In this document: piece by piece, positions 1 to 64,000 of the stretch | How positions within the stretch are numbered: position 1 is the first letter of the stretch | How the letters are laid out: every line of letters starts with the position of its first letter | Source: a virus | Lineage: Duplodnaviria; Heunggongvirae; Uroviricota; Caudoviricetes | Length of the DNA: 64,000 nt | Direction: 5' to 3' (one strand) | Virus record (IMG/VR): IMGVR_UViG_3300018493_000089 | Coordinates: 1 to 64,000 of that record | Notes under the pieces: generated by a model | Told to the model about the DNA's origin: nothing | The model's database searches: none | What the model saw: the letters and a program-made list of their open reading frames with translations, nothing else | Made by a program: the position numbers and the translations under genes

Positions 1-1663
1 AAAAGATTCTGAATATCCAGTCTCAATGATTAACATGAAAGAACTCGATGCTCTGATGTATGTTAAATTAGATATCCTTGGTCTTGATAACATCGGTGTA
101 ATTAATGAAACATGTAGAATTCTTGGAATTGATCGTTTAAACCCAGATAATACTGACCTGAATGACGAAAATGTTTGGAAAAGTATCAGGGAAGATACGA
201 CGCTCATTTTTCAATGGGAATCAGAGTCAGCACAATCTTATTTAAAAAGATTTATGTCTGATAAAACAATTCAAAAAGTAAAGAAACGAAATGAAGATTT
301 TTCCTATATCAAATGGTTTTCATTTGGTAATGGTCTACTGAGACCTGCGTGTGCCAGCTACAGAGATTCCGTTGCGAGTGGTGAGTTTTATCAGAATGGT
401 TTAAAAGAGCTCGATGATTTTCTTGCCCCAACTATGGGACATGTAACTATGCAGGAAGATATTATGCAATTTCTTGTAAGATTTTGTGAATACACTCAAG
501 CAGAATCCGATACAGTACGTCGAGGTATTGCAAAAAAATATGGTACTGAAAAGTTTCTACCTGAAATTGAAGAGCGATTTACGAGTCATGCGACAGACGC
601 ATATGAATTAAAAACTGATGAATGTTCTGAAATTATCAAGCCGTTTTTGCAGGTAATTTTAGATGCATCAAAATATTCTTTTTCTTGGAATCACTCTGAT
701 GCATATAGCTGTGTAGGATATATTTGTGGATATTTAAGATATTATTATCCATTAGAATTTATTACTGCAGCGATGAATGTATTTAGATCAAAGGTAGAAA
801 AAATCGGGAATATCGTTAAATATTCAAAAAAATCAAATGTTGAATTAATGCCTATTCGATTCAGATATTCAAAATCAGATTATATGTTTGATAAAGATAA
901 CAACACAATTTATAAAGGCGTATTTTCTGTAAAAAGTGTAAACGAACAAGTATCTGATGATTTATATGCTCTTCGTGATATGAAATTTGATAACTTTATG
1001 GAATTAATTACATATTGCAAAATGAATTTTCCCATTAAATTTAATCAGATTGAGGCATTAATTAAACTTGAGTATTTTAAAGAGTTTGGAGAAATTCCAT
1101 ATCTTTTAACATGTTTAAATGTTTTTAAAGTATACCACAAAAGATCTACATTAAAAAAAGAAGAAGTTCGGGATCTTGGTATCTCTTATGATGAAATCAA
1201 AAAGTTTTGCGGAAAAGAAACAGCGAAACAGTATTCACAAGTTGATATGAGTTGTTTTATGAATTTGGTTGTCCAAAAGCAATATACACACAGAGAAGTG
1301 ACCATCGGTGAGATTTTATCTTATCAAGATAAATATCTTGGATATATTGATTTTGCTGATTCCAAATATTCCAAATTCGTTCTTATCGAGAAAGTTGATA
1401 CAAAATTTTCCCCTAAATTAACTGCGTATACATTATCTAAAGGTAAGAGGATTCCTTTAAAAATCAGTAAAACACAATTTAGAAAAAACCAGGTAAACGA
1501 GGGTGATGTTGTTCAGATTCTGAATTGGGAAAAGAATGTAAGACGAGTAAAAGATAGTAATGGAGAATGGTCTGCTATTCCGAATGAGTATGACTGGTGG
1601 CTTACAAACTACCGGATTGTTGATAACATCAAAAAATATGATTCAAAAGAAGAGGAGGTGTAA
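1..1663 (+). CDS. dnaE: DNA polymerase III alpha subunit (DnaE-type), C-terminal portion; 5' end lies outside the window
   Basis: The frame is open from position 2. Motifs KLDILGLDN and GHVTMQEDIMQ...ESDTVRRGIAKK match the Pol III alpha finger region (FLGL...; RRAMGKK-like). Confidence 0.65.
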   Translation, partial: KDSEYPVSMINMKELDALMYVKLDILGLDNIGVINETCRILGIDRLNPDNTDLNDENVWKSIREDTTLIFQWESESAQSYLKRFMSDKTIQKVKKRNEDFSYIKWFSFGNGLLRPACASYRDSVASGEFYQNGLKELDDFLAPTMGHVTMQEDIMQFLVRFCEYTQAESDTVRRGIAKKYGTEKFLPEIEERFTSHATDAYELKTDECSEIIKPFLQVILDASKYSFSWNHSDAYSCVGYICGYLRYYYPLEFITAAMNVFRSKVEKIGNIVKYSKKSNVELMPIRFRYSKSDYMFDKDNNTIYKGVFSVKSVNEQVSDDLYALRDMKFDNFMELITYCKMNFPIKFNQIEALIKLEYFKEFGEIPYLLTCLNVFKVYHKRSTLKKEEVRDLGISYDEIKKFCGKETAKQYSQVDMSCFMNLVVQKQYTHREVTIGEILSYQDKYLGYIDFADSKYSKFVLIEKVDTKFSPKLTAYTLSKGKRIPLKISKTQFRKNQVNEGDVVQILNWEKNVRRVKDSNGEWSAIPNEYDWWLTNYRIVDNIKKYDSKEEEV

Positions 1664-2364
1664 TGGTGAATAAATACGTGATCACAGATGGTATTAGATA
1701 TATTGCAAAAAATAAAGCTGGTTCCTATGTTCCTGAACATGATGCAAGCAAAGCTTTAATTCTTTCTAAAGGTGATGCAGAAAAGATTTATTATAATAAT
1801 TTAGCAAAACCCCTGAGAAAAGTTTTTAGATTGTCAAAAGACGCAGTTCCAACAATAAAATCTTCAGAAAGTACAAAAATTGAAGATACAGCGATTGAAG
1901 ACAAAAAGGTTATCGAATGTAAGCCAGATATAAAAACAACAGATGCAATCATTAAGCAGGATGCGAGTAAAAAAGAAATAAAATACACCAAGCATTATGA
2001 TACAAAATGCGGGCTTGATGATGAATTAACAACACAGATTGTTCAGGTAGTAGAGATATTTAAGAGTGCTGCAACAAAAAAAGCTGATCTACAATCAAAA
2101 TTAGATAAAGTAGAAAAAGAAATTGTTGATATCAACCATTACATTGAATTCAAATCTTTGAATGCATGTGATGGATATAATGCCTACAGAATGTTGCGGG
2201 ACAGATTAACAAAACGAAGAAAATTAAAAAATGAATTAAAGGTTGCAGAAATTCTTGCAAAAGGAATTTTCACAACTTCCGATATTACAGATATTGAGAA
2301 AGTTATTAGTTCTTTCGATAAAAATCAATATCGTCCTAGAGTTCTCAGTGATTTATTTGAATAA
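1663..2364 (+). CDS. hypothetical Lys-rich protein
   Basis: ORF of 233 aa. RBS AGGAGG precedes an ATG that overlaps the upstream stop (TAATGG). Confidence 0.5.
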   Translation: MVNKYVITDGIRYIAKNKAGSYVPEHDASKALILSKGDAEKIYYNNLAKPLRKVFRLSKDAVPTIKSSESTKIEDTAIEDKKVIECKPDIKTTDAIIKQDASKKEIKYTKHYDTKCGLDDELTTQIVQVVEIFKSAATKKADLQSKLDKVEKEIVDINHYIEFKSLNACDGYNAYRMLRDRLTKRRKLKNELKVAEILAKGIFTTSDITDIEKVISSFDKNQYRPRVLSDLFE

Positions 2365-2375
2365 GGAGGATTATC

Positions 2376-2930
2376 ATGAGGGAAGTTTATAAAGTTAAAA
2401 AAGGTGACATTGTTCGACTGGTAAAAGCAAATACATTTGATTATGTGGAACATCCTTATATTGCACATTTTATCAATAAAAATTTTGAAGTCGTTGATGT
2501 AAATAAATATAGAATTACTGTGCTAAGAGATAACACAAAAATCGAATGTTATGCCGAATATTTTTATGATTATTTTAAAGTAGTAAAACCTGCAAAAGTA
2601 AAAGAAGAAACCGAAACAAATAAAAAGCAAACCAAAGTATCCAACGAGAAACCCGTTGAAAAGAAAACAGAAAATAAAAAATGGACTGATTGGACAACAA
2701 TTAAAATTTTCGGTGAGGATTATGCATATAAAACTGATGGTAAAACAGTTATTCTGCGTAATGGTGGTTGTAAGGGTGTAAGCAAATGCCATGATGAGGA
2801 TGAATTTAATTTAACAAAAGGTCTTGAAATTGCATTTAATAGGCTGGTAGCTATGAGAACAGAAAAAGCCATTAATGATGCAAGGGCGGATCTTGATAAA
2901 AAAGTAAAAGTAAAGAAGAGAACTGTATGA
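2376..2930 (+). CDS. hypothetical protein
   Basis: ORF of 184 aa with RBS AAGGAGG upstream. Confidence 0.5.
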   Translation: MREVYKVKKGDIVRLVKANTFDYVEHPYIAHFINKNFEVVDVNKYRITVLRDNTKIECYAEYFYDYFKVVKPAKVKEETETNKKQTKVSNEKPVEKKTENKKWTDWTTIKIFGEDYAYKTDGKTVILRNGGCKGVSKCHDEDEFNLTKGLEIAFNRLVAMRTEKAINDARADLDKKVKVKKRTV

Positions 2931-3184
2931 GAAAAAACTTTACATGCTTAAATTGTTTTTCAGAATTTGATGATTGGGCGGAAGTCGTCGAGTCTCATGG
3001 CTTCGATACTCCGCCATATGAAACACAATAGGTTTGCCCATAGTGTCACGATAATAATATTGTTACAGCTGTATATTGTGATTTATGCTTACAGCCTATT
3101 CATGGCAAATACATTGTCACAGTTGATGGTGATACAATTTGTGACAACTGTTTTGTAAAAAGGGATGTGGAAGATCTAATATGA
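2927..3184 (+). CDS. small zinc-ribbon protein (four Cys pairs) with 2 in-frame TAG codons
   Basis: ATG overlaps the upstream TGA. Cys pairs are CLNC, CP*C, CDLC and CDNC. The frame stays open through two TAGs to a TGA that overlaps the next ATG (ATGA). Confidence 0.45.
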
Positions 3185-3756
3185 AAAATACATTGGTTGT
3201 AAATTTAGTTGGTGGACAAGGTTCTGGGAAATCTACAATGATGGCTCATTTATTTGCATAGTTAAAATGGAATAATATTGACTGTGAAATGTGCAGCGAA
3301 TTTGCAAAGGAGCTTGTTTGGGAAAATCGACAAGAAACATTTAAAGATGAGCTTTATATCTTTGCAAAACAGAATCATAGATTATTTAGATGTAACGGAA
3401 AAGTAGATGTAATTATCACCGATAGACCTTTAATCATGTCTATTGCGTATAACCGGTACTATGGAGACCAAACGGATTATTTTTGGAATGCAGCATACGA
3501 AAGTATTGTTTATGAAACATTTAACAAATAGAAAAACCTCAACATTTTTTTGAATAGAGTAAAACCTTTTAATCCAAATGGAAGAAACGAAAATGAAGAG
3601 GATGCTAAAAAATTTGATGAATATTTTAAAGCCTCTCTTGAAGACCTTCGGCTTCCGTACCATGAATTTGATGGTGATTCCAACAGCGTTGAGGAAATAG
3701 GCGAGATGATTATTGGGTTAATAAAGAGAGGTGAAACAAATGATTCAGAACATTAA
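3181..3756 (+). CDS. P-loop deoxynucleoside / nucleotide kinase-like protein (2 in-frame TAG)
   Basis: Walker A GGQGSGKST and a dNK-like DRPL segment. Two TAGs are bridged by continuous conserved sequence. Confidence 0.55.
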
Positions 3757-3883
3757 TTCATTAGAAAATAATGCTAAGTACATTTATATTGGCAACAATA
3801 AATTTGTGAAAATCTAGTTTGATCGACAAATGGCTGAAAAACTCGCAAATGGCATTAAGGAGATTAAAGTTAATGCCGGATAA
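3740..3883 (+). CDS. small hypothetical ORF (1 in-frame TAG), overlaps kinase 3' end
   Basis: ATG at 3740 and 47 codons, but no strong RBS. Confidence 0.2.
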
Positions 3884-3895
3884 GGGGTTGATTGA

Positions 3896-4372
3896 ATGAA
3901 TAAAAAAATTATTTATTGTTTTATAGCCTTTACATTTGTATTAACTTATACAGTATATGGTTGGTCTAAAAGCAATAAAGAAAACCTAGAAGAAATAGAT
4001 AGGTTAAGTGCTATGGTGGCGATTCAGCAAGAAAAAATTGATGAGTTGGAAAAAGAATTAAATATCACAACAGAAAAAAAGCCACAGAAAAAACATTTAG
4101 GTAAGTTTGAATTATCTTTTTATTCTAAGGAGCAGTTTCCAAATTCTCCGACTGCAACAGGTGTAATGCCAGTTGTTGGAAGAACAATTGCTGTTGATCC
4201 ATCTGTGATTCCATAGGGGACAGCAGTTGAAATTGATGGATTTGGTATTAGATATGCCGAAGATACTGGCGGGGCGATTAAAGGCAATAAAATTGATGTA
4301 TTTGTACAGACAACTGCAGAGGCTCGTCAGCTTGGCAGAAAATTTAATGTTGATGTATGGACAGTTGAATAA
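3896..4372 (+). CDS. 3D-domain (MltA/YocH-like) cell-wall-binding protein with N-terminal TM and coiled coil; 1 in-frame TAG
   Basis: RBS GGGG, TM helix IIYCFIAFTFVL, and the 3D motif AVDPSVIP*GTAVEIDGFG...EDTGGAIKGNKIDVF continuing after TAG at 4214. Confidence 0.6.
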
Positions 4373-4392
4373 CAGAAAGGAAGAGCAACAGT

Positions 4393-5121
4393 ATGGGAAA
4401 GGTTTAGATTCATCCATTTACAACAAAAAAACCAATCACAATGATTGGATATATGGCTGGTGTGTGTTATGGAACAGATGTATCTGACGATGAAAAGAAT
4501 TACAAAAGAGGTATTGATTGTCTAAAATCGCAGCATGGCAGAACATGGGAATTTCCAACAGTATAGATGACGATTGAAGGGTACTCTGCAAGAGTTATGA
4601 GAGAAATTTATACTCATATTGGTGGATCTCCTTCTCGTCTGCAAGCAAGTACAAGATATATTAATTACTCTGATTTTGACTATTTTACCCCTCCTTCTAT
4701 TGAAGCTAATCCAGTAGCAAAAATTATTTATGATTCAACAATTATGAATAATATTATGGCTGGATTAAACGAACTAGAAGAAATGGGTATCCCTAAAGAA
4801 GATTCTGCTAATGCACTACCTCTTGGTATGGAATCTGTTATGGTCGGCAAATATAATTTTAGAACGCTGGCGGATATGTCACATCAAAGAAAATGTGTAA
4901 GAGCGTACCATGAATTCAGAGGATGGTTTAATGATTTAGAAAATTCTTTATCTGAATATTCTGAAGAGTGGGCATATCTTGTAAAAGAACATTTTATGCC
5001 TAAATGTGAACATCTGTTACATTGTCCAGAAAGATTTTCTTGTGGTAAATATCCTCCTAAAAATGTTGTTATGGAACTGATTGCACAGTGGAAAAAACAA
5101 CAGGAGGCAAAATCAGAATGA
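4393..5121 (+). CDS. thyX: flavin-dependent thymidylate synthase ThyX (2 in-frame TAG)
   Basis: ThyX motifs are HGRTWEFPTV*MTIEG, SARVMREIYTHIGG, SxRY (ASTRYINYS) and ALPLGMESVMV...NFRTL. TAGs lie at 4405 and 4564. Start ATG is at 4393. Confidence 0.75.
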
Positions 5122-5639
5122 AAAAATCATTAATTTTACTTGTCGGAAAATCTGGTTCCGGTAAAACGACAATCGCAGAATAGCTTGAAAAGAATTATGG
5201 ACTAACAATGCTTGAATCATATACAACAAGGCAACCCAGGTACGAGGGTGAAAGAGGACATATTTTTGTTACAAAAGAGGAATTTGAAAAAATGCCTAAC
5301 AAAGTGGCGCACACATTTTTTGATGGAAATGATTATTGGGCAACACAAGAACAATGTGATGAATCAGATGTCTATGTGATCGATCCTGATGGCATCAAAA
5401 CATTTAAAAGAATTTATAATAGCCCAAGACCATACAAAATTGTTTATTTAAAAATAAGTCCGATTGTTAGATTTTGGCGAATGACAAAACGTGGTGATGG
5501 CGTAATGAAATCAATTAGACGTATTATGCATGACCATAAGAAATTTGGAAAATTTGAAAATGAGTTTGGCGTAAAAATTATTAAAAGAGACCCTGTTTGG
5601 AGCATTGCCAAACAAATTCATGAAATGAGGTCATTATGA
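5118..5639 (+). CDS. guanylate kinase-like nucleoside monophosphate kinase (1 in-frame TAG)
   Basis: P-loop GKSGSGKTT and guanylate-kinase motif SYTTRQPRYEGERGHIFVTKEEF. TAG at 5181. Confidence 0.6.
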
Positions 5640-6091
5640 TGAAATATTCTACAGTTGTGTAGATTTCACATCCATATGGCGGATTAAAGGAAAACGAGGA
5701 TATTGTGGCTGAGTTAATTATTGAACTCAGTCGCAAATTCCCGGAGTATTTATTTATCTCGCCAATCCACGCTTTTTCTTTCACATACAAAACAGAAAAG
5801 AAATATCAAGACGGTCTTGATAAATGTTTATGGTTGTTAGATCAGTGTGATGAAATGTGGGTTTTTGGCAAATATAGAGAAAGCATTGGATGTATGGCTG
5901 AAATCGAATATTGTAATGAGCATCATATTTATTATCAAGCAATCAATGACAATTGTTTAAAAATCATGGCAGAACCAAGAAAGTGCTGTGATTGTGGATT
6001 GATGGAAATAGATGAGCAATATGCAATTTGCAATAAAAGTTTTGTAAGTCAGATTTATGAAAAGGTTTGTGGTAAACATGGACAAGAATAA
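5636..6091 (+). CDS. nucleoside 2-deoxyribosyltransferase-fold (DUF4406-like) protein (1 in-frame TAG)
   Basis: SHPYGG...FISPIHAF...CDEMWVFG pattern typical of the NDT-like fold. The frame is open across the TAG at 5660. Confidence 0.45.
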
Positions 6092-6228
6092 AAAATTATT
6101 GCTTGAGTTGATTTGTGATAGACAGATTGCATTATTATTACAAGACAGTACAAATTATGAATCTGCAAAATATAAGCAATTAGAGAAACTGAAAGTATAT
6201 GTCAAAGATATTAAGGAGGGTGTTGCTA

Positions 6229-8469
6229 TTGAAGGTAATTAAAAGAAACGGTACAGAAATGTAGTTTGATTCAAATAAGATTAAAATAGCGATTTTAAAA
6301 GCATTTGTTGATGTAGATGGTGAAGAAAGCCAGTATGCAAAAGACAAGGCGAGAGATATTGCTAATTATATCGCATCTTTAAATAAAACAATGTCTGTAG
6401 AAGAAATCCAAAATATCGTTGAAGAAAAACTGATGGCTAGCAATAGAAAAGATGTAGCCAGAGCATATGTTCGATACAGATAGATGAGAGATATGGCAAG
6501 ATCCCAGTACGATGGTTTTATGCAAGCCATTAGGGAAAAGGTTGAAGCTTCAAATGTTCAAAATCAAAACGCCAATGTAGATGAACATTCTTTTGGTGGC
6601 AGAACCGGCGAGGCAACAGACACAATGATGAAAAAGTATGCTCTTGACTATTGTGTGTCAAAAATGGCTAGAGACAACCATCTGAATAATATTATTTACA
6701 TTCATGATCTGAATTCTTATGCCGTAGGCATGCATAACTGCCTGTCAGTACCTTTAGATGATTTGCTGAAAAATGGGTTTAACACAAGACAGACTGATGT
6801 ACGTCCTGCAAATTCTGTTAATACAGCATTTCAGCTTGTAGCAGTGTTATTCCAGTTGCAATCACTAATGCAGTTTGGCGGCGTGTCCGCTACCCATATT
6901 GACCATACAATGGTTCCTTATGTGAGAAAGAGTTTTTATAAACATCTAATGGATGGTTTTAAGTATATTGAGGGCGTAGCAGAGCCTAGAAAATATATGT
7001 ATCAAGAAAACGCTGATGAATTTTGGACTCAATACACTGATATTGATGACAAGGATTTAAAAGCAGCGCATCCTAAAGCATACCAATACGCAATGGATAT
7101 GACGACAAAAGAGACATATCAGGCAGTTGAAGGTATGTAGCATAACCTCAATACACTGCAGAGTAGATCTGGTAATCAGCTTCCATTTAGTTCTGTGAAT
7201 TACGGCACGTGTACTCTACCAGAAGGCAGAATGGTAACAAAAGCGTTGTTAGAAGTATCAATCAATGGTATCGGCAAACTACATAGAACGTCTGTGTTCC
7301 CTTGTGGTATTTTCCAGTGTATGAAAGGCGTAAATAGAAAACCTGGCGATCCTAACTACGATTTGTTCCAATTGGCATTAAAATCTACAGCACAGAGACT
7401 GTATCCCAATTATGCCAATGTGGATTGGAGTAATAACGCAGGATACGATATTAATGACCCTAGAACATATTTTAGTACAATGGGTTGTCGTACAGCCAAC
7501 CTGTTCGACATTAATGGCTTAGGTCAGCTTAAAGATGGTAGAGGCAACATCTGTCCTGTAACAATCATTATGCCTACATTGGCTATGATGGCAAAAGAAC
7601 TGTACGAAGACCAGACTTACGATACACATGCTAATATTGTAGATATTTTCTTATACATTCTCGACCAAAAAATTCATGAGGCAAAAGATATGCTTATTGA
7701 ACGATTTGAGTGGATTTGTAAACAGAATCCAAAATCTGCAAAATTCATGTATGAAAATAATCTAATGGCTGGTTATGTTCCAGAAGAAGGAATTAGAAGC
7801 GCTTTAAAACATGGCACCCTAGCTTTAGGTCAGTTAGGTCTTGCGGAAACACTGCAGATTCTAATTGGTTGTGACCATACAACAAAAGAAGGTATGGATT
7901 TGGCAAAACAGATTGAGCAGTTATTCAAAGATAGATGTGCTGAGTTCAAACAAGAATATCAACTGAATTTTGGTGTTTATTATTCTCCAGCAGAAAATCT
8001 TTGTCATACAGCAATGAGAAAATTCCAAGAACAATATGGCGTGATTGAAAAAGTATCTGATAAAGATTATTTTACAAACTCTATGCATATTCCTGTATGG
8101 CATAAAATGACACCATTTGAAAAGATTGATTTAGAAGCGCAGTTAACAGGATACTCTAGTGCTGGATGTATTACATATGTAGAACTTGAATCTTCAGTAA
8201 AACATAACATCGAGGCACTTGAAACACTTGTTAATTATGCAATGGATCAGGATATTCCTTATTTTGCAATTAATGTTCCCAATGATACATGTTTAGATTG
8301 TGGTTATTGCGATGAAATTAATGATGTTTGCCCCATGTGCGGAAGCAAAAGAATTCAGCGTTTACGTAGAGTAACTGGTTATTTAACAAATGATTACAAA
8401 ACAGCATTTAATTATGGCAAACAACAAGAAGTTGAAATGAGAGAAAAGCATAGTGGGGTATCCGTATGA
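6229..8469 (+). CDS. nrdD: anaerobic ribonucleoside-triphosphate reductase NrdD with N-terminal ATP-cone (3 in-frame TAG; TTG start)
   Basis: SD AGGAGGG sits 8 nt before TTG. ATP-cone VIKRNGTEM*FDSNKI and NrdD motifs NTLQSRSGNQLPFSS, GIGKLHRTSVFPCGIF. The C-terminal Zn and glycyl-radical region reads CLDCGYC...CPMCGS...RVTGYL. TAGs lie at 6262, 6481 and 7138. Confidence 0.85.
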
Positions 8470-9011
8470 GAATTATAGATATTACAACATGCAGTGTTGC
8501 TGATGGTTTAGGGTTCCGTTTGGTAATTTGGTGTGCTGGATGTGAACATCATTGTGAAGGATGTCATAATCCTGAATCATGGGATTGTAACGCTGGACAC
8601 AAACTAACAGATAAAGACCTTGATACAATATTTGATCAACTAGAATTTGATTATATTAAAGGAATCACATTTAGCGGAGGAGATCCTTTGCATCCACAAA
8701 ATGTAGAGCAAGTTTATAGACTCTGCAGAGTGATTAAAGAAAATTATCCGGATAAAACAATTTGGATATATACAGGATATAAATTTGAGAACATTTATTA
8801 CGAACCTGGTTGTTTTATGACTCAAGATTGTAATCCAGCAAGGGATCTTAGAAACGAAGTGCTGAAATATATCGATGTGCTTGTTGATGGCGAATTCGTT
8901 CACGACAGAAGAAATGTAACAATTGCTTTTCGAGGTAGCGATAATCAAAGACTAATTGATGTTCCAAAATCATTAAAGGCGTGGAAAGCAGTTATTTATG
9001 AGCAGGAGTAA
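8466..9011 (+). CDS. nrdG: anaerobic RNR activating protein NrdG (radical SAM)
   Basis: Radical-SAM cluster motif CEHHCEGC, overlapping nrdD stop; no TAG. Confidence 0.85.
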   Translation: MRIIDITTCSVADGLGFRLVIWCAGCEHHCEGCHNPESWDCNAGHKLTDKDLDTIFDQLEFDYIKGITFSGGDPLHPQNVEQVYRLCRVIKENYPDKTIWIYTGYKFENIYYEPGCFMTQDCNPARDLRNEVLKYIDVLVDGEFVHDRRNVTIAFRGSDNQRLIDVPKSLKAWKAVIYEQE

Positions 9012-9022
9012 CATCCTGCTCT
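8999..9022 (+). terminator. GC-rich hairpin after nrdG (AGCAGGA-gtaaca-TCCTGCT); weak terminator or attenuator
   Basis: 7-bp stem with a 6-nt loop, but no clean T-tract. Confidence 0.25.
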
Positions 9023-9042
9023 CTATTAAAAGAGGTAGTCTT

Positions 9043-9660
9043 ATGGGAAAAGAATTGAGTTTAAGAAATTAGAATCTTGTTATCGGAGTGATGCTCCTTT
9101 GGGGTTTTATTGTAAATGTATTTACATGTGCATTTGGTGGAGAATATTTTGCTTCAATTAGTCCAGTGAAATTATTAATAGGGTATTTTATTACAGCCAT
9201 TATTGGTATTTGTATGAGCGCATTTTCAGAAAATCCGTTTGTAAGTTTCATTGGTTATAACTTGGTTGTATTACCTATCGGCGCTGTATTAAGTGTTACA
9301 TTACAAGATGTTGCAAAACTAACAATCCTTATGGCGTTTGGTGCAACTGCGTGCATGACATGCTTAATGATGATAGCAGCAACATTGAAACCGCAATTGT
9401 TTTTATCAATGGGTAGAATTCTGTTTATGAGTTTGCTTTTTGTAATTATAATTGAGCTTCTAATGGTCGTGTTTTGCGGTGTATCTCCAACAATAATTGA
9501 CTTTGTTGTGATTGCTTTGTTCTGTTTATATGTAGGATATGATTGGGCAAAGGCGCAAGAGATGCCAAAAACATTGGATAATGCGGTAGATAGTGTTGTT
9601 GGACTGTATTTGGATATTGTAAATATTTTTATCAGACTCATTGATATTATGGAAGATTAA
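9043..9660 (+). CDS. Bax-inhibitor-1 / YccA-family multi-pass membrane protein (1 in-frame TAG near N-terminus)
   Basis: RBS AGAGG precedes ATG 9043. Seven predicted TM segments and the family C-terminal signature GLYLDIVNIFIRLIDIM. TAG at 9070. Confidence 0.5.
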
Positions 9661-9672
9661 GGAGTGCCTTGC

Positions 9673-9918
9673 ATGATAAACAAAAAAACTTGGGAAGAAT
9701 TTAGAGATTCTGGAATGTTATGGTAGATCAATATGATTCTGCATATCTTTGGATGGTCAATTGTAGTTGAATTAGAAGATAAAAAAATAATAAATGCATA
9801 TCCGGCAAGGGTAAAATTTAGGGGATTTTCCGAAGAGAATAATACAGAAGGATATAGAAAAGTAAGCAAATATATGTATGAAAACATTAATGAGATTTTA
9901 GAAGAAGCAGAAAACTAA
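9673..9918 (+). CDS. hypothetical Trp-rich small protein (1 in-frame TAG)
   Basis: RBS AAGGAG sits 8 nt before ATG, and the frame stays open through the TAG at 9724. Confidence 0.4.
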
Positions 9919-9929
9919 GGATTGATTAA

Positions 9930-11207
9930 ATGAAAACAGTAATCAAAATATTTGAGCAATTAAAAAACACCTCTGGCAAAAAAGATAAAGAGGCAATTAT
10001 TGAAACCAATAAGGATAATGAATTATTCAAAGAATGTCTGGTATTTCTGTTAGACGATAATGTGACTACAGGTATCGCAAAAAAATCCTTGCAAAAGAAC
10101 ATCAAATGCGACGGCGACATTATGTTATTAGTATCTTGGCAAGATTGTATGTCTTATTTAAAAGAAAATAATACTGGTAAAGATTACGACATTTTAGTTG
10201 CACAAGGTTTTGTAAAATTCCAAGATGAAGCAGATAGATGGTTTTATGAAGGTATGATTACCAAAACACTTAAAATTGGTTGCGATAAAGCAATTGTCAA
10301 TAAAGTGATTCCACAATTAATTCCAGATTGGAAAGTTCAGCTAGGTTCTTCGTTTGAAAAATTGAGATTGAAAGATAACGAAAAATTCTTTTTAAGTAAA
10401 AAAATGAATGGACATAGAGGATCATTTTATGAAGGCAAATTTATTTCTCGCCAAGGTAAAGAAATATCTGGTTTACAACATATCATTGACGATATTGAAA
10501 AACTATATCTTAGTACATACTTTATCGACGGCGAATTGATAAGGAAAAATGTAGAGAATCTTGATGATAACGAGAATTTCAGAATCACATCGAGTATTTT
10601 AAATTCTGATACAGAAGATAAATCTGACATTGAGTTTGTAATTTTTGATATTTTTCCAGCAGATACAATTGTTGGCAATCATACTATCGAAAATTATAGT
10701 GAACGGAAAAAGCGGATGAAAGATTTAGAGTATCTTTTTCAACATAATAATATTCGTAACTTGAAAATTGTCGAAATGGTGTATGAAGGTACAGATCCTA
10801 ATCAAATTCATAAATGGCTAAAATATGCTGTAGATAATGACTGGGAAGGGATTATGCTAAACAAGGATGTTCCTTATGTGTTTAAACGCACAACGAATGT
10901 TATAAAAATCAAACAGTTTTTATCCATAGATTTAAGAATCATCGGGTATGAAGAAGGTCAAGGAAAAAACGAAGGAAAGCTTGGAGCTTTTGTTGTTGAT
11001 TATAAAGGCAATAAAGTTGAAATTGGCGGTGGATACTCAGATGAAGAGCGTGCAACCTTTTGGGAACACAGGGATGAGATGATTGGAAAAATCATAGAAA
11101 TTAAATATAAAGGTGAATCCCAAAATAAAAGGAGTGGGTTAAAGAGTCTTCAGTTTGCAGATTTTGTCTGCATCAGAAACGATAAAAATGACCCTAGTTA
11201 CAACTAA
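9930..11207 (+). CDS. ATP-dependent DNA ligase
   Basis: Nucleotidyltransferase motifs are KMNGHRG (KxDG), FIDGELI, FVIFDIF and WEGIMLNKD...KIK. No TAG. Confidence 0.75.
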   Translation: MKTVIKIFEQLKNTSGKKDKEAIIETNKDNELFKECLVFLLDDNVTTGIAKKSLQKNIKCDGDIMLLVSWQDCMSYLKENNTGKDYDILVAQGFVKFQDEADRWFYEGMITKTLKIGCDKAIVNKVIPQLIPDWKVQLGSSFEKLRLKDNEKFFLSKKMNGHRGSFYEGKFISRQGKEISGLQHIIDDIEKLYLSTYFIDGELIRKNVENLDDNENFRITSSILNSDTEDKSDIEFVIFDIFPADTIVGNHTIENYSERKKRMKDLEYLFQHNNIRNLKIVEMVYEGTDPNQIHKWLKYAVDNDWEGIMLNKDVPYVFKRTTNVIKIKQFLSIDLRIIGYEEGQGKNEGKLGAFVVDYKGNKVEIGGGYSDEERATFWEHRDEMIGKIIEIKYKGESQNKRSGLKSLQFADFVCIRNDKNDPSYN

Positions 11208-11221
11208 GAGGTGATAGTTAT

Positions 11222-11929
11222 ATGAGTCGAATATTTGTGACGGGCGATACACACGGAGATTTTTTCCATATATAGAATTTCTGTCTTGATAATAATACTA
11301 GCATAGACGACATTATGATTGTTTGTGGCGATGCTTGCATAAATTTTTATCTTGATAAAAGAGATGACAGACTTAAAGAAAGAATAGCTGGAATACCAAT
11401 AACATTTCTAATTGTGCATGGAAACCATGAAGAACGAGCTTGGAATGTTAAGGGTTATAAACTGAAAGAACATAAAATTGGAACAGATAATTATGTGTAT
11501 GGATATAGCGAAGAAAAATATCCAAATATAATTTTTGTTCAAGATTTTCATATTGAAACATTGAACGGAAAAAGATTTATGTTCCTTGGTGGTGCTTATT
11601 CTGTAGATAAATTCTATAGATTAGCAATGAACTGGTACTGGTTTGAATCTGAGCAAATGCCAGAAGAGGAAATGCTAGAGGTCTTAAAATTTGTCACAAG
11701 CGTAAGTAATTTCGATTATGTTGTGTCACATACATGTCCGTATAAATATATTCCAACAGAGGCGTTTTTGCCATCGATTAACCAGAATACAGTTGATCAG
11801 AGTACAGAATATTTCTTAGATGAAGTTGATGATTTAATTCAATACAAACAATGGTATTGTGGGCATTGGCATATCAAAAAAGAAATTCAAAAATTAAAAT
11901 TCTTATTTGACGATATTATTGAAATTTAA
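11222..11929 (+). CDS. calcineurin-like metallophosphoesterase (1 in-frame TAG)
   Basis: Motifs GDTHGD, IVCGDA and GNHE. Frame open across the TAG at 11273. Confidence 0.7.
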
Positions 11930-11938
11930 GGTGATTAC

Positions 11939-12304
11939 ATGGATAAGCAGGAAAGAATAACCCAGTTAAAACAAGAAATACGTGAAAAAGAAAAAGAATT
12001 ACATAAACTCGAAAAAGAGATTAATACAGAATTTTTACCTCAATTCGTAGGAAAGTATTTCAAAAGTAAAAATGATTTTTATTACTTAAAAGTATGTGAA
12101 TATGATGAAGAGTTAAATTTGCTAAAAGGTTGGGGAATAACGATAGATAAAGACTGGAATAAAAACAATTTATACACAGCAGAATATTTATCATTTATGC
12201 ATTACCATCTTTTTGACGACAAAACTGAAATCAGCGAAAAAGATTTCGGTGTTGTTTTAAATATATACATCAATTCAATTAAAACAAGTATAGAAAAGGG
12301 GTGA
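11939..12304 (+). CDS. hypothetical coiled-coil protein
   Basis: ORF of 121 aa. Confidence 0.5.
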   Translation: MDKQERITQLKQEIREKEKELHKLEKEINTEFLPQFVGKYFKSKNDFYYLKVCEYDEELNLLKGWGITIDKDWNKNNLYTAEYLSFMHYHLFDDKTEISEKDFGVVLNIYINSIKTSIEKG

Positions 12305-12308
12305 AAAT

Positions 12309-12506
12309 ATGGTTACGTTTTTAGGATTCATGGCTATCGCTAGTGGCATTGTTTTGAGGGCATAGCTCACAATCGATCATCATTGTTCTGACAGAGACAA
12401 ACTAGAACTTAAAGACATTGCAGGTTATATGGTAATCGCAGGTGTCGCTATCATCTTAATTAATACATGGATTGCAAAGCCAGTGATAATTTGGTTGGGA
12501 GGTTAA
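12309..12506 (+). CDS. small two-TM membrane protein (1 in-frame TAG)
   Basis: RBS GGGGTGA. Two hydrophobic helices. Confidence 0.35.
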
Positions 12507-12507
12507 T

Positions 12508-12672
12508 ATGAACCCGGTAGTTATTTTAATAGTTATATTAGTTGCTATTGTTATTTGGCTCTGTTTATCCAAAAAGTTTGTTTGGATTGGGGATAAATTA
12601 TATAACATGTTTAGCGACACAAGAGATATTTTGAGCGAAGAGTTTGATAAAGAAAAGGAGAACAAAAAATGA
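12508..12672 (+). CDS. small single-TM membrane protein
   Basis: RBS GGAGG precedes the ATG (TAAtATG). N-terminal TM VVILIVILVAIVIWL. Stop overlaps the next ATG. Confidence 0.35.
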   Translation: MNPVVILIVILVAIVIWLCLSKKFVWIGDKLYNMFSDTRDILSEEFDKEKENKK

Positions 12673-13580
12673 TGTATGATTACGAAGCGTATGAAAAAGA
12701 AAGAGAAGAAAAACGAAAAAAAGTCAAAAAAGGTCTGATTGGTGGCGGTGTTGTTGCATTTGTTTTACTGATCGGTATTGGTTGTGCCGCTGCATGTATC
12801 GAAAAAATTCCAAACGGCTATTGTGGTGTTCAGTACTCCATGAACGGTGGTATTAAAGATGAAGTTCTAACACAGGGTTGGCATTTCGTATCTCCTTTTG
12901 TGCATGTTAAAGAATTTACAGTTGCCAATGAACAGCTGGTAATGTCTAAGGATGCGAGAGATGGCAGTGAATCTGATGATAGCTTTAATGTGGCAACAGC
13001 AGACGACGCAAGCATTGCAATCAGCTTCAGAATGGAATATGCATTTATTCAGGATGAACTTCCTGATACATTCAAGAGATACCGTGGCATGAGTGGTGAA
13101 GATATTGTTAATAACCGTGTAAGAGGTATTCTGAAATCTAAAATTTCTGAAGTAACAACTAACTATACAATGATGGATATTTACTCCGGCAATCGTAGTG
13201 AAATCAACAGAAAAATTCTGAATCATCTGAACGAAGAATTTAAAGATACATATGGTATTACAGTAATCAATGCAGATATTATTGATGTACATCCAGATGC
13301 ACAGCTACAGCAGACAATTGATAATCGTGTAAAAGCACTGCAGCAGAAACAAGAGGCTCAGGCTAAACAAGAAACAGCAAAAGTAGAAGCCGAAACAGAA
13401 CTGATCAAAGCTAAGAATGCGGCTGATATTGAAATCACAAAAGCAAAGGCTGAAGCAGAAGCCAACAGAGTTATCTCTGAAAGTATTACACAGGGTCTGA
13501 TTGATATGAAAAATGCAGAAGCAAGAATGCAGCATGGCTGGGTAACAATTAAGGGCGCAAATACTGTTGTAACAAAATAA
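12669..13580 (+). CDS. SPFH / band-7 (prohibitin/HflK-like) membrane protein with C-terminal coiled coil
   Basis: N-terminal TM, band-7 core YCGVQYSMNGGIKDEVLTQGWHFVSPF, then an Ala/Lys/Glu-rich coiled coil. Confidence 0.7.
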   Translation: MMYDYEAYEKEREEKRKKVKKGLIGGGVVAFVLLIGIGCAAACIEKIPNGYCGVQYSMNGGIKDEVLTQGWHFVSPFVHVKEFTVANEQLVMSKDARDGSESDDSFNVATADDASIAISFRMEYAFIQDELPDTFKRYRGMSGEDIVNNRVRGILKSKISEVTTNYTMMDIYSGNRSEINRKILNHLNEEFKDTYGITVINADIIDVHPDAQLQQTIDNRVKALQQKQEAQAKQETAKVEAETELIKAKNAADIEITKAKAEAEANRVISESITQGLIDMKNAEARMQHGWVTIKGANTVVTK

Positions 13581-13592
13581 ATTGGAACGAAT

Positions 13593-13616
13593 GGGCGGGG
13601 TTCATTCTCCGCCCTA
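13593..13616 (+). terminator. GC hairpin GGGCGG-ggttcattct-CCGCCC immediately after SPFH gene
   Basis: 6-bp GC stem in an AT-rich context. The T-tract is imperfect. Confidence 0.35.
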
Positions 13617-13629
13617 TTGGAGAAGTAGT

Positions 13630-13911
13630 ATGAAAAAAGAAGATTTTGAATTTATCAAACTGGATGAAAAATATAAAGACTATTGGTTCAAGGTAAAAGA
13701 TAGATCTGTGTCTGAGGCAGTTTTAACTGAACGATATATGGAGCAATCTATGGTTTGTGTATCTGAGGTTGTTTATTCTGTTCACGATGATGTTTTAGGT
13801 GTAAAGCAGCTATTTCCATTTAGCTTTTATGTATTACCAGTGCAAGATGAAGAATTGAAAAAAATAATTTTTTCTTTAATTGATGATATTAAAAAGGAAG
13901 AAGTGAAATAA
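13630..13911 (+). CDS. hypothetical protein
   Basis: RBS GGAG precedes ATG 13630. About 93 aa. Confidence 0.45.
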   Translation: MKKEDFEFIKLDEKYKDYWFKVKDRSVSEAVLTERYMEQSMVCVSEVVYSVHDDVLGVKQLFPFSFYVLPVQDEELKKIIFSLIDDIKKEEVK

Positions 13912-14826
13912 ATGCAATTTTGTAGCAAAGAAGATATTAAAGATTATATTGAAACAAGAAAAGCAGATATCAAAAAATCCGTTCAAAAAAATACCAGCAT
14001 GGGATTTGATGTTCCCACACTGGCGATTATTCAAGTCGGTAGCAATCCTGCATCTAACAAATATGTAAATGGCAAAATTAAGGATTGCGAAGAAGTTGGA
14101 ATGAAAGCTGTATTACATAAATTTAATGAAGACATTGAACCTGTAGATTTTGGAACAGAGATTATTAAAATCATGCATGATGAAATGATTCATGGTGTAA
14201 TTATCCAGAAACCACTGCCCGAAAAATTAGAAAAATATTTTGATAAGTTTGTAAAAATGATTCCAAAGAAAAAGGATGTCGATGGATTTAGAAAAGATAC
14301 TGAGTTCGATCCTTGTACTCCTAAAGGAGTGGTGGATTATATTGAAAGCAGACAGGGTAAAGACTGGCTGACAGGTAAAGATGTTGTCATTATCAATCGT
14401 ACAGAATTGGTTGGTAGGCCACTTGCAAAAATGATGTTGGATAGAAATGCGACAGTTACTGTTTGTCATAGTAAAACAGAGCGTCTGCGGAATCATTGCC
14501 AGTATGCAGACATTGTTGTGAGTGCTATTGGCAAACCTAAAATTTTAATTAGAGACTATGTTAAGCATGACAGTGTATGTTTTGATGTAGGAATTAGTTT
14601 TGATGAAAACGGAAAAATGTGTGGCGATTTTGACAGAGATAACGTAATGAAAATAACAGATTATTGCACACCTGTTCCTGGCGGCGTCGGTTTACTGACA
14701 AGAATTGCTCTTGTAGAAAATGTATTAAAAGCATATGAAAATCAGAAGTATAGAGCAAGTATGATTCCTAATGCAGAAAAGGATGAAAACAATGTGGGGA
14801 ATTACAAGTCTTATGAGAGAAAATAA
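13912..14826 (+). CDS. folD: bifunctional methylene-THF dehydrogenase / methenyl-THF cyclohydrolase FolD
   Basis: Motifs [36 protein letters not shown] and [10 protein letters not shown]. Confidence 0.85.
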
Positions 14827-15514
14827 TCACACTGGAGCCAACGAAATTGATACATATATTTCAGAAGTAAATAGTCAGGATAACTTTATTGCTGAAGTTA
14901 ATTCTTTGCCGATGCCGGAAAGTTATCCTCACGAAAATGATAGATTTTACATTCCAGAAGAATATAAAAATATGACTAGCAAACAATTAAAAAATGCTAA
15001 AAAAGCATGGGAAAATTATTTTAAAGAAAGAGAAAAAATGAGGGAATCATTATTTGGAGAAGGAGCAACTACCATGAATAAAAAAGAAATTAAAATTAAA
15101 TATTTTACAGATGAAATCGAAAAGCTTCGCTATATTGATGGAAAATCTGATTGGATTGATCTTAGAGCAGCAGAAGATGTTTCAATTAGTGCTGGTGAAT
15201 TTAAACTAATCCCTCTTGGTGTGGCAATGCAATTACCAGAAGGTTACGAAGCACATATTGTTCCTCGTAGTTCTACATTTAAAAATTTTGGCGTGATTCA
15301 GACAAATCACATGGGCGTTGTTGATGAAACATATTGCGGCGATAATGATCAGTGGTTTATGCCTGTATATGCGGCGAGAGATACTGTAATTAAAACAAAC
15401 GACAGGGTTTGCCAGTTTAGAATTGTAGAACATCAGCCAGCGATTGATTTTATTGAAGTTGAAGAGCTGGGAAATGATGACAGAGGCGGTCATGGCAGTA
15501 CAGGCAAGCAGTAA
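14792..15514 (+). CDS. dut: dUTPase with ~95-aa N-terminal extension (canonical core also startable at ATG 15075)
   Basis: dUTPase motifs [16 protein letters not shown] and [10 protein letters not shown]. There is no stop between the 14792 ATG and the core. An internal RBS AAGGAG precedes the ATG at 15075. Confidence 0.65.
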
Positions 15515-15526
15515 GAGGTGATATTG

Positions 15527-15820
15527 TTGATTAAAAGAGCATATGCAAGACATCTTGCTGATAAATATAATTAGAATATAGAGAGTCTGATTATCGAAGC
15601 AGCAAACATGGGTAAATATGAAATTGAGTATATTGTACCAATTCCTTCTGATAAACCTTGGTGTAAGTATGACTATCAAGATAAGGCATATCAATTAGCA
15701 CACAATATTGAAAAAAATGGATATCAAGTTGAAGTGAGATGTGAAGAAATCGCCGCAACAAATACAATCGGTAAAAGTGTATACACATCCATATCATATA
15801 TTTTAAAAATTAAATGGTGA
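15527..15820 (+). CDS. hypothetical protein (TTG start, 1 in-frame TAG)
   Basis: SD AAGAGG sits 8 nt before TTG. The frame is open through the TAG at 15572. Confidence 0.35.
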
Positions 15821-15824
15821 TATT

Positions 15825-15959
15825 ATGAAAAAAGAATAGCCGGAAAAAGAAACATTAATAGAAGAATTCTTGCGTGTAAATAATATTACAACTCAGGAAG
15901 ACTTGGAAGAATAGATCAAAAACCATAAAACTATAAATATAGCTTTGTTTACCAAATAA
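15825..15959 (+). CDS. small hypothetical ORF (2 in-frame TAG)
   Basis: 44 codons that end just before the terminator. Confidence 0.2.
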
Positions 15960-15966
15960 ATAAAAA

Positions 15967-15998
15967 GAGTGGCTATTTTTAGGTAGCCACTTTTTTTT
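15967..15998 (+). terminator. rho-independent terminator closing the plus-strand module
   Basis: AGTGGCTA-ttttt-TAGCCACT followed by TTTTTTTT. Confidence 0.7.
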
Positions 15999-16053
15999 AT
16001 GCAAAAAATATGTTATTATAAATGATAAATGTTTTTTTAGATAAGGAGTGAGT

Positions 16054-16215
16054 TATGTTAAATAATAAAGATATGAACGAGCTAGAAAGACAGCGTTATT
16101 ATATGAATATCGTTAAAGAGAAAGTGGCTCAAAAAAGTCGAGAACTTGGTAGACCACTTTTCATGACAGTTAAAACCTTCGGCTGTCAGATGAACAATAC
16201 TAACATGATATTGTA
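16054..16215 (+). pseudogene. phage-borne 5' fragment (53 codons) of a miaB-like methylthiotransferase gene; probable attP-associated reconstituting gene start
   Basis: RBS AAGGAG; translation ends ...RPLFMTVKTFGCQMNNTNMIL*. FGCQMN is the MiaB N-terminal cluster signature, but the ORF stops after 53 aa and abuts the recombinase 3' end. Confidence 0.55.
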
Positions 16216-16245
16216 AACCTTGATATATCAACGATATAAGAAGTT
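16190..16245. other. candidate attP core (contains perfect palindrome TTGATATATCAA)
   Basis: Placed between the miaB fragment and the integrase 3' end. Palindrome at about 16219-16230. Confidence 0.25.
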
Positions 16246-17883
16246 CTGTGTTAAGCCATTCTTAAATTTAATTGCCAAAACTGTGCTGTTATCACCCACA
16301 GAAACATAATCAATAACATTATTGAAGAAATCTTGTAGTTGTTTTTCATCAACATTCACGGCTAATTCTTGATAGGAAATTTCTTTTCCTCTGCCGAGTT
16401 CCCAGTCGATGATACATCTATCAAGTAATTTATTGTCAACCAGTGGAAGCATTGCATCTTTATTCTGATTTGCTGCATGTATCTGCTGGTTGATTTCATT
16501 TAATTCAGCAGTTAATTTTGTTCTTTTTTCGAGATAATCTCTTTCAGGCATACTGTCATCAGAAAACAGATATAAATCATCCAACCTTTTTAAAGCTCTC
16601 TCGATTTTTTCTTGACGCTGTTTAAATACTTCTGTGTCAGAATATTCAGTATTATGACTGACTGTGATAAGTTTATTCGGCTTGTAACCACATTTTAAAA
16701 CTTCTTTTATATCCTCGATACTCTGTTGACTGATATATGCAACATCTTTGAAGGCTTTACCAGATAGTAATCTTTCTTCTAAGTTAGTAAAGTCTTTACT
16801 GTTTTGAATGGTAATCATATTACTCATATAATTTAAAATGAAATTACCAAGATATGTATCCGTGATAGCGCCTTTACTCATACAGGTATTACCGTGCATT
16901 CTGTTAGAGCATCTATAAGAAGAAGGGTGGTATCCATTTTTTCTTTTAGTATCTTTGTGTGCAGATGTGCCTCCGCCACATAATCCACATTTTAATAAAC
17001 CGCTAAAAGAATGTGTATGACCGCCCACAATTCTTCGTCTGCATGGTTCAGCTCTTTTTTGAAGAATTGCATTCACTTTATCAAACTGTTCTTGTGAAAT
17101 AATTGCTTCATGATTATTTGGTACAATGACCCATTCTTCTTCTGGTCTAATCTTACCTCTACCACTTTCTTGGTAGTTGTATCTTAGTGTACCAATGTAG
17201 AAGGGGTTTCTTAGCGTCTGTGTGATGGATTTAGCATACCAGTTACCATTTCTCTTGGTTGGAATCTTTCGTTCATTTAAGAGCCTTGCAATGCGTAATA
17301 CGGATGGTTCTCTTTCGTATTCATCAAAAATCATTTGTACAATCTTCTTTTCATCTTCATCAACAACTGGATACATGCTTTCTGGATCAAATTTGTATCC
17401 TAATGGAGCCGCTGTGCCATTCCATTTACCTTCTTTGGCTCGTGAAATCATTGTTGCTCTTACTCTGACTGCAGTCATTTCTCGTTCCAACTGAGCAAAT
17501 GTCATGATGATATTCAACATTGCTCGACCCATAGGTGTGTCTGTCTGAAAATTATCAGTCTTACTTACAAACTGAATATCTAAATCTTCAAACTCATCCC
17601 ACATTTTTGCGAAGTCACCAATGTTTCTAGAAATTCTATCTAGTTTCCAAACTACAACATGAGAAAATTCTTTATTTCTCAACCTTTGCATCATACTCTG
17701 AAAAGCGGGACGATCTGTATTCTTAGCAGAATACCCAGCATCTTCAAAAATTTCATAATCTTTGACACCAAGAACAATCTCACAATAATTGATTAAATCT
17801 TTTTTCTGCATTGGAAGTGAATCTTTATCTGCTTGATAAATTGTACTTACTCGTACATAGATTGCTGCTTTACTGTTTTTAAT
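16228..17883 (-). CDS. large serine recombinase (phage integrase), no canonical start codon; probable ATT initiation
   Basis: N-terminus AAIYVRVSTIYQ with the catalytic Ser. Resolvase core, recombinase domain, zinc ribbon CGLCGGGTSAHK...YRC and a coiled coil. The reading frame opens after a TGA. It contains SD AAAGGAGG followed by ATT ATT ATT and has no ATG/GTG/TTG before the catalytic Ser. No TAG. Confidence 0.8.
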   Translation of the reverse strand: MKNSKAAIYVRVSTIYQADKDSLPMQKKDLINYCEIVLGVKDYEIFEDAGYSAKNTDRPAFQSMMQRLRNKEFSHVVVWKLDRISRNIGDFAKMWDEFEDLDIQFVSKTDNFQTDTPMGRAMLNIIMTFAQLEREMTAVRVRATMISRAKEGKWNGTAAPLGYKFDPESMYPVVDEDEKKIVQMIFDEYEREPSVLRIARLLNERKIPTKRNGNWYAKSITQTLRNPFYIGTLRYNYQESGRGKIRPEEEWVIVPNNHEAIISQEQFDKVNAILQKRAEPCRRRIVGGHTHSFSGLLKCGLCGGGTSAHKDTKRKNGYHPSSYRCSNRMHGNTCMSKGAITDTYLGNFILNYMSNMITIQNSKDFTNLEERLLSGKAFKDVAYISQQSIEDIKEVLKCGYKPNKLITVSHNTEYSDTEVFKQRQEKIERALKRLDDLYLFSDDSMPERDYLEKRTKLTAELNEINQQIHAANQNKDAMLPLVDNKLLDRCIIDWELGRGKEISYQELAVNVDEKQLQDFFNNVIDYVSVGDNSTVLAIKFKNGLTQNFLYR

Positions 17884-18116
17884 AATAATACCTCCTTTTA
17901 ATCGTCAGCAAACAACATACCTTTTGCATTAATAAAAGCACTCCTTATACTTTCATTGTAACAAGATGGTGTTTTGCTGTATAGTACAAAATTTTTTGAT
18001 AATAACATATTTTTTGCATAAAAAGTTTCTATAATGTAAATAAATATCCATATATTACCGCTTGTAAATTTAAGGAAGCCATACTACACTTATATTAAGA
18101 GAAAGGGGAGAGAATA

Positions 18117-18341
18117 ATGGCTAGAAGACCTAAAGAATACAAAACGACTGAACAAAAAATTATGGATGTAGTAAATGAAATTCAGATAACTGAAGAACAT
18201 TTAACTGAATTAAAAAATCAGAAAAAATTATTAGAAAGAGATTTAGAACAAGAAAAAATTGATGTACTATTAATGTCAATTAAAAATAAAAATATTTCTA
18301 TTGACAAAGCAAAAGAAATTATTGATAATATGCAAGAGTAA
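18117..18341 (+). CDS. hypothetical coiled-coil protein
   Basis: RBS AAAGGGGAG; 74 aa. Confidence 0.45.
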   Translation: MARRPKEYKTTEQKIMDVVNEIQITEEHLTELKNQKKLLERDLEQEKIDVLLMSIKNKNISIDKAKEIIDNMQE

Positions 18342-18377
18342 CATCCACAGTTATTCCATCTTTCTAAATCCAAGAAT

Positions 18378-18403
18378 TGCCCGCTATTTGCGGGCTTTTC
18401 TAT
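18378..18403 (+). terminator. rho-independent terminator (GCCCGC-tattt-GCGGGC TTTTC); a convergent minus-strand hairpin follows at ~18410-18450
   Basis: GC stem followed by a T-tract. Confidence 0.6.
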
Positions 18404-18453
18404 TTGTAAAAAAATAGGGAGGCATAGATAATGCACTCCCTAAATTCTTTATA

Positions 18454-19176
18454 TTATTTCTTTTTATCTAAAATAGGTGTACCACCTTTATTAGAAATAT
18501 TGTAACCGAATATTGCACCAATGTCTCTGGTTTTAATATATGTATAACCATCTTTATTAATCATTTCGACAGTATACTCTTCGCCATCAACAATAATATT
18601 TTCTCTTACAATCACTTCATCGTCCTCCTTATATTTTTCAGGAATTTCAATTTCCCAGTAATATTTTTGCTGTTTTATGAAGCGATCCCAAGGCATTTTA
18701 GAACAAATTTCTTTTTTATTATAAGGATCGTTAATAAGAACATTGTCACCATCCATTGCATAACAAAGAATATAATGTCCAGAAGATGTAAAATCGCCTT
18801 TTCCAGCAACTGCAATAATCCAATTGCCATTCTCTAACGATTTTCTAACTTCTTTGTGAACAGATGCGTTTGGTTTATTATAACAGTTAGCACTGTTCAT
18901 CATTCTACATTTTATTCCATACTCAGCCATCTGTGGTTTGAAATAAGCGTAGTATGTACCTTGTTTTAATGCTTTATATCCATGTGATTTAGACCATTCA
19001 GCAGTATCGATAGGTGTTACTGTTTTGCCGGTTATTGAAGAAATAACCATAGCAGAACAAGTAATCCCACATCCTTCTGCTTTAATGGTTGTCTGTTCTC
19101 CTTTGGTAGAGTAATCATGGTTTGCCCATTTTGGATCTGTCTGATAATACATCACAGGTCTGCCTAATTTATTCAT
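18454..19176 (-). CDS. endolysin, peptidase C39-like/CHAP-type cysteine amidase with C-terminal wall-binding domain
   Basis: RBS GGAGGTGA and motif YYQTDPKWANHDYS...GCGITCSAMV. No TAG. Confidence 0.65.
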   Translation of the reverse strand: MNKLGRPVMYYQTDPKWANHDYSTKGEQTTIKAEGCGITCSAMVISSITGKTVTPIDTAEWSKSHGYKALKQGTYYAYFKPQMAEYGIKCRMMNSANCYNKPNASVHKEVRKSLENGNWIIAVAGKGDFTSSGHYILCYAMDGDNVLINDPYNKKEICSKMPWDRFIKQQKYYWEIEIPEKYKEDDEVIVRENIIVDGEEYTVEMINKDGYTYIKTRDIGAIFGYNISNKGGTPILDKKK

Positions 19177-19191
19177 TGGTTTCACCTCCAA

Positions 19192-19226
19192 ACAATAAAA
19201 AAAGAACAGGGGGGTTAACCCTGTTC
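19192..19226 (-). terminator. terminator after holin (GAACAGGG-gggttaa-CCCTGTTC + T-run on minus strand)
   Basis: 8-bp stem followed by a T-tract on the minus strand. Confidence 0.5.
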
Positions 19227-19540
19227 AATAATGTCTGTTTTTAACTCGGCATCTGTATTAGAAATATCAATACGAAGTTCTGTGACAGCACGTTTAATAT
19301 AAGCTTTAACTTCTTTTTCATCAAAAGTGATTTTATATTTATTCAGAAATTCCACCATTGCATCCCAAACCTACTGTGCTTTATCTTCTATTTCGCCAGT
19401 GATATGTAACTCATTCGCTGCAGAAACCAGTGTTTTTGCAACTTTTAAAATTACTGTTCCTTTCAGCATAGGAATCCAATATTTCTTACTAAAGAATACA
19501 ATACAAATAATTAATAATTCAAAAATCCATGTAATATCCA
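19214..19540 (-). CDS. holin (LL-H-like: N-terminal TM then VAKTLVSAANE...IEQG) with 1 in-frame TAG
   Basis: RBS AAGGAGG sits 8 nt before ATG 19540. TAG at 19370-19372. Confidence 0.5.
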
Positions 19541-19559
19541 TTTTCGATGCCTCCTTATA

Positions 19560-19901
19560 TTAGAAATTAGGGTAATCATTACTTACTTCTGCCATCTCTT
19601 CGTAAATAAAATCGTCACCATATTTCTTTTTCATTTCATTGATATTCTTCAGTCTTTCCATTTCAATATCCACTCTATCTTTCTGTTTACATCTAAAAGC
19701 ATAGCACATTAATGCAATTGCACCTAAAATACAAACATATTTAATGAGATCAGGAAGGGCAGAGTAGTCTCCAGATTCTGTCATTGCTCTCGTACACCAA
19801 TGAATAAACCAAGCGACACCAATCATTACTCCGCCAACTAAAACTTTAGAATACTCTTTTTTTCTTTTTGGTTTAACTGCAGTAGTTTTTTTGGTAGCCA
19901 T
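19560..19901 (-). CDS. two-TM membrane protein (second holin/antiholin candidate)
   Basis: SD GAGGTGGTGA. TM helices VLVGGVMIGVAWFI and ILGAIALMCYAF. Confidence 0.4.
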   Translation of the reverse strand: MATKKTTAVKPKRKKEYSKVLVGGVMIGVAWFIHWCTRAMTESGDYSALPDLIKYVCILGAIALMCYAFRCKQKDRVDIEMERLKNINEMKKKYGDDFIYEEMAEVSNDYPNF

Positions 19902-19912
19902 GTTTCACCACC

Positions 19913-20491
19913 TCATTCTTCAAATTCATCAACTACAGACCATGTATAAATTTCTGGCTGAACAATGTTTTGAACAAAACTATTGCCATTGACCGCAAAC
20001 TATTCTTCAACCAATCCTTCCAAAGCATCCAGCTCCATAGCTGTAATCTTTTTAGTTTTATGATGCAAACGATATGCTCTCATTATTTTATCTTTTAATT
20101 CTGCACGAATTCTTTTTTGATTGCGTTCTTCACTTTCTGCAAAACGCTGGTCTGTTTTTCTTTGATTTTCTTGCATCATCCTAGACAATTCTGTAAGCTG
20201 TGTGGCTAATTGAGTATTAGCATCAATAAGTTGTTTTTGAATTTCAAATGATTGCTCACGGTCATGTTTACGATTATCTTCATATGCACAAATTCTGTCA
20301 TGATCCGATAACAACATATTCAGTAACTCATCTTTCCGTTTTCTCGTCTGATACCAAGAATCCCAAAGACCTTTGATATCTTTTCTGTTTGATAAAAACC
20401 ACCCAATCACAACTCCTAAAATAATCAAACTAACAAGAAGAGTAGAAGAGGGGATTCTATCTATATAATCAATTAATTCGGTAAGTGTCAT
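19913..20491 (-). CDS. N-terminally anchored coiled-coil membrane protein (lysis-associated); terminal TAG at 20000 read through to TGA 19913
   Basis: TM LLVSLIILGVVIGWFL. If TAG is sense, a 29-aa extension ends in the next gene's RBS. Confidence 0.35.
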
Positions 20492-20556
20492 TTTCTCACC
20501 GCCTTTTCCTCCGAAAGTGTTGCAATCATATAAAGCCTCGCTTTCTACAAAATTAC

Positions 20557-21378
20557 TTATTGTTTTCTAAGCTTATCTCGAATCTTTTTTTCAGAATCAT
20601 ATATGTTAATATAATGTGTGCCAAGAATTTTAGGGATACGATTTATTTGAGAAATCAGTTCTTCTAATTCAGCGATATCCAGACTACATTTATGATCTGT
20701 ACCTTCCATAGTTTTGTCTAATGTAATATGTCTTTCAATAATATCTGCACCTTTAATAACAGAAATCAGAGTAGGCAGCGTATCAATTTCATGACCGCTA
20801 TATCCAATTGCTAAAGTGGGGTACATGTTTTTTAATCTTGTAATAACATTTAAATCCAACTCATCGTCAGCACATGGGTAAGTACTATTACAATGTAAAA
20901 TACCAAGTAAATTATCTAAGTTATATATTGCATTTAAAACTTCTGGTTCAGTGCTCATCCCATCAGAAATAATAACAGGAATACCCCAATCATTAATGGC
21001 ATGGATTAATTCCATGTCTGTAATACATGCACTTGGAATCTTGATAAAAGGTATATCATAACTATATTGCTTCATAAATTCAACACTATTTACATCCCAT
21101 ACACTAACAGTCCACTTAATACCAATTTTTTGACAAAACTGATTAATAATATCGTATTCTGTTTTACCAAATTCAATTGACTTTTTATATTCAAGATAAG
21201 TCATTTCTTCACCTTTCCAGATGCGTTTAACATTTTTTTGATGTTCAGGAACACAAAAGTCTGGATCACGCTTCTGAAACTTTACAACATCAACACCACA
21301 TCGTTTTGCTTCTTGAATTAACTGTAGTGCTGTGTATAATTCTCCGTTATGATTAATTCCAATTTCTCCAATAAACAT
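20557..21378 (-). CDS. NeuB-family nonulosonic acid (sialic/pseudaminic/legionaminic acid) synthase
   Basis: MFIGEIGINHNGELYTALQLIQEAKRCGVDVVKFQ is the canonical NeuB N-terminus. No TAG. Confidence 0.8.
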   Translation of the reverse strand: MFIGEIGINHNGELYTALQLIQEAKRCGVDVVKFQKRDPDFCVPEHQKNVKRIWKGEEMTYLEYKKSIEFGKTEYDIINQFCQKIGIKWTVSVWDVNSVEFMKQYSYDIPFIKIPSACITDMELIHAINDWGIPVIISDGMSTEPEVLNAIYNLDNLLGILHCNSTYPCADDELDLNVITRLKNMYPTLAIGYSGHEIDTLPTLISVIKGADIIERHITLDKTMEGTDHKCSLDIAELEELISQINRIPKILGTHYINIYDSEKKIRDKLRKQ

Positions 21379-21380
21379 AT

Positions 21381-22028
21381 TTAAAACTCCTCTTTAATCC
21401 TTACAATATCGTCTAGTTCAATTGTAGAACTTTCAATAATGACTAAATCTGTAATGGCTTTTACTTGATGAATTGTGCCAGCCGGAATTCTGATAGTGTC
21501 ACCAATATTTATACGAAACTCTTTTCCGTCTACTTTGGCAATCCCAACACCTTCAACAACATGCCATGTCTCATGTTTTTTAACATGATATTGTAGAGAT
21601 ATATTTAATCCTGCATCAATATGCAATCTTTTCATTGCATAGTTTTTAGTGATGTCCAGTAAATACTCTTTACCCCAACGCTTGTTGATTACAGTTAAAC
21701 TTTCGGCATCATCTTTAGATATCAAATAATTTGCATTACAACCCTTATCATCTATGTAAACATCTGCAGCGGGTTTGCCAAATCTCAGTTCATGCTATTT
21801 TACACCCCAATCAGATAATTGTTGCGTTGTAAGATCGAACCAATCAATTCCAGTTTCTGTGCCACGAGCAGTATAATAAACCACTTTATTTCCGTTATCA
21901 TACAAAGTGTTTGCCATTTGTATCATATCCATATATGGTTTTGCGTCCGCATAATTTTCTTCTTGACTACAGATAGTTCCATCAATATCAAAAATGTACT
22001 TTAGAGGTTTCGTATTTGAATTTTGCAT
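21381..22028 (-). CDS. HAD-family phosphatase fused to a cupin domain (join crosses in-frame TAG at 21795)
   Basis: HAD motif I FDIDGT...TARG and motif KPAADVYIDDKG lie on opposite sides of the TAG. A cupin region WGKEYLL...HVKKHETWHVVEG follows. Confidence 0.45.
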
Positions 22029-22656
22029 ATTCGTAATCCTCCTTTGTATCAATATCGATGGTTTGTTCTTCGGGAATTTCAATCAGTGCCAAATCGTCTT
22101 TCAGCATATATCCATCTAATTTAAATAATTCTTTATTAAAAATATGGAAGCAATGTGCGGCTTGATATAATGGATCAATTTCTTTTGTGGTTAATTTTTG
22201 ATAATCAATATCCGTTTTAACATTGATATCTTTATCCCAAAGCCAGTTTTGAAATCTTTTAACGCTTGTGCCATATTCTTTTTTGCTCGCTAAGAATTGG
22301 CCGATTGATGAAATAATAGTTTGTGGTGTTAGAAAAATGAGGCATGGATTTAGAAACATTAAGTATTTTTCTGGTACGCCAAGAATGTCTTTAAAAATAA
22401 ATCGTAATGGAGTTTCTGCTTCTGCTGTAGCAGGGTGACGAATAATAATTTGTACATTTGGATATTTTTTAGCAATATCAATTAACTCTTTGTCACAAAC
22501 CAAGACATATGTATTTAGACCATAATAACTTTTAATATAATCCAGTTTCTTACAACAGATTTCAAACATACAAGTATCACCAATTGGTAAAGTCTGTTTG
22601 TTTGGTAATCTCTGACTACTCAATCTTGCTGGCACAAAAATTCCTACATGTTTCAA
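21988..22656 (-). CDS. CMP-nonulosonic acid cytidylyltransferase (NeuA/PseF-like)
   Basis: N-terminal motif GIFVPARLSSQRLPNKQTLPIGD. Confidence 0.65.
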   Translation of the reverse strand: MKHVGIFVPARLSSQRLPNKQTLPIGDTCMFEICCKKLDYIKSYYGLNTYVLVCDKELIDIAKKYPNVQIIIRHPATAEAETPLRFIFKDILGVPEKYLMFLNPCLIFLTPQTIISSIGQFLASKKEYGTSVKRFQNWLWDKDINVKTDIDYQKLTTKEIDPLYQAAHCFHIFNKELFKLDGYMLKDDLALIEIPEEQTIDIDTKEDYEYAKFKYETSKVHF

Positions 22657-23471
22657 TATAAAATACCTCCTTTTTCTCGTGTGTATCTCCCGCCACTATT
22701 ATTGCAATAAAAACACGGCATATCAGATGTAAACTCTGCAGAAGTTACACTTTTTACAAAATCTAAATATTTTTTAGATGATAGCATTTCGGATAATTTG
22801 CTTTCTTTTAAATCACCTAAAATATATTTTTTTTGATTTTCACAATCGTTTCTCACATTACAGCATGGGCTAACTGTCCCATCATAATTAATTCCAATAA
22901 AATAAATAGGCTCATAACACGGAGCCTCTCTTTTTATCTTAGAATATTCTGTTAAATTACCTCCACGATCAGAAATATTTGCTGTTTCTAACCATGAGTA
23001 ATAATAGAGAATTGTTTTCTCATTGTATCTACCTACAAAATAATGGTCATATTCAATGATATCTGAAACATTCCATTTTTGTAATTGTTGCAAAACAAAA
23101 TCTCTGCCTTTATAATCGTAATCCATAATAGTTAATTCATCGACTAACATTGTTTGAAGAATTTGCTCATTAATATAATCGCCATTCGTGTTTGACACAA
23201 TTGTTGTATCAGGAAAATAATGTTTTATTAATTGCATTGCATCACGCAATTCTTCGTGATTTGAAAATGGCTCATTATAACGTGAAAATGAAAATTTTCC
23301 TTCATATCCATTAACTTTTAATTCTTGGAGGAGAGTGGTAAACACATTATAATTAAGCCATTCAATTTTACTTTTGCGGTCTATATAACTATTTGGACAC
23401 CAGTTGCATTTGCGATTGCAATAAGAAAATAATTCTATTTCCACCAATCTAAGTTTTGAAATAATATCCAT
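22653..23471 (-). CDS. radical SAM protein with C-terminal SPASM/twitch Cys cluster
   Basis: CNRKCNWC (Cx3Cx2C), later CYEPIY...SPCCNVRNDCENQ...CFYCNN. Confidence 0.65.
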   Translation of the reverse strand: MDIISKLRLVEIELFSYCNRKCNWCPNSYIDRKSKIEWLNYNVFTTLLQELKVNGYEGKFSFSRYNEPFSNHEELRDAMQLIKHYFPDTTIVSNTNGDYINEQILQTMLVDELTIMDYDYKGRDFVLQQLQKWNVSDIIEYDHYFVGRYNEKTILYYYSWLETANISDRGGNLTEYSKIKREAPCYEPIYFIGINYDGTVSPCCNVRNDCENQKKYILGDLKESKLSEMLSSKKYLDFVKSVTSAEFTSDMPCFYCNNSGGRYTREKGGILY

Positions 23472-23472
23472 T

Positions 23473-24168
23473 TTATTCAAATCCTTTTATCCATTGATTA
23501 AATGCTGTTTCATCGTTAATATATTTACTAGGTGTAACATCTTGATAATTATAAAAATTTTCAGATAATTGACGTTGATAATTCATGGTTGCATTTATCA
23601 ATTCACCTACATACTAAGTTGTATATTGTATAGTATATTTATCTACTAACAAACACCCTATATTTTTAGGCGGGATATAATTCACTACAGAATCAAGATA
23701 TAAATAGCGATATGATAATGGCGAAGATAATTTTAAAGATTGATAATAATCCATAAGATTCTATACACAGTCATTAGATATGATACATAAAACTTTATAG
23801 TCAGGAGATAATTCGCCATCATCCATTAAAAACCTTAAAGCAGCAACACGATGTCTACCTTCATACACATAAAAACATCCTTTATTTTCTATAGGGTAAA
23901 CACAAAGAGGGAAGTACATTCCTTTAGATAGTATCTCTTCACCAAAAGCTTTTTGCTTTTCTTTATATTTTTTTATAAACGGATTATCAATATTTTGGCT
24001 CCATATATCTTTGTCATTGTCAAGAGGGTCTGGAAATAAATATTGGATACTTATAAACTTGAAATCTAATATATTGCTGCGTATAAGGGGGCGTAAGGCA
24101 TAATATATATAATCCGAATGATATATTTTAGAAAATTGCTCTACAGAACAATTAATTCTAGTCAACAA
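23473..24168 (-). CDS. ParB/Srx-like nuclease-domain protein; C-terminal extension through 2 in-frame TAG
   Basis: Motif VYEGRHRVAALRFL. A 96-codon stop-free extension follows the TAG at 23761 and ends at TAA 23473, next to the following gene's start. Confidence 0.35.
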
Positions 24169-24182
24169 AATATCATCTCCTA

Positions 24183-24338
24183 TTATACTATTTTATTACC
24201 ATTAGAGTCATACCCTAACGCCGTTAAAAGATGTAGTACATCTAATAAAAACTCATCAGGCACTAATTTCACTTCAGTATTATTTTTATCACAAGTTCTC
24301 AGTCCTGCTTTTACTAATCTAAAATATAATTCTGCCAT
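24183..24338 (-). CDS. small hypothetical protein (MAELYFRLVKAGLRT...)
   Basis: RBS GGAGGTAA. TAATG overlap with the upstream gene. Confidence 0.3.
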   Translation of the reverse strand: MAELYFRLVKAGLRTCDKNNTEVKLVPDEFLLDVLHLLTALGYDSNGNKIV

Positions 24339-24670
24339 TATTCATTACCTCCAGACTTATTTATAAATGCTTCATAAATAGTAGCTTGAGCTTCCATAAT
24401 AATTAAATTGTCTGCTTTTTGAGACTCATATTGTTCTGCTATAGCCTCCATGATAACTAAAATGTTTGAGGGTTCTTGAAGTAAAGATTCAATACTAGAT
24501 AATTTATCTAATACAGTATTATCTTCGCTCTTTAATCCAATATCTATAAATTCACCTTCTACATATTTTTTATGAAGAACATCAAGTCCTGTTTCTACTA
24601 CATTCTCGTGGAATCCAGGATCACTAGCTATAAGAACACAGATATCATTTTCATCTAATATAGCATACAT
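24338..24670 (-). CDS. hypothetical protein
   Basis: ORF of 110 aa. Confidence 0.45.
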   Translation of the reverse strand: MYAILDENDICVLIASDPGFHENVVETGLDVLHKKYVEGEFIDIGLKSEDNTVLDKLSSIESLLQEPSNILVIMEAIAEQYESQKADNLIIMEAQATIYEAFINKSGGNE

Positions 24671-24717
24671 AATTCATGATACCTCCTTTAATAATATATA
24701 CGATAAGAACTATTACT

Positions 24718-25587
24718 CTATAGTTTCACAATATAAGGTATACCATCCACAGTTCTAATACATCCTTGACTAACTAAATAATTATAAAGATAGTAGTCAT
24801 TCTGTGTCCATAGTTCAGTTCTATCTAATCTAGGAGCTGGATTTAATTCTGCAGCATCTCCGTAACCATAAGACTTCAAAGAATTTGCTATATATAACTC
24901 TGTAGTTACAGTTCTTTTGAAACCCATAATTCTGCAACGAACATTCTGTATATCGAAGTCAGCTCCACTCGATGGCGTACCATAAGTGTTTACTATCATC
25001 GCAAGCTTGAAAGTTTGACCCGCATAACTGTTACCAAGCCCATAATTAGTATATATTTTATCATATGTTTTTGAAGTACCGGCGGCTATATTACTCAAAC
25101 TTTCCAATGAAAACATAGGGGAAAAATTCCCAGCACTATCTACTGTACCAGCATGAAATCTGAGAACTCCAGGGTTACTTCCTACATGAGTGTACTTACA
25201 GTCAACTCTTATTCCGCAAGTATCTGCAAGTATTTGAATGTCACCCAATACGACATATCCAGTATCTTGATTACATCTTGTGGCGGTAGATAAAAAATTA
25301 AATGTCTGACTTGCAGTTTTCACCAAATAATCATCAGCTCTCTTTAGTGGAGCAACATTTGCAGATATATTATTAATTAAAGTGTTTGCAGCCTCTACTT
25401 TAGTTTTTACAGTTGCCAAATCATTTTTAACACTAGATATATCATTTTTAACTCCAGATACATCAGTTCTCACATTAGACACATCAGTTTTAACTCCTGA
25501 TACATTTGTGTTAACTTCTTGTAATGTAGTTTGTTTCGCCATATCCATACTAGGATCTAAATCAAACTCATTTATTTTAGAAGACAT
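24718..25587 (-). CDS. tail fibre / receptor-binding-like protein with N-terminal heptad repeats
   Basis: RBS AAAGGAGG sits 8 nt before ATG. Repeats VSGVKTDVSNVRTDVSGVKNDISSVKNDLATVKTKV. Confidence 0.5.
   Translation of the reverse strand: MSSKINEFDLDPSMDMAKQTTLQEVNTNVSGVKTDVSNVRTDVSGVKNDISSVKNDLATVKTKVEAANTLINNISANVAPLKRADDYLVKTASQTFNFLSTATRCNQDTGYVVLGDIQILADTCGIRVDCKYTHVGSNPGVLRFHAGTVDSAGNFSPMFSLESLSNIAAGTSKTYDKIYTNYGLGNSYAGQTFKLAMIVNTYGTPSSGADFDIQNVRCRIMGFKRTVTTELYIANSLKSYGYGDAAELNPAPRLDRTELWTQNDYYLYNYLVSQGCIRTVDGIPYIVKL
25418..25530. repeat. about five imperfect 21-bp tandem repeats encoding 7-aa units inside the fibre gene
   Basis: Repeats acatcagttttaactcctgat / atatcatttttaactccagat etc. 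The antisense frame gives LTPDTSVLT repeats in the ORF track. Confidence 0.55.
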
Positions 25588-25602
25588 TTTTCATTCCTCC
25601 TT

Positions 25603-25640
25603 TTTAAAATAAAAGAGGGTAGTTAACCCTCATGAAATTT
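25603..25640 (-). terminator. terminator (GAGGGT-taac-tACCCTC + T-run) upstream of fibre gene
   Basis: Hairpin plus a T-tract on the minus strand. Confidence 0.5.
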
Positions 25641-25657
25641 TATTGTGTTTAGTTAAA

Positions 25658-25810
25658 TCACTCAGCGTAATCTTCGCCAGTGATTTCTTTGTATTCTTTT
25701 TTTGTCAGAGAATTCTTTTCGCCATTTTCAACTCTGATTACAAACTCATCTTTTGTTTTTACTCCTGCTTCATACAGGCGTTTCATACTCTCAATGATTT
25801 TAGTATTCAT
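25658..25810 (-). CDS. XkdX-family small phage protein
   Basis: MNTKIIESMKRLYEAGVKTKDEFV...KEYKEITGEDYAE matches the XkdX signature. TAATG overlap with the upstream gene. Confidence 0.55.
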   Translation of the reverse strand: MNTKIIESMKRLYEAGVKTKDEFVIRVENGEKNSLTKKEYKEITGEDYAE

Positions 25811-25995
25811 TACAGAACACCTTCTTCCATTAACATTGCTGTATATTCATCAATTGCAGCATTTGCGATTTCTTCGTTTGTCTTTGACACCATAGCCTCG
25901 ATACGATCTAACTGAGAAAGCTCAATAACTATTTCTTGTTTTACATCCACCCATTCTCCATTTTCATACTTTTTACCAAGTGGATTGAAATTCAC
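25810..25995 (-). CDS. hypothetical small protein (GTG start, no RBS)
   Basis: 61-aa ORF, offset by one frame from the upstream 73-aa ORF. Confidence 0.25.
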   Translation of the reverse strand: MNFNPLGKKYENGEWVDVKQEIVIELSQLDRIEAMVSKTNEEIANAAIDEYTAMLMEEGVL

Positions 25996-26213
25996 ATCAA
26001 CGCAGAAAGTGCACAGGTAGTTGTTGTGCTGTCGGAAGTAAGTGTTGTGATAATCCGCTGGACGGATTTAATGCAGGTTGCTGTAACTCCTACATTAAGA
26101 GTATTATTTAAATTATTGACCTTTCCTAAAATTTCTTCAGATGTACTCTGCATAGCAACTCCATCAAAAACAGAATCATCAAGAGATCCAGCCATAATTT
26201 TTGAAGAACCCAT
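25992..26213 (-). CDS. hypothetical small protein
   Basis: ORF of 73 aa. Confidence 0.3.
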   Translation of the reverse strand: MGSSKIMAGSLDDSVFDGVAMQSTSEEILGKVNNLNNTLNVGVTATCIKSVQRIITTLTSDSTTTTCALSALM

Positions 26214-26298
26214 ATCAATTCTCCTTTCTTAATATAAAAAAGAGGGATTGATATTAATCAACCACCTCTAAAATATTATAAATGTTCATTTATTGTAA

Positions 26299-26400
26299 TT
26301 ATTTATCCAGTTCGCTTTGAACTGTTTCTCTCCACTTTGCAGGCACATCATTAATGGTTTTAAGACCTTTTTTAATTAAATTAACATATAGTTTTACCAT
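26299..26400 (-). CDS. very small hypothetical protein
   Basis: 34 aa (MVKLYVNLIKKGLKT...). TAATG overlap. Confidence 0.2.
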   Translation of the reverse strand: MVKLYVNLIKKGLKTINDVPAKWRETVQSELDK

Positions 26401-26819
26401 TATTCTGCACCTCCTAAAATAATTTCTGCTAATTCAGCAACAGCTAACTGTGTGTCAACAGACTCCTGTGCGATACTGGCAAGTTTTGTTTCAGAATATG
26501 TTCTCTGTGCCATAGAAACAAAAATTCTTTTTTCAACAACAGCTTCTGTTTTCTCTGTAGCTTTTTGGATTTCTACTTCTTTTTTTACTAACTCAGCACG
26601 AATTGTATAACCTGTATGAATTGCTTTACTACCATCATCGCCAATAATAACAATAGATCCACAATTATCTTCTGTAAATACTGAATCAAGTTCATCCATA
26701 CTAAAACTGTCATTAAAAATAAAAGTTAATGTATCACGATTAATACCTTGTATATATTTTAATTCACCTGTCACTAAGATAGGTGTTAATTCTACTGCAT
26801 TTGTTAATACAATTTTCAT
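26400..26819 (-). CDS. hypothetical virion protein
   Basis: RBS AAAGGAGG sits 9 nt before ATG. Confidence 0.45.
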   Translation of the reverse strand: MKIVLTNAVELTPILVTGELKYIQGINRDTLTFIFNDSFSMDELDSVFTEDNCGSIVIIGDDGSKAIHTGYTIRAELVKKEVEIQKATEKTEAVVEKRIFVSMAQRTYSETKLASIAQESVDTQLAVAELAEIILGGAE

Positions 26820-26838
26820 GTTTGTTTACCTCCTTTTA

Positions 26839-28065
26839 TTAACCTAAGAATTTAATGATAACTGCACCAGGTTGTCCATTTGCACCATGACTTGAACCAG
26901 AAGCATTACCAGAACCGCCATTGCCACCTGTACCATAAGAACCAATAGAACAGCCACCAGATTGTCCAGATGCTAAATTTCCGTATGATGTACCTACAGC
27001 ACTACCTCTATTGAGACGCGTACCTACAAACTGAGCACCTGTGCCACCCTTACCACCTGCAACGGAGTATAAATTACCAAAAGATGTAGTTCCTCCTTGT
27101 TCGCCATTATAGCCACTTATATAAGTCGCAGATGAAACTTGTACATCTTTTTTCATACCTCTTACCCCTGCGGCGCCTATAGTAATTGTATATGATGCAC
27201 CTTTTGATAAAGTTGTAGTATATAAAGCACCAGAACCACCACCAGCACCACCATTTGCGCCTGCATATGTGGATTTATCAGAAGTTACTCTAATACCACC
27301 AGCACCGCCTCCACCACCACCATGTAATTCGATGGAGTACTGACCATCATCTGGTACAGTGAATGTGCCATTGGAAGTAAAAGTCCATGTATACCCAACA
27401 GGGGTGTCCGCAGATGAGAAAAACTTCCTTGCTACATTATCTACACCAACATGACTAACTTTTATTTTTCTAGAAACATTGTTTATACCTGTCTATTTTT
27501 TTTTAACTTTTCTAGACACACCAGTTGATGTATGTACAGTGATTGTTGTGCTATTTAAAAAATATGGTATATTAGCATCACACCATTCCTTTGTTGGTTC
27601 ATTCCCAGAACCGAAACAAGCAGTTAAATCAATCAACATTGGCTCTTTTCTATAAGTAACTGCAGAAGTATTTACTACGAAGTTTCTAAACACCCATGTT
27701 CCACTCACATCTGTAAATGCTTTTGTGTTTGATGTCATTTCCCAATTGTCGGTTTTCTAATGATATGCCCATACTGACAGACAATTTGCGTCAGAAGCCC
27801 AGTATTCAAATCTACCATCGCTAAATGTTGAGTTTACTGGTGCTTTAACCATACATCGAATGTAATAAATATGGTTAACAACAGGTGCATTTAACATAAC
27901 AGTGAAATGAGAGTCGCCACTAGCAACCGGAAATACAAACTCTTCATATGCATTCACAGATGGTAAAGTCGCACCACTTTTAGTCCAAGCAGAAGGTTGG
28001 GGAAGTAAATTGGTGAGTCCAATTTGAATCTCTGATGTACTACTAACATACATTCCTTTAGCCAT
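26839..28065 (-). CDS. Gly-rich tail fibre/spike protein spanning three track ORFs (2 in-frame TAG)
   Basis: SD GGCGGTGA before ATG 28065. Frame continuous through TAGs at 27757 and 27493 to TAA 26839. Gly-rich segments HGGGGGAGG...GGKGGTG...GGNGGSGN. Confidence 0.45.
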
Positions 28066-28077
28066 GTTCTCACCGCC

Positions 28078-29415
28078 TTATTCGTACACCAGATGGATAC
28101 AACCGTTGGCAAGGGCAGAGCCTGCACCGATATCTGTTGTGCCTTTGGTGATGTTGTGTTCACCGTAGATGTTGTAACTTTTTGCACTTCCATCAATAAC
28201 ATCATATAAAAACATAGAATTTTCTAACTAACCAGAAGCGTGATTGGTCAGAACCAAAGAACGTCTGTTATTATTATCGAATTTTACATCATATGCAACG
28301 GCATAAGTCTGTCCATTGTAACTACCGAACAAACCTAAACCATCAGATACAAATAAATCCCCGCCTCTCAGCGTTCCGCCTTCGGTTGTAAAGATTTCTT
28401 TCCAACCTGTCCATGTAATATTACCATTTGCTGTGTAGTGTTCAGCGAACCATCTTCTGCTAGTGTTTGCCGCTTCTAATGTTAAAGATGTTCTGCTATC
28501 CATAGACTTATAAATAATACAAGTTGCTGTTGTTGTGGGATATTGACTCGCATTATTGGAAGATGTAACATGAAACATTAACATTGAATTGTTCGGTAAA
28601 GACGCCATAATACCATCAATTGTTTCTTCACCTACAGTAATACCAATCTGCTCAAGGGATGTGTATGTTTTTAAATTTGAATCCATCACTCTATCTAATG
28701 GCAAACTATCTTTTCTAATACTGCGACCAGACATATACTCTTCTGTTTCATTAGTTTCAATTTGTTTAAACACTTCCATTGTAATTGTTGTTCCAATAGA
28801 AACACCTTCAGTTAAAACAACTTTCATACCAGAAACCACAAAGTCAGAATTTTTATGTAATACCAGTTGACCTTGATATACTTTTAATACATCAATTGCA
28901 TCATCAAATGTATCAAAGGGAACAATAAATTCTCTTTGTCCATCTTCTACTGCAACTAAAGTATCAATCATATATACCATTTTGCCATTAATGGGAATTT
29001 TATTAATTTCATTATCAACATACTCTTTGGTAGTTACAGTTTCTGCTAATCTATCTAATGGCATTGTGCCAACGCCAATATTAACACCAGATAATGCTGA
29101 TTCTTCATCTGCACTAACTACGGCTTTAAACACAATGATATCAATTGTTCTGCCCGCAGGAACACCTTCAAGCAAAATAACTTTTGTACCATCGATAATC
29201 TAATCATCTACAGCAGATAATTTCATACGACCTGAAAAAACCATAACTGTGTCTTTTGAGTAGTCAAATGTCTGCATTGGAATTATAAATTCTGTTTGAC
29301 CATTGAATTCTGCGGTGTGTCGAAAATCGTATTTTACTAAGTTACCACTGGTAGCAAGAATTTGTTTTTTAATTTTTTGAATCTCAACGAGATTCTTAAA
29401 AGCATCAATACTCAC
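28078..29415 (-). CDS. tail/baseplate protein with three internal ~45-aa repeats (2 in-frame TAG; GTG start)
   Basis: Repeats GQTEF..SGRMKLSAVDD*IIDGTKVILLEGV and GQREF..HKNSDFVVSGMKVVLTEGV align with TAG opposite Phe. TAG at 29200 and at 28228; TAA at 28078. Confidence 0.45.
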
Positions 29416-29447
29416 ATTAACTTACCTCCTTTATAAATAAAAAAGAC

Positions 29448-30659
29448 TCAAATAATCATTTCTGAGCCATACTCAAAGTTTTGGTTATTAAAACGTGTTT
29501 CAGTATCTTTTCTCTTGTATAAAACATAAATACCACTTTCATCATATACAGTAAACTCAGATGTGATCACGCCATTAATGTGAGAATTGTCAGTTAAAAC
29601 ATATTTAGCAACTACAATAGATTCATCGGAGGCTAAATGTGCTTGCAAAGTATATACAGGTTCAATATCAGTAAATACAACAACCACATCTTCTCTTTCA
29701 AAATAATGTTGATAAATCCATTGTTGAACACTCTTGCCAGTAGCATCTTTTACATAAGCAGCTCTTGTTTCTGGGTACATGGGAGTGTATTCGCCATCAC
29801 TGTTTTTTGTTTTCATTAAAATTCTACCATCTTCTTGTAGGTGTAACCATAAGCCGCCTTCTTCTAAGTTTGACATAGGGTTTTCGCCATAAGAAACTTG
29901 TAGTAAAATTTTCATTTTAACCCAATATGTAGATCCATCAATAGGGCGAGTATTAATATTGGGCTGCAAACAATACCACATAAAACCATCACAGGAAACC
30001 ATATGATATTGTTCGTATTCAATATTATTTACCCATTCACCTCTAGGGGATAAGCCTAAACCAGTGTCACCAGTATCACCTTTGTCACCTTTATCGCCTT
30101 TTAATGCGGCAAGCTGTTCAGGTGTAAAGTCTTCATATCTAAAAGGTTCACCTTTATCGCCTTTATCACCTTTGTCACCTTTATCGCCTTTCATGGAGAT
30201 TTGAAGATATTTGTCTGGTGTTTCAATAGGTGTTTCTCCGGCAACAATACCATCACCATATACTAAAAAGTATTGTCTGATTCCATCTACAGGATATCTC
30301 ACAACATCAAATTTATTTAATAAATCATCACCATTAGCAGTAGAGGACATTGTAGGAGTCCAGTCGCCTTTCAGATTACCAATTCTGAAAATTTTGTCTT
30401 GGATATTATCATAAAAATATCTTTCTACAGCTACGATTGAGTGATACATTGTCATTAGTTTATCTGCATTAATAATGCATTCCATTAAACTGGGGTTTGC
30501 ATTTAGCAGTTCAATTGCTGAAGCTGTTTGCCCACCAGCAATTAATGAATTATACTGAGCAATCAGATTTACTTCAGATGCAGAGGGATCTCTCCAAGCA
30601 ACATTTTTACTGACTTGCTCTGGAAATTGCGTATGCGTTAAATCAGGATAAGTTACGCT
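29448..30659 (-). CDS. collagen-like tail fibre protein (TTG start)
   Basis: Gly-X-Y tracts KGDKGDKGDKGDKGEP and KGDKGDKGDTGDTG. Confidence 0.55.
   Translation of the reverse strand, partial: SVTYPDLTHTQFPEQVSKNVAWRDPSASEVNLIAQYNSLIAGGQTASAIELLNANPSLMECIINADKLMTMYHSIVAVERYFYDNIQDKIFRIGNLKGDWTPTMSSTANGDDLLNKFDVVRYPVDGIRQYFLVYGDGIVAGETPIETPDKYLQISMKGDKGDKGDKGDKGEPFRYEDFTPEQLAALKGDKGDKGDTGDTGLGLSPRGEWVNNIEYEQYHMVSCDGFMWYCLQPNINTRPIDGSTYWVKMKILLQVSYGENPMSNLEEGGLWLHLQEDGRILMKTKNSDGEYTPMYPETRAAYVKDATGKSVQQWIYQHYFEREDVVVVFTDIEPVYTLQAHLASDESIVVAKYVLTDNSHINGVITSEFTVYDESGIYVLYKRKDTETRFNNQNFEYGSEMII
30065..30195. repeat. 9-bp tandem repeats (tttatcgcc / tttgtcacc) encoding collagen-like GDK triplets
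   Basis: Direct repeats visible in the sequence. Confidence 0.5.
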
Positions 30660-30680
30660 CAATTCCGTCAACTCCTTTAT

Positions 30681-30711
30681 ATAAAAATACCCAGCAGTTT
30701 TTTCTGCTGGG
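30681..30711 (-). terminator. terminator (CCCAGCAG-aaaaaa-CTGCTGGG + T-run)
   Basis: 8-bp perfect stem. Confidence 0.55.
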
Positions 30712-30722
30712 ATGTATTAATA

Positions 30723-33700
30723 TTAAATAGTCGCAAATTTACCAGTGCCATTATTATAATAATATCGTTGTTCAACACGATCATATAAACAAGCAATACC
30801 ACGATAATCAATCATTGGTAAATAATCTCTAATTAAAATGTCATTATCATATATTTTACAAGAATATAGTCTGCCAACAAATCCATGACCATCACCACCA
30901 TCAGGTTGATTGTCTCTAAACAATCGTAATTCACATGTTGCATCAAATGGGATGTATTGATGTTCTCCGATAACAATATTGTCAAAACTAATTTGATTTT
31001 TATTAGCATCCACAATATGCCGCCCAATCATATTATATTGGAATGTGATATCTGATTGTTCGCCATAAGATGATAGCATTGAATGTGGTGCTATATTTAC
31101 ATTTTGAGAATATATACAGAACGCTTGTCTGCATTCATTATTTCGTGATGAAAATAATGTATAATAGCCAATAGCGTCTTGTTGTAAAATTTCATAGTTA
31201 AATACAACTCGAGTATTTTCGTCTGGTACAAATCCAGTATTGATATATTGATTACCATCACACGTTAAATAATTTACTGGAATCGAATCAGATTGGTTTG
31301 AATAAAAACTTCCTGTGCCTTGATTATAATAATACTGTTTTGTTACACAATCATATAAACAAACAATTCCATTTCCATCTTGAGCAGGAATATAATCTCT
31401 TACAAGGGTACTATTATGGTCATAAATTGCCATATTGTATAATTTTGCTGGTAAAAACTCACCAGCACGACCATTATTATTTAGTGCAAAAATATAAAGT
31501 GGATTTGCAGTTCTTACGCCAGTATCATTAGTGCCAGTTTGACCAGAACATATTATATTATTATTGATAATTAATGTAATATTATTTGCAAATGTTTGTA
31601 GTGCAATACAATATTTCGTATCAATAGTTTCGCCATTAGATGGTATATTTAAATATCCGCCATCGCCAAGTCCAAATTGATATAAATAGTTATACTGATT
31701 GTATTGATAAGGAAATCCCCAAAAGAACTGTTGTCCAAATTGCTCTGCATCTCTTGCACCAACAATCATACCTTGATATAGGCTAGGGTATTCAATATTT
31801 AACCTTGCCATATACCCATTTGGAACGGAAAGGTTAGTATTAATATATTGTGTTCCAGTTGAACCAATATATTTTAATGATTGCATACCAATTGGCGCTG
31901 CAACAAACTTTCCAAATCCTTGGTTATAGTAATATTTTTGTTCAACACGGTCATACACACAAGCAACATCATTTTCATCTAATGCTGGAATGAAATCACG
32001 AATTAAGACATTTTTATTATATAGTTTACAACCAAAAAATCTGATTTTTGAAAACTCGTTAACAGAACCATTATCATTGTCTGCAAAAATAACAATATTG
32101 TGTGGGCAAGTAAATTGAGTTGCTGTGCTGGTAAAAGCAACAGTATCATTAAAATACACATTATTGTTATCTAAATTTAATGCAACATTATATCGTGTAT
32201 TAACACCTGTATAACATGCTGCAGCTGTAGGTTCTAGTTTGTTTGAACCACGGCAACAATAATATTTGCCATCATTACTAAATCCGACATACAATGCATT
32301 TTCATTATGTACAACTCTAGAACCAAGAACCATATTATATTTGCTAATACATTCAATTGGTGTGAAATCAATGTTGTATGTAATATTTTCACTTGGTTTA
32401 ACGCCAGTATCAATCTATTGTTGACCAGTTGATTCGATAAATGCAATTTGTCTGACTTTTGCATCTTGGTATACAAATTGTCCGTTGCCTTTATTATAAT
32501 GAAATTTTCTATTTACCTTGTCATATAAACATGGAATATTATTTATATCTAACACTGGAATAAAATCACGAACTAAAATATCATTATCATAAATTTGACA
32601 ACCAAATAATCTCATAGTAGAGAACAAACTAGCAGTACCATTCAAAACTTCTGCAAATAAAATTAGTGGTGCTACGCCATCAAATGTAACATATTCATGT
32701 GTAATTTTCTTATCGTTGAATAAAACTACATTTTTGTTGTGGTCTACAATATGTCGATTATGTGGAACAGTATCAATAAAAATACCGGTATCATTATAAA
32801 AATTACTACGAAATTGACCATTTGGATTTCTCCATAAGGCGAACTCATTTGTATGTGGAGATGAAGTACGAGATGAATAAACAGCACCCCAAGAACTAGG
32901 ATCAACCGTATATTGAAAATCTATTACAACTCTTGTATTAGAATTTGGAGTATACTCTGTATCAATATATTGACTGCCAGTAGACTCGATAAATGGTATC
33001 TCTTCATAAATACCAATAATTTCATTTGTACTTAAACTATAATAAGGATAAAATTCTTCCATAGTAACATTCATTGTGCCATTTGGATGATCAGAAGAAA
33101 TATTTTTAATAATCCAATCTTTAATTTCGCCAGATTCACTATATTTAAATCTCACTTTTTCATTTCCTTGTAACCAAGGGATATACACCATATCTAAAGT
33201 AACTGTACAACCAATACGAGATGATAAATATGTTTCATGTTCAGCTCTTGCGACACAATCATCTACAGCTTGAATATCATCGTACTCTCCGCCCTGAAAT
33301 GATTTTAATCGTTCTCCAATTTTTTCAATCGCAAAAGGGGAATCTGGTGCTATTGTATATGAAATATGATCACAATGATGTTTTTTCACATCTGCTTTTT
33401 TTTCGTCAAGAGTAGGTTTTGTATTTCTTAATTTATTAACAGCCTGAATTTGCCATTGTCCTAAAGCATACATAGAATTTCTTCTGTATCTGAAAACAAA
33501 AGTAGAATTTGCAACAAAGAAATTTGCTTCAATTGCTTCTTCTAGGCTATTTGTAATATTATATAAACCAACCAACACTTCTTCAGATGATTCGTCTTTT
33601 TTATTCTAAATCGCAATTTTTGATCCAGCGTTTGAATTAATGAATGGCATTTTAACTGCAAATTTTGTGCTTGTAGGTAAACTACCATCATCATTTAAAG

Positions 33701-34562
33701 CGAGTCCTTTGAAATGTGCGGAGTATGTGTTTAAAGTAACATCATACTCACAAATTTCTGTATGATAATCTGTATCTAAGCATTTACCCCAAACCTTACT
33801 TACATTTCTAATGTCTTTCAAAACGCCATTATCAACTTCAGAAACATATAAATTTTGCAAAATATTGTTGTCTAAAACAATAGGATCGGACTCTTCCATA
33901 GGAATTTGTTTACAAATAAATGTACCATCGGTATCAAAATACATTTCATAAGAAGGGTAAAGGTCTCTGAGTTTTGTTAAAATTGTCCACACAGTATCTG
34001 TCGCACTAAATTCTAAATCATAAGGAACAAGTTGTGGCATGTCTGCAATATTATATCTCGTAAAAGGAGAGAAGGTTGTTAATACATAAATCATTGCATC
34101 ACGTACACTAACATTTTCCTCAGCCTTAATTACAACCTCTAAATCTTCTAAACTGCCATCAACATCACCATTTAATTTACAGACCAAATCAGAGCAATTT
34201 ACTTGTAGAATTCTTGTTTGTGGATTATAAGAATAATCTGTCATAACAAAAATACCTTTGTCATACCATAAAACATCCTCGTGAAAAGGTACTTGTACAC
34301 CAAAGAAAATTTTTACATATTGATCAATCCAAAGCAATCTGTCTTCTGAAATGCCAACATTTTTATTGATAACACCTAATGTCATACTCAATGTATTTCT
34401 AATATCAGAATCAACATTAGTTGAAATACTTCCAGATATATATTCATGCTTCATCTCATAAATTGTTTGAAATTTATCATTCAATAATAAAATCTTTACA
34501 TGCAATATTTTTTGCGGAAATTTTAAAGCATCAATATCAATTTGGGTAGGGTAATAAGCCAT
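30723..34562 (-). CDS. large (~1279 aa) tail fibre / receptor-binding protein made of three track ORFs joined by 2 in-frame TAG; four ~45-aa repeats
   Basis: TAGs at 33606-33608 and 32415-32417 are in frame and stop-free. Repeats STGSQYIDT / STGTQYINT / DGNQYINT versus STGQQ*IDT, and four copies of FGC.IYDNDILVRDFIP.LD....CLYD.V...YYYN.G.G.F. Confidence 0.5.
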
Positions 34563-35458
34563 TAATTACCCACCTCCAAAAATTCAACAAATCCATTATA
34601 ATATAGATCTTCATTACTATTTACATCGCCAACTTCAACGAAATTTACTGTTGTATGCACTAAGTCGGGATGACCATTTGTTGCTTCATTAATAGTATCA
34701 ATTGCAGATGCTAGATAGATTCGACCATCATAGAATTTAACAATTTTAGTTCTTTGATTGTCAATGAAATCTCTAAACGCTTTTCTATATCTCCATCCAT
34801 TATCGACATCCCATTGACATGTATTTCTATTTAATTCAATCATAGCACCAGTCACAGAGAATTTATCATATCTTGACTGACCATAATAATAAACATAAGG
34901 GTATTTAGAATTCACTGGTTCAATCATTGTAGATTTAATTTGTCTAGTCAGATTATCACTAGCGAAATCCAAAATTACTTGATATGTATTTGTTTTATCT
35001 ACAATAAAGCAACCATCAAATTCTACATCAACACTAATTGTTTGATAAGAACCTTCAACGCCATTAACAATAGGGACAGCAGCATACTCATATGTTGTAT
35101 TTGATGCTACAACCACATCATTAAAGAAGAAATCAAAGTCAGCTTCTGTTTTTACAGGGAATGTGTAAAGAGTAGACCATTTATAATCATCAACTTTTCT
35201 CTTTTTAATTACCATGTCACTAATAGAAGCGAGTGTAAAACCAACATTACCAGCTAAAATATTGTTTTGGAATTTCGCATTCATTAATGTTGTATGACCC
35301 CATGTTGGAATATTTGTGTCTGCCGGAGCAGAAACATCTGAATCCATCTACACTTCATCAAACACGGCATTAGTAATTTCTACATATTCCGTAGATTGTG
35401 GGGAAATAGGTGTTGCGTCTAAAGATGAGGCATAACTAACAAATCCTCCTAAAAACAT
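34562..35458 (-). CDS. tail/baseplate protein (1 in-frame TAG at 35348)
   Basis: ATG at 35458 overlaps the upstream TGA. A 36-codon open frame precedes the track's Met. Confidence 0.45.
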
Positions 35459-36621
35459 CATTCTACATCACTTCCTTCCACAATTTCTTCAATGAGTTCT
35501 TCAGGATTAGATGGTTCTGGTATATTAACATCATTATTTTCTGGAATTTCTAATGGTGTAATAACTAAATCAAATAAACCATTTACATGTCGAACATAAA
35601 TATGAACCTGCTGATCCCCAATTAAAGGGGAAATACGATTACTTACTTGTCTATATTTTAACTGCTCAGAACCAACATAATGGAATGTAGTTAACTCCGC
35701 ATAATATTTTACTTCTCCAGAATCATCAAAAGTCCCATAATTCCATGTAATTATTGCTTTTACTGATTTCATATTAAATGTAATCATTTTTGTGAAGTCT
35801 GGAATATTGCTTAACCTCATATCCCATGTGAAATTTTTAGCAGAAAAACCAGAATCCCAATATACTGTCTCTCCATTTAAAAGACTAATTTTTTCATCAT
35901 CAATATAAACCAATTCTGATTCATCAATATTAGAATCGCCTTCTACTAAAACATAATGTGCAGACAGTCTGACACTACCTTCTTCTGCAATATTATCTGC
36001 TCTAAATGCTAAGAACATGTCTGGCTTTAAATAATCACACAGTACTTCAATAAAACCAGTATCAATCTCCATACCATGAACTGTTTCGCCAGTTGCACGA
36101 AGATAAAATGTATTATCATCCACCAAACCTGTCACTCTTGTTATCATAGAGTCGCCAGAATATTTATAACCAGAATTATAAACAACGGTTGTTTGATTTG
36201 AAGCATAAAGGGTGACAATATATTCGTTTAGCAGCTCTCCATTTTCTTGAGAGTAATGTAATTCTGCATCAATATATGAACTTCTAATAGTTAATCCGTT
36301 TGTCACATTTGAAAAAGTAAATATTGGTGTCGCAAGACACTGAACGATAATAATATTACTCAATGGACTTTCAATATTTTCGTGATCAAACACAGATACT
36401 TGAACATTATAAGTAACACCATTTTGCAAAGTATTTGCGGGGATTGTCACATATGTTGTCATCGCATCATTTTTTTGATCATATACGATTGCATTAGTCG
36501 TGTTGTTTTTTACAATAACTCTATTTGCAAAAATCTGAGAACCGTTATATGTGAACTGCAGTATATGGTTAAGTGTTGCATCAAAAGGTACTGAGTTTAA
36601 TAAAATAGGGGAGACCGCCAT
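35458..36621 (-). CDS. tail protein (distal tail/baseplate candidate)
   Basis: ORF of 387 aa positioned just after the giant tail gene. Confidence 0.4.
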   Translation of the reverse strand: MAVSPILLNSVPFDATLNHILQFTYNGSQIFANRVIVKNNTTNAIVYDQKNDAMTTYVTIPANTLQNGVTYNVQVSVFDHENIESPLSNIIIVQCLATPIFTFSNVTNGLTIRSSYIDAELHYSQENGELLNEYIVTLYASNQTTVVYNSGYKYSGDSMITRVTGLVDDNTFYLRATGETVHGMEIDTGFIEVLCDYLKPDMFLAFRADNIAEEGSVRLSAHYVLVEGDSNIDESELVYIDDEKISLLNGETVYWDSGFSAKNFTWDMRLSNIPDFTKMITFNMKSVKAIITWNYGTFDDSGEVKYYAELTTFHYVGSEQLKYRQVSNRISPLIGDQQVHIYVRHVNGLFDLVITPLEIPENNDVNIPEPSNPEELIEEIVEGSDVE

Positions 36622-36654
36622 TTAATAATCACCGCCTTATCTGTTTGGATATAT

Positions 36655-36889
36655 CTATAAATCATCTGGGTTTGTTTTGCCTTGTGGAAACAATACATGT
36701 ACTGTTTCATTTATTGCAAATGTAAATCCAGATTTAATTTCGTAATTTGCATCATAAATTTGAACTTTATATTTACCATTTGGTAAAACTCCAATGATTC
36801 GACCACGTTTTGTTATATCAAAGTTAAATTTTGTTTCTTGAATAATAATATTAAACGCATCAATCACTTTTTGTGTTTCAGGAGACATA
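36655..36889 (-). CDS. small hypothetical tail-associated protein
   Basis: RBS GGAGGTGG sits 6 nt before ATG 36889. Confidence 0.4.
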
Positions 36890-36900
36890 ATCCACCTCCA

Positions 36901-36930
36901 TATAAAAAGGAGAGGGGTCAACCTCTCCTT
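36901..36930 (-). terminator. terminator (AAGGAGAGG-ggtcaa-CCTCTCCTT + T-run)
   Basis: 9-bp stem. Confidence 0.5.
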
Positions 36931-39900
36931 ATCGTGTACTCATATACTGTTTGGCTAAATTAGGCAGATTCTGAATATCTCTAATAAAGCCACTTACATC
37001 TTGAACATTAGGTAATGCAATAGAATCAATATGATAAGAGTTCTGAATTGTACTAGATGGTCTAGGCACAATTGCACCACCGATTGTTTCCATAACAACT
37101 TTTTTAATATTTTCAGCAGGATTTATACCAAAATTCCAAAGATTTTTGGTAACATCTGCTGGTATTACAGAGCCGCCTTTGGCAATACGAACATACCTAC
37201 CTTCATCTGGCTCAATGACAAATTCTGCACCTTTTTCATCGATATTATAAATATCAGATTTAAGATTTAAACCGCCTTTGGCTTTTTTCTTTTTCTTATC
37301 ATCAGTTTTAATAACCTGAGACCCATCAGTGCCACCAGAATATCCGTTTTGATTACGAATACTTTCAGCTTGACTGTGAGCTGCTGCCATGCCAGCTGTA
37401 TCACCTTTAGCTTTTGCATCATTATATGCCTTTTGTGCAGCTTTAATTCCGTCAGAGTCTGACTGAGAGATTGTTGTAGAAACGCCGTTGCTACCATTAA
37501 CGGTAACAGAGCCGCCTCCGCCACCGCCACCACTGCTAGGTCGACCGCCATTTCCACTACCACCAGATGATCCAGAACCACTAACGCTGATATTGACATT
37601 CATTCCTTCTTGGAATTCACTTTTTAATCCATTTGTAGCATCTGTTAATTCTCCAGTAGCATCTGTGTTGTCTTCAAGATTATCACTATTACCATGGATA
37701 GCATCTGTGTTTCCAGTTAAATTGGTTGAGTTTTTGTCTATATTTTTACTAGATTCTCTTAACTCTCTAACTTGTTCTTCGGTATACGCATTCGCTTCTT
37801 GTTTAGTAATAGTTTTACCAGTGTTGGGGTCAGTGTATTTTATTGTTGTCCAATAAGTTTCCCCACTATCACTATAACCATCGCTGACTACTTGCTTATT
37901 CCACCCAGACAAGTCTTCCCCTTTAGAAGATACTGATTTTTTAGTTCCATCAGGGTCGTAATGACCTCCACCAGATAATTGAACAAGTTTTTTCGCTTCT
38001 TCTGCTGTTAGTACACCACTATCAATAAGTTTTTGTACCTCTTTTTGGTTTGAAGCATCTAGACCCCAAATAGATTTTGTTGTACCAATAATACCAGCTA
38101 CAGGGGCTCCACCATAAGCATCACTACGACTGTTTTCGTGGAATACAGTGCTATATCCATCAGCACCAATTCTATTGTAATCCTTGCCATCAACTAAAGG
38201 TCTTAATGTGCCATCCAGATATTGTGCTCGTACAGCATCAGCCAATTCATGAAGGCGATCCATTAGTTCTGTATTGCCTTGTGCTTTTGCTGTATTCCAA
38301 GCTGCTTGTAGTTGTTTAACATAAGCCTGATCTTCAGGAGACATCATACTGTCATTGAAGTTTTCTAGTGTTCCAGAGACTATGCCTTCTATAATCTCTT
38401 CTTGCTCTAGAATAGGTACTTCAAAATTACTAATTGCGTACGCCAAATCATCTAAAGCGTAAATCATATTACCAATTTTAACAGTATTTTCATCAACGCT
38501 GACGCTATTGCCATCTAAAGAATCAATATTTTCAAATATTGAACCAAGCTGATCAGATGTTAAAGTATTGTTTTCGCCAATTGCTTTGGCAAGATACTCA
38601 TCACCAATAATACTGCGGATTACAGTATCGATATGTTTCTCTGCAGTATCAATAATGTCTTGAGTTTTTTTGCTATTGTTATATAATGCACCAGTTAATT
38701 CAACTGTTTCAGTTTTAAATGCTGTGCCCCATAAATTATCTGAAGGAGGAGTAGTATATTTATTATCAATTTTTGTGCTAGTAAACTTACCGTTTTCATC
38801 TTTCGCATCAATACGATAAGTGCCACCTTTAGTATAAATATAGTCTCCTACCTGGGCTTGAGAGGGTGCTTTGCCATCTCGCTGAACATACCAATGTTTT
38901 CTTGTTGTTTGTCCGCTTTGACCAGCATGTAGTGCTGCATCATCCATAGCAATGTACATCTGCATCATTGCTTGGAATAATTTCATTGTTTGCTGATAAC
39001 TCTCATTAGTCTTCTTGTTTAACTCTTCTGTTAAATCAAAAATATCTTGTTGGATATCAAAATAATTATCTTTGAAATCTTTATAAACATCGATACGGTC
39101 ATTTAAGATATCAGATTCCCAATCTGCGCCTAAAAGTTGTTCTGCAATTAAGGCATTTTGATATTTTTCAAATAACTCAGGAATTTCAGACCATTTTTCC
39201 TGTAATTTCTCTAATGCTTCTTTTTGCTCTTCAAGTTTAGAAATAGTTTCTTCATATCTTAAATCAGATAAAGCCTCTTCTGCTTCACGAATTGCGTCCT
39301 CATCAGCCTCATAAATAAAGCCTAAACCTTTTCTCAATACTCTACGAGTCTTTTGAGAATTAGCTTTATCCAATGCGGCTTGGGCTTTTTGCAGGTCTAA
39401 CGCTTCTCTGCGTTCTTCGTTAGCTTTGTTTAAAGCATCAATTTCTTCATCAATTTTTTTCGCTCTTTCATCAAGCAAATCATTGATTGCAGATAAAACA
39501 GAATCTTGATCTTCTTGCTCAAGTTCTTTGATTTCGATTTCTTTTTCAATACGAGCTTCATAATAAGACATGTATGCCTTCATTAGCGCTTTGATTTCAT
39601 CTTTTTTGCCTTCAAAATCATCTTTTGCAAGTTGTCCAAGACGTTTTAGTGAACGAATCATTAAATCCTCATAATGAGCAATAGAGTCGCCCATAGTAGA
39701 TTCGCTATCATTTAAAAGATCAATTAATATTTCAATATCATCAATTGTTGAATCAAAGTGTTTTTTCTCCAACTCTTCTATGGATTTCTTTGTTTCAAGA
39801 ATAGAGTAGGAGAGCTCCGTCCATTGTTCGGCAGAATCTTTATTAGCATCATTTAATTCATAAGTTTCATCAATGATTTTTTCATACTTTTTAATCTGAT

Positions 39901-42448
39901 CCTCAGACAAAGTATTTAAACGCTCAATGTTATTGATTTTTAGATGGTCTGTTTTTGGGTCATATGTAACATTAAATCCGCCAGCTCGCAATTCAGCAAC
40001 TTTATTTGCAATTTCCTTGTCTCTTGCATTATTTAATGCGTCTAGGGCATCTTTTTGCTCTTGATATAAACCAATCAGCTTGTCTTGTAACGCTATTTGC
40101 TCTGAAATATCGTCTGTATGCTCATATGCCTGATTTAGGTGTGTAATTTTTAATTCAACATCTTCTACAGCGTCAGATAAATCTTTAAATTTATCAATAT
40201 CTGCTTGATAAGGATCTGAAGACGAACCGCCTCCAGATTTACCACCGCCAACAGGAGCAGCATAATCTACCTTTGTTACAGCATTATTAATAGCACTACT
40301 AATATTTTGTGCTAAATAATCCACAGTAGACATTCCAGACCTTTCTGCTTGTCTGGCAACTTTTCTTTGATTTGCTTTGCTAACAAGTTCTGCAGCAACA
40401 CCAGCATTTACAGCAAGAGTTTTTAGTGCAGTTATTTGTTGGCTAAAATCTAAGCCTTGATTATTGGTTTGAATCATCTGAATCTGTAATTGATATAACA
40501 TATCTCTTGTTACACCAATCGCAGAATTTTCTTGAGCAAATTTTACAATTGATTCATCTGTTATTTTTGTTAGGTCTTGTGATGCTAACCATGCACTAGC
40601 TTTTGCTTGTGCTAAAGCATAATTCGCAACTTCAACGGCGTTTAATGCACCTTCTTGTTCTAACCAAGCAACTGTTGCATCATAATTATCTTCTGTGATA
40701 TTTTTTAATGCTTCTGAATCATAAAAATATGCTGTGGCAAGATCATTAAATGCTTGTTGACATTTATTTATATCATTAGGAGAATTTGATATTACTTTTA
40801 AGAAATTATCATACTCTTTTGTGTAGCCTTTAAATTTTTCCGCAAATCCAGCATCAATTAAAGAGTTATAATCAAAACCTTCTCCATCTGCAACATCTTT
40901 GTAAATAGCATGGAATGCTTTTAATTCATCAGATGCTGTGCTTAGATTTTTGATATCTCCTTCAACGCTAATTTCAATAGGGCTGCTTTCAATATCATCT
41001 TTTAACTCATAATAGTTTTCGTGTAGATTATGAGTTTCATTAGCTACAGACTCTGCGTCAATAATAGCATTTTCGCCTTCAAATACCGCACCAATTTGTA
41101 AGTTTCTATAATCATCAGCGCCGTTTAATACTTCATTAGCATAATTCTCTAATTCTTCTGGTGTTAAAACGCCAACATAATTACCATTTTTATCAACAAT
41201 GATAGGTGTGAAGTTAATTGCTTTTGTTCCATCTTTATTGCTATATGTAGATGTATATACAGTAGCAGATCCTTCTCCGGCATCTGTCCAACCTTTTTTA
41301 GCCAATTCTTTAGCATCAATAACAGGTCGATTTGTTAAGTCAACATTTCCGCCTTGACCAATTTGTGATAATCTTTCTTCAATTGCAGCGGTAGAATCAC
41401 CCAATGCTGCATCATAAGACACAATAGATTTATCTAAAGTATCCATGCCAGATTCATAAATTGCCTGAAGTTCTTTTAATACTCTTTCATACGCAGTTCC
41501 TTCAAAAGCCCCGCTTTCAAGGGCGTTTGTTACCATTTCGTAAGAACTAGCATATTTAGTATATTGTTGAATTGCACTATCACGATAAGAACCCATTGAA
41601 GCCATATAATCAGCTTCTTGTTGTACCAATTTAATATATTCAGAACTATTTTTATCTGTGTCAGCAATTTGTTTACGAAGATCATTCAAATATTGAATAT
41701 CATTTTTTGCGGTTTGTGCAATGCCTTCAATATTACTTTTAGCAGTATCTGCGTCACCGCCATAAACTAAATCACCGTCTGAAAGAGCATCGCCAACACC
41801 AAATAATTGGCTTAACACAAGTCTCTGCTGTTCAATTTTTAGTAAGCGCTCTTGATAATCAAGTTGACGTTCTAAATATCCAAGATGTTTATTTTCAGCA
41901 CTTGTACGATTTGATTTTCCATTTAATTCATCGTACTCATTTTTCAGTGATTCTACTTTTCCAGTTAATTCATCTACAATTTCTTGCTGTTCTTCTGCTG
42001 TGATATTAACTTTATCAAAGATGTAAATTGCACCTTCAATAGCAAGAGACGCTGCAAGCATAACACCCATATTTCCGGCAGCCTTTAAAATATTCTTTCC
42101 GAAATTTTTCAGCGTTACATTGGCACCATTAACAGAATTCATTAATTTTGAATCTGATAACGACTTACGATTTGTTGATGTTAAATATTTTTCAATTGAT
42201 TTAGATGCGTCCCCAAACTCTGAGGCAATCTTAGATGGATCTTCGCCACCAAGATATCTTGTAATAATACCATTTGCAACATCTTTGCTAATTGTTGTTT
42301 TTCCACCAGTGAAAAAGCCTTTTAGGTCTTTTACCGAACAATTGACTTTTATATTATTGTCAAGATATAATATAAAATAGAGAGTAGGTGGAATTATGAA
42401 AAAAGATATATTTTTAAATACACAAATTTGCACCGTATGCGGATGCAT
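36929..42448 (-). CDS. giant (>1800 aa) tape-measure-like tail protein with N-terminal TM, long coiled coils and a Gly-rich tract; true start unresolved (no canonical start below 42396)
   Basis: TM GNMGVMLAASLAIEGAIYIF, coiled coils, GSGSSGGSGNGG..GGGGGGG, and C-terminal AKGGSVIPADV. Protein-like coding continues upstream to about 42395, where the plus-strand island begins. Confidence 0.5.
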   Translation of the reverse strand: MHPHTVQICVFKNISFFIIPPTLYFILYLDNNIKVNCSVKDLKGFFTGGKTTISKDVANGIITRYLGGEDPSKIASEFGDASKSIEKYLTSTNRKSLSDSKLMNSVNGANVTLKNFGKNILKAAGNMGVMLAASLAIEGAIYIFDKVNITAEEQQEIVDELTGKVESLKNEYDELNGKSNRTSAENKHLGYLERQLDYQERLLKIEQQRLVLSQLFGVGDALSDGDLVYGGDADTAKSNIEGIAQTAKNDIQYLNDLRKQIADTDKNSSEYIKLVQQEADYMASMGSYRDSAIQQYTKYASSYEMVTNALESGAFEGTAYERVLKELQAIYESGMDTLDKSIVSYDAALGDSTAAIEERLSQIGQGGNVDLTNRPVIDAKELAKKGWTDAGEGSATVYTSTYSNKDGTKAINFTPIIVDKNGNYVGVLTPEELENYANEVLNGADDYRNLQIGAVFEGENAIIDAESVANETHNLHENYYELKDDIESSPIEISVEGDIKNLSTASDELKAFHAIYKDVADGEGFDYNSLIDAGFAEKFKGYTKEYDNFLKVISNSPNDINKCQQAFNDLATAYFYDSEALKNITEDNYDATVAWLEQEGALNAVEVANYALAQAKASAWLASQDLTKITDESIVKFAQENSAIGVTRDMLYQLQIQMIQTNNQGLDFSQQITALKTLAVNAGVAAELVSKANQRKVARQAERSGMSTVDYLAQNISSAINNAVTKVDYAAPVGGGKSGGGSSSDPYQADIDKFKDLSDAVEDVELKITHLNQAYEHTDDISEQIALQDKLIGLYQEQKDALDALNNARDKEIANKVAELRAGGFNVTYDPKTDHLKINNIERLNTLSEDQIKKYEKIIDETYELNDANKDSAEQWTELSYSILETKKSIEELEKKHFDSTIDDIEILIDLLNDSESTMGDSIAHYEDLMIRSLKRLGQLAKDDFEGKKDEIKALMKAYMSYYEARIEKEIEIKELEQEDQDSVLSAINDLLDERAKKIDEEIDALNKANEERREALDLQKAQAALDKANSQKTRRVLRKGLGFIYEADEDAIREAEEALSDLRYEETISKLEEQKEALEKLQEKWSEIPELFEKYQNALIAEQLLGADWESDILNDRIDVYKDFKDNYFDIQQDIFDLTEELNKKTNESYQQTMKLFQAMMQMYIAMDDAALHAGQSGQTTRKHWYVQRDGKAPSQAQVGDYIYTKGGTYRIDAKDENGKFTSTKIDNKYTTPPSDNLWGTAFKTETVELTGALYNNSKKTQDIIDTAEKHIDTVIRSIIGDEYLAKAIGENNTLTSDQLGSIFENIDSLDGNSVSVDENTVKIGNMIYALDDLAYAISNFEVPILEQEEIIEGIVSGTLENFNDSMMSPEDQAYVKQLQAAWNTAKAQGNTELMDRLHELADAVRAQYLDGTLRPLVDGKDYNRIGADGYSTVFHENSRSDAYGGAPVAGIIGTTKSIWGLDASNQKEVQKLIDSGVLTAEEAKKLVQLSGGGHYDPDGTKKSVSSKGEDLSGWNKQVVSDGYSDSGETYWTTIKYTDPNTGKTITKQEANAYTEEQVRELRESSKNIDKNSTNLTGNTDAIHGNSDNLEDNTDATGELTDATNGLKSEFQEGMNVNISVSGSGSSGGSGNGGRPSSGGGGGGGSVTVNGSNGVSTTISQSDSDGIKAAQKAYNDAKAKGDTAGMAAAHSQAESIRNQNGYSGGTDGSQVIKTDDKKKKKAKGGLNLKSDIYNIDEKGAEFVIEPDEGRYVRIAKGGSVIPADVTKNLWNFGINPAENIKKVVMETIGGAIVPRPSSTIQNSYHIDSIALPNVQDVSGFIRDIQNLPNLAKQYMSTR
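42342..42371 (+). promoter_or_regulatory. sigma70-like promoter of the plus-strand island (TTGACT -17/18- TATAAT)
   Basis: -35 at 42342 and -10 at about 42366. RBS GGTGG follows, then ATG 42396. Confidence 0.4.
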
Positions 42449-42881
42449 ATCCGAAGGGGCTGGCGACAGGCAATGTTATTATTGCAATGGCAAAACAGCC
42501 GTGTTAGAAGGAATTAATTTCTGGAATTTTGATGGTCATCGTGGAGATCTTGTTTTAACAACACAAGAAGATAGAGATAAAATTAGATTAAATTTCCAGC
42601 CAAAAGAAATGTATGACCAAAGGGCATGGTTATGTCGTGAACACTATGAAGAATCTTGGCATAAGTTTGGAATTCCAGATGATATTTGGGGTACAAAATA
42701 TCAAAATATAATAACCGAATATAATCCAGATGTAATTCCTGCTCAATGTCCTCATTGCACCAGCTACTTCACAACAAAAATATCAACTGGTAGTAAACTA
42801 TTCTCTGTTGGCTTATTTGGTCTTGCATCAAATAAAGTAGGGAAACAATGGTATTGCCACACTTGTAAAACTTATTTCTAA
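42396..42881 (+). CDS. Cys-rich double zinc-ribbon protein (moron)
   Basis: CTVCGC...CYYC at the N-terminus and CPHC...CHTC at the C-terminus. Its own promoter, and opposite orientation to the flanking tail genes. Confidence 0.5.
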   Translation: MKKDIFLNTQICTVCGCISEGAGDRQCYYCNGKTAVLEGINFWNFDGHRGDLVLTTQEDRDKIRLNFQPKEMYDQRAWLCREHYEESWHKFGIPDDIWGTKYQNIITEYNPDVIPAQCPHCTSYFTTKISTGSKLFSVGLFGLASNKVGKQWYCHTCKTYF

Positions 42882-42926
42882 GGTGATGACCAATGAAATT
42901 GAATCAGAATATAGCAAATTTAATCT

Positions 42927-43082
42927 ATGAATATGTTTCGCAAAGTTAAAGAATTTTTTAATAATATAACAGAAAAACAACAAAATATTATTTGTGGTGT
43001 TTCTGGTGTTATATTTGCCTTAATTATGGCAAAACTTTGTGAGATTATAGGTATTTGGATGTCTGAAATTTTCTTTTTATAA
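42927..43082 (+). CDS. small TM protein
   Basis: 51 aa with TM NIICGVSGVIFALIMAKLCEIIGIW, but no clear RBS. Confidence 0.25.
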   Translation: MNMFRKVKEFFNNITEKQQNIICGVSGVIFALIMAKLCEIIGIWMSEIFFL

Positions 43083-43087
43083 AATAG

Positions 43088-43120
43088 TGCAGGGGAGCAA
43101 TCCTCTGCTTTTGCTTTTCT
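43088..43120 (+). terminator. terminator (GCAGGGGA-gcaa-TCCTCTGC + TTTTGCTTTT)
   Basis: 8-bp stem with one GU pair, a GCAA loop and a T-rich tail. Confidence 0.45.
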
Positions 43121-43147
43121 TGACAATTTGTAGAAGCAAACTACAAT
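43120..43147 (+). promoter_or_regulatory. strong sigma70-like promoter TTGACA -16- TACAAT reading into a ~370-nt ORF-poor region
   Basis: Consensus -35, 16-nt spacer, and near-consensus -10. Confidence 0.45.
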
Positions 43148-43514
43148 TATTTTTTTTATCAATTCTATACTACTTCTGTGATCGGATTCACTTGCTTAAT
43201 TAGGCGAGTATAGAACCATACACATCAAAAATAAAAATCTATGTATGGCAGTCCCGACTGTACCTCATACTCTTTCGAGCAAACTCCCATGCAGTCTGTG
43301 TGCCTTCCCGTTTAACATATTTTCCGACATGTTACAACTACAAAAATGCAGAAGGGGCTTGGTGGCGGACTAGCGTATTATTCCAGCTTTTAGCATTATT
43401 TTTTAGCATGAGCCAAACACTTTGCTTTTTTCTGTGTTTCCACGACATTCACACTTACCCGTTAAGATTATGTTGTAGTGAAAGTGTTGTTAACGCCTCC
43501 CCGCAGTTTGAGAG

Positions 43515-46500
43515 TTAATACGACATGGAGTTACCCCCATGAAGGGCATATACGATTGTAATACCAATACCTTTATAGGCTAGGAAAGAACCAGCAGCGG
43601 CAGACATTACTGTAGGCAATAAGCCTGCAGTTTTTACTAACGCTGTTAATAATTCTAACATTGTTGTTAATCCAGAAATAATTGTTTTAACACTATCTGA
43701 ATTAACTGTTTCTGCCCAGAATTCTTCCATTGTTGCTCTTAGAATTTGGACTCTACCATTGATGGAATCTACAATTGCTTCGTTTTCACGCATAGCAGAT
43801 CCTTCATCATCAGCAATAGTTTCTAAAACTTCATCAATTGTTTCCCAGTTTTGTAGTAAGGAAGCAACTGCGTTAGCTCTGTTCTTACCAGCAATTAATT
43901 CTAGTAATCCGGCACGATCAATGTCACTCATTTTCTCAAATGCTTGACCTAATCCTTTAGCAATTTCAGCTGTTGATTTAAAATCGCCAGAACTTGTTAA
44001 GATATCAAAGCCACCCAAACCATCAACATTTGTTAATGCTTTAATTTGAGCTCTCATTTTTGCAGTGGATGTAACCATACCATCTGTAGATTCACCCATC
44101 TGTTCAATTTCAGATTTAACACCACGAATACGCAGTGAGAAAATTTTCAATGCAGAACCAGTTACTTCTGTGTCCTGTAATGCTTCATTCATTGCAGTAC
44201 CCAGAGCGATAGATTCGGCAAATGTATTATTTGCTACGGCTAATGCTGAAGCGGAACGCTCCAGAACCTCACCAATACCCGCAGAGCTGATGGAGAAGTT
44301 ATTACCAACTTCATTATATGCGTCAATGATACTGATAGAGTCTTTTGCCTCAATATCAAAAGCCCTCATTGCAGTAATCATATCTTTGGTAGCGGTATTA
44401 ATATCAATACCATCACCAACATTTACATATACTGCAGCATTTTTTGCTAATTCGCCAGCGTATTCAATACTTTCACCTAATCTTAACCAGTCGGCTGCAG
44501 AATTTCTTAATTCTACATTTGTGCTAGCAATTTCTTTTGCAGTTTGGGCTGTTTCTAATCTAAAAGATTCGTATGTTGATTCAGTTTCATCAGATACTTT
44601 ACGAACTTCAACCATTGCAGCATCCATGCTTCTCAATGCTTCAAATCCGTATCTGCCGATGTTAATAACTTCATATAAACTACCGAAGGACAGTAAGTAT
44701 CTTAATACTTCACGCCATTTGCCAGCCAAGTTATCAACAAATTGACTTAAACGATTGATGGATTGACCTGTTGCTCTTGTTGTAGCAGTAACTGTTTTTG
44801 TTAACTTGCCCATTGATGCTGTTAACTGAATTACTTCATTGTTCGCATCTTTAATTTGAGCAGTCCATTTCATAGTGCCAGAAGCTTTGCTTCCAGAAAA
44901 ACCAGTAGACAGGATTTCACCATATTGATTTGCTAAAGCCTTTAATTCATTTTCGGCTTCATCTAAAGTGTCTACGTTGACATCTAAAATTACTGTATCT
45001 TTTCTTTCTAGTAATTCTAAAATTTCAACAATTTCTTTAACTCTACTTTCTACATAGAATTTCGCTTCATCAAGTTCTTGTTTATTAACATATCCACCTG
45101 AAAGTGTATTTTTTATTTTCGCATCAACTTCAGATCTTAATTCTGTTGCACGATTAAATAAGGTTTGATATGCAATGGATTGTTCCGCAGGATCAATAAC
45201 AGAAAGTCTTGATGTTAGATCAGAATATTTCGCCTGGTTGGTTATTTTATTCTTTGTTGCATAAGCATCTTGAATTTTATATTTTGTTGCCTATGACTCT
45301 ACAAATGCCCTCGCATTTTCATCATAGGTTAATGTTAATTGGTCAATTACACCTTTTTCGTGTTCAAATTCGGCAATAATTGAATTTTCTGTTCTTTTAA
45401 CAATATTATATCCACTATCTAAATTATCCGCCCAAGAAGTGAAGATGTTTTCATTTCTACCATTTAAACCATGAACATCATAAAGTTTATTTCCGCCTTT
45501 TAATAAGTCTAATAACTTCTCAGCTCTTTTTAATTCATCATCAGATATATCTGTAATTGCACCATTTGTACGAAGACCGATTGTATCAATTAAAGAGTTT
45601 AAACCACGCTTATCATAATTTACTGAACCATCAGAATTCATTAACGCATGAGCTTCTTTTTGAATTTCACGCATTCTTTTAGAATTTGCTGTATCAGATT
45701 TTAGTGATTTCAATAGATTTTTAACATCGGCTTCATCTCTCAATGTATTGAATATATCGTCGGCATCTAAATAGTCCATACGATCTCTAGTTTGATACAT
45801 TGAGCTTAATTTACTCTGCGCTGTTGTTAACTTTTCTTCGAAAATAGAATCATATACTTCATCAACATTCGCTTGAATAATATTGTCTAACTCAGACATA
45901 TATCCATAAAGCTTCTTCTCTGATGGCAGATTATTTTTTAATGCCTGTAGAGGTAATTCACCTTCTTTGAATCTTTCTGTATAAACACTTCTACTAAACA
46001 TCATTCCAGTTTCTCTGTCAAAAGAGATATTTTCAACCTCATCCATTGCTGAATTGAGATGATAGAACAATGTCATATTAGGTGAATCAGAACTTGTTCT
46101 TTCCATATATGGCATTTTAATATTTTTGCCACGCTCTTCTTTAATGTCCGCTAATTTTCTTGACGCTTCCTCTTCGGTTCTTATTCCTGTTTCAACAATC
46201 TGTAATTCTCCAGAAACATGTTTTTGAAGCAGTCGAAGATTTTTAAACATAGACTGTTTAATATTATTCAGATTTAAGATTTCTTCTTGTGTTAAAGGGT
46301 TGTTAGCTTCTTGATTTCTTAAATCAATAAATCCCTGAATTGCAGAATCCTGTGTATCTAAAATACTTTGTAATTCACTAGAAAGAGTTGTACCAGATTT
46401 TTTGATTTCATCTCTGATAGCAAGTGCATTCTGAAGTTCTTTATCAGAAATTACATTCTTAGGGTATTTTTTATCATCAAATGGCTTATTATTTACCTTC

Positions 46501-47699
46501 TTGGATTTTGATGAACGAGAGGTGGAGGTTCCAGAACCACTAGGGGTTCCATCAGGATTTGCTGTTGGATTAGGAATATCTCCAGTCGCATCAATTTCTG
46601 CAACAATTTTGTATTTTCTTGAATTTAATTGTGTTTGAATGTTAGTTAATTCTTCATCAGAAATTTCAACTTTCGGACGAATTACTAGATCCTTTTGAGT
46701 ATCTACAGTGTCTTCTATGCCAGAGGCACCAAGTTCTTGCAGTTTCTCATTTAATTTCTTTTTTTCTTGCTCAAGAGCTAAATTTTCTTTGACTAACAAC
46801 CTTTCGGTTGCTTGAATACGATTTTTAATGTGGTTTTCTTGATCTTTAAACATTGATTGAGCTCTCAAGAAAGGCTTAGTATCTTCATTTAAGAATGAGT
46901 CACGTTTTAGTTGACTCATAACATCTTCATGTTTTTCGACAAAGGCTACTATATCTTGATATGAAGAAATAATTGAATCGTAATATCCACGAGCTTCTCT
47001 GTTTAAATCAGCATATTGTTGTCTTTCATCCGCTTTGTCTGATGTCTCAAGTAACTTCGCTTTATTATTTAAAGTATCATATCTCTTTATCTTTTTTTCT
47101 AAATCACTTAAATAACTATCAAATTTTTTCTGAACAGCATCATCGTCTGTAAAATCAAATTGTTCTAAAAACGGATCTTTCTTATCTCTTAATCTTGGTT
47201 TGCGTAAATTATTTAAGCGTGTTTCAAATTCAGCAATATTTCTTTTATATTTATTAATATTTTTTTGAATACCAAGAACATCTGGATCGAACATGCCAGC
47301 CATTTCGATTTTTGCTTCTTTTGCTTGATCAATAATTAAACTGGCCGCATTACAGAATGACACAGCAAGTTCTTCGTATCCACCAGCTTGAGGCATCATT
47401 TCTTTTAGGATTCTCATTTCGCCTCTAAGTCTGCTAGTAAAATTATCAATACGTTTGTTTAGAGTTTTAAATGTTGTTTCATTTCCAGTGAAAGCATCTT
47501 CAATTGATTGTTTGATATCTTCAATATCGCCCAATGCATCTCTTTTAAAATTACTAAAGTCCTTCTTTAATTCTTCGAAATCGGGTGCCCCGGCCATAGC
47601 AGAAAAGGCTTCCTCGATTTCTTTGGCTTTCTTATCAATATCCGTCATATCAGCCTTAAATTTAATAAGGACTTCACTTACACTGCTTTGTCTCGCCAA
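43515..47699 (-). CDS. tail tape measure protein (TP901-family core), ~1394 aa, two track ORFs joined by in-frame TAG at 45291; TTG start
   Basis: SD GGGGTGA before TTG 47699. The 420 nt between the track ORFs are stop-free and in frame. TMP core motifs AYNEVGNNFSISSAGIGEVLERSASALAVANNTFAESIALGTAMNEALQD. Confidence 0.7.
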
Positions 47700-47714
47700 T
47701 TATATCACCCCTTG

Positions 47715-48173
47715 TTAAAATAAATATGCCTAACCAGATTTTTTTGCAACATTAATTGCACGTTGTATGTACATTTCTGGATTAGCAATAATTTCATTTT
47801 GTTTATCTATCAATCTCTCCAAAGGAGATTCAGTAGTAATTTGAGATGTACCATGATAACCCATCATAGCCATAGATAATACATATTCTTTTGGATCTTT
47901 ATATACTTCCTTCATAGGTTCTGCGGAAACCAGTATACCACCTGTGTAAAATTTACCATGAGAATTTTTATAGTATTTAACATAGCCTTTATACAAATTA
48001 AAAAATCGGTTATAATACACTGGATCATAAGCATTATAAAACATTTCTACAGCAAAATAGTATTCACCAGCAAGAACCTCTCGAACTTGTGTGGCACAGC
48101 TTTTACAAATTATATCCGCAGCATCATAAATATCTGATATGATGCGATCCTTAATACCAATTTTTTTTGCCAA
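47715..48173 (-). CDS. tail assembly chaperone candidate (TTG start; terminal TAG at 47730 then TAA 47715)
   Basis: Sits between the major tail protein and the TMP. Confidence 0.35.
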
Positions 48174-48178
48174 TTACA

Positions 48179-48733
48179 TCACTTTACCTTTTCTGGTTTT
48201 AATAACATATTTTGGATTTTTGTAAAATTCTTCATAAATTCTTTATTTTTAGCCAATTCATTTGCAATACCAGCGTGTTTTTCAACTACTTCCATTAATC
48301 TTGTAATTTGAGATGCGATGAACACATAATTATCTTTTTCATTTGCATATAAGTCAGATACCACCATTTTAAAAATGGCAGAAAATTCTTCTAAATCTCT
48401 GCCGATAGATTCTGTAATTTTATCAATTAGTCCGGATGCTCTTAGGCTATCATAATCTTCATGTGGACGTTCTTTGCTTACTTGCAAATCAGTATATAAA
48501 GAAATCACGGACATAATATACATCAGATATTCATTTGGAGAATTATTTAATAACACACCGGAAACTCTGCGGGCATTTGTTTTTACAAGTGTCTCAGAGT
48601 GAATAACTTTTACCGAAAATGGCACATAGGTTTTAATATTAATAGAATTTAACAATTTTGTTTTTTCTACATCCGTTTTAGCAGACTGATATTTATTTAC
48701 AAATTCCTGTACATTCATTTTTTTAGATTCCAT
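48179..48733 (-). CDS. tail assembly chaperone candidate
   Basis: ORF of 184 aa directly upstream of the previous gene. Confidence 0.35.
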   Translation of the reverse strand: MESKKMNVQEFVNKYQSAKTDVEKTKLLNSINIKTYVPFSVKVIHSETLVKTNARRVSGVLLNNSPNEYLMYIMSVISLYTDLQVSKERPHEDYDSLRASGLIDKITESIGRDLEEFSAIFKMVVSDLYANEKDNYVFIASQITRLMEVVEKHAGIANELAKNKEFMKNFTKIQNMLLKPEKVK

Positions 48734-49207
48734 TTATTCCATCTCCTTATATTTTAGGCAAGTTTTATTATTAATATCAGCTTGAATTTTTCCATTCAAA
48801 GCATTTTTTAATATAGAACAATTACGTGCATAACGCTTACAGCCAACACATTTATCAATAAAATTATTTTTTTCTGATATATCATCAAAAATACCAAAGT
48901 AAGGGGCATCATATATTACAAGTTCAATTCTTGGATTTTTTGAATCATAATATATTCTATCAACACGCTCACAAACAAAATTGTCGTCATCCCAAACAAC
49001 ACGACTTTCAGTGATTGAATCCAATAAAAGCTTAAACTAATTATTAGTATCCATATCAATTCTAGGAAAATAGAATATACAATCGACATACAAATGCCTT
49101 TCACCATTTCTAAATTGCCAGCCTTGTTTTTCCGCTTCCTGTTTCACATAATCAATAAATTGCTTTTTATAATCTATTGATTCTCTTGTTTTATAACTCA
49201 TCGCCAT
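48734..49207 (-). CDS. rusA: RusA-family Holliday junction resolvase with C-terminal zinc-ribbon extension (1 in-frame TAG)
   Basis: RusA core CIFYFPRIDMDTNN*FKLLLDSITESRVVWDDDNFV, then CVGCKRYARNC. Confidence 0.6.
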
Positions 49208-49289
49208 CTATCTATTTCCTTTTTTAACAACCCTATAAGCCAAATAGTGATTAACACTTGGGGGAACAGGGGAGACGAGATATAATTTA

Positions 49290-49520
49290 TCAGTATTCTA
49301 ACTCATACTTACACCATCTATCATAAAGGTCTGTCATAAAATCATTCTTTTCATAAACAAAGACCATTTTATTTCTAATTTTACTTGGGCTATAAATTAC
49401 ATCTAAGATATAATCAACACCGCCATTTGCAAACTATGCAGACACCTGTTGCATATTGCTAATATACCAAACATGCTCTGGATCATATTCTTTTCCGGTA
49501 ACTCTGCTCTTAACTAACAT
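49290..49520 (-). CDS. small hypothetical protein (1 in-frame TAG)
   Basis: RBS AAAGGAG precedes ATG 49520. 76 aa. Confidence 0.3.
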
Positions 49521-49535
49521 CCAATTATCTCCTTT

Positions 49536-49580
49536 CAAAAAAAATGGGACACGCAAATAAAATGAATAAGCGTATCCCAT
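49536..49580 (-). terminator. terminator (GGGATACGC-loop-GCGTGTCCC + T8)
   Basis: 9-bp stem and a T-tract on the minus strand. Confidence 0.5.
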
Positions 49581-49610
49581 TAGATTACCTATTCACTATA
49601 TTTTTTGATT

Positions 49611-49913
49611 TTACTCAGATTTTGTTTTTTTTGTTCTTTTAGAACCTTTTTTATTAACCATTTCATCAACAGTACATGCAATTTTTTCATTCGCTGTCTC
49701 AGATTCAAGTACACTCAGATCGCAATTCATTAAAGTTTGAATTGCTTCGTCTTCAGAAATGTGTTCAAAATATTTTTGGTTAATTGTTTCAAAAATTGTT
49801 TTGCAATTTTCATCATGAAAAATAGTTCTCCATGCAGGTTCTTCAACATGACAATTATTGCAATAATGATATTGTTCACCACAAACAATACAAGTTCTAT
49901 TTGCTTTTGCCAT
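49611..49913 (-). CDS. small Cys-rich zinc-finger protein
   Basis: CIVCGEQYHYCNNCH... Confidence 0.4.
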   Translation of the reverse strand: MAKANRTCIVCGEQYHYCNNCHVEEPAWRTIFHDENCKTIFETINQKYFEHISEDEAIQTLMNCDLSVLESETANEKIACTVDEMVNKKGSKRTKKTKSE

Positions 49914-49935
49914 ATAAATCCCTCACTTTCAAATT

Positions 49936-49962
49936 AATAAAAGGGGAGGGGTTAACCTCCCC
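49936..49962 (-). terminator. terminator after major tail gene (GGGGAGG-ggttaa-CCTCCCC + T-run)
   Basis: GC stem in an AT-rich context. Confidence 0.55.
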
Positions 49963-49974
49963 ATAATGGTTTTA

Positions 49975-50766
49975 TTATTCAGCTTCGGGAATAACGATGT
50001 TGAACAGAACTTTTTTCTTATCGCAGTAAGCCTGTTGAGCTTTCATAGAGAAGGGGTGTTTGCCATCTGTTGTGAAGGACAGGTCAACATCAGAACTCAG
50101 TTTAGCGTTAGGGAAAATTACATATGCATATACCAGTGTTGTAGGATCACATACGTCACAACCCAGAACTTCCATGATAAATTTACCAGCTTTAGGGTAA
50201 TTTACAGCAGAGTTTGTTACCTGAACAGCAGCAGCAGATTCTGTTTCGTATACTACGAAGAACTGTGTGCCATCTGCAACAGCTTCATTCAGTGTAACTT
50301 TCTTAGAAACAGAGTCGTAAGCAAATTCTGTTACACCAGGAGTGGATGTTGTTAATGTGTATTTCTGACCTGTTGTGCCGTCGCCTCTCAGTTCATAAAT
50401 TTCAGAAATGGGAGCTTTAGGTTCTTTTACCAGAGAGAATGTTGCAGATTTTACTTCGCCTGTGAAGAATACGGGAGTTGTAATCTTTGCATCAGCAGAA
50501 GCGATTTCTTTTTCTGTACCCATCTGTGTAGCTAACAGGTTCAGGTCGAAGATAGAGTTGGAAGCAGAGAATTCAGCCTGTTTACCGTTCTGGAATGTCA
50601 TGATAGGTGTGCCCAGAGCGTCAACAGCTTCTCTTTCTTCAGATGTACAATTCAGAGAGGGATCTTCGATCTGATTGATGGAATACATAACAGAACCATC
50701 TGCTGTGGATAACATTACGCCTCTCAGTACGTGGTCAATAACAAAGTTGTTAATATCAAAAGCCAT
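49975..50766 (-). CDS. major tail (tube) protein
   Basis: RBS AAAGGAGG. Strong C-ending codon bias. Flanked by terminators and located upstream of the chaperones and TMP. Confidence 0.55.
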   Translation of the reverse strand: MAFDINNFVIDHVLRGVMLSTADGSVMYSINQIEDPSLNCTSEEREAVDALGTPIMTFQNGKQAEFSASNSIFDLNLLATQMGTEKEIASADAKITTPVFFTGEVKSATFSLVKEPKAPISEIYELRGDGTTGQKYTLTTSTPGVTEFAYDSVSKKVTLNEAVADGTQFFVVYETESAAAVQVTNSAVNYPKAGKFIMEVLGCDVCDPTTLVYAYVIFPNAKLSSDVDLSFTTDGKHPFSMKAQQAYCDKKKVLFNIVIPEAE

Positions 50767-50787
50767 ATTTGTTCCTCCTTTTGTAAT

Positions 50788-50819
50788 AAAAAAAAGAACA
50801 CTGTCATTCAGTGCTCTTC
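50788..50819 (-). terminator. terminator (AGAGCACTG-aatga-CAGTGTTCT + T8)
   Basis: 9-bp stem. Confidence 0.5.
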
Positions 50820-51478
50820 ATCCAATTAAATGCCTCTTTATCTATTTTTGATGTATCAATCATACCGCTGTAACTTCCCTGCAATAGCGCACAGGCACTC
50901 TTTTTTTTATTAATTTGTCTTATACTTTCAAATATTTCATATATCCCGACATTTTGAATGCTTTGGCTATTATATTTACATTCTTCGGTACAAATGAGTG
51001 ATACAATTGTCGGTAGTAAAATAGAGGTTTGTTTTTTATCTGCATTTTTAAATTTTTTTTGCCTATCCAGTTCAATCAATTTTCTCTTGGTTAACTCGTT
51101 ATACGATTTTTCGATTTTTGGAATTATACCATGTACTTTTCTAATATAGTCAACGATTACTCTATATAATAATTTATCAATAACAATAGTCGAATCTTTG
51201 TTGATTAAAACCGGCTCTCCAGTAACTTTATCCACTGCAGGATCAAAACTGGATATATCCAAATTACAAAAAACGAATTTCGAACATTCTTCTGATAAAG
51301 TTCTTGTTAGCATTATAAATAATTCAAAATCATCTATTTCTTCATAATCAATTCCCATATCCCAAAGGGTAGACTTCATATCACTTGGAATAGAACATAT
51401 GGTGTAAATGAAATTAAAATATTCTTGTTCCCCAAAACTTGCAATTTCTCCAATTCTAGGTTGCTTTATTTTAATCAT
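50804..51478 (-). CDS. hypothetical head-tail/neck protein
   Basis: ORF of 224 aa. Confidence 0.4.
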   Translation of the reverse strand: MIKIKQPRIGEIASFGEQEYFNFIYTICSIPSDMKSTLWDMGIDYEEIDDFELFIMLTRTLSEECSKFVFCNLDISSFDPAVDKVTGEPVLINKDSTIVIDKLLYRVIVDYIRKVHGIIPKIEKSYNELTKRKLIELDRQKKFKNADKKQTSILLPTIVSLICTEECKYNSQSIQNVGIYEIFESIRQINKKKSACALLQGSYSGMIDTSKIDKEAFNWMKSTE

Positions 51479-51555
51479 ATTATTTACTTCATAATCCTAC
51501 CCAAAAAACATTGAGAGCTCATCAAACTCTCTGACAGATGTCTCTAATGATAAAT

Positions 51556-52116
51556 TCATTTACGCACCGTATTATTATAAACTCTACCTTTGTTCATTAA
51601 ATCGGTTTTGATAATTGAATTAGGTGACTGAATTTCATATTTTAATGTTCTGCAAGAATAATATGTATCAGTAACTGATTCTTTGTCCTATATTAATTTC
51701 GCCTGTTTTCCAAATATATGCGACCAATTAAAAATATCTTTCACTAAGTAGGCTAATAAATCATGTCTTGCAATACCATATTTTGTATTGATATTTTGTG
51801 ATTCGCAGAAAATCACAAAAGTAATGTTTGCTATTTTCATAGCATTGTTATGATAAGAATCCTCAACCAAATCAACTTGAAAACAAATATAATTTTTAAC
51901 TTGATATTGAATATCTGGAATTCTTACAAACGGTAAAATACTTACTCCAATATATTCTTCTGGAGCATCCTCATCCAAATCAGGTGTTTCTAAAACATGG
52001 ATGATTTCTGGAGAATTGTATAGCTCTTCTTTAATGATTTCTTTAATGCGAATATTTTCGTCATTCACATTCTCACGTAAAGCAAACAATTTTGCTTCTT
52101 GCTCTTTAGTCATCAT
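51556..52116 (-). CDS. hypothetical neck/tail-completion protein (terminal TAG at 51688 read through to TGA 51556)
   Basis: 44-codon stop-free extension after the TAG. Confidence 0.35.
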
Positions 52117-53216
52117 AAGCTAACCACCTCCAATTTGAATTTTTCGCATAATGAAGATCCATTAGCGTCAACAATATATATTTCTAAAACCTTTCCGACA
52201 AAATCATAACTTTCAGTTTTTATCGAAATTTTTGTTGGTTCTAAAAATTCAATATTAAAATCATTTGAAACATCTACACCGTCACACTCTATAATCCAAT
52301 CAAACTGATCAATTACATCATCAACAAATTCTACATAAAGTTTTTTTGCAACATTAGGGACTTTTATTGATGGAACTGTGCCAATCATTTTTAAGCTGGC
52401 TGTAAAAGAGGGTGGCGCTATATCAGGTTCTTCTAAGGGAATAGCACTTTTATAATAATCGGCATACATTTCCCCAGTTTCTATATTAACGTAATCTTTT
52501 TGCTCGTTGAATTTATCTTGAGCTATCGTTAATTTATTAATCCCGAAAGGATGAATATTTTCAACTTTCGAAATTTTCCATGTAATAGGTTTCTCAATCA
52601 AAGCTGAAACAATAATTCTATCTCCATAATAAAGCTTAGAACTAATATCATTCATTGGTAGCCAAATTTGATCTTGGTTTTCAACAATTGTTGTTAAATA
52701 GTCTGTCCACAAACCACTATTGTAAGAGTTTCGCATACGGGCTATTCCCCACATAGAATATTTAATACCATCTAAAATCCATTTGAATTCATAATTGCAT
52801 GGCAATACACTGTGTTTAACAAATTGTTGTTCTCTATCAGAAGAGCAAATCATCCATTTATGATAAATACCTTGTGCATCCGGAATATCAATATATAAAC
52901 CGATAGGATAATCAGCATTGTATAATTTATTATATTCTTCATAATAGTCTAGAGGGCATTCACTCATTGGTCTGAACATAATATGATACTCAACTTGGTC
53001 TTTGCTTAATGAACCATATTGGGTAACAATAAATTTAGCATCAATAGGTGTTTTTTCTCCATCTTTATCATGATAATAATCATAAATATAACATTTTTTA
53101 CTCTGAATATCTCTGTCCCAGGTAGCATTCATAATCATATCTGCATTCCGTTTTTGGATTTGTCCAATCTGTTCACTTTGATTTGACAACATATTTTTAT
53201 ATTTCAAAAAATTCAT
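52113..53216 (-). CDS. hypothetical structural protein
   Basis: ORF of 367 aa. TAATG overlap. Confidence 0.45.
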   Translation of the reverse strand: MNFLKYKNMLSNQSEQIGQIQKRNADMIMNATWDRDIQSKKCYIYDYYHDKDGEKTPIDAKFIVTQYGSLSKDQVEYHIMFRPMSECPLDYYEEYNKLYNADYPIGLYIDIPDAQGIYHKWMICSSDREQQFVKHSVLPCNYEFKWILDGIKYSMWGIARMRNSYNSGLWTDYLTTIVENQDQIWLPMNDISSKLYYGDRIIVSALIEKPITWKISKVENIHPFGINKLTIAQDKFNEQKDYVNIETGEMYADYYKSAIPLEEPDIAPPSFTASLKMIGTVPSIKVPNVAKKLYVEFVDDVIDQFDWIIECDGVDVSNDFNIEFLEPTKISIKTESYDFVGKVLEIYIVDANGSSLCEKFKLEVVSL

Positions 53217-53530
53217 TAATCTCCCTCCTTGATTTTGTCAATCAGGGAATGAGAATCTAAAATTAATTTTCTATATTTTTTAAAATCACAATCTTTTTTA
53301 TTGGCTTCTTTTCGTGCTGTTTCTAATAAACTAATTAAAGTTACTAATTCTGGAGGATTGAATAATATATCATTCATCCCAGAAATTCTCCATAACAATG
53401 TCTCAAAATAATAATCTAATTGTGGATAATTTTCTTCTTTATATATTAATAACCAATGGATAGAATTGTGTAATGAGCGTTTTTGCTCTTTGATTTGATC
53501 ACTATTAAAAGTGCCATATAAATGTTCCAT
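53216..53530 (-). CDS. hypothetical protein
   Basis: ORF of 104 aa. Confidence 0.45.
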   Translation of the reverse strand: MEHLYGTFNSDQIKEQKRSLHNSIHWLLIYKEENYPQLDYYFETLLWRISGMNDILFNPPELVTLISLLETARKEANKKDCDFKKYRKLILDSHSLIDKIKEGD

Positions 53531-53994
53531 TATTCTTCACCATTAATCTAAGAATTAGCAATATATCCACGATCACGAATCATTTTTCTGAGCTCGACCT
53601 TGCAGTCTTTTAGTAAACTTTTAAGTTCGCTAAGATGCGCTGCCTGAGAATAAAATTTTTCTTCTTTACCACCGAACATTTGTAGCGTATGTAATACTGA
53701 TTTTACTTGTGGTTCTAACCACTGAATAACCATTCCGATGGCTAAAATGTTTGTAACATAATCAATATCACCATTTTTAAAAATTTCATTTTTTAGTTCG
53801 TATGTTAAAGTCAAAATTTCATCATCAAATGTTATTGAAGAAAAAATTTTAGAAATATAAGGTACTGCAACAGCAGAATGTAAATAGCCTTTCATCATTT
53901 CGTAAGCATCATTAGGATTCAATGATGCAAAGTTGTAATCTGTGATTTTAAGTAAAAATTTTGAGTAGATGTCATCATATAGAACGCTGTTCAC
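53530..53994 (-). CDS. hypothetical head-tail connector protein (GTG start; terminal TAG then TAA giving TAATG overlap)
   Basis: SD GGCGGTGA sits 7 nt before GTG. After the TAG at 53548, 5 codons run to TAA, which overlaps the next ATG. Confidence 0.4.
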
Positions 53995-54008
53995 TCAATC
54001 ACCGCCAC

Positions 54009-54590
54009 TCATCTAATTAGGCACATTAAATCAGAACCAAGAATAGAGTCAACTGTTTTAATTTTTGTAATAGAATCAAAAGTGCCGTTTTCAACTCTTT
54101 CTGTGATTACAGTTTTCAGAGTATTTTGCATACTTTTAGGAACTTGTTTTAAAGCTTCTGAAAACTGAGCGTTAGGAAGATTTAGGATTTCATCAATATC
54201 CTGTTTTGTAAACGCATTATCATATACAGCTTTTACTTTTTCCCATCCCTTAGAATCAATCAGATTATTATCTTCAATAATAAATCTAGGTTTAAACAGA
54301 TAATTTGAGCGACTATCTCTCATATATACAAGATCTTCATATCTAACATTTTCTGTATAACCATGATTTGCCCATTTATAAAGAATGCCGCTTTTTTTAG
54401 CAGAACAAAATAACTCACCAGCTGTCACAGAACGACAGGGGATTAGATCATCTGATTTGTATTCTTTTGCTTTTTTAACACTTTTTTTAGACACAGGAGC
54501 CTGTGTAGTTTCTTTTGTTTCTTCTACAATTACATTTTCAACAGCAACATCTTCAATAGTTGCTGATTTTTTTGCGGGTTTTGTCGCCAT
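54009..54590 (-). CDS. hypothetical head-associated protein
   Basis: RBS GGAGGATTAATAAT precedes the ATG. It follows the MCP terminator. Confidence 0.45.
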   Translation of the reverse strand: MATKPAKKSATIEDVAVENVIVEETKETTQAPVSKKSVKKAKEYKSDDLIPCRSVTAGELFCSAKKSGILYKWANHGYTENVRYEDLVYMRDSRSNYLFKPRFIIEDNNLIDSKGWEKVKAVYDNAFTKQDIDEILNLPNAQFSEALKQVPKSMQNTLKTVITERVENGTFDSITKIKTVDSILGSDLMCLIR

Positions 54591-54612
54591 ATTATTAATC
54601 CTCCTATTTTCT

Positions 54613-54644
54613 CCTTAAAAATAGGGTGCCCAGAAAGGACACCC
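54613..54644 (-). terminator. terminator after major capsid gene (GGGTGTCC-tttct-GGGCACCC + T-run)
   Basis: 8-bp stem. Confidence 0.55.
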
Positions 54645-54663
54645 ATTGTATTTATAAATCAAA

Positions 54664-55740
54664 TTAAGCTTCGATTTCCCATGTACCGAATTTCTTGCCG
54701 ATAACTGTAGCTACACCCAGTTTCTGCTGATATTCAGCTTCAATAGACATATCTCTATTTGTATCTTTATCAGTTACTTCACTCATCTGAGCATCGCCTT
54801 CATCGTACAGTTTGATGAATTTGTTATCGCCAACGGGCATAATCAGCAGTTTGCTATTATCAACCAGTTTTGTTGTTGTGTCATGAGGAGCGAATGCTTG
54901 GGGAATTTCAACCAGTCTTGTGCCTTCGAAATAACCCAGTCTACCTGTTGTATATCTTTCTTGTTTCATTTCATTAGAAACCCAATCAACTTCAGACATA
55001 CCATTCAGTTTAGCCAGAGCAGATTTTGTACCCATGATAACAACTTCTTCACCTGTAGCTGTCTGAACATCTTCAATCAGTGTGATGAATGTGTCTCTCA
55101 TAGAAGAATTCAGCTGACCTGTTTTAGCAAACTGAGATGTAGGCATTACTTTATCGCCAGCAGACATAACTGCTGCATATACCATATCGTTTACTTTTTT
55201 GTCAAATCCTTCATAGATTTTCTGAACAAAACCAGCCCAGTCAATTCTGCCAGCCATGAACAGTTCGTATTCAGCATAGATTTTTACACCATACCAGCTT
55301 GTTTTAACATTGAATGTTTCGCCTTCAGCCAGTTTCTGTCTAATCAGGTTGTGATGATTACCAGACAGTTCGGATACAGTCAGGATACATTCATTAGGTG
55401 CATAGAATTCGTTTGTATCGCCAGCAGCCATAGATTTCATTTCTACGAATTCGTTGAAGAAAGGATTTTCACCCCAACCGGACACCAGCAGATCTGTTAC
55501 TGTTTCTTCGATTACTTCGTAAACTGCAACTTTATTTTTTCTAATTGCTTTTCTCAGTTCTTTTCTTGTGCAACCTTCATCAACACCTAGAACCTGGAAC
55601 ATTACTTCTCTAATTTTAGCGTTTGTATCTTCTTTAGATTTTTCATAAATGCCTTGAGCAGCATCAAACATCAGGTTTTTAAAACCATTCTATTCAAATG
55701 CAACAAATACGTTGTTTGTGCTATCGTTTGTGAATCTCAT
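54664..55740 (-). CDS. major capsid protein (1 in-frame TAG at 55690)
   Basis: SD AGGAGG sits 9 nt before ATG 55740. High-expression codon bias, and a terminator downstream. Confidence 0.6.
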
Positions 55741-55770
55741 TATAGTAGTCCTCCTTTCAGCAAGTAATTA

Positions 55771-56238
55771 TCAACCGATTGTCAGTTTTTTGTTAGCAAC
55801 AGAAACTTTAGCGCCTTTTGCAACTTCGCCAGAGATTGCTTCTGCAGAAACTTCGAATCTATCATATTTCAGCAGTTCCATACATCTCATAATGTCACCC
55901 TGTGCATTGTAGAAATTGGATTCATGCTGGCACTGTGTTGTGTATTCTTCATAAATCATAGGAACCTGTGCTACTAACCAGCAATTTTCAGCAGATGCTA
56001 CGTCAATCAGCCAGTTACCATTTGCTGTTTTATCAATAATTGTACCAGCGAATGTACCAGCAGCAGCTTCAGCCTATACATCAGGTCTCAGATATTCGCC
56101 ACAACCAACGATGCAACCGTTGTCGATGTCTGCTGTAGCTTCGATGTTGCGGATGTGAGAACCGCCAATTGTAGACAGCAGTTCGCTTGTACCAACAACA
56201 GCGTGTTTGTTTTTAAAGTTTAAAAAATTTGTTGCCAT
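55771..56238 (-). CDS. head decoration / scaffold-like protein (1 in-frame TAG at 56074)
   Basis: SD AAGGAGG sits 8 nt before ATG 56238. Codon bias matches the MCP. Confidence 0.4.
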
Positions 56239-56259
56239 TTAAATTTCCTCCTTTTTATA

Positions 56260-56282
56260 ATAAAAAAAGACCATGCGGTCTT
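56260..56282 (-). terminator. terminator (AAGACC-gcat-GGTCTT + T7)
   Basis: 6-bp stem and a T-tract. Confidence 0.45.
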
Positions 56283-57851
56283 AGTCAAATAAATTACCAT
56301 ATCTTTTATTTGTAGTAGTTTTAACAGAAAAATTAATTTTGTTAGTTTCTTTTTCTTTACTATGTGTGAATGCTGTGGGGTTTTCATATACATAGTTAGA
56401 GAAAATAACTTTTGCTTTTTCTTCAACTTCTGTTACAGAATATTTATCAATATCTTTTTTCAGACAATTAAATTCTTCGTTGTCAGCAAGAACAGAGAAT
56501 TTTTCATTACTAATAATAGCTTGTTTTTCACTTCTTGCAACTTCTAAGTCATAATTATCTTTAAATGCTTTGAGTTCGTTATATGTAGCCTTCATTAAAT
56601 CAAGAGCAACTTTTTCTTCTGCAGTAATAAATTCAGCAAATACTTCAATTTTATCGCCTTCAAAAGCGATGTTATCTCCATCAACCACATATCCCTGACG
56701 ATAATATTTCATACCATCTGTATAATCTTCGTAAATAAAATAAGAATCAAACACTTCTACAATCCAAACATTGTAATACTGTTGTTCATCAACACTTTCT
56801 CTTAAAATTGTATATAAACCAGCACGAATGTCGTCATGAGAAATTTCATAAGAGATTACTTTACTTTCAAAGTTTTCGGGTTCATCTTCGGGCTGAGGAT
56901 CAACTTCAGGCTGAGGGTCGACTTCAGGTTGTGGATCTGTTTCAGGTTCAGTTTCAGGAGCTGGCTCTGGTTCGCCTTCTTCAAAAGCATTCTCAAAAGC
57001 CTGTTCTAATTCTTCATCTGTCAGTCCTTCAATTTCAAAAGTAATATCTTGTTCTGTCTTATTGTATTTTTCCAGTAATTCTTGCAGTTTCAAGTTTTCA
57101 TATCCTCCTTTCTCAGTGTGCTTTCTAAAATCAGATAATAATGACTGGAATTCGGATAGAATACTCTTCAACTCATCATAGTCATTATTGTTTTCAAAAG
57201 TTTGCACAGTTGCTTTGGCTCCATCCATACCGGGTTTTACATGTGAACCTAGTAGAGTTACACCAAAGAAAGTAAATTCATCGATAGAGAGACGTTTATT
57301 TTTTGCATCAAAAGAAAATTTCTTGACATTTAATTCCACAGAAACATCAACAACACCACGTTTTTCTAAAATATCAGCAGCGTAGCTATATTCTCTAAAA
57401 ACTAAACCATCAACGAAAACATATTTTTTATCAGATTGTTCATCTTCTACCAATTCAATATTATTATCTTTTGGAATAATGCCGACAATTTTTTCTATGT
57501 ACTCGATACGTTCTTTGTCTGGATTCATTTTATCCTGAGCAATTACCATATCATGTCCATTAAAATCTAATGGTAAGTCGTCATTCCCATTTTGCACTTC
57601 AATTATAGATGCAAGGATAGGTTTCTCAGCAAAAGAGGGTAGGGCATTCGTCATAGATTCTTCAGAAATATAAGATCCATTCAAGTTTTCAAGCGTATGA
57701 CAAGCCTTAAATCTGCAGGGAAGATAATGTTCATCATATTCGCCTTCAATAGCTGAAAAAGAAGCTGGCACTGAAACTAAAATACCATTTTCTTCTTTTG
57801 CTTCGTAATTCTACACACTATTCTGAACACAATAATTGAACAGTTCGTGCA
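56281..57851 (-). CDS. putative prohead protease / scaffold fusion with acidic Pro-rich repeats (1 in-frame TAG at 57810)
   Basis: SD AAGAGG sits 7 nt before ATG 57851. PEPAPETEPETDPQPEVDPQPEVDPQP repeats and an HK97-protease-like FNGHD segment. Confidence 0.35.
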
Positions 57852-57908
57852 TAGGAATACCTCTTAAATTCATTACGCACATACACCTCCTTTCTAAAAT
57901 TGATGAGC

Positions 57909-58088
57909 TTAAAATGTTAAAATGTCTGAATAACAAACATTAGCATTTTCAAAATTAAATTTAACATTATTATCATTAATGAAAATATATTTAAATTCAT
58001 CAGATGAAATCAGTATAAAACCAGCAACAATCATTTTTTCTGCAGTAGTTTTATCTTTAACGATGATAAATGTATTATTACTTGACAT
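57909..58088 (-). CDS. small hypothetical protein
   Basis: SD GAGGTGAG precedes the ATG. 59 aa. Confidence 0.3.
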   Translation of the reverse strand: MSSNNTFIIVKDKTTAEKMIVAGFILISSDEFKYIFINDNNVKFNFENANVCYSDILTF

Positions 58089-58098
58089 TTATCTCACC

Positions 58099-59592
58099 TC
58101 ACATAGAATTTTTTTCTTGTTCTTTGGTTTTTTCCCCTTCATCTGTTAATTCATCAGTATCTTTTTCATGTGATGTATCAGTAGATTGTGTATAACTTGT
58201 TTGGAAGGGTATCCAAGTTTTATGTAGTTGTAAAACTTCGTTTTCCAAGAAATCAAGACTCATGGTTTCTAAAGGACTAAAGCCATCCAATGCCGCTACC
58301 GCAAGCTTAACAGGAACGCCGTTTTGTCCGGATTCTAACAATTCTTTTTTCTTTTTATTTTTTGTATAAGGTGACACTTCCATATATTTTACAAAAGCAT
58401 GATCACCCAAAATATATCCAATATATCTATTCACCCAATTTTGAATCTGGGGTAAAAGTGGTTTCAATGCCGTTAAAGTATCAGATAAAATTTGAGCTTC
58501 GTAAATTGTTGTCCCAGTTTTATCATTATCTAAAACTTGTGAGCCGCCAGACATTTTTAACAAATTACTTTGGGCATTTGATAAAGAGTCAACATCCTGT
58601 GTCTGATTATCTTTAAATTCAATTGGTTCAATAGGAAGCGGGGAGATAACTGCATTTACCTGATCCGGTAAAGAATCTGCAAATTTATTAAAATATTCAA
58701 TTGCAGTATCAACATCAACCTCGAAATCATCTGGCTCATCAGTTCCAGATAAAACCTTTAATCGTGCGACAAGTAATTTATAAATTGATAATTCATCTTT
58801 AACAGCCTGAATTGATTGTAAATCAATTAAATCAATTAATGACTCAAACAAACCAACGAAAGGTGGCATAGCCATAGTAGAGTCTTCAACATTAATTTTC
58901 AAACAAATGGTTCGCTCTATATCTAATTCTTGCCAACGTAAATTATTATCATTTTGATATTTATTCCATTTTGATTTAAATTCTTTATCCCAATATTCTA
59001 AATTGTCAGAGTATCTTCTAAAATAAGAGAAATCAAATGCAAAATTTAATGTGCCATCATAATTTACAGAGCTAACTCTACAATATTCAGAAGGAAGAGG
59101 CATTATATAAAAATTTTCATCGTCTTCATACACATAACCAAAAAAAGCGTCTTCAATCCAAGCGGATAGAACACACTTATAAATCTCATTTTGCAAATTC
59201 ATTTTATGTAATTGTTTTAATGTGCTAGAATATTCTTTTAAAACATCTTCCCTAGATCTTGGTTCGTCTAAATTTTGTAAAGGAATAATAGACATATAAT
59301 TTAAGTCAATCATTTCTGTATAATACTTAACCAATCTTCTATAAGGGTAGGATAATCTATATAAAAACCTACTTAGATTTCTGAGATTGGTTTCATTATT
59401 TTTAGGGTTTTTCATATAGTTTCTCAATAATGTTTTTGAGAAAATAGTGAAAGTTCTGTTTTCATTTTTTGTCAAATTTGCAAGCTGAATTATTTCTTTA
59501 GTTTTTGCAAAGGTTTCGTGACGTTCTTTGATGTCTTTAACGCTATATTGGCGATTCTTATTTTTTTGTTTTGGTTCTTTTTGTGCTCCCAA
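58099..59592 (-). CDS. putative portal protein (TTG start after SD AAGGCGGTGA)
   Basis: About 497 aa. Directly downstream of terL, with an acidic C-terminus. Confidence 0.45.
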   Translation of the reverse strand: MGAQKEPKQKNKNRQYSVKDIKERHETFAKTKEIIQLANLTKNENRTFTIFSKTLLRNYMKNPKNNETNLRNLSRFLYRLSYPYRRLVKYYTEMIDLNYMSIIPLQNLDEPRSREDVLKEYSSTLKQLHKMNLQNEIYKCVLSAWIEDAFFGYVYEDDENFYIMPLPSEYCRVSSVNYDGTLNFAFDFSYFRRYSDNLEYWDKEFKSKWNKYQNDNNLRWQELDIERTICLKINVEDSTMAMPPFVGLFESLIDLIDLQSIQAVKDELSIYKLLVARLKVLSGTDEPDDFEVDVDTAIEYFNKFADSLPDQVNAVISPLPIEPIEFKDNQTQDVDSLSNAQSNLLKMSGGSQVLDNDKTGTTIYEAQILSDTLTALKPLLPQIQNWVNRYIGYILGDHAFVKYMEVSPYTKNKKKKELLESGQNGVPVKLAVAALDGFSPLETMSLDFLENEVLQLHKTWIPFQTSYTQSTDTSHEKDTDELTDEGEKTKEQEKNSM

Positions 59593-59610
59593 CTTTTCAC
59601 CGCCTTTCAA

Positions 59611-61626
59611 TTATAGTCCAGAGAATAGAGAGCTGCGAGTCCCAGTTCTCATTGGTAATTTTTGTGCTAAACTAACATTTGGAGTTTCTTTTTTCTTATT
59701 TCTAATTTGGGAAACTCGTTTTTCACTCAAATACCAACCAAGCATTGCTAATGTGTAAGCACGGTCATCATGCAACGTGCCTTCACTAGCGCCGGTATCA
59801 GCATCTTTATGAGCAGGAAGTTTAAATGAGTCAGAGCCGCTATCACGTTTTACACGACAAATATTTACAATTTCTTCTTTCATCGCATCAATTTGTGATA
59901 AAGCAACTTCTTCATCAGGTGATAATTTATACATAATTGTTTGAGCTGTATCTAATTTGTCTAGCTCATCTGCTAGACGTTCTTCATATTCTTTTGTTGG
60001 AAGATCTAATTTATCTAATTCAGCTCTAATTCTTTTTTCGTTTTCTTTAATTGTTTTTGTGTCAATCTGTAGCATATTTAAATAACCACGATTATCATAC
60101 TTTTCTGGGAATGTAATATAATCTCCTTCGACCATTTTAATTAATGCCTCAAACATTTGAGATTTATATTTTGCTGGTTCGAGCATTTTAATTTTATCAA
60201 CAGCGTTGGGGAATTTTCTTATGTAGTCTTTAGAAAATTCTTTGTCAATAAATCCACGCTGTTTTTTCCCGGATTTATCCATCCAGTCCTCTAATAAAAA
60301 GTCTGGAATACTTTTACCGCCACCGCCGGCACCAGCATCAATCATAATACATTCAATATTACCATATAAATCGGCATCTCCATTGTAATCTAAAATCAAT
60401 TGTTTTAATTCGCTAATTTGTTGTGGAGTTGTTTTGGGTGTTTTTTTTCTAGTACTTAAATCCATAAAATTAACACAATTAACAATATCCATCATCCAAC
60501 CCTTCTCATCGTCATAGCGTAATTCACCAACGCTAACAACAGAATTGTCAGTAGATCTTGCAGGGTCATATGCTAATACAAAAGTTCTTTTTCCTGTATC
60601 ATTACTCATTACAGGAGGGCGAACATAAGAGTTTCGTGTAATTAATGCACGTTTAATAATTTGTCCGGAACCACCATCTTCCGTGAACACATTATAATAT
60701 TCTCTTAATGCCTTTTCTTGATTAACACGCATTTCTGCATCAACAGTTTCCTGACGCAGTAGTGAAGCGGGATAAATTTTTCCGCCTTTTGTGCCTCTAA
60801 TTACAACATCGCAGTTAATATCTGCAACAAAATAACGAGGATCGCCTAAAAGCATTTTCTTGGAAAAATCCCTATATTTAGAATAAAACGGTGTATCAAT
60901 AGAAGATGCAGATGAAATCTAGACAAGTTGATTTGGAATTTCTCTGGGTAGAGTTCTAATATCCATATCTCCACCCATTTTAAAATCTTTATTTACGATG
61001 GTAAATGCACCATATACATTCATCATTTCTTCCGACAAGAAGCCACATTCATCAAATACAACCATATTGCCACGAGCACCTCTTTTGCGGTCAATATTTG
61101 AATTCAATGTCTTAGTAAAAGAACCATTATAAAGACTGTAAAAATGCCCAGATGGATTATGGACAAATCCTTCACCCATGCCATTTCTAATCTCTAATTC
61201 TTGTTTAAATACACCGGTTAACCCAGTCATAGATTCAATATTTCTATTTGCAATATTTTCTAGTGTTTTAAAAGTTGTGATAGCCTGATCGCCAGAGCCA
61301 GAGGCAATATATGCCCAATAGTTATTAAATAGCATACCTTTTGCCATTAACATTAAGTCTGTAATTGAAGATTTACCAAAACCACGACTACACACCCATA
61401 AGGAGTAGGGGGTGTTCCAAGTTTTCATAATAGCATACGCCTGTGCATCAAGTAATTCTGCGCCGATTACATCTTTGATAAATTTAATCGGGTTTTTCTG
61501 ATACTAAGCACGAATTTCAGCAAGTTTTTGAAAACTCTCCAATTTTCTTGTGGACATAGAGTATTCAGTTGGTTTTACAAAAATCTCATAATTCTTGGGG
61601 ATAAATAATTTATTTTCATCATTCAT
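59611..61626 (-). CDS. terminase large subunit, 671 aa, assembled from two track ORFs plus an uncalled N-terminus via 2 in-frame TAG
   Basis: N-terminus MNDENKLFIPKNYEIF..., Walker A CSRGFGKSS, Walker B MVVFDECGF, and nuclease domain VLAYDPARSTDNSV. TAGs at 61504 and 60919 are in frame. Confidence 0.8.
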
Positions 61627-62965
61627 TTAAATTACCCCCGTCTTCATCATTATGTTCTGGCATACTATAATCCATTGGAATATATTTATCTTCTTGTGAT
61701 CCATTACTATACAAAATAGTATCTTTTGATAAATTGGCTTTATCAAGATAACCAATTTCTTTTAAATAATCTTTTAAATCCATATTTTCACGCAACAAGA
61801 TTCTTGCTTGTTCTTCACGCTCTTCAGCTAATTCAATGTATTTCTGTAAAAGTTCACGTTGTTCCGCAAGCATTTCAGAATAATCATTTTCATCAAGTTT
61901 AATTTTGTTTAAAATCGACTGATTGCTGATATCTGCGACTTGACGCATACCACGACATGTGCCAATATCAAACCCATTAACTTCCGCTGCACGAAGATTC
62001 ATATCTTTTAATTTTCTTGTTCTACCAGTGAATGTATCGTCGCCACGCTTAACATTCTTATTGTTTTTTAAAGAAATACAGCTTTCTGTAGCTAATTTTT
62101 GAATACTTGCTGTAATCTTTGATTTTGTATCTTCAAGAGCCCTGATGGTAGATACATTTCTATCTAAATTTCTAGTATCGTTAATCAATACAGAAATAAT
62201 ATCGTTAATTTTTTCAATATGTAAAAACCCTTTTACAATTTCAATGATGGAGCTAATTCTCATCATATCTGCACTTGTATCTTCATCTAAATCACAATAT
62301 CCAACAAACTGAGAATATAAAAATGGCTTATCTTTTTCCTGTTCGGTTTCAAATGGATCATATCCAAGTAACCTTAAAGTATCAGCTTTATTTTTTTCAT
62401 ATTCCTCAAGCAATGTTTTGTTTTTTAATAAAGTTGCATCCGTTGGAATTAGTGCTATTTCAGGCTTAAATACATCGCCATCACGCCAGCGATAGCCAGC
62501 ATATTGTTTCATAGCAATATTTTTTGTGTATGCAGTAAAAACATTGTTTTTAATTTTTTCATGTGTATTATTTGCAGCCTCAAGCAAACTAGATTCCCAA
62601 ACACTTGTTAAAAATGGTTTATCAACATATTCAAGATATGCTTTAACAGAATCAACTGTTGGAGCAGAGGCTACACCAGTATCAGGATCGACAGGCATAG
62701 CAATTTGATAACAACATTTTTTGCAAATTCTGCTTACGCTTGTTTTTGATAGTGGGTCTGTACATGCGAAAAATTCAGTGTGCGGATATACACCACCGCA
62801 TAAATAACATGTATGATAATCTCTACCTATCTTTAATTTTCTAAACAACTCAAGTTTCTATTGCTGTGGAATTGTTTCAATTTCTTTTACCAAATCATCA
62901 ATTTGGTATTTTTGATCCCGAAGTGGTTGTTTTACTTCTTTTGTTTTTTTCGCTGTCTTAGGCAA
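61619..62965 (-). CDS. zinc-ribbon + coiled-coil protein upstream of terL (terminase small subunit / packaging candidate); TTG start, 1 in-frame TAG
   Basis: SD GGAGGTGG precedes TTG. CYLCGG...CKKCC. TAG at 62858. Confidence 0.4.
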
Positions 62966-62984
62966 CAAACCACCTCCGTTTCAA

Positions 62985-64000
62985 TTACAATAATATTTTT
63001 GTTGACTTATTAGTACAAATAACTTTTGTTGTTTTACAGCGATTTCCGAGTTCCGCTTCCAAATCATCCTTGAATTGTAATTTATTGTGATCGGAATGAA
63101 CAAGATATACTCGTTCAGCGTTAATATCGGCATAATAATTAATTAAATCTTCTCTTTGCATATGTGAAGAGAAAGATGTTAAATTACAAATTTGAGCTCT
63201 ATTTTTAAAAGGTTTGCCATTAATAGTGATTGTTTTTTGTGTATCACCATTTTTAATTTTATATGCTAAACTACCTTCTGTAGAATAACCACAAAAAAGA
63301 ATACAATCATTCTCTACAGGTAAAATACTTTCTGTCCATTTTACGCTTCGCCCAGCAGTTAACATACCAGAACTAGATAAAATGCATTTTGCACTCTTAT
63401 CCATGACTGCAGCCTTGCTCTCTTCGGGATCTGTAATAAAAATAATATTTTTCCAATTCATCATGGTGTCAAATTTCTCTTTTGCGTCACCGGACAACAA
63501 ATTAGAATAATGTTCTAATAATCTAATAGCAAGTGGGCTATCTATAACTATTGGAATATCAAAATTTTTATCATTCCCGAATATAGTAAAAATATTCCAA
63601 AGCATATATGGCATACGGTCAAGGCTGAATGTTGGAATCAAAACACGCTGATTTCTATCTATGCAATATTGTTCAATAACACTTTTAATTTTTTGCATAT
63701 CTAAATCATATGTTTTCTTTGTCATATCTCTGCCTTTCGCTGAATATGTGCATTCACCAATAACAATATTAGCTTTTTTGACAGGCTCAAATTCTTCAAC
63801 AAATACATGTTGTTTTTGTGTGATAATATTACCCAAATCAGAGGTGAATAAAATTGTTCTTGGATGAACACCTCGTAAAATTACCTCTGTTTGTTGTGAC
63901 AAGAAAATATGTCCAGCAGGAGTGTATCTGACAGACACATCTTCTGTTATCTCAAAAATTTGATGTGATTCATATTCCTCAATATATTTTAAAGCCATAT
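62985..64000 (-). CDS. MBL-fold / beta-CASP-like hydrolase (possibly 5'-partial at window edge)
   Basis: C-terminal VYLVHSDHN. The ATG at 63998 is 2 nt from the window end. Confidence 0.45.
   Translation of the reverse strand, partial: MALKYIEEYESHQIFEITEDVSVRYTPAGHIFLSQQTEVILRGVHPRTILFTSDLGNIITQKQHVFVEEFEPVKKANIVIGECTYSAKGRDMTKKTYDLDMQKIKSVIEQYCIDRNQRVLIPTFSLDRMPYMLWNIFTIFGNDKNFDIPIVIDSPLAIRLLEHYSNLLSGDAKEKFDTMMNWKNIIFITDPEESKAAVMDKSAKCILSSSGMLTAGRSVKWTESILPVENDCILFCGYSTEGSLAYKIKNGDTQKTITINGKPFKNRAQICNLTSFSSHMQREDLINYYADINAERVYLVHSDHNKLQFKDDLEAELGNRCKTTKVICTNKSTKILL

What the first reader, a model, noticed from the sequence alone, without database searches (positions are those of the whole stretch)
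28078..34562. TAG aligns with Tyr/Phe in paralogous repeats, suggesting amber decoded as an aromatic residue (Tyr?) rather than Gln
The large fibre gene carries four paralogous modules. Three read STGSQ-Y-IDT, STGTQ-Y-INT and DGNQ-Y-INT. The fourth reads STGQQ-TAG-IDT at 32415-32417. The neighbouring repeat protein carries two gap-free 41-aa repeats in which TAG at 29200 sits opposite Phe (KLSAVDD-TAG-IIDGTKV versus HKNSD-F-VVSGMKV). A recalled dNK alignment places a TAG opposite Tyr, and in RusA the TAG follows DxDN at a normally hydrophobic position. Known recoded gut phages mostly read TAG as Gln, so a Tyr (supF-like) assignment would be unusual.
Basis: partly seen in the sequence, partly recalled or inferred. 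Interest (0 to 1): 0.85.

Follow-up and report, generated by a model that had tools for sequence, protein, structure and literature searches.

The report
Phage reads TAG as tyrosine
In this ~129-kb SPbeta-like phage from gut-type metagenomes, the stop codon TAG sits inside half of the window's genes exactly where relatives carry tyrosine, so it almost certainly encodes tyrosine and not the glutamine that the field and current gene-calling pipelines assume for recoded phages.

Summary
The window carries 47 in-frame TAGs in 33 of 66 ORFs. Wherever a TAG falls in a conserved column, homologs have Tyr:
- terminase: 112/118 and 119/120
- NrdD: 21/23
- a head-module protein: 38/38
- the fibre module motif GxQ-Y-I[DN]T: 3/3 paralogs and 17/18 IMG/VR homologs

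In four close relatives (terminase 78-86% identical), window TAGs face TAT/TAC (21), TAG (14) or TTT (1), never Gln. The relatives' TAGs face window Tyr in 17 of 20 cases. Likelihood ranks Tyr far ahead (lnL -1.6, versus Phe -20.8 and Gln -34.3). In two unrelated IMG/VR phages, TAG occupies the invariant Gln of the same fibre motif. That is the usual code 15 and serves as a built-in contrast.

The decoder is unresolved. About 126 of ~129.2 kb of this phage's genome hold 13 tRNAs, including a class II tRNA-Tyr(GUA), but no CUA tRNA. A sister phage carries a class II, A73 tRNA(CUA) at the equivalent place in its tRNA array.

Published surveys report only TAG->Gln and TGA->Trp in phages. One paper predicted a Tyr isotype for 1.1% of suppressor tRNAs. 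I rate this a new variant of a known kind.

The parts
30723..34562 (-). 1279-aa tail/baseplate protein ('fibre'). It has an N-terminal tail-protein region and a DUF5048 domain, followed by four paralogous ~175-215-aa C-terminal modules. Two in-frame TAGs (codons 319 and 716).
   Evidence: phrog_1887 tail protein; PF16467 DUF5048.
32415..32417 (-). TAG codon 716 of the fibre, at the near-invariant Tyr of the module motif [ST]TGxQ-Y-I[DN]T.
   Evidence: The three paralogs have Y. Among 18 IMG/VR homologous modules, 17 have Y and 1 has W, while Gln is invariant. At least 9 of those modules cannot have been found through the Y-containing search pattern. DNA context checked.
33606..33608 (-). TAG codon 319 of the fibre (KIAI-TAG-NKKD). 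No homolog data.
28078..29277 (-). Repeat-containing tail-region protein (the ORF may start further upstream, at up to 29421). It has an internal ~100-aa duplication. Two in-frame TAGs.
   Evidence: repeat 34% identical, E = 9e-19.
29200..29202 (-). TAG codon opposite Phe of the second repeat copy.
28228..28230 (-). Second TAG of the repeat protein (NHASG-TAG-LENS). No homolog data.
59611..61626 (-). Large terminase gene with TAGs at 61504-61506 (codon 41) and 60919-60921 (codon 236).
   Evidence: Homologs have Y at 112/118 and 119/120. The only Q is a Logan code-15 mistranslation of TAG. IMG/VR relatives: codon 41 shows Y 60, W 13, F 10; codon 236 shows Y 83, F 1.
53548..53550 (-). TAG codon 117 of head-module gene 53530-53898.
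   Evidence: Y in 38/38 relatives.
56074..56076 (-). TAG codon 55 of gene 55771-56238.
   Evidence: Y 34, F 16, others 4. Close relatives have TAT/TAC or TAG.
55690..55692 (-). TAG codon 17 of the YonB-like capsid gene 54664-55740.
   Evidence: Close relatives: TAT x3, TTT x1, TAG x1.
7138..7140 (+). TAG codon 314 of anaerobic ribonucleotide reductase NrdD (6199-8469), in EGM-TAG-HNLNTLQ.
   Evidence: Y in 21 of 23 representatives that are >=50% identical. The other two NrdD TAGs (6262-6264 and 6481-6483) lie in variable columns.
4214..4216 (+). TAG codon 107 of the 3D-domain protein (3896-4372), in AVDPSVIP-TAG-GT.
   Evidence: Y 14, L 5, K 1 in homologs.
21795..21797 (-). TAG codon 78 of the HAD-like/cupin protein (21381-22028), in GVK-TAG-HEL.
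   Evidence: Tyr in both solved homologs, 9iqw and 1xpj.
51688..51690 (-). TAG codon 154 of gene 51556-52149.
   Evidence: TAT/TAC in all five close-relative loci that cover the site (L010, L011, L076, and L211/L212 from one phage).

Best explanation
**Shown.** In this phage, TAG is a sense codon that stands for tyrosine.
- It makes up about 4.5% of Tyr-type codons in the window (47 TAG against 804 TAT and 182 TAC).
- It occurs in nucleotide-metabolism genes at the end of the + strand arm and throughout the - strand structural arm.
- The ~50-kb early arm outside the window avoids TAG both as sense and as stop.
- The reassignment is shared by a small clade of SPbeta-like phages whose terminases are 78-86% identical to this one. 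Within it TAG and TAT/TAC interchange freely at the same codon positions.

**Inferred.** The decoder is an amber suppressor derived from a class II tRNA-Tyr (G34->C, like E. coli supF), charged by the host TyrRS. Sister phage L076 carries such a tRNA in its tRNA array. TAG-free early genes would then allow a switch from the standard to the recoded reading during infection, as proposed for TAG->Gln phages.

**Open.** This phage's own suppressor was not found. Its array holds tRNA-Tyr(GUA) at the equivalent position. The CUA tRNA could lie in the 3.2 kb not retrieved, could be a near-identical tandem copy collapsed by assemblers, or could be supplied in another way.
For: **Conserved-column sites**
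- TerL: Y in 112/118 and 119/120 homologs.
- g53530: Y in 38/38.
- g55771: Y 34, F 16.
- NrdD codon 314: Y in 21/23.
- 3D domain: Y 14, L 5, K 1.
- HAD-like protein: Y in 2/2 PDB homologs.
- Fibre motif: Y in 3/3 paralogs and 17/18 homologs.

**Close relatives (L010, L011, L076, L211)**
- Window TAG faces Y 21, TAG 14, F 1.
- The relatives' TAGs face window Y in 17 of 20 cases.
- 0 of 562 window Gln positions face a stop.

**Likelihood over 7 sites at >=65% identity:** Y -1.6, F -20.8, W -22.0, Q -34.3.

**Same genome, outside the window.** Thirteen further TAG sites have sense-codon data. In an 849-aa protein, six of seven TAGs face Y in 16-21 of 20-21 homologs.

**Contrast.** In IMG/VR phages L440 and L441, TAG sits at the invariant Gln of the same fibre motif.

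**tRNA evidence.** Sister phage L076 has 9 TAGs, 8 of them opposite window Tyr. It carries an 87-nt class II tRNA(CUA) with A73 and acceptor stem GGGTTAT, against GGGTGAT in this phage's tRNA-Tyr. It lies directly after a tRNA-Met, as this phage's tRNA-Tyr(GUA) does.

**Early arm.** Stops are TAA 52, TGA 28, TAG 2.

**Not an artefact.** The same sequence is 99.98-100% identical in all six independent JGI, ENA and Logan contigs that were aligned to the window, out of 20-odd that carry the same genes.
Against: - No tRNA with a CUA anticodon was found in ~126 of ~129.2 kb of this phage. ARAGORN was run at default, intron and relaxed settings, plus Rfam. All 13 tRNAs read sense codons and the tRNA-Tyr has GUA.
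- TAG is one mutation from TAT/TAC, so facing Tyr in close relatives could partly reflect ancestry rather than the decoded residue. Against that, CAG is also one step away and never appears.
- At variable columns distant homologs show other residues: NrdD codons 22 and 95, g50804 codon 21, g56281 codon 24.
- Some N-terminal TAGs may lie upstream of the true start codon.
- The Tyr identity of the L076 tRNA rests on class II shape, A73 and the protein alignments. Sequence similarity alone does not separate Tyr from Leu or Ser.
- There are no peptide data.
Confidence: 0.85

Rival explanations
1. TAG is decoded as tyrosine without a dedicated CUA suppressor. One version has the phage's own, somewhat aberrant class II tRNA-Tyr(GUA) (C8, 4-bp D stem, not recognised by the Rfam tRNA model) reading UAG by third-position mispairing while RF1 is held back. 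Another has a host-supplied suppressor.
For: - No CUA tRNA in 97.6% of the genome, while a tRNA-Tyr(GUA) occupies the slot that holds tRNA(CUA) in L076.
- Relatives L211 and L011 also show no CUA tRNA within 10 kb of their arrays.
- Borges et al. found suppressor tRNAs in only 35-40% of recoded phages.
- The phage carries many RNA and translation-related genes: ArfA-like, PTH2, RtcB, Thg1-like and Ro60/Y RNA.
Against: - G34 reading a G-ending codon efficiently enough for ~45 window TAGs in essential genes has no bacterial precedent that I know of.
- 3.2 kb of the genome is unseen.
- A tandem GUA/CUA gene pair differing by one base would be collapsed by short-read assemblers.
- No Tgt or other anticodon-modifying gene appeared in the Pfam hits listed for the genome.
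Confidence: 0.15
2. Standard phage code 15: TAG is read as glutamine, as in crAss-like and Lak phages.
For: - It is the published norm.
- Logan gene calls already translate this lineage that way (P0021).
- The phage encodes a tRNA-Gln(UUG).
Against: - Gln is absent opposite TAG in close relatives (0 of 22 sense residues) and rare in distant ones (4 of ~480).
- lnL for Gln is about 33 units worse than for Tyr.
- Gln would replace near-invariant Tyr in terminase, NrdD and the fibre motif.
- In the fibre motif the invariant Gln is encoded by CAA immediately before the TAG.
- No Gln-type CUA tRNA was found.
Confidence: 0.02
3. The TAGs are genuine stops. The genes would then be split, degraded, or expressed only by low-level readthrough.
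For: Standard-code gene callers (JGI, ENA) do split these genes.
Against: - Reading frames continue across every TAG, with homology on both sides, in essential genes (terminase, capsid, tape measure, NrdD).
- TAG positions are conserved or swap with TAT/TAC among relatives.
- The same sequence recurs in 20-odd assemblies from different samples.
- TAG is almost unused as a terminator in the early arm (2 of 82).
Confidence: 0.02
4. TAG encodes another aromatic or ambiguous residue (Phe, Trp, His).
For: Phe faces TAG in the repeat protein and in one close relative. Trp or Phe appear in some distant homologs.
Against: The Phe and Trp profiles fit about 19-20 ln units worse than Tyr. The F and W seen are the usual substitutes for Tyr: window Tyr faces F in 6.3% of cases.
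Confidence: 0.03

Closest known systems
Code-15 recoded gut phages (crAss-like, Lak, phAss-1): TAG->Gln
   Same: - In-frame TAGs concentrated in structural, lysis and some metabolism genes.
- Early genes free of TAG.
- Large tRNA arrays.
- Hosts presumed to use the standard code.
- Standard gene callers fragment the genes (PMC9523058, PMC10607447).
   Different: The amino acid is Tyr, not Gln. [quoted passage not shown] The lineage is an SPbeta-like siphovirus family, identified by Pfam YonJ/YonG/YonD/YonB/YomW/V/U hits. Its GenBank relatives have only 22-26% terminase identity.
E. coli supF (tyrT amber suppressor, tRNA-Tyr CUA)
   Same: A class II tRNA with A73 and anticodon CUA that inserts Tyr at UAG. 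The L076 tRNA has this anatomy. The supF comparison rests on textbook knowledge.
   Different: supF is a laboratory or spontaneous suppressor giving partial readthrough of real stops. Here UAG is a regular sense codon of a virus. This phage's own copy reads GUA.
Tyr-isotype suppressor tRNAs noted by Kienbeck et al. 2024 (Nat Commun 15:1559, PMC10879173)
   Same: They predicted a Tyr isotype for 1.1% of 180 phage tRNA-Sup(CUA) genes and mentioned 'code 29'.
   Different: That was a tRNA isotype prediction only, flagged by the authors as needing validation. No protein-level evidence or lineage was described.
NCBI code 29 (Mesodinium nuclear: TAA and TAG -> Tyr)
   Same: TAG = Tyr.
   Different: It is a eukaryotic nuclear code and TAA is also Tyr. 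Here TAA is the main terminator (43 of 66 window ORFs, and 52 of 82 early ORFs).

Membership tests
Stop-codon-recoded (alternatively coded) phages | In-frame recoded stop codons in essential genes; reading them as sense restores full-length homologs | tested here: met
   47 TAGs in 33 of 66 ORFs. Terminase, NrdD and capsid-module genes align full-length across the TAGs.
Stop-codon-recoded (alternatively coded) phages | Early genes avoid the recoded codon | tested here: met
   In the early + strand arm (82 ORFs), stops are TAA 52, TGA 28, TAG 2, with almost no credible in-frame TAG.
Stop-codon-recoded (alternatively coded) phages | Phage-encoded suppressor tRNA (present in only 35-40% of known cases) | tested here: inconclusive
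   None in ~126 of ~129.2 kb; 3,158 bp were not retrievable. Present in sister phage L076.
Genetic code 15 (TAG->Gln) | TAG aligns with Gln in non-recoded homologs | tested here: not met
   Tyr dominates. Gln accounts for 0 of 22 sense residues in close relatives. lnL is -34.3 for Gln against -1.6 for Tyr.
Genetic code 15 (TAG->Gln) | tRNA(CUA) of Gln type | tested here: not met
   Only tRNA-Gln(UUG) is present. The clade's single CUA tRNA (L076) is class II with A73.
supF-type suppression (tRNA-Tyr with CUA anticodon) | Class II tRNA, long variable arm, G1-C72, A73, anticodon CUA | tested here: inconclusive
   Met in sister phage L076. Rfam places that tRNA only weakly in the tRNA clan (32.7 bits). 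In this genome the matching tRNA has GUA.
supF-type suppression (tRNA-Tyr with CUA anticodon) | Aminoacylation with tyrosine by TyrRS | not testable with these tools
   Needs an in vivo amber reporter with mass spectrometry, or in vitro charging.
NCBI code 29 (TAA and TAG -> Tyr) | TAA also read as Tyr | tested here: not met
   TAA terminates most genes.
SPbeta-like large siphoviruses | SPbeta structural-module protein families in synteny (YonJ, YonG, terminase, YonD, YonB, YomW, YomV, YomU) | tested here: met
   Precomputed Pfam hits on the called genes of this phage and its relatives. Terminase identity to named SPbeta-like phages is only ~22%.

The most novel reading that the evidence does not exclude
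A bacterial virus uses a TAG = Tyr code and decodes it without any phage-encoded CUA tRNA. This could work by making its own unusual tRNA-Tyr(GUA) read UAG while release factor 1 is neutralised, or by another route. That would be a recoding mechanism not described for phages or bacteria.
Probability: 0.15. Interest if true: 0.9.

Novelty: new variant of a known kind. Interest (0 to 1): 0.78.

Why it matters
**A third reassignment in phages.** Recoded phages are currently annotated with two options: code 15 (TAG->Gln) and code 4 (TGA->Trp). This lineage shows a third, TAG->Tyr, in a different phage family (SPbeta-like, ~129 kb).

**Practical consequence.** Public protein sets already hold mistranslated proteins. 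The Logan terminase P0021 carries Gln at two near-invariant Tyr positions. Structure prediction, homology clustering and metaproteomic searches for such phages will be slightly wrong.

**Conceptual consequence.**
- The choice of amino acid in phage stop-codon capture is not restricted to the aaRSs thought to be 'intrinsically susceptible' (GlnRS and TrpRS).
- It offers a natural system for seeing how a one-base anticodon change (GUA->CUA) in a phage-borne tRNA can seed a code change. Sister genomes appear to capture both states.
- The missing suppressor in this genome makes the long-standing question 'what decodes the recoded codon in phages that lack a suppressor tRNA?' directly testable.

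Tried and rejected
**Searches that gave little**
- A concatenated query of seven small TAG-containing enzymes wasted one of three homolog searches. Only 3D-domain hits came back.
- PDB searches gave no usable matches for ThyX, RusA and the 151-aa protein at 5636-6091.
- For NrdD, distant PDB homologs were uninformative: G/T, N/T and I/E/E at the three TAG columns.
- For the dNK-like kinase the column is variable.
- Single-protein IMG/VR scans with the 1839-aa protein and with the ligase found 0 and 1 relatives.
- The first IMG/VR relatives (L007-L009) shared only one gene with the window.
- The GenBank phage collection has no near relative.

**tRNA leads that did not help**
- The JGI metagenome scan with the Ro60-like gene did not return this phage. 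It gave only distant relatives, one of which has an odd 97-nt CUA tRNA (L050) that I did not pursue.
- I first took the identity of L076's anticodon arm to a relative's tRNA-Tyr arm as evidence of Tyr origin. I dropped this when the same 17-nt arm turned up in 52 IMG/VR contigs, in very different tRNA bodies.
- A scan for a CUA version of this phage's own tRNA-Tyr arm returned only GUA copies (118 of 118).
- Pairwise similarity of the L076 tRNA to Tyr, Leu and Ser tRNAs does not discriminate: 0.62, 0.59 and 0.58 mean identity.

**Other**
- A motif search for fibre modules in the terminase-centred loci found none.
- The last 3,158 bp of the genome could not be fetched, because the look-up tools only accept window proteins or registered ids.


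Full report
**1. What is in the window.**
GC skew and ORF structure split the window into two arms. The + strand arm (1-16 kb) holds the Pol III alpha C-terminus, ThyX, a kinase, NrdD/NrdG, a ligase and related genes. The - strand arm (16-64 kb) holds terminase, head, tape-measure, tail and fibre genes.

Reading TAG as sense fuses fragmented ORFs. That gives 66 ORFs, of which 33 contain 47 in-frame TAGs. ARAGORN finds no tRNA in the window.

The same DNA was 99.98-100% identical in all six JGI, ENA and Logan contigs (11-129 kb) that I aligned to the window, out of 20-odd that carry the same genes. The TAGs are therefore not assembly errors.

**2. The observation.**
The fibre gene (30723-34562, -) encodes 1279 aa: an N-terminal tail-protein region, a DUF5048 domain and four paralogous C-terminal modules.
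- Three modules begin ...TG(S/T/N)Q-Y-I(D/N)T.
- The second reads STGQQ-TAG-IDT, with the TAG at 32415-32417.

The neighbouring gene (28078-29277) has a ~100-aa internal duplication (34% identity, E = 9e-19). TAG at 29200-29202 faces Phe. Both statements of the finding are correct.

- The dNK column is variable in solved kinases.
- RusA gave no usable match.

**3. What residue does TAG stand for?**
The most informative data came from the terminase. A search of 5.8 billion proteins returned 2696 homologs, and the best 120 are 61-86% identical.
- At the two terminase TAG columns they have Tyr in 112/118 and 119/120.
- The single Gln at both columns is P0021. Its DNA (L010) has TAG there, so its Gln is a code-15 translation by the gene caller.

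Fetching DNA around terminase homologs gave four close relatives: L010 (86%), L211 (82%), L076 (79%) and L011 (78%).
- At the nine window TAG sites these loci cover, they have only TAG, TAT/TAC or, once, TTT.
- Pooled over one locus per phage, window TAG faces Y 21, TAG 14, F 1.
- The relatives' own TAGs face window Tyr in 17 of 20 cases.
- None of 562 window Gln positions faces a stop.

I built substitution profiles for all 20 amino acids from the same alignments and scored the TAG columns with site weighting:

| Minimum identity | Sites | Tyr | Next best | Gln |
|---|---|---|---|---|
| 65% | 7 | -1.6 | Phe -20.8, Trp -22.0 | -34.3 |
| 30% | 11 | -28.4 | His -33.2 | -37.9 |

Eighty more distant IMG/VR relatives (50-79% terminase identity) show the same at conserved columns:
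- g53530 codon 117: Y 38/38
- g55771 codon 55: Y 34, F 16
- TerL codon 41: Y 60, W 13, F 10
- TerL codon 236: Y 83, F 1

Variable columns show mixtures, with Gln in only 4 of ~480 residues.

The + strand genes behave alike:
- NrdD codon 314 (EGM-TAG-HNLNT): Y in 21 of 23 representatives >=50% identical. The other two NrdD TAGs are in variable columns.
- The 3D-domain TAG faces Y 14, L 5, K 1.
- The HAD-like TAG faces Tyr in both solved homologs.

Outside the window but in the same genome, 13 more TAG sites with sense-codon data behave the same way. In an 849-aa protein, six of seven TAGs face Tyr in 16-21 of 20-21 homologs.

**4. The fibre motif as an internal control.**
An alignment-based IMG/VR scan with the three TAG-free modules found 151 related modules. 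In 18 aligned examples the motif Gln is invariant, and the next residue is Tyr in 17 and Trp in 1. At least nine of these deviate from the Y-containing search pattern elsewhere. They must have been found through the second, independent pattern, so the count is not circular.

Two further hits, from 188-kb and 178-kb contigs, carry TAG at the invariant Gln: GT-TAG-YID in L440 and GS-TAG-YIN in L441. The same motif therefore shows the ordinary TAG->Gln code in other phages and TAG at the Tyr position here. In this phage the Gln just before it is spelled CAA.

**5. The rest of the genome and the decoder.**
I walked outwards with exact-protein look-ups and reconstructed ~126 kb of a ~129.2-kb circular or circularly permuted genome. 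The size follows from coordinates on contig ERZ27248436 k141_1105663 and from JGI contigs of 129.3 kb. A 3,158-bp stretch in the early arm could not be retrieved.

Thirteen tRNAs lie 2-8 kb to the right of the window on the - strand: Leu(UAG), Gly, Ser(GCU), Ile(UAU), Tyr(GUA), Met, Trp, Met, Leu(UAA), Lys, Ser(UGA), Asn and Gln(UUG).
- No CUA anticodon appears with ARAGORN at default, intron or relaxed settings. Rfam adds nothing.
- The tRNA-Tyr is class II with A73, but it is atypical (C8, a 4-bp D stem) and the Rfam tRNA model misses it.

Sister phage L076, which has 9 TAGs with 8 opposite window Tyr, carries an 87-nt class II tRNA(CUA) in its array.
- It has A73 and acceptor stem GGGTTAT, against GGGTGAT here.
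- It lies directly after a tRNA-Met, as this phage's tRNA-Tyr does.
- No tRNA-Tyr(GUA) lies within 10 kb of it.

A73 excludes Ser identity. Leu is excluded by the protein alignments rather than by the tRNA itself. Relatives L211 and L011 show neither a Tyr nor a CUA tRNA within 10 kb.

The supF-like mechanism is therefore shown for the clade only by this one example. For the window phage it is inferred.

**6. Distribution of TAG.**
- The ~50-kb early + strand arm uses TAA 52, TGA 28 and TAG 2 as stops, with almost no credible in-frame TAG.
- TAG appears at the distal end of that arm (window 2.9-12.5 kb) and along the whole - strand arm. It is densest at 72-77 kb, just upstream of the tRNA array.

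This matches the temporal code-switch picture proposed for other recoded phages. It has not been tested here.

**7. Comparison with what is known.**
- Surveys and proteomics report TAG->Gln and TGA->Trp. Borges et al. write that they 'only observe' these two in phages whose code differs from the host's.
- Pipelines re-predict genes with TAG = Gln by default.
- Mgcod models only TAA->Tyr, as a hypothetical code 101.
- The nearest precedent is one sentence in Kienbeck et al. 2024: 1.1% of 180 phage suppressor tRNAs were predicted to have a Tyr isotype.
- Five full-text searches found no description of a TAG->Tyr phage lineage or of protein-level evidence. The library lacks most subscription journals, so I cannot exclude an earlier mention, for example in Ivanova et al. 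2014.

**8. Verdict.**
- I put TAG = Tyr at about 0.9 on its own, and about 0.85 for the statement as a whole.
- That this particular phage decodes TAG with a dedicated tRNA-Tyr(CUA) is inferred from its sister phage. I put that part at roughly even odds, pending the missing 3.2 kb and inspection of the reads.

Noticed in passing
Outside the window, 4-6 kb to its right: L013:615-2246 (gene), L013:2516-2620 and L013:2664-2790 (RNAs): A Ro60/TROVE-like gene sits inside the tRNA array, next to two YrlA-like Y RNA candidates (Rfam RF02553, 30-34 bits, below the gathering score of 69). The homolog search found 3778 Ro60-like proteins (E <= 1e-30), the best 120 of them 65-94% identical and many on phage-sized contigs of 50-220 kb.
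   Followed up: partly
Same genome, outside the window: L072:5132-6809, L073:15693-16721, L073:18053-18922, L013:4771-4905: The phage carries an unusual set of RNA and translation-related genes: PTH2 peptidyl-tRNA hydrolase, RtcB ligase, an RlaP nucleotidyltransferase, a Thg1-like protein, a beta-CASP RNase and a 44-aa ArfA-like ORF. Several of its tRNAs have mismatched first acceptor pairs. A link to recoding was not examined.
   Followed up: no
P0021 / L010:4607-6613: The Logan gene call for a relative's terminase translates TAG as Gln. This puts Q at two near-invariant Tyr columns, so public protein sets contain mistranslated proteins for this clade.
   Followed up: yes
IMG/VR loci L159-L210 and L331-L410: The anticodon arms GCGGTCTCTAAAACCGT and GCAGACTCTAAATCTG (both CUA) occur in 52 and 80 viral contigs, in very different tRNA bodies. 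These include ~90-nt forms with a Gln-like D arm plus a ~17-nt variable-arm insert, and class II forms with G73 (Ser-like, L159 and L193). Amber suppressors in phages may have several amino-acid identities.
   Followed up: partly
L440:1013-1030 and L441:1028-1030: Two large IMG/VR phages (188 kb and 178 kb) carry TAG at the invariant Gln of the same fibre-module motif. This is ordinary code 15 within a homologous domain.
   Followed up: yes
window, all 45 TAG codons in credible ORFs: TAGs are skewed towards the 5' end of ORFs: 16 of 45 fall in the first 14% of the ORF. The next base is A in 23 of 45, against 32% after TAT/TAC. Some 5' cases may lie upstream of the true start. One example is codon 10 of gene 51556-52149, where TAG is conserved in all five close-relative loci.
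   Followed up: partly
window 54658-55767 (+): A 369-codon open frame runs antisense to the capsid gene (54664-55740, -) over its whole length, interrupted only by one TAG. It is probably a by-product of codon bias and was not examined.
   Followed up: no
L050:4301-4397: A distant Ro60-carrying contig has a 97-nt tRNA-like gene with a CUA anticodon, a very long variable arm and a poor acceptor stem. Its identity is unknown.
   Followed up: no
L155 (CAYNMA010000001.1, 122 kb): A contig with a 50%-identical terminase is binned in a MAG labelled 'uncultured Bacteroides sp.'. The structural module, however, resembles phages of Bacillota, and 39 of 66 window genes have Shine-Dalgarno-like motifs. 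The host of the family is unresolved.
   Followed up: no
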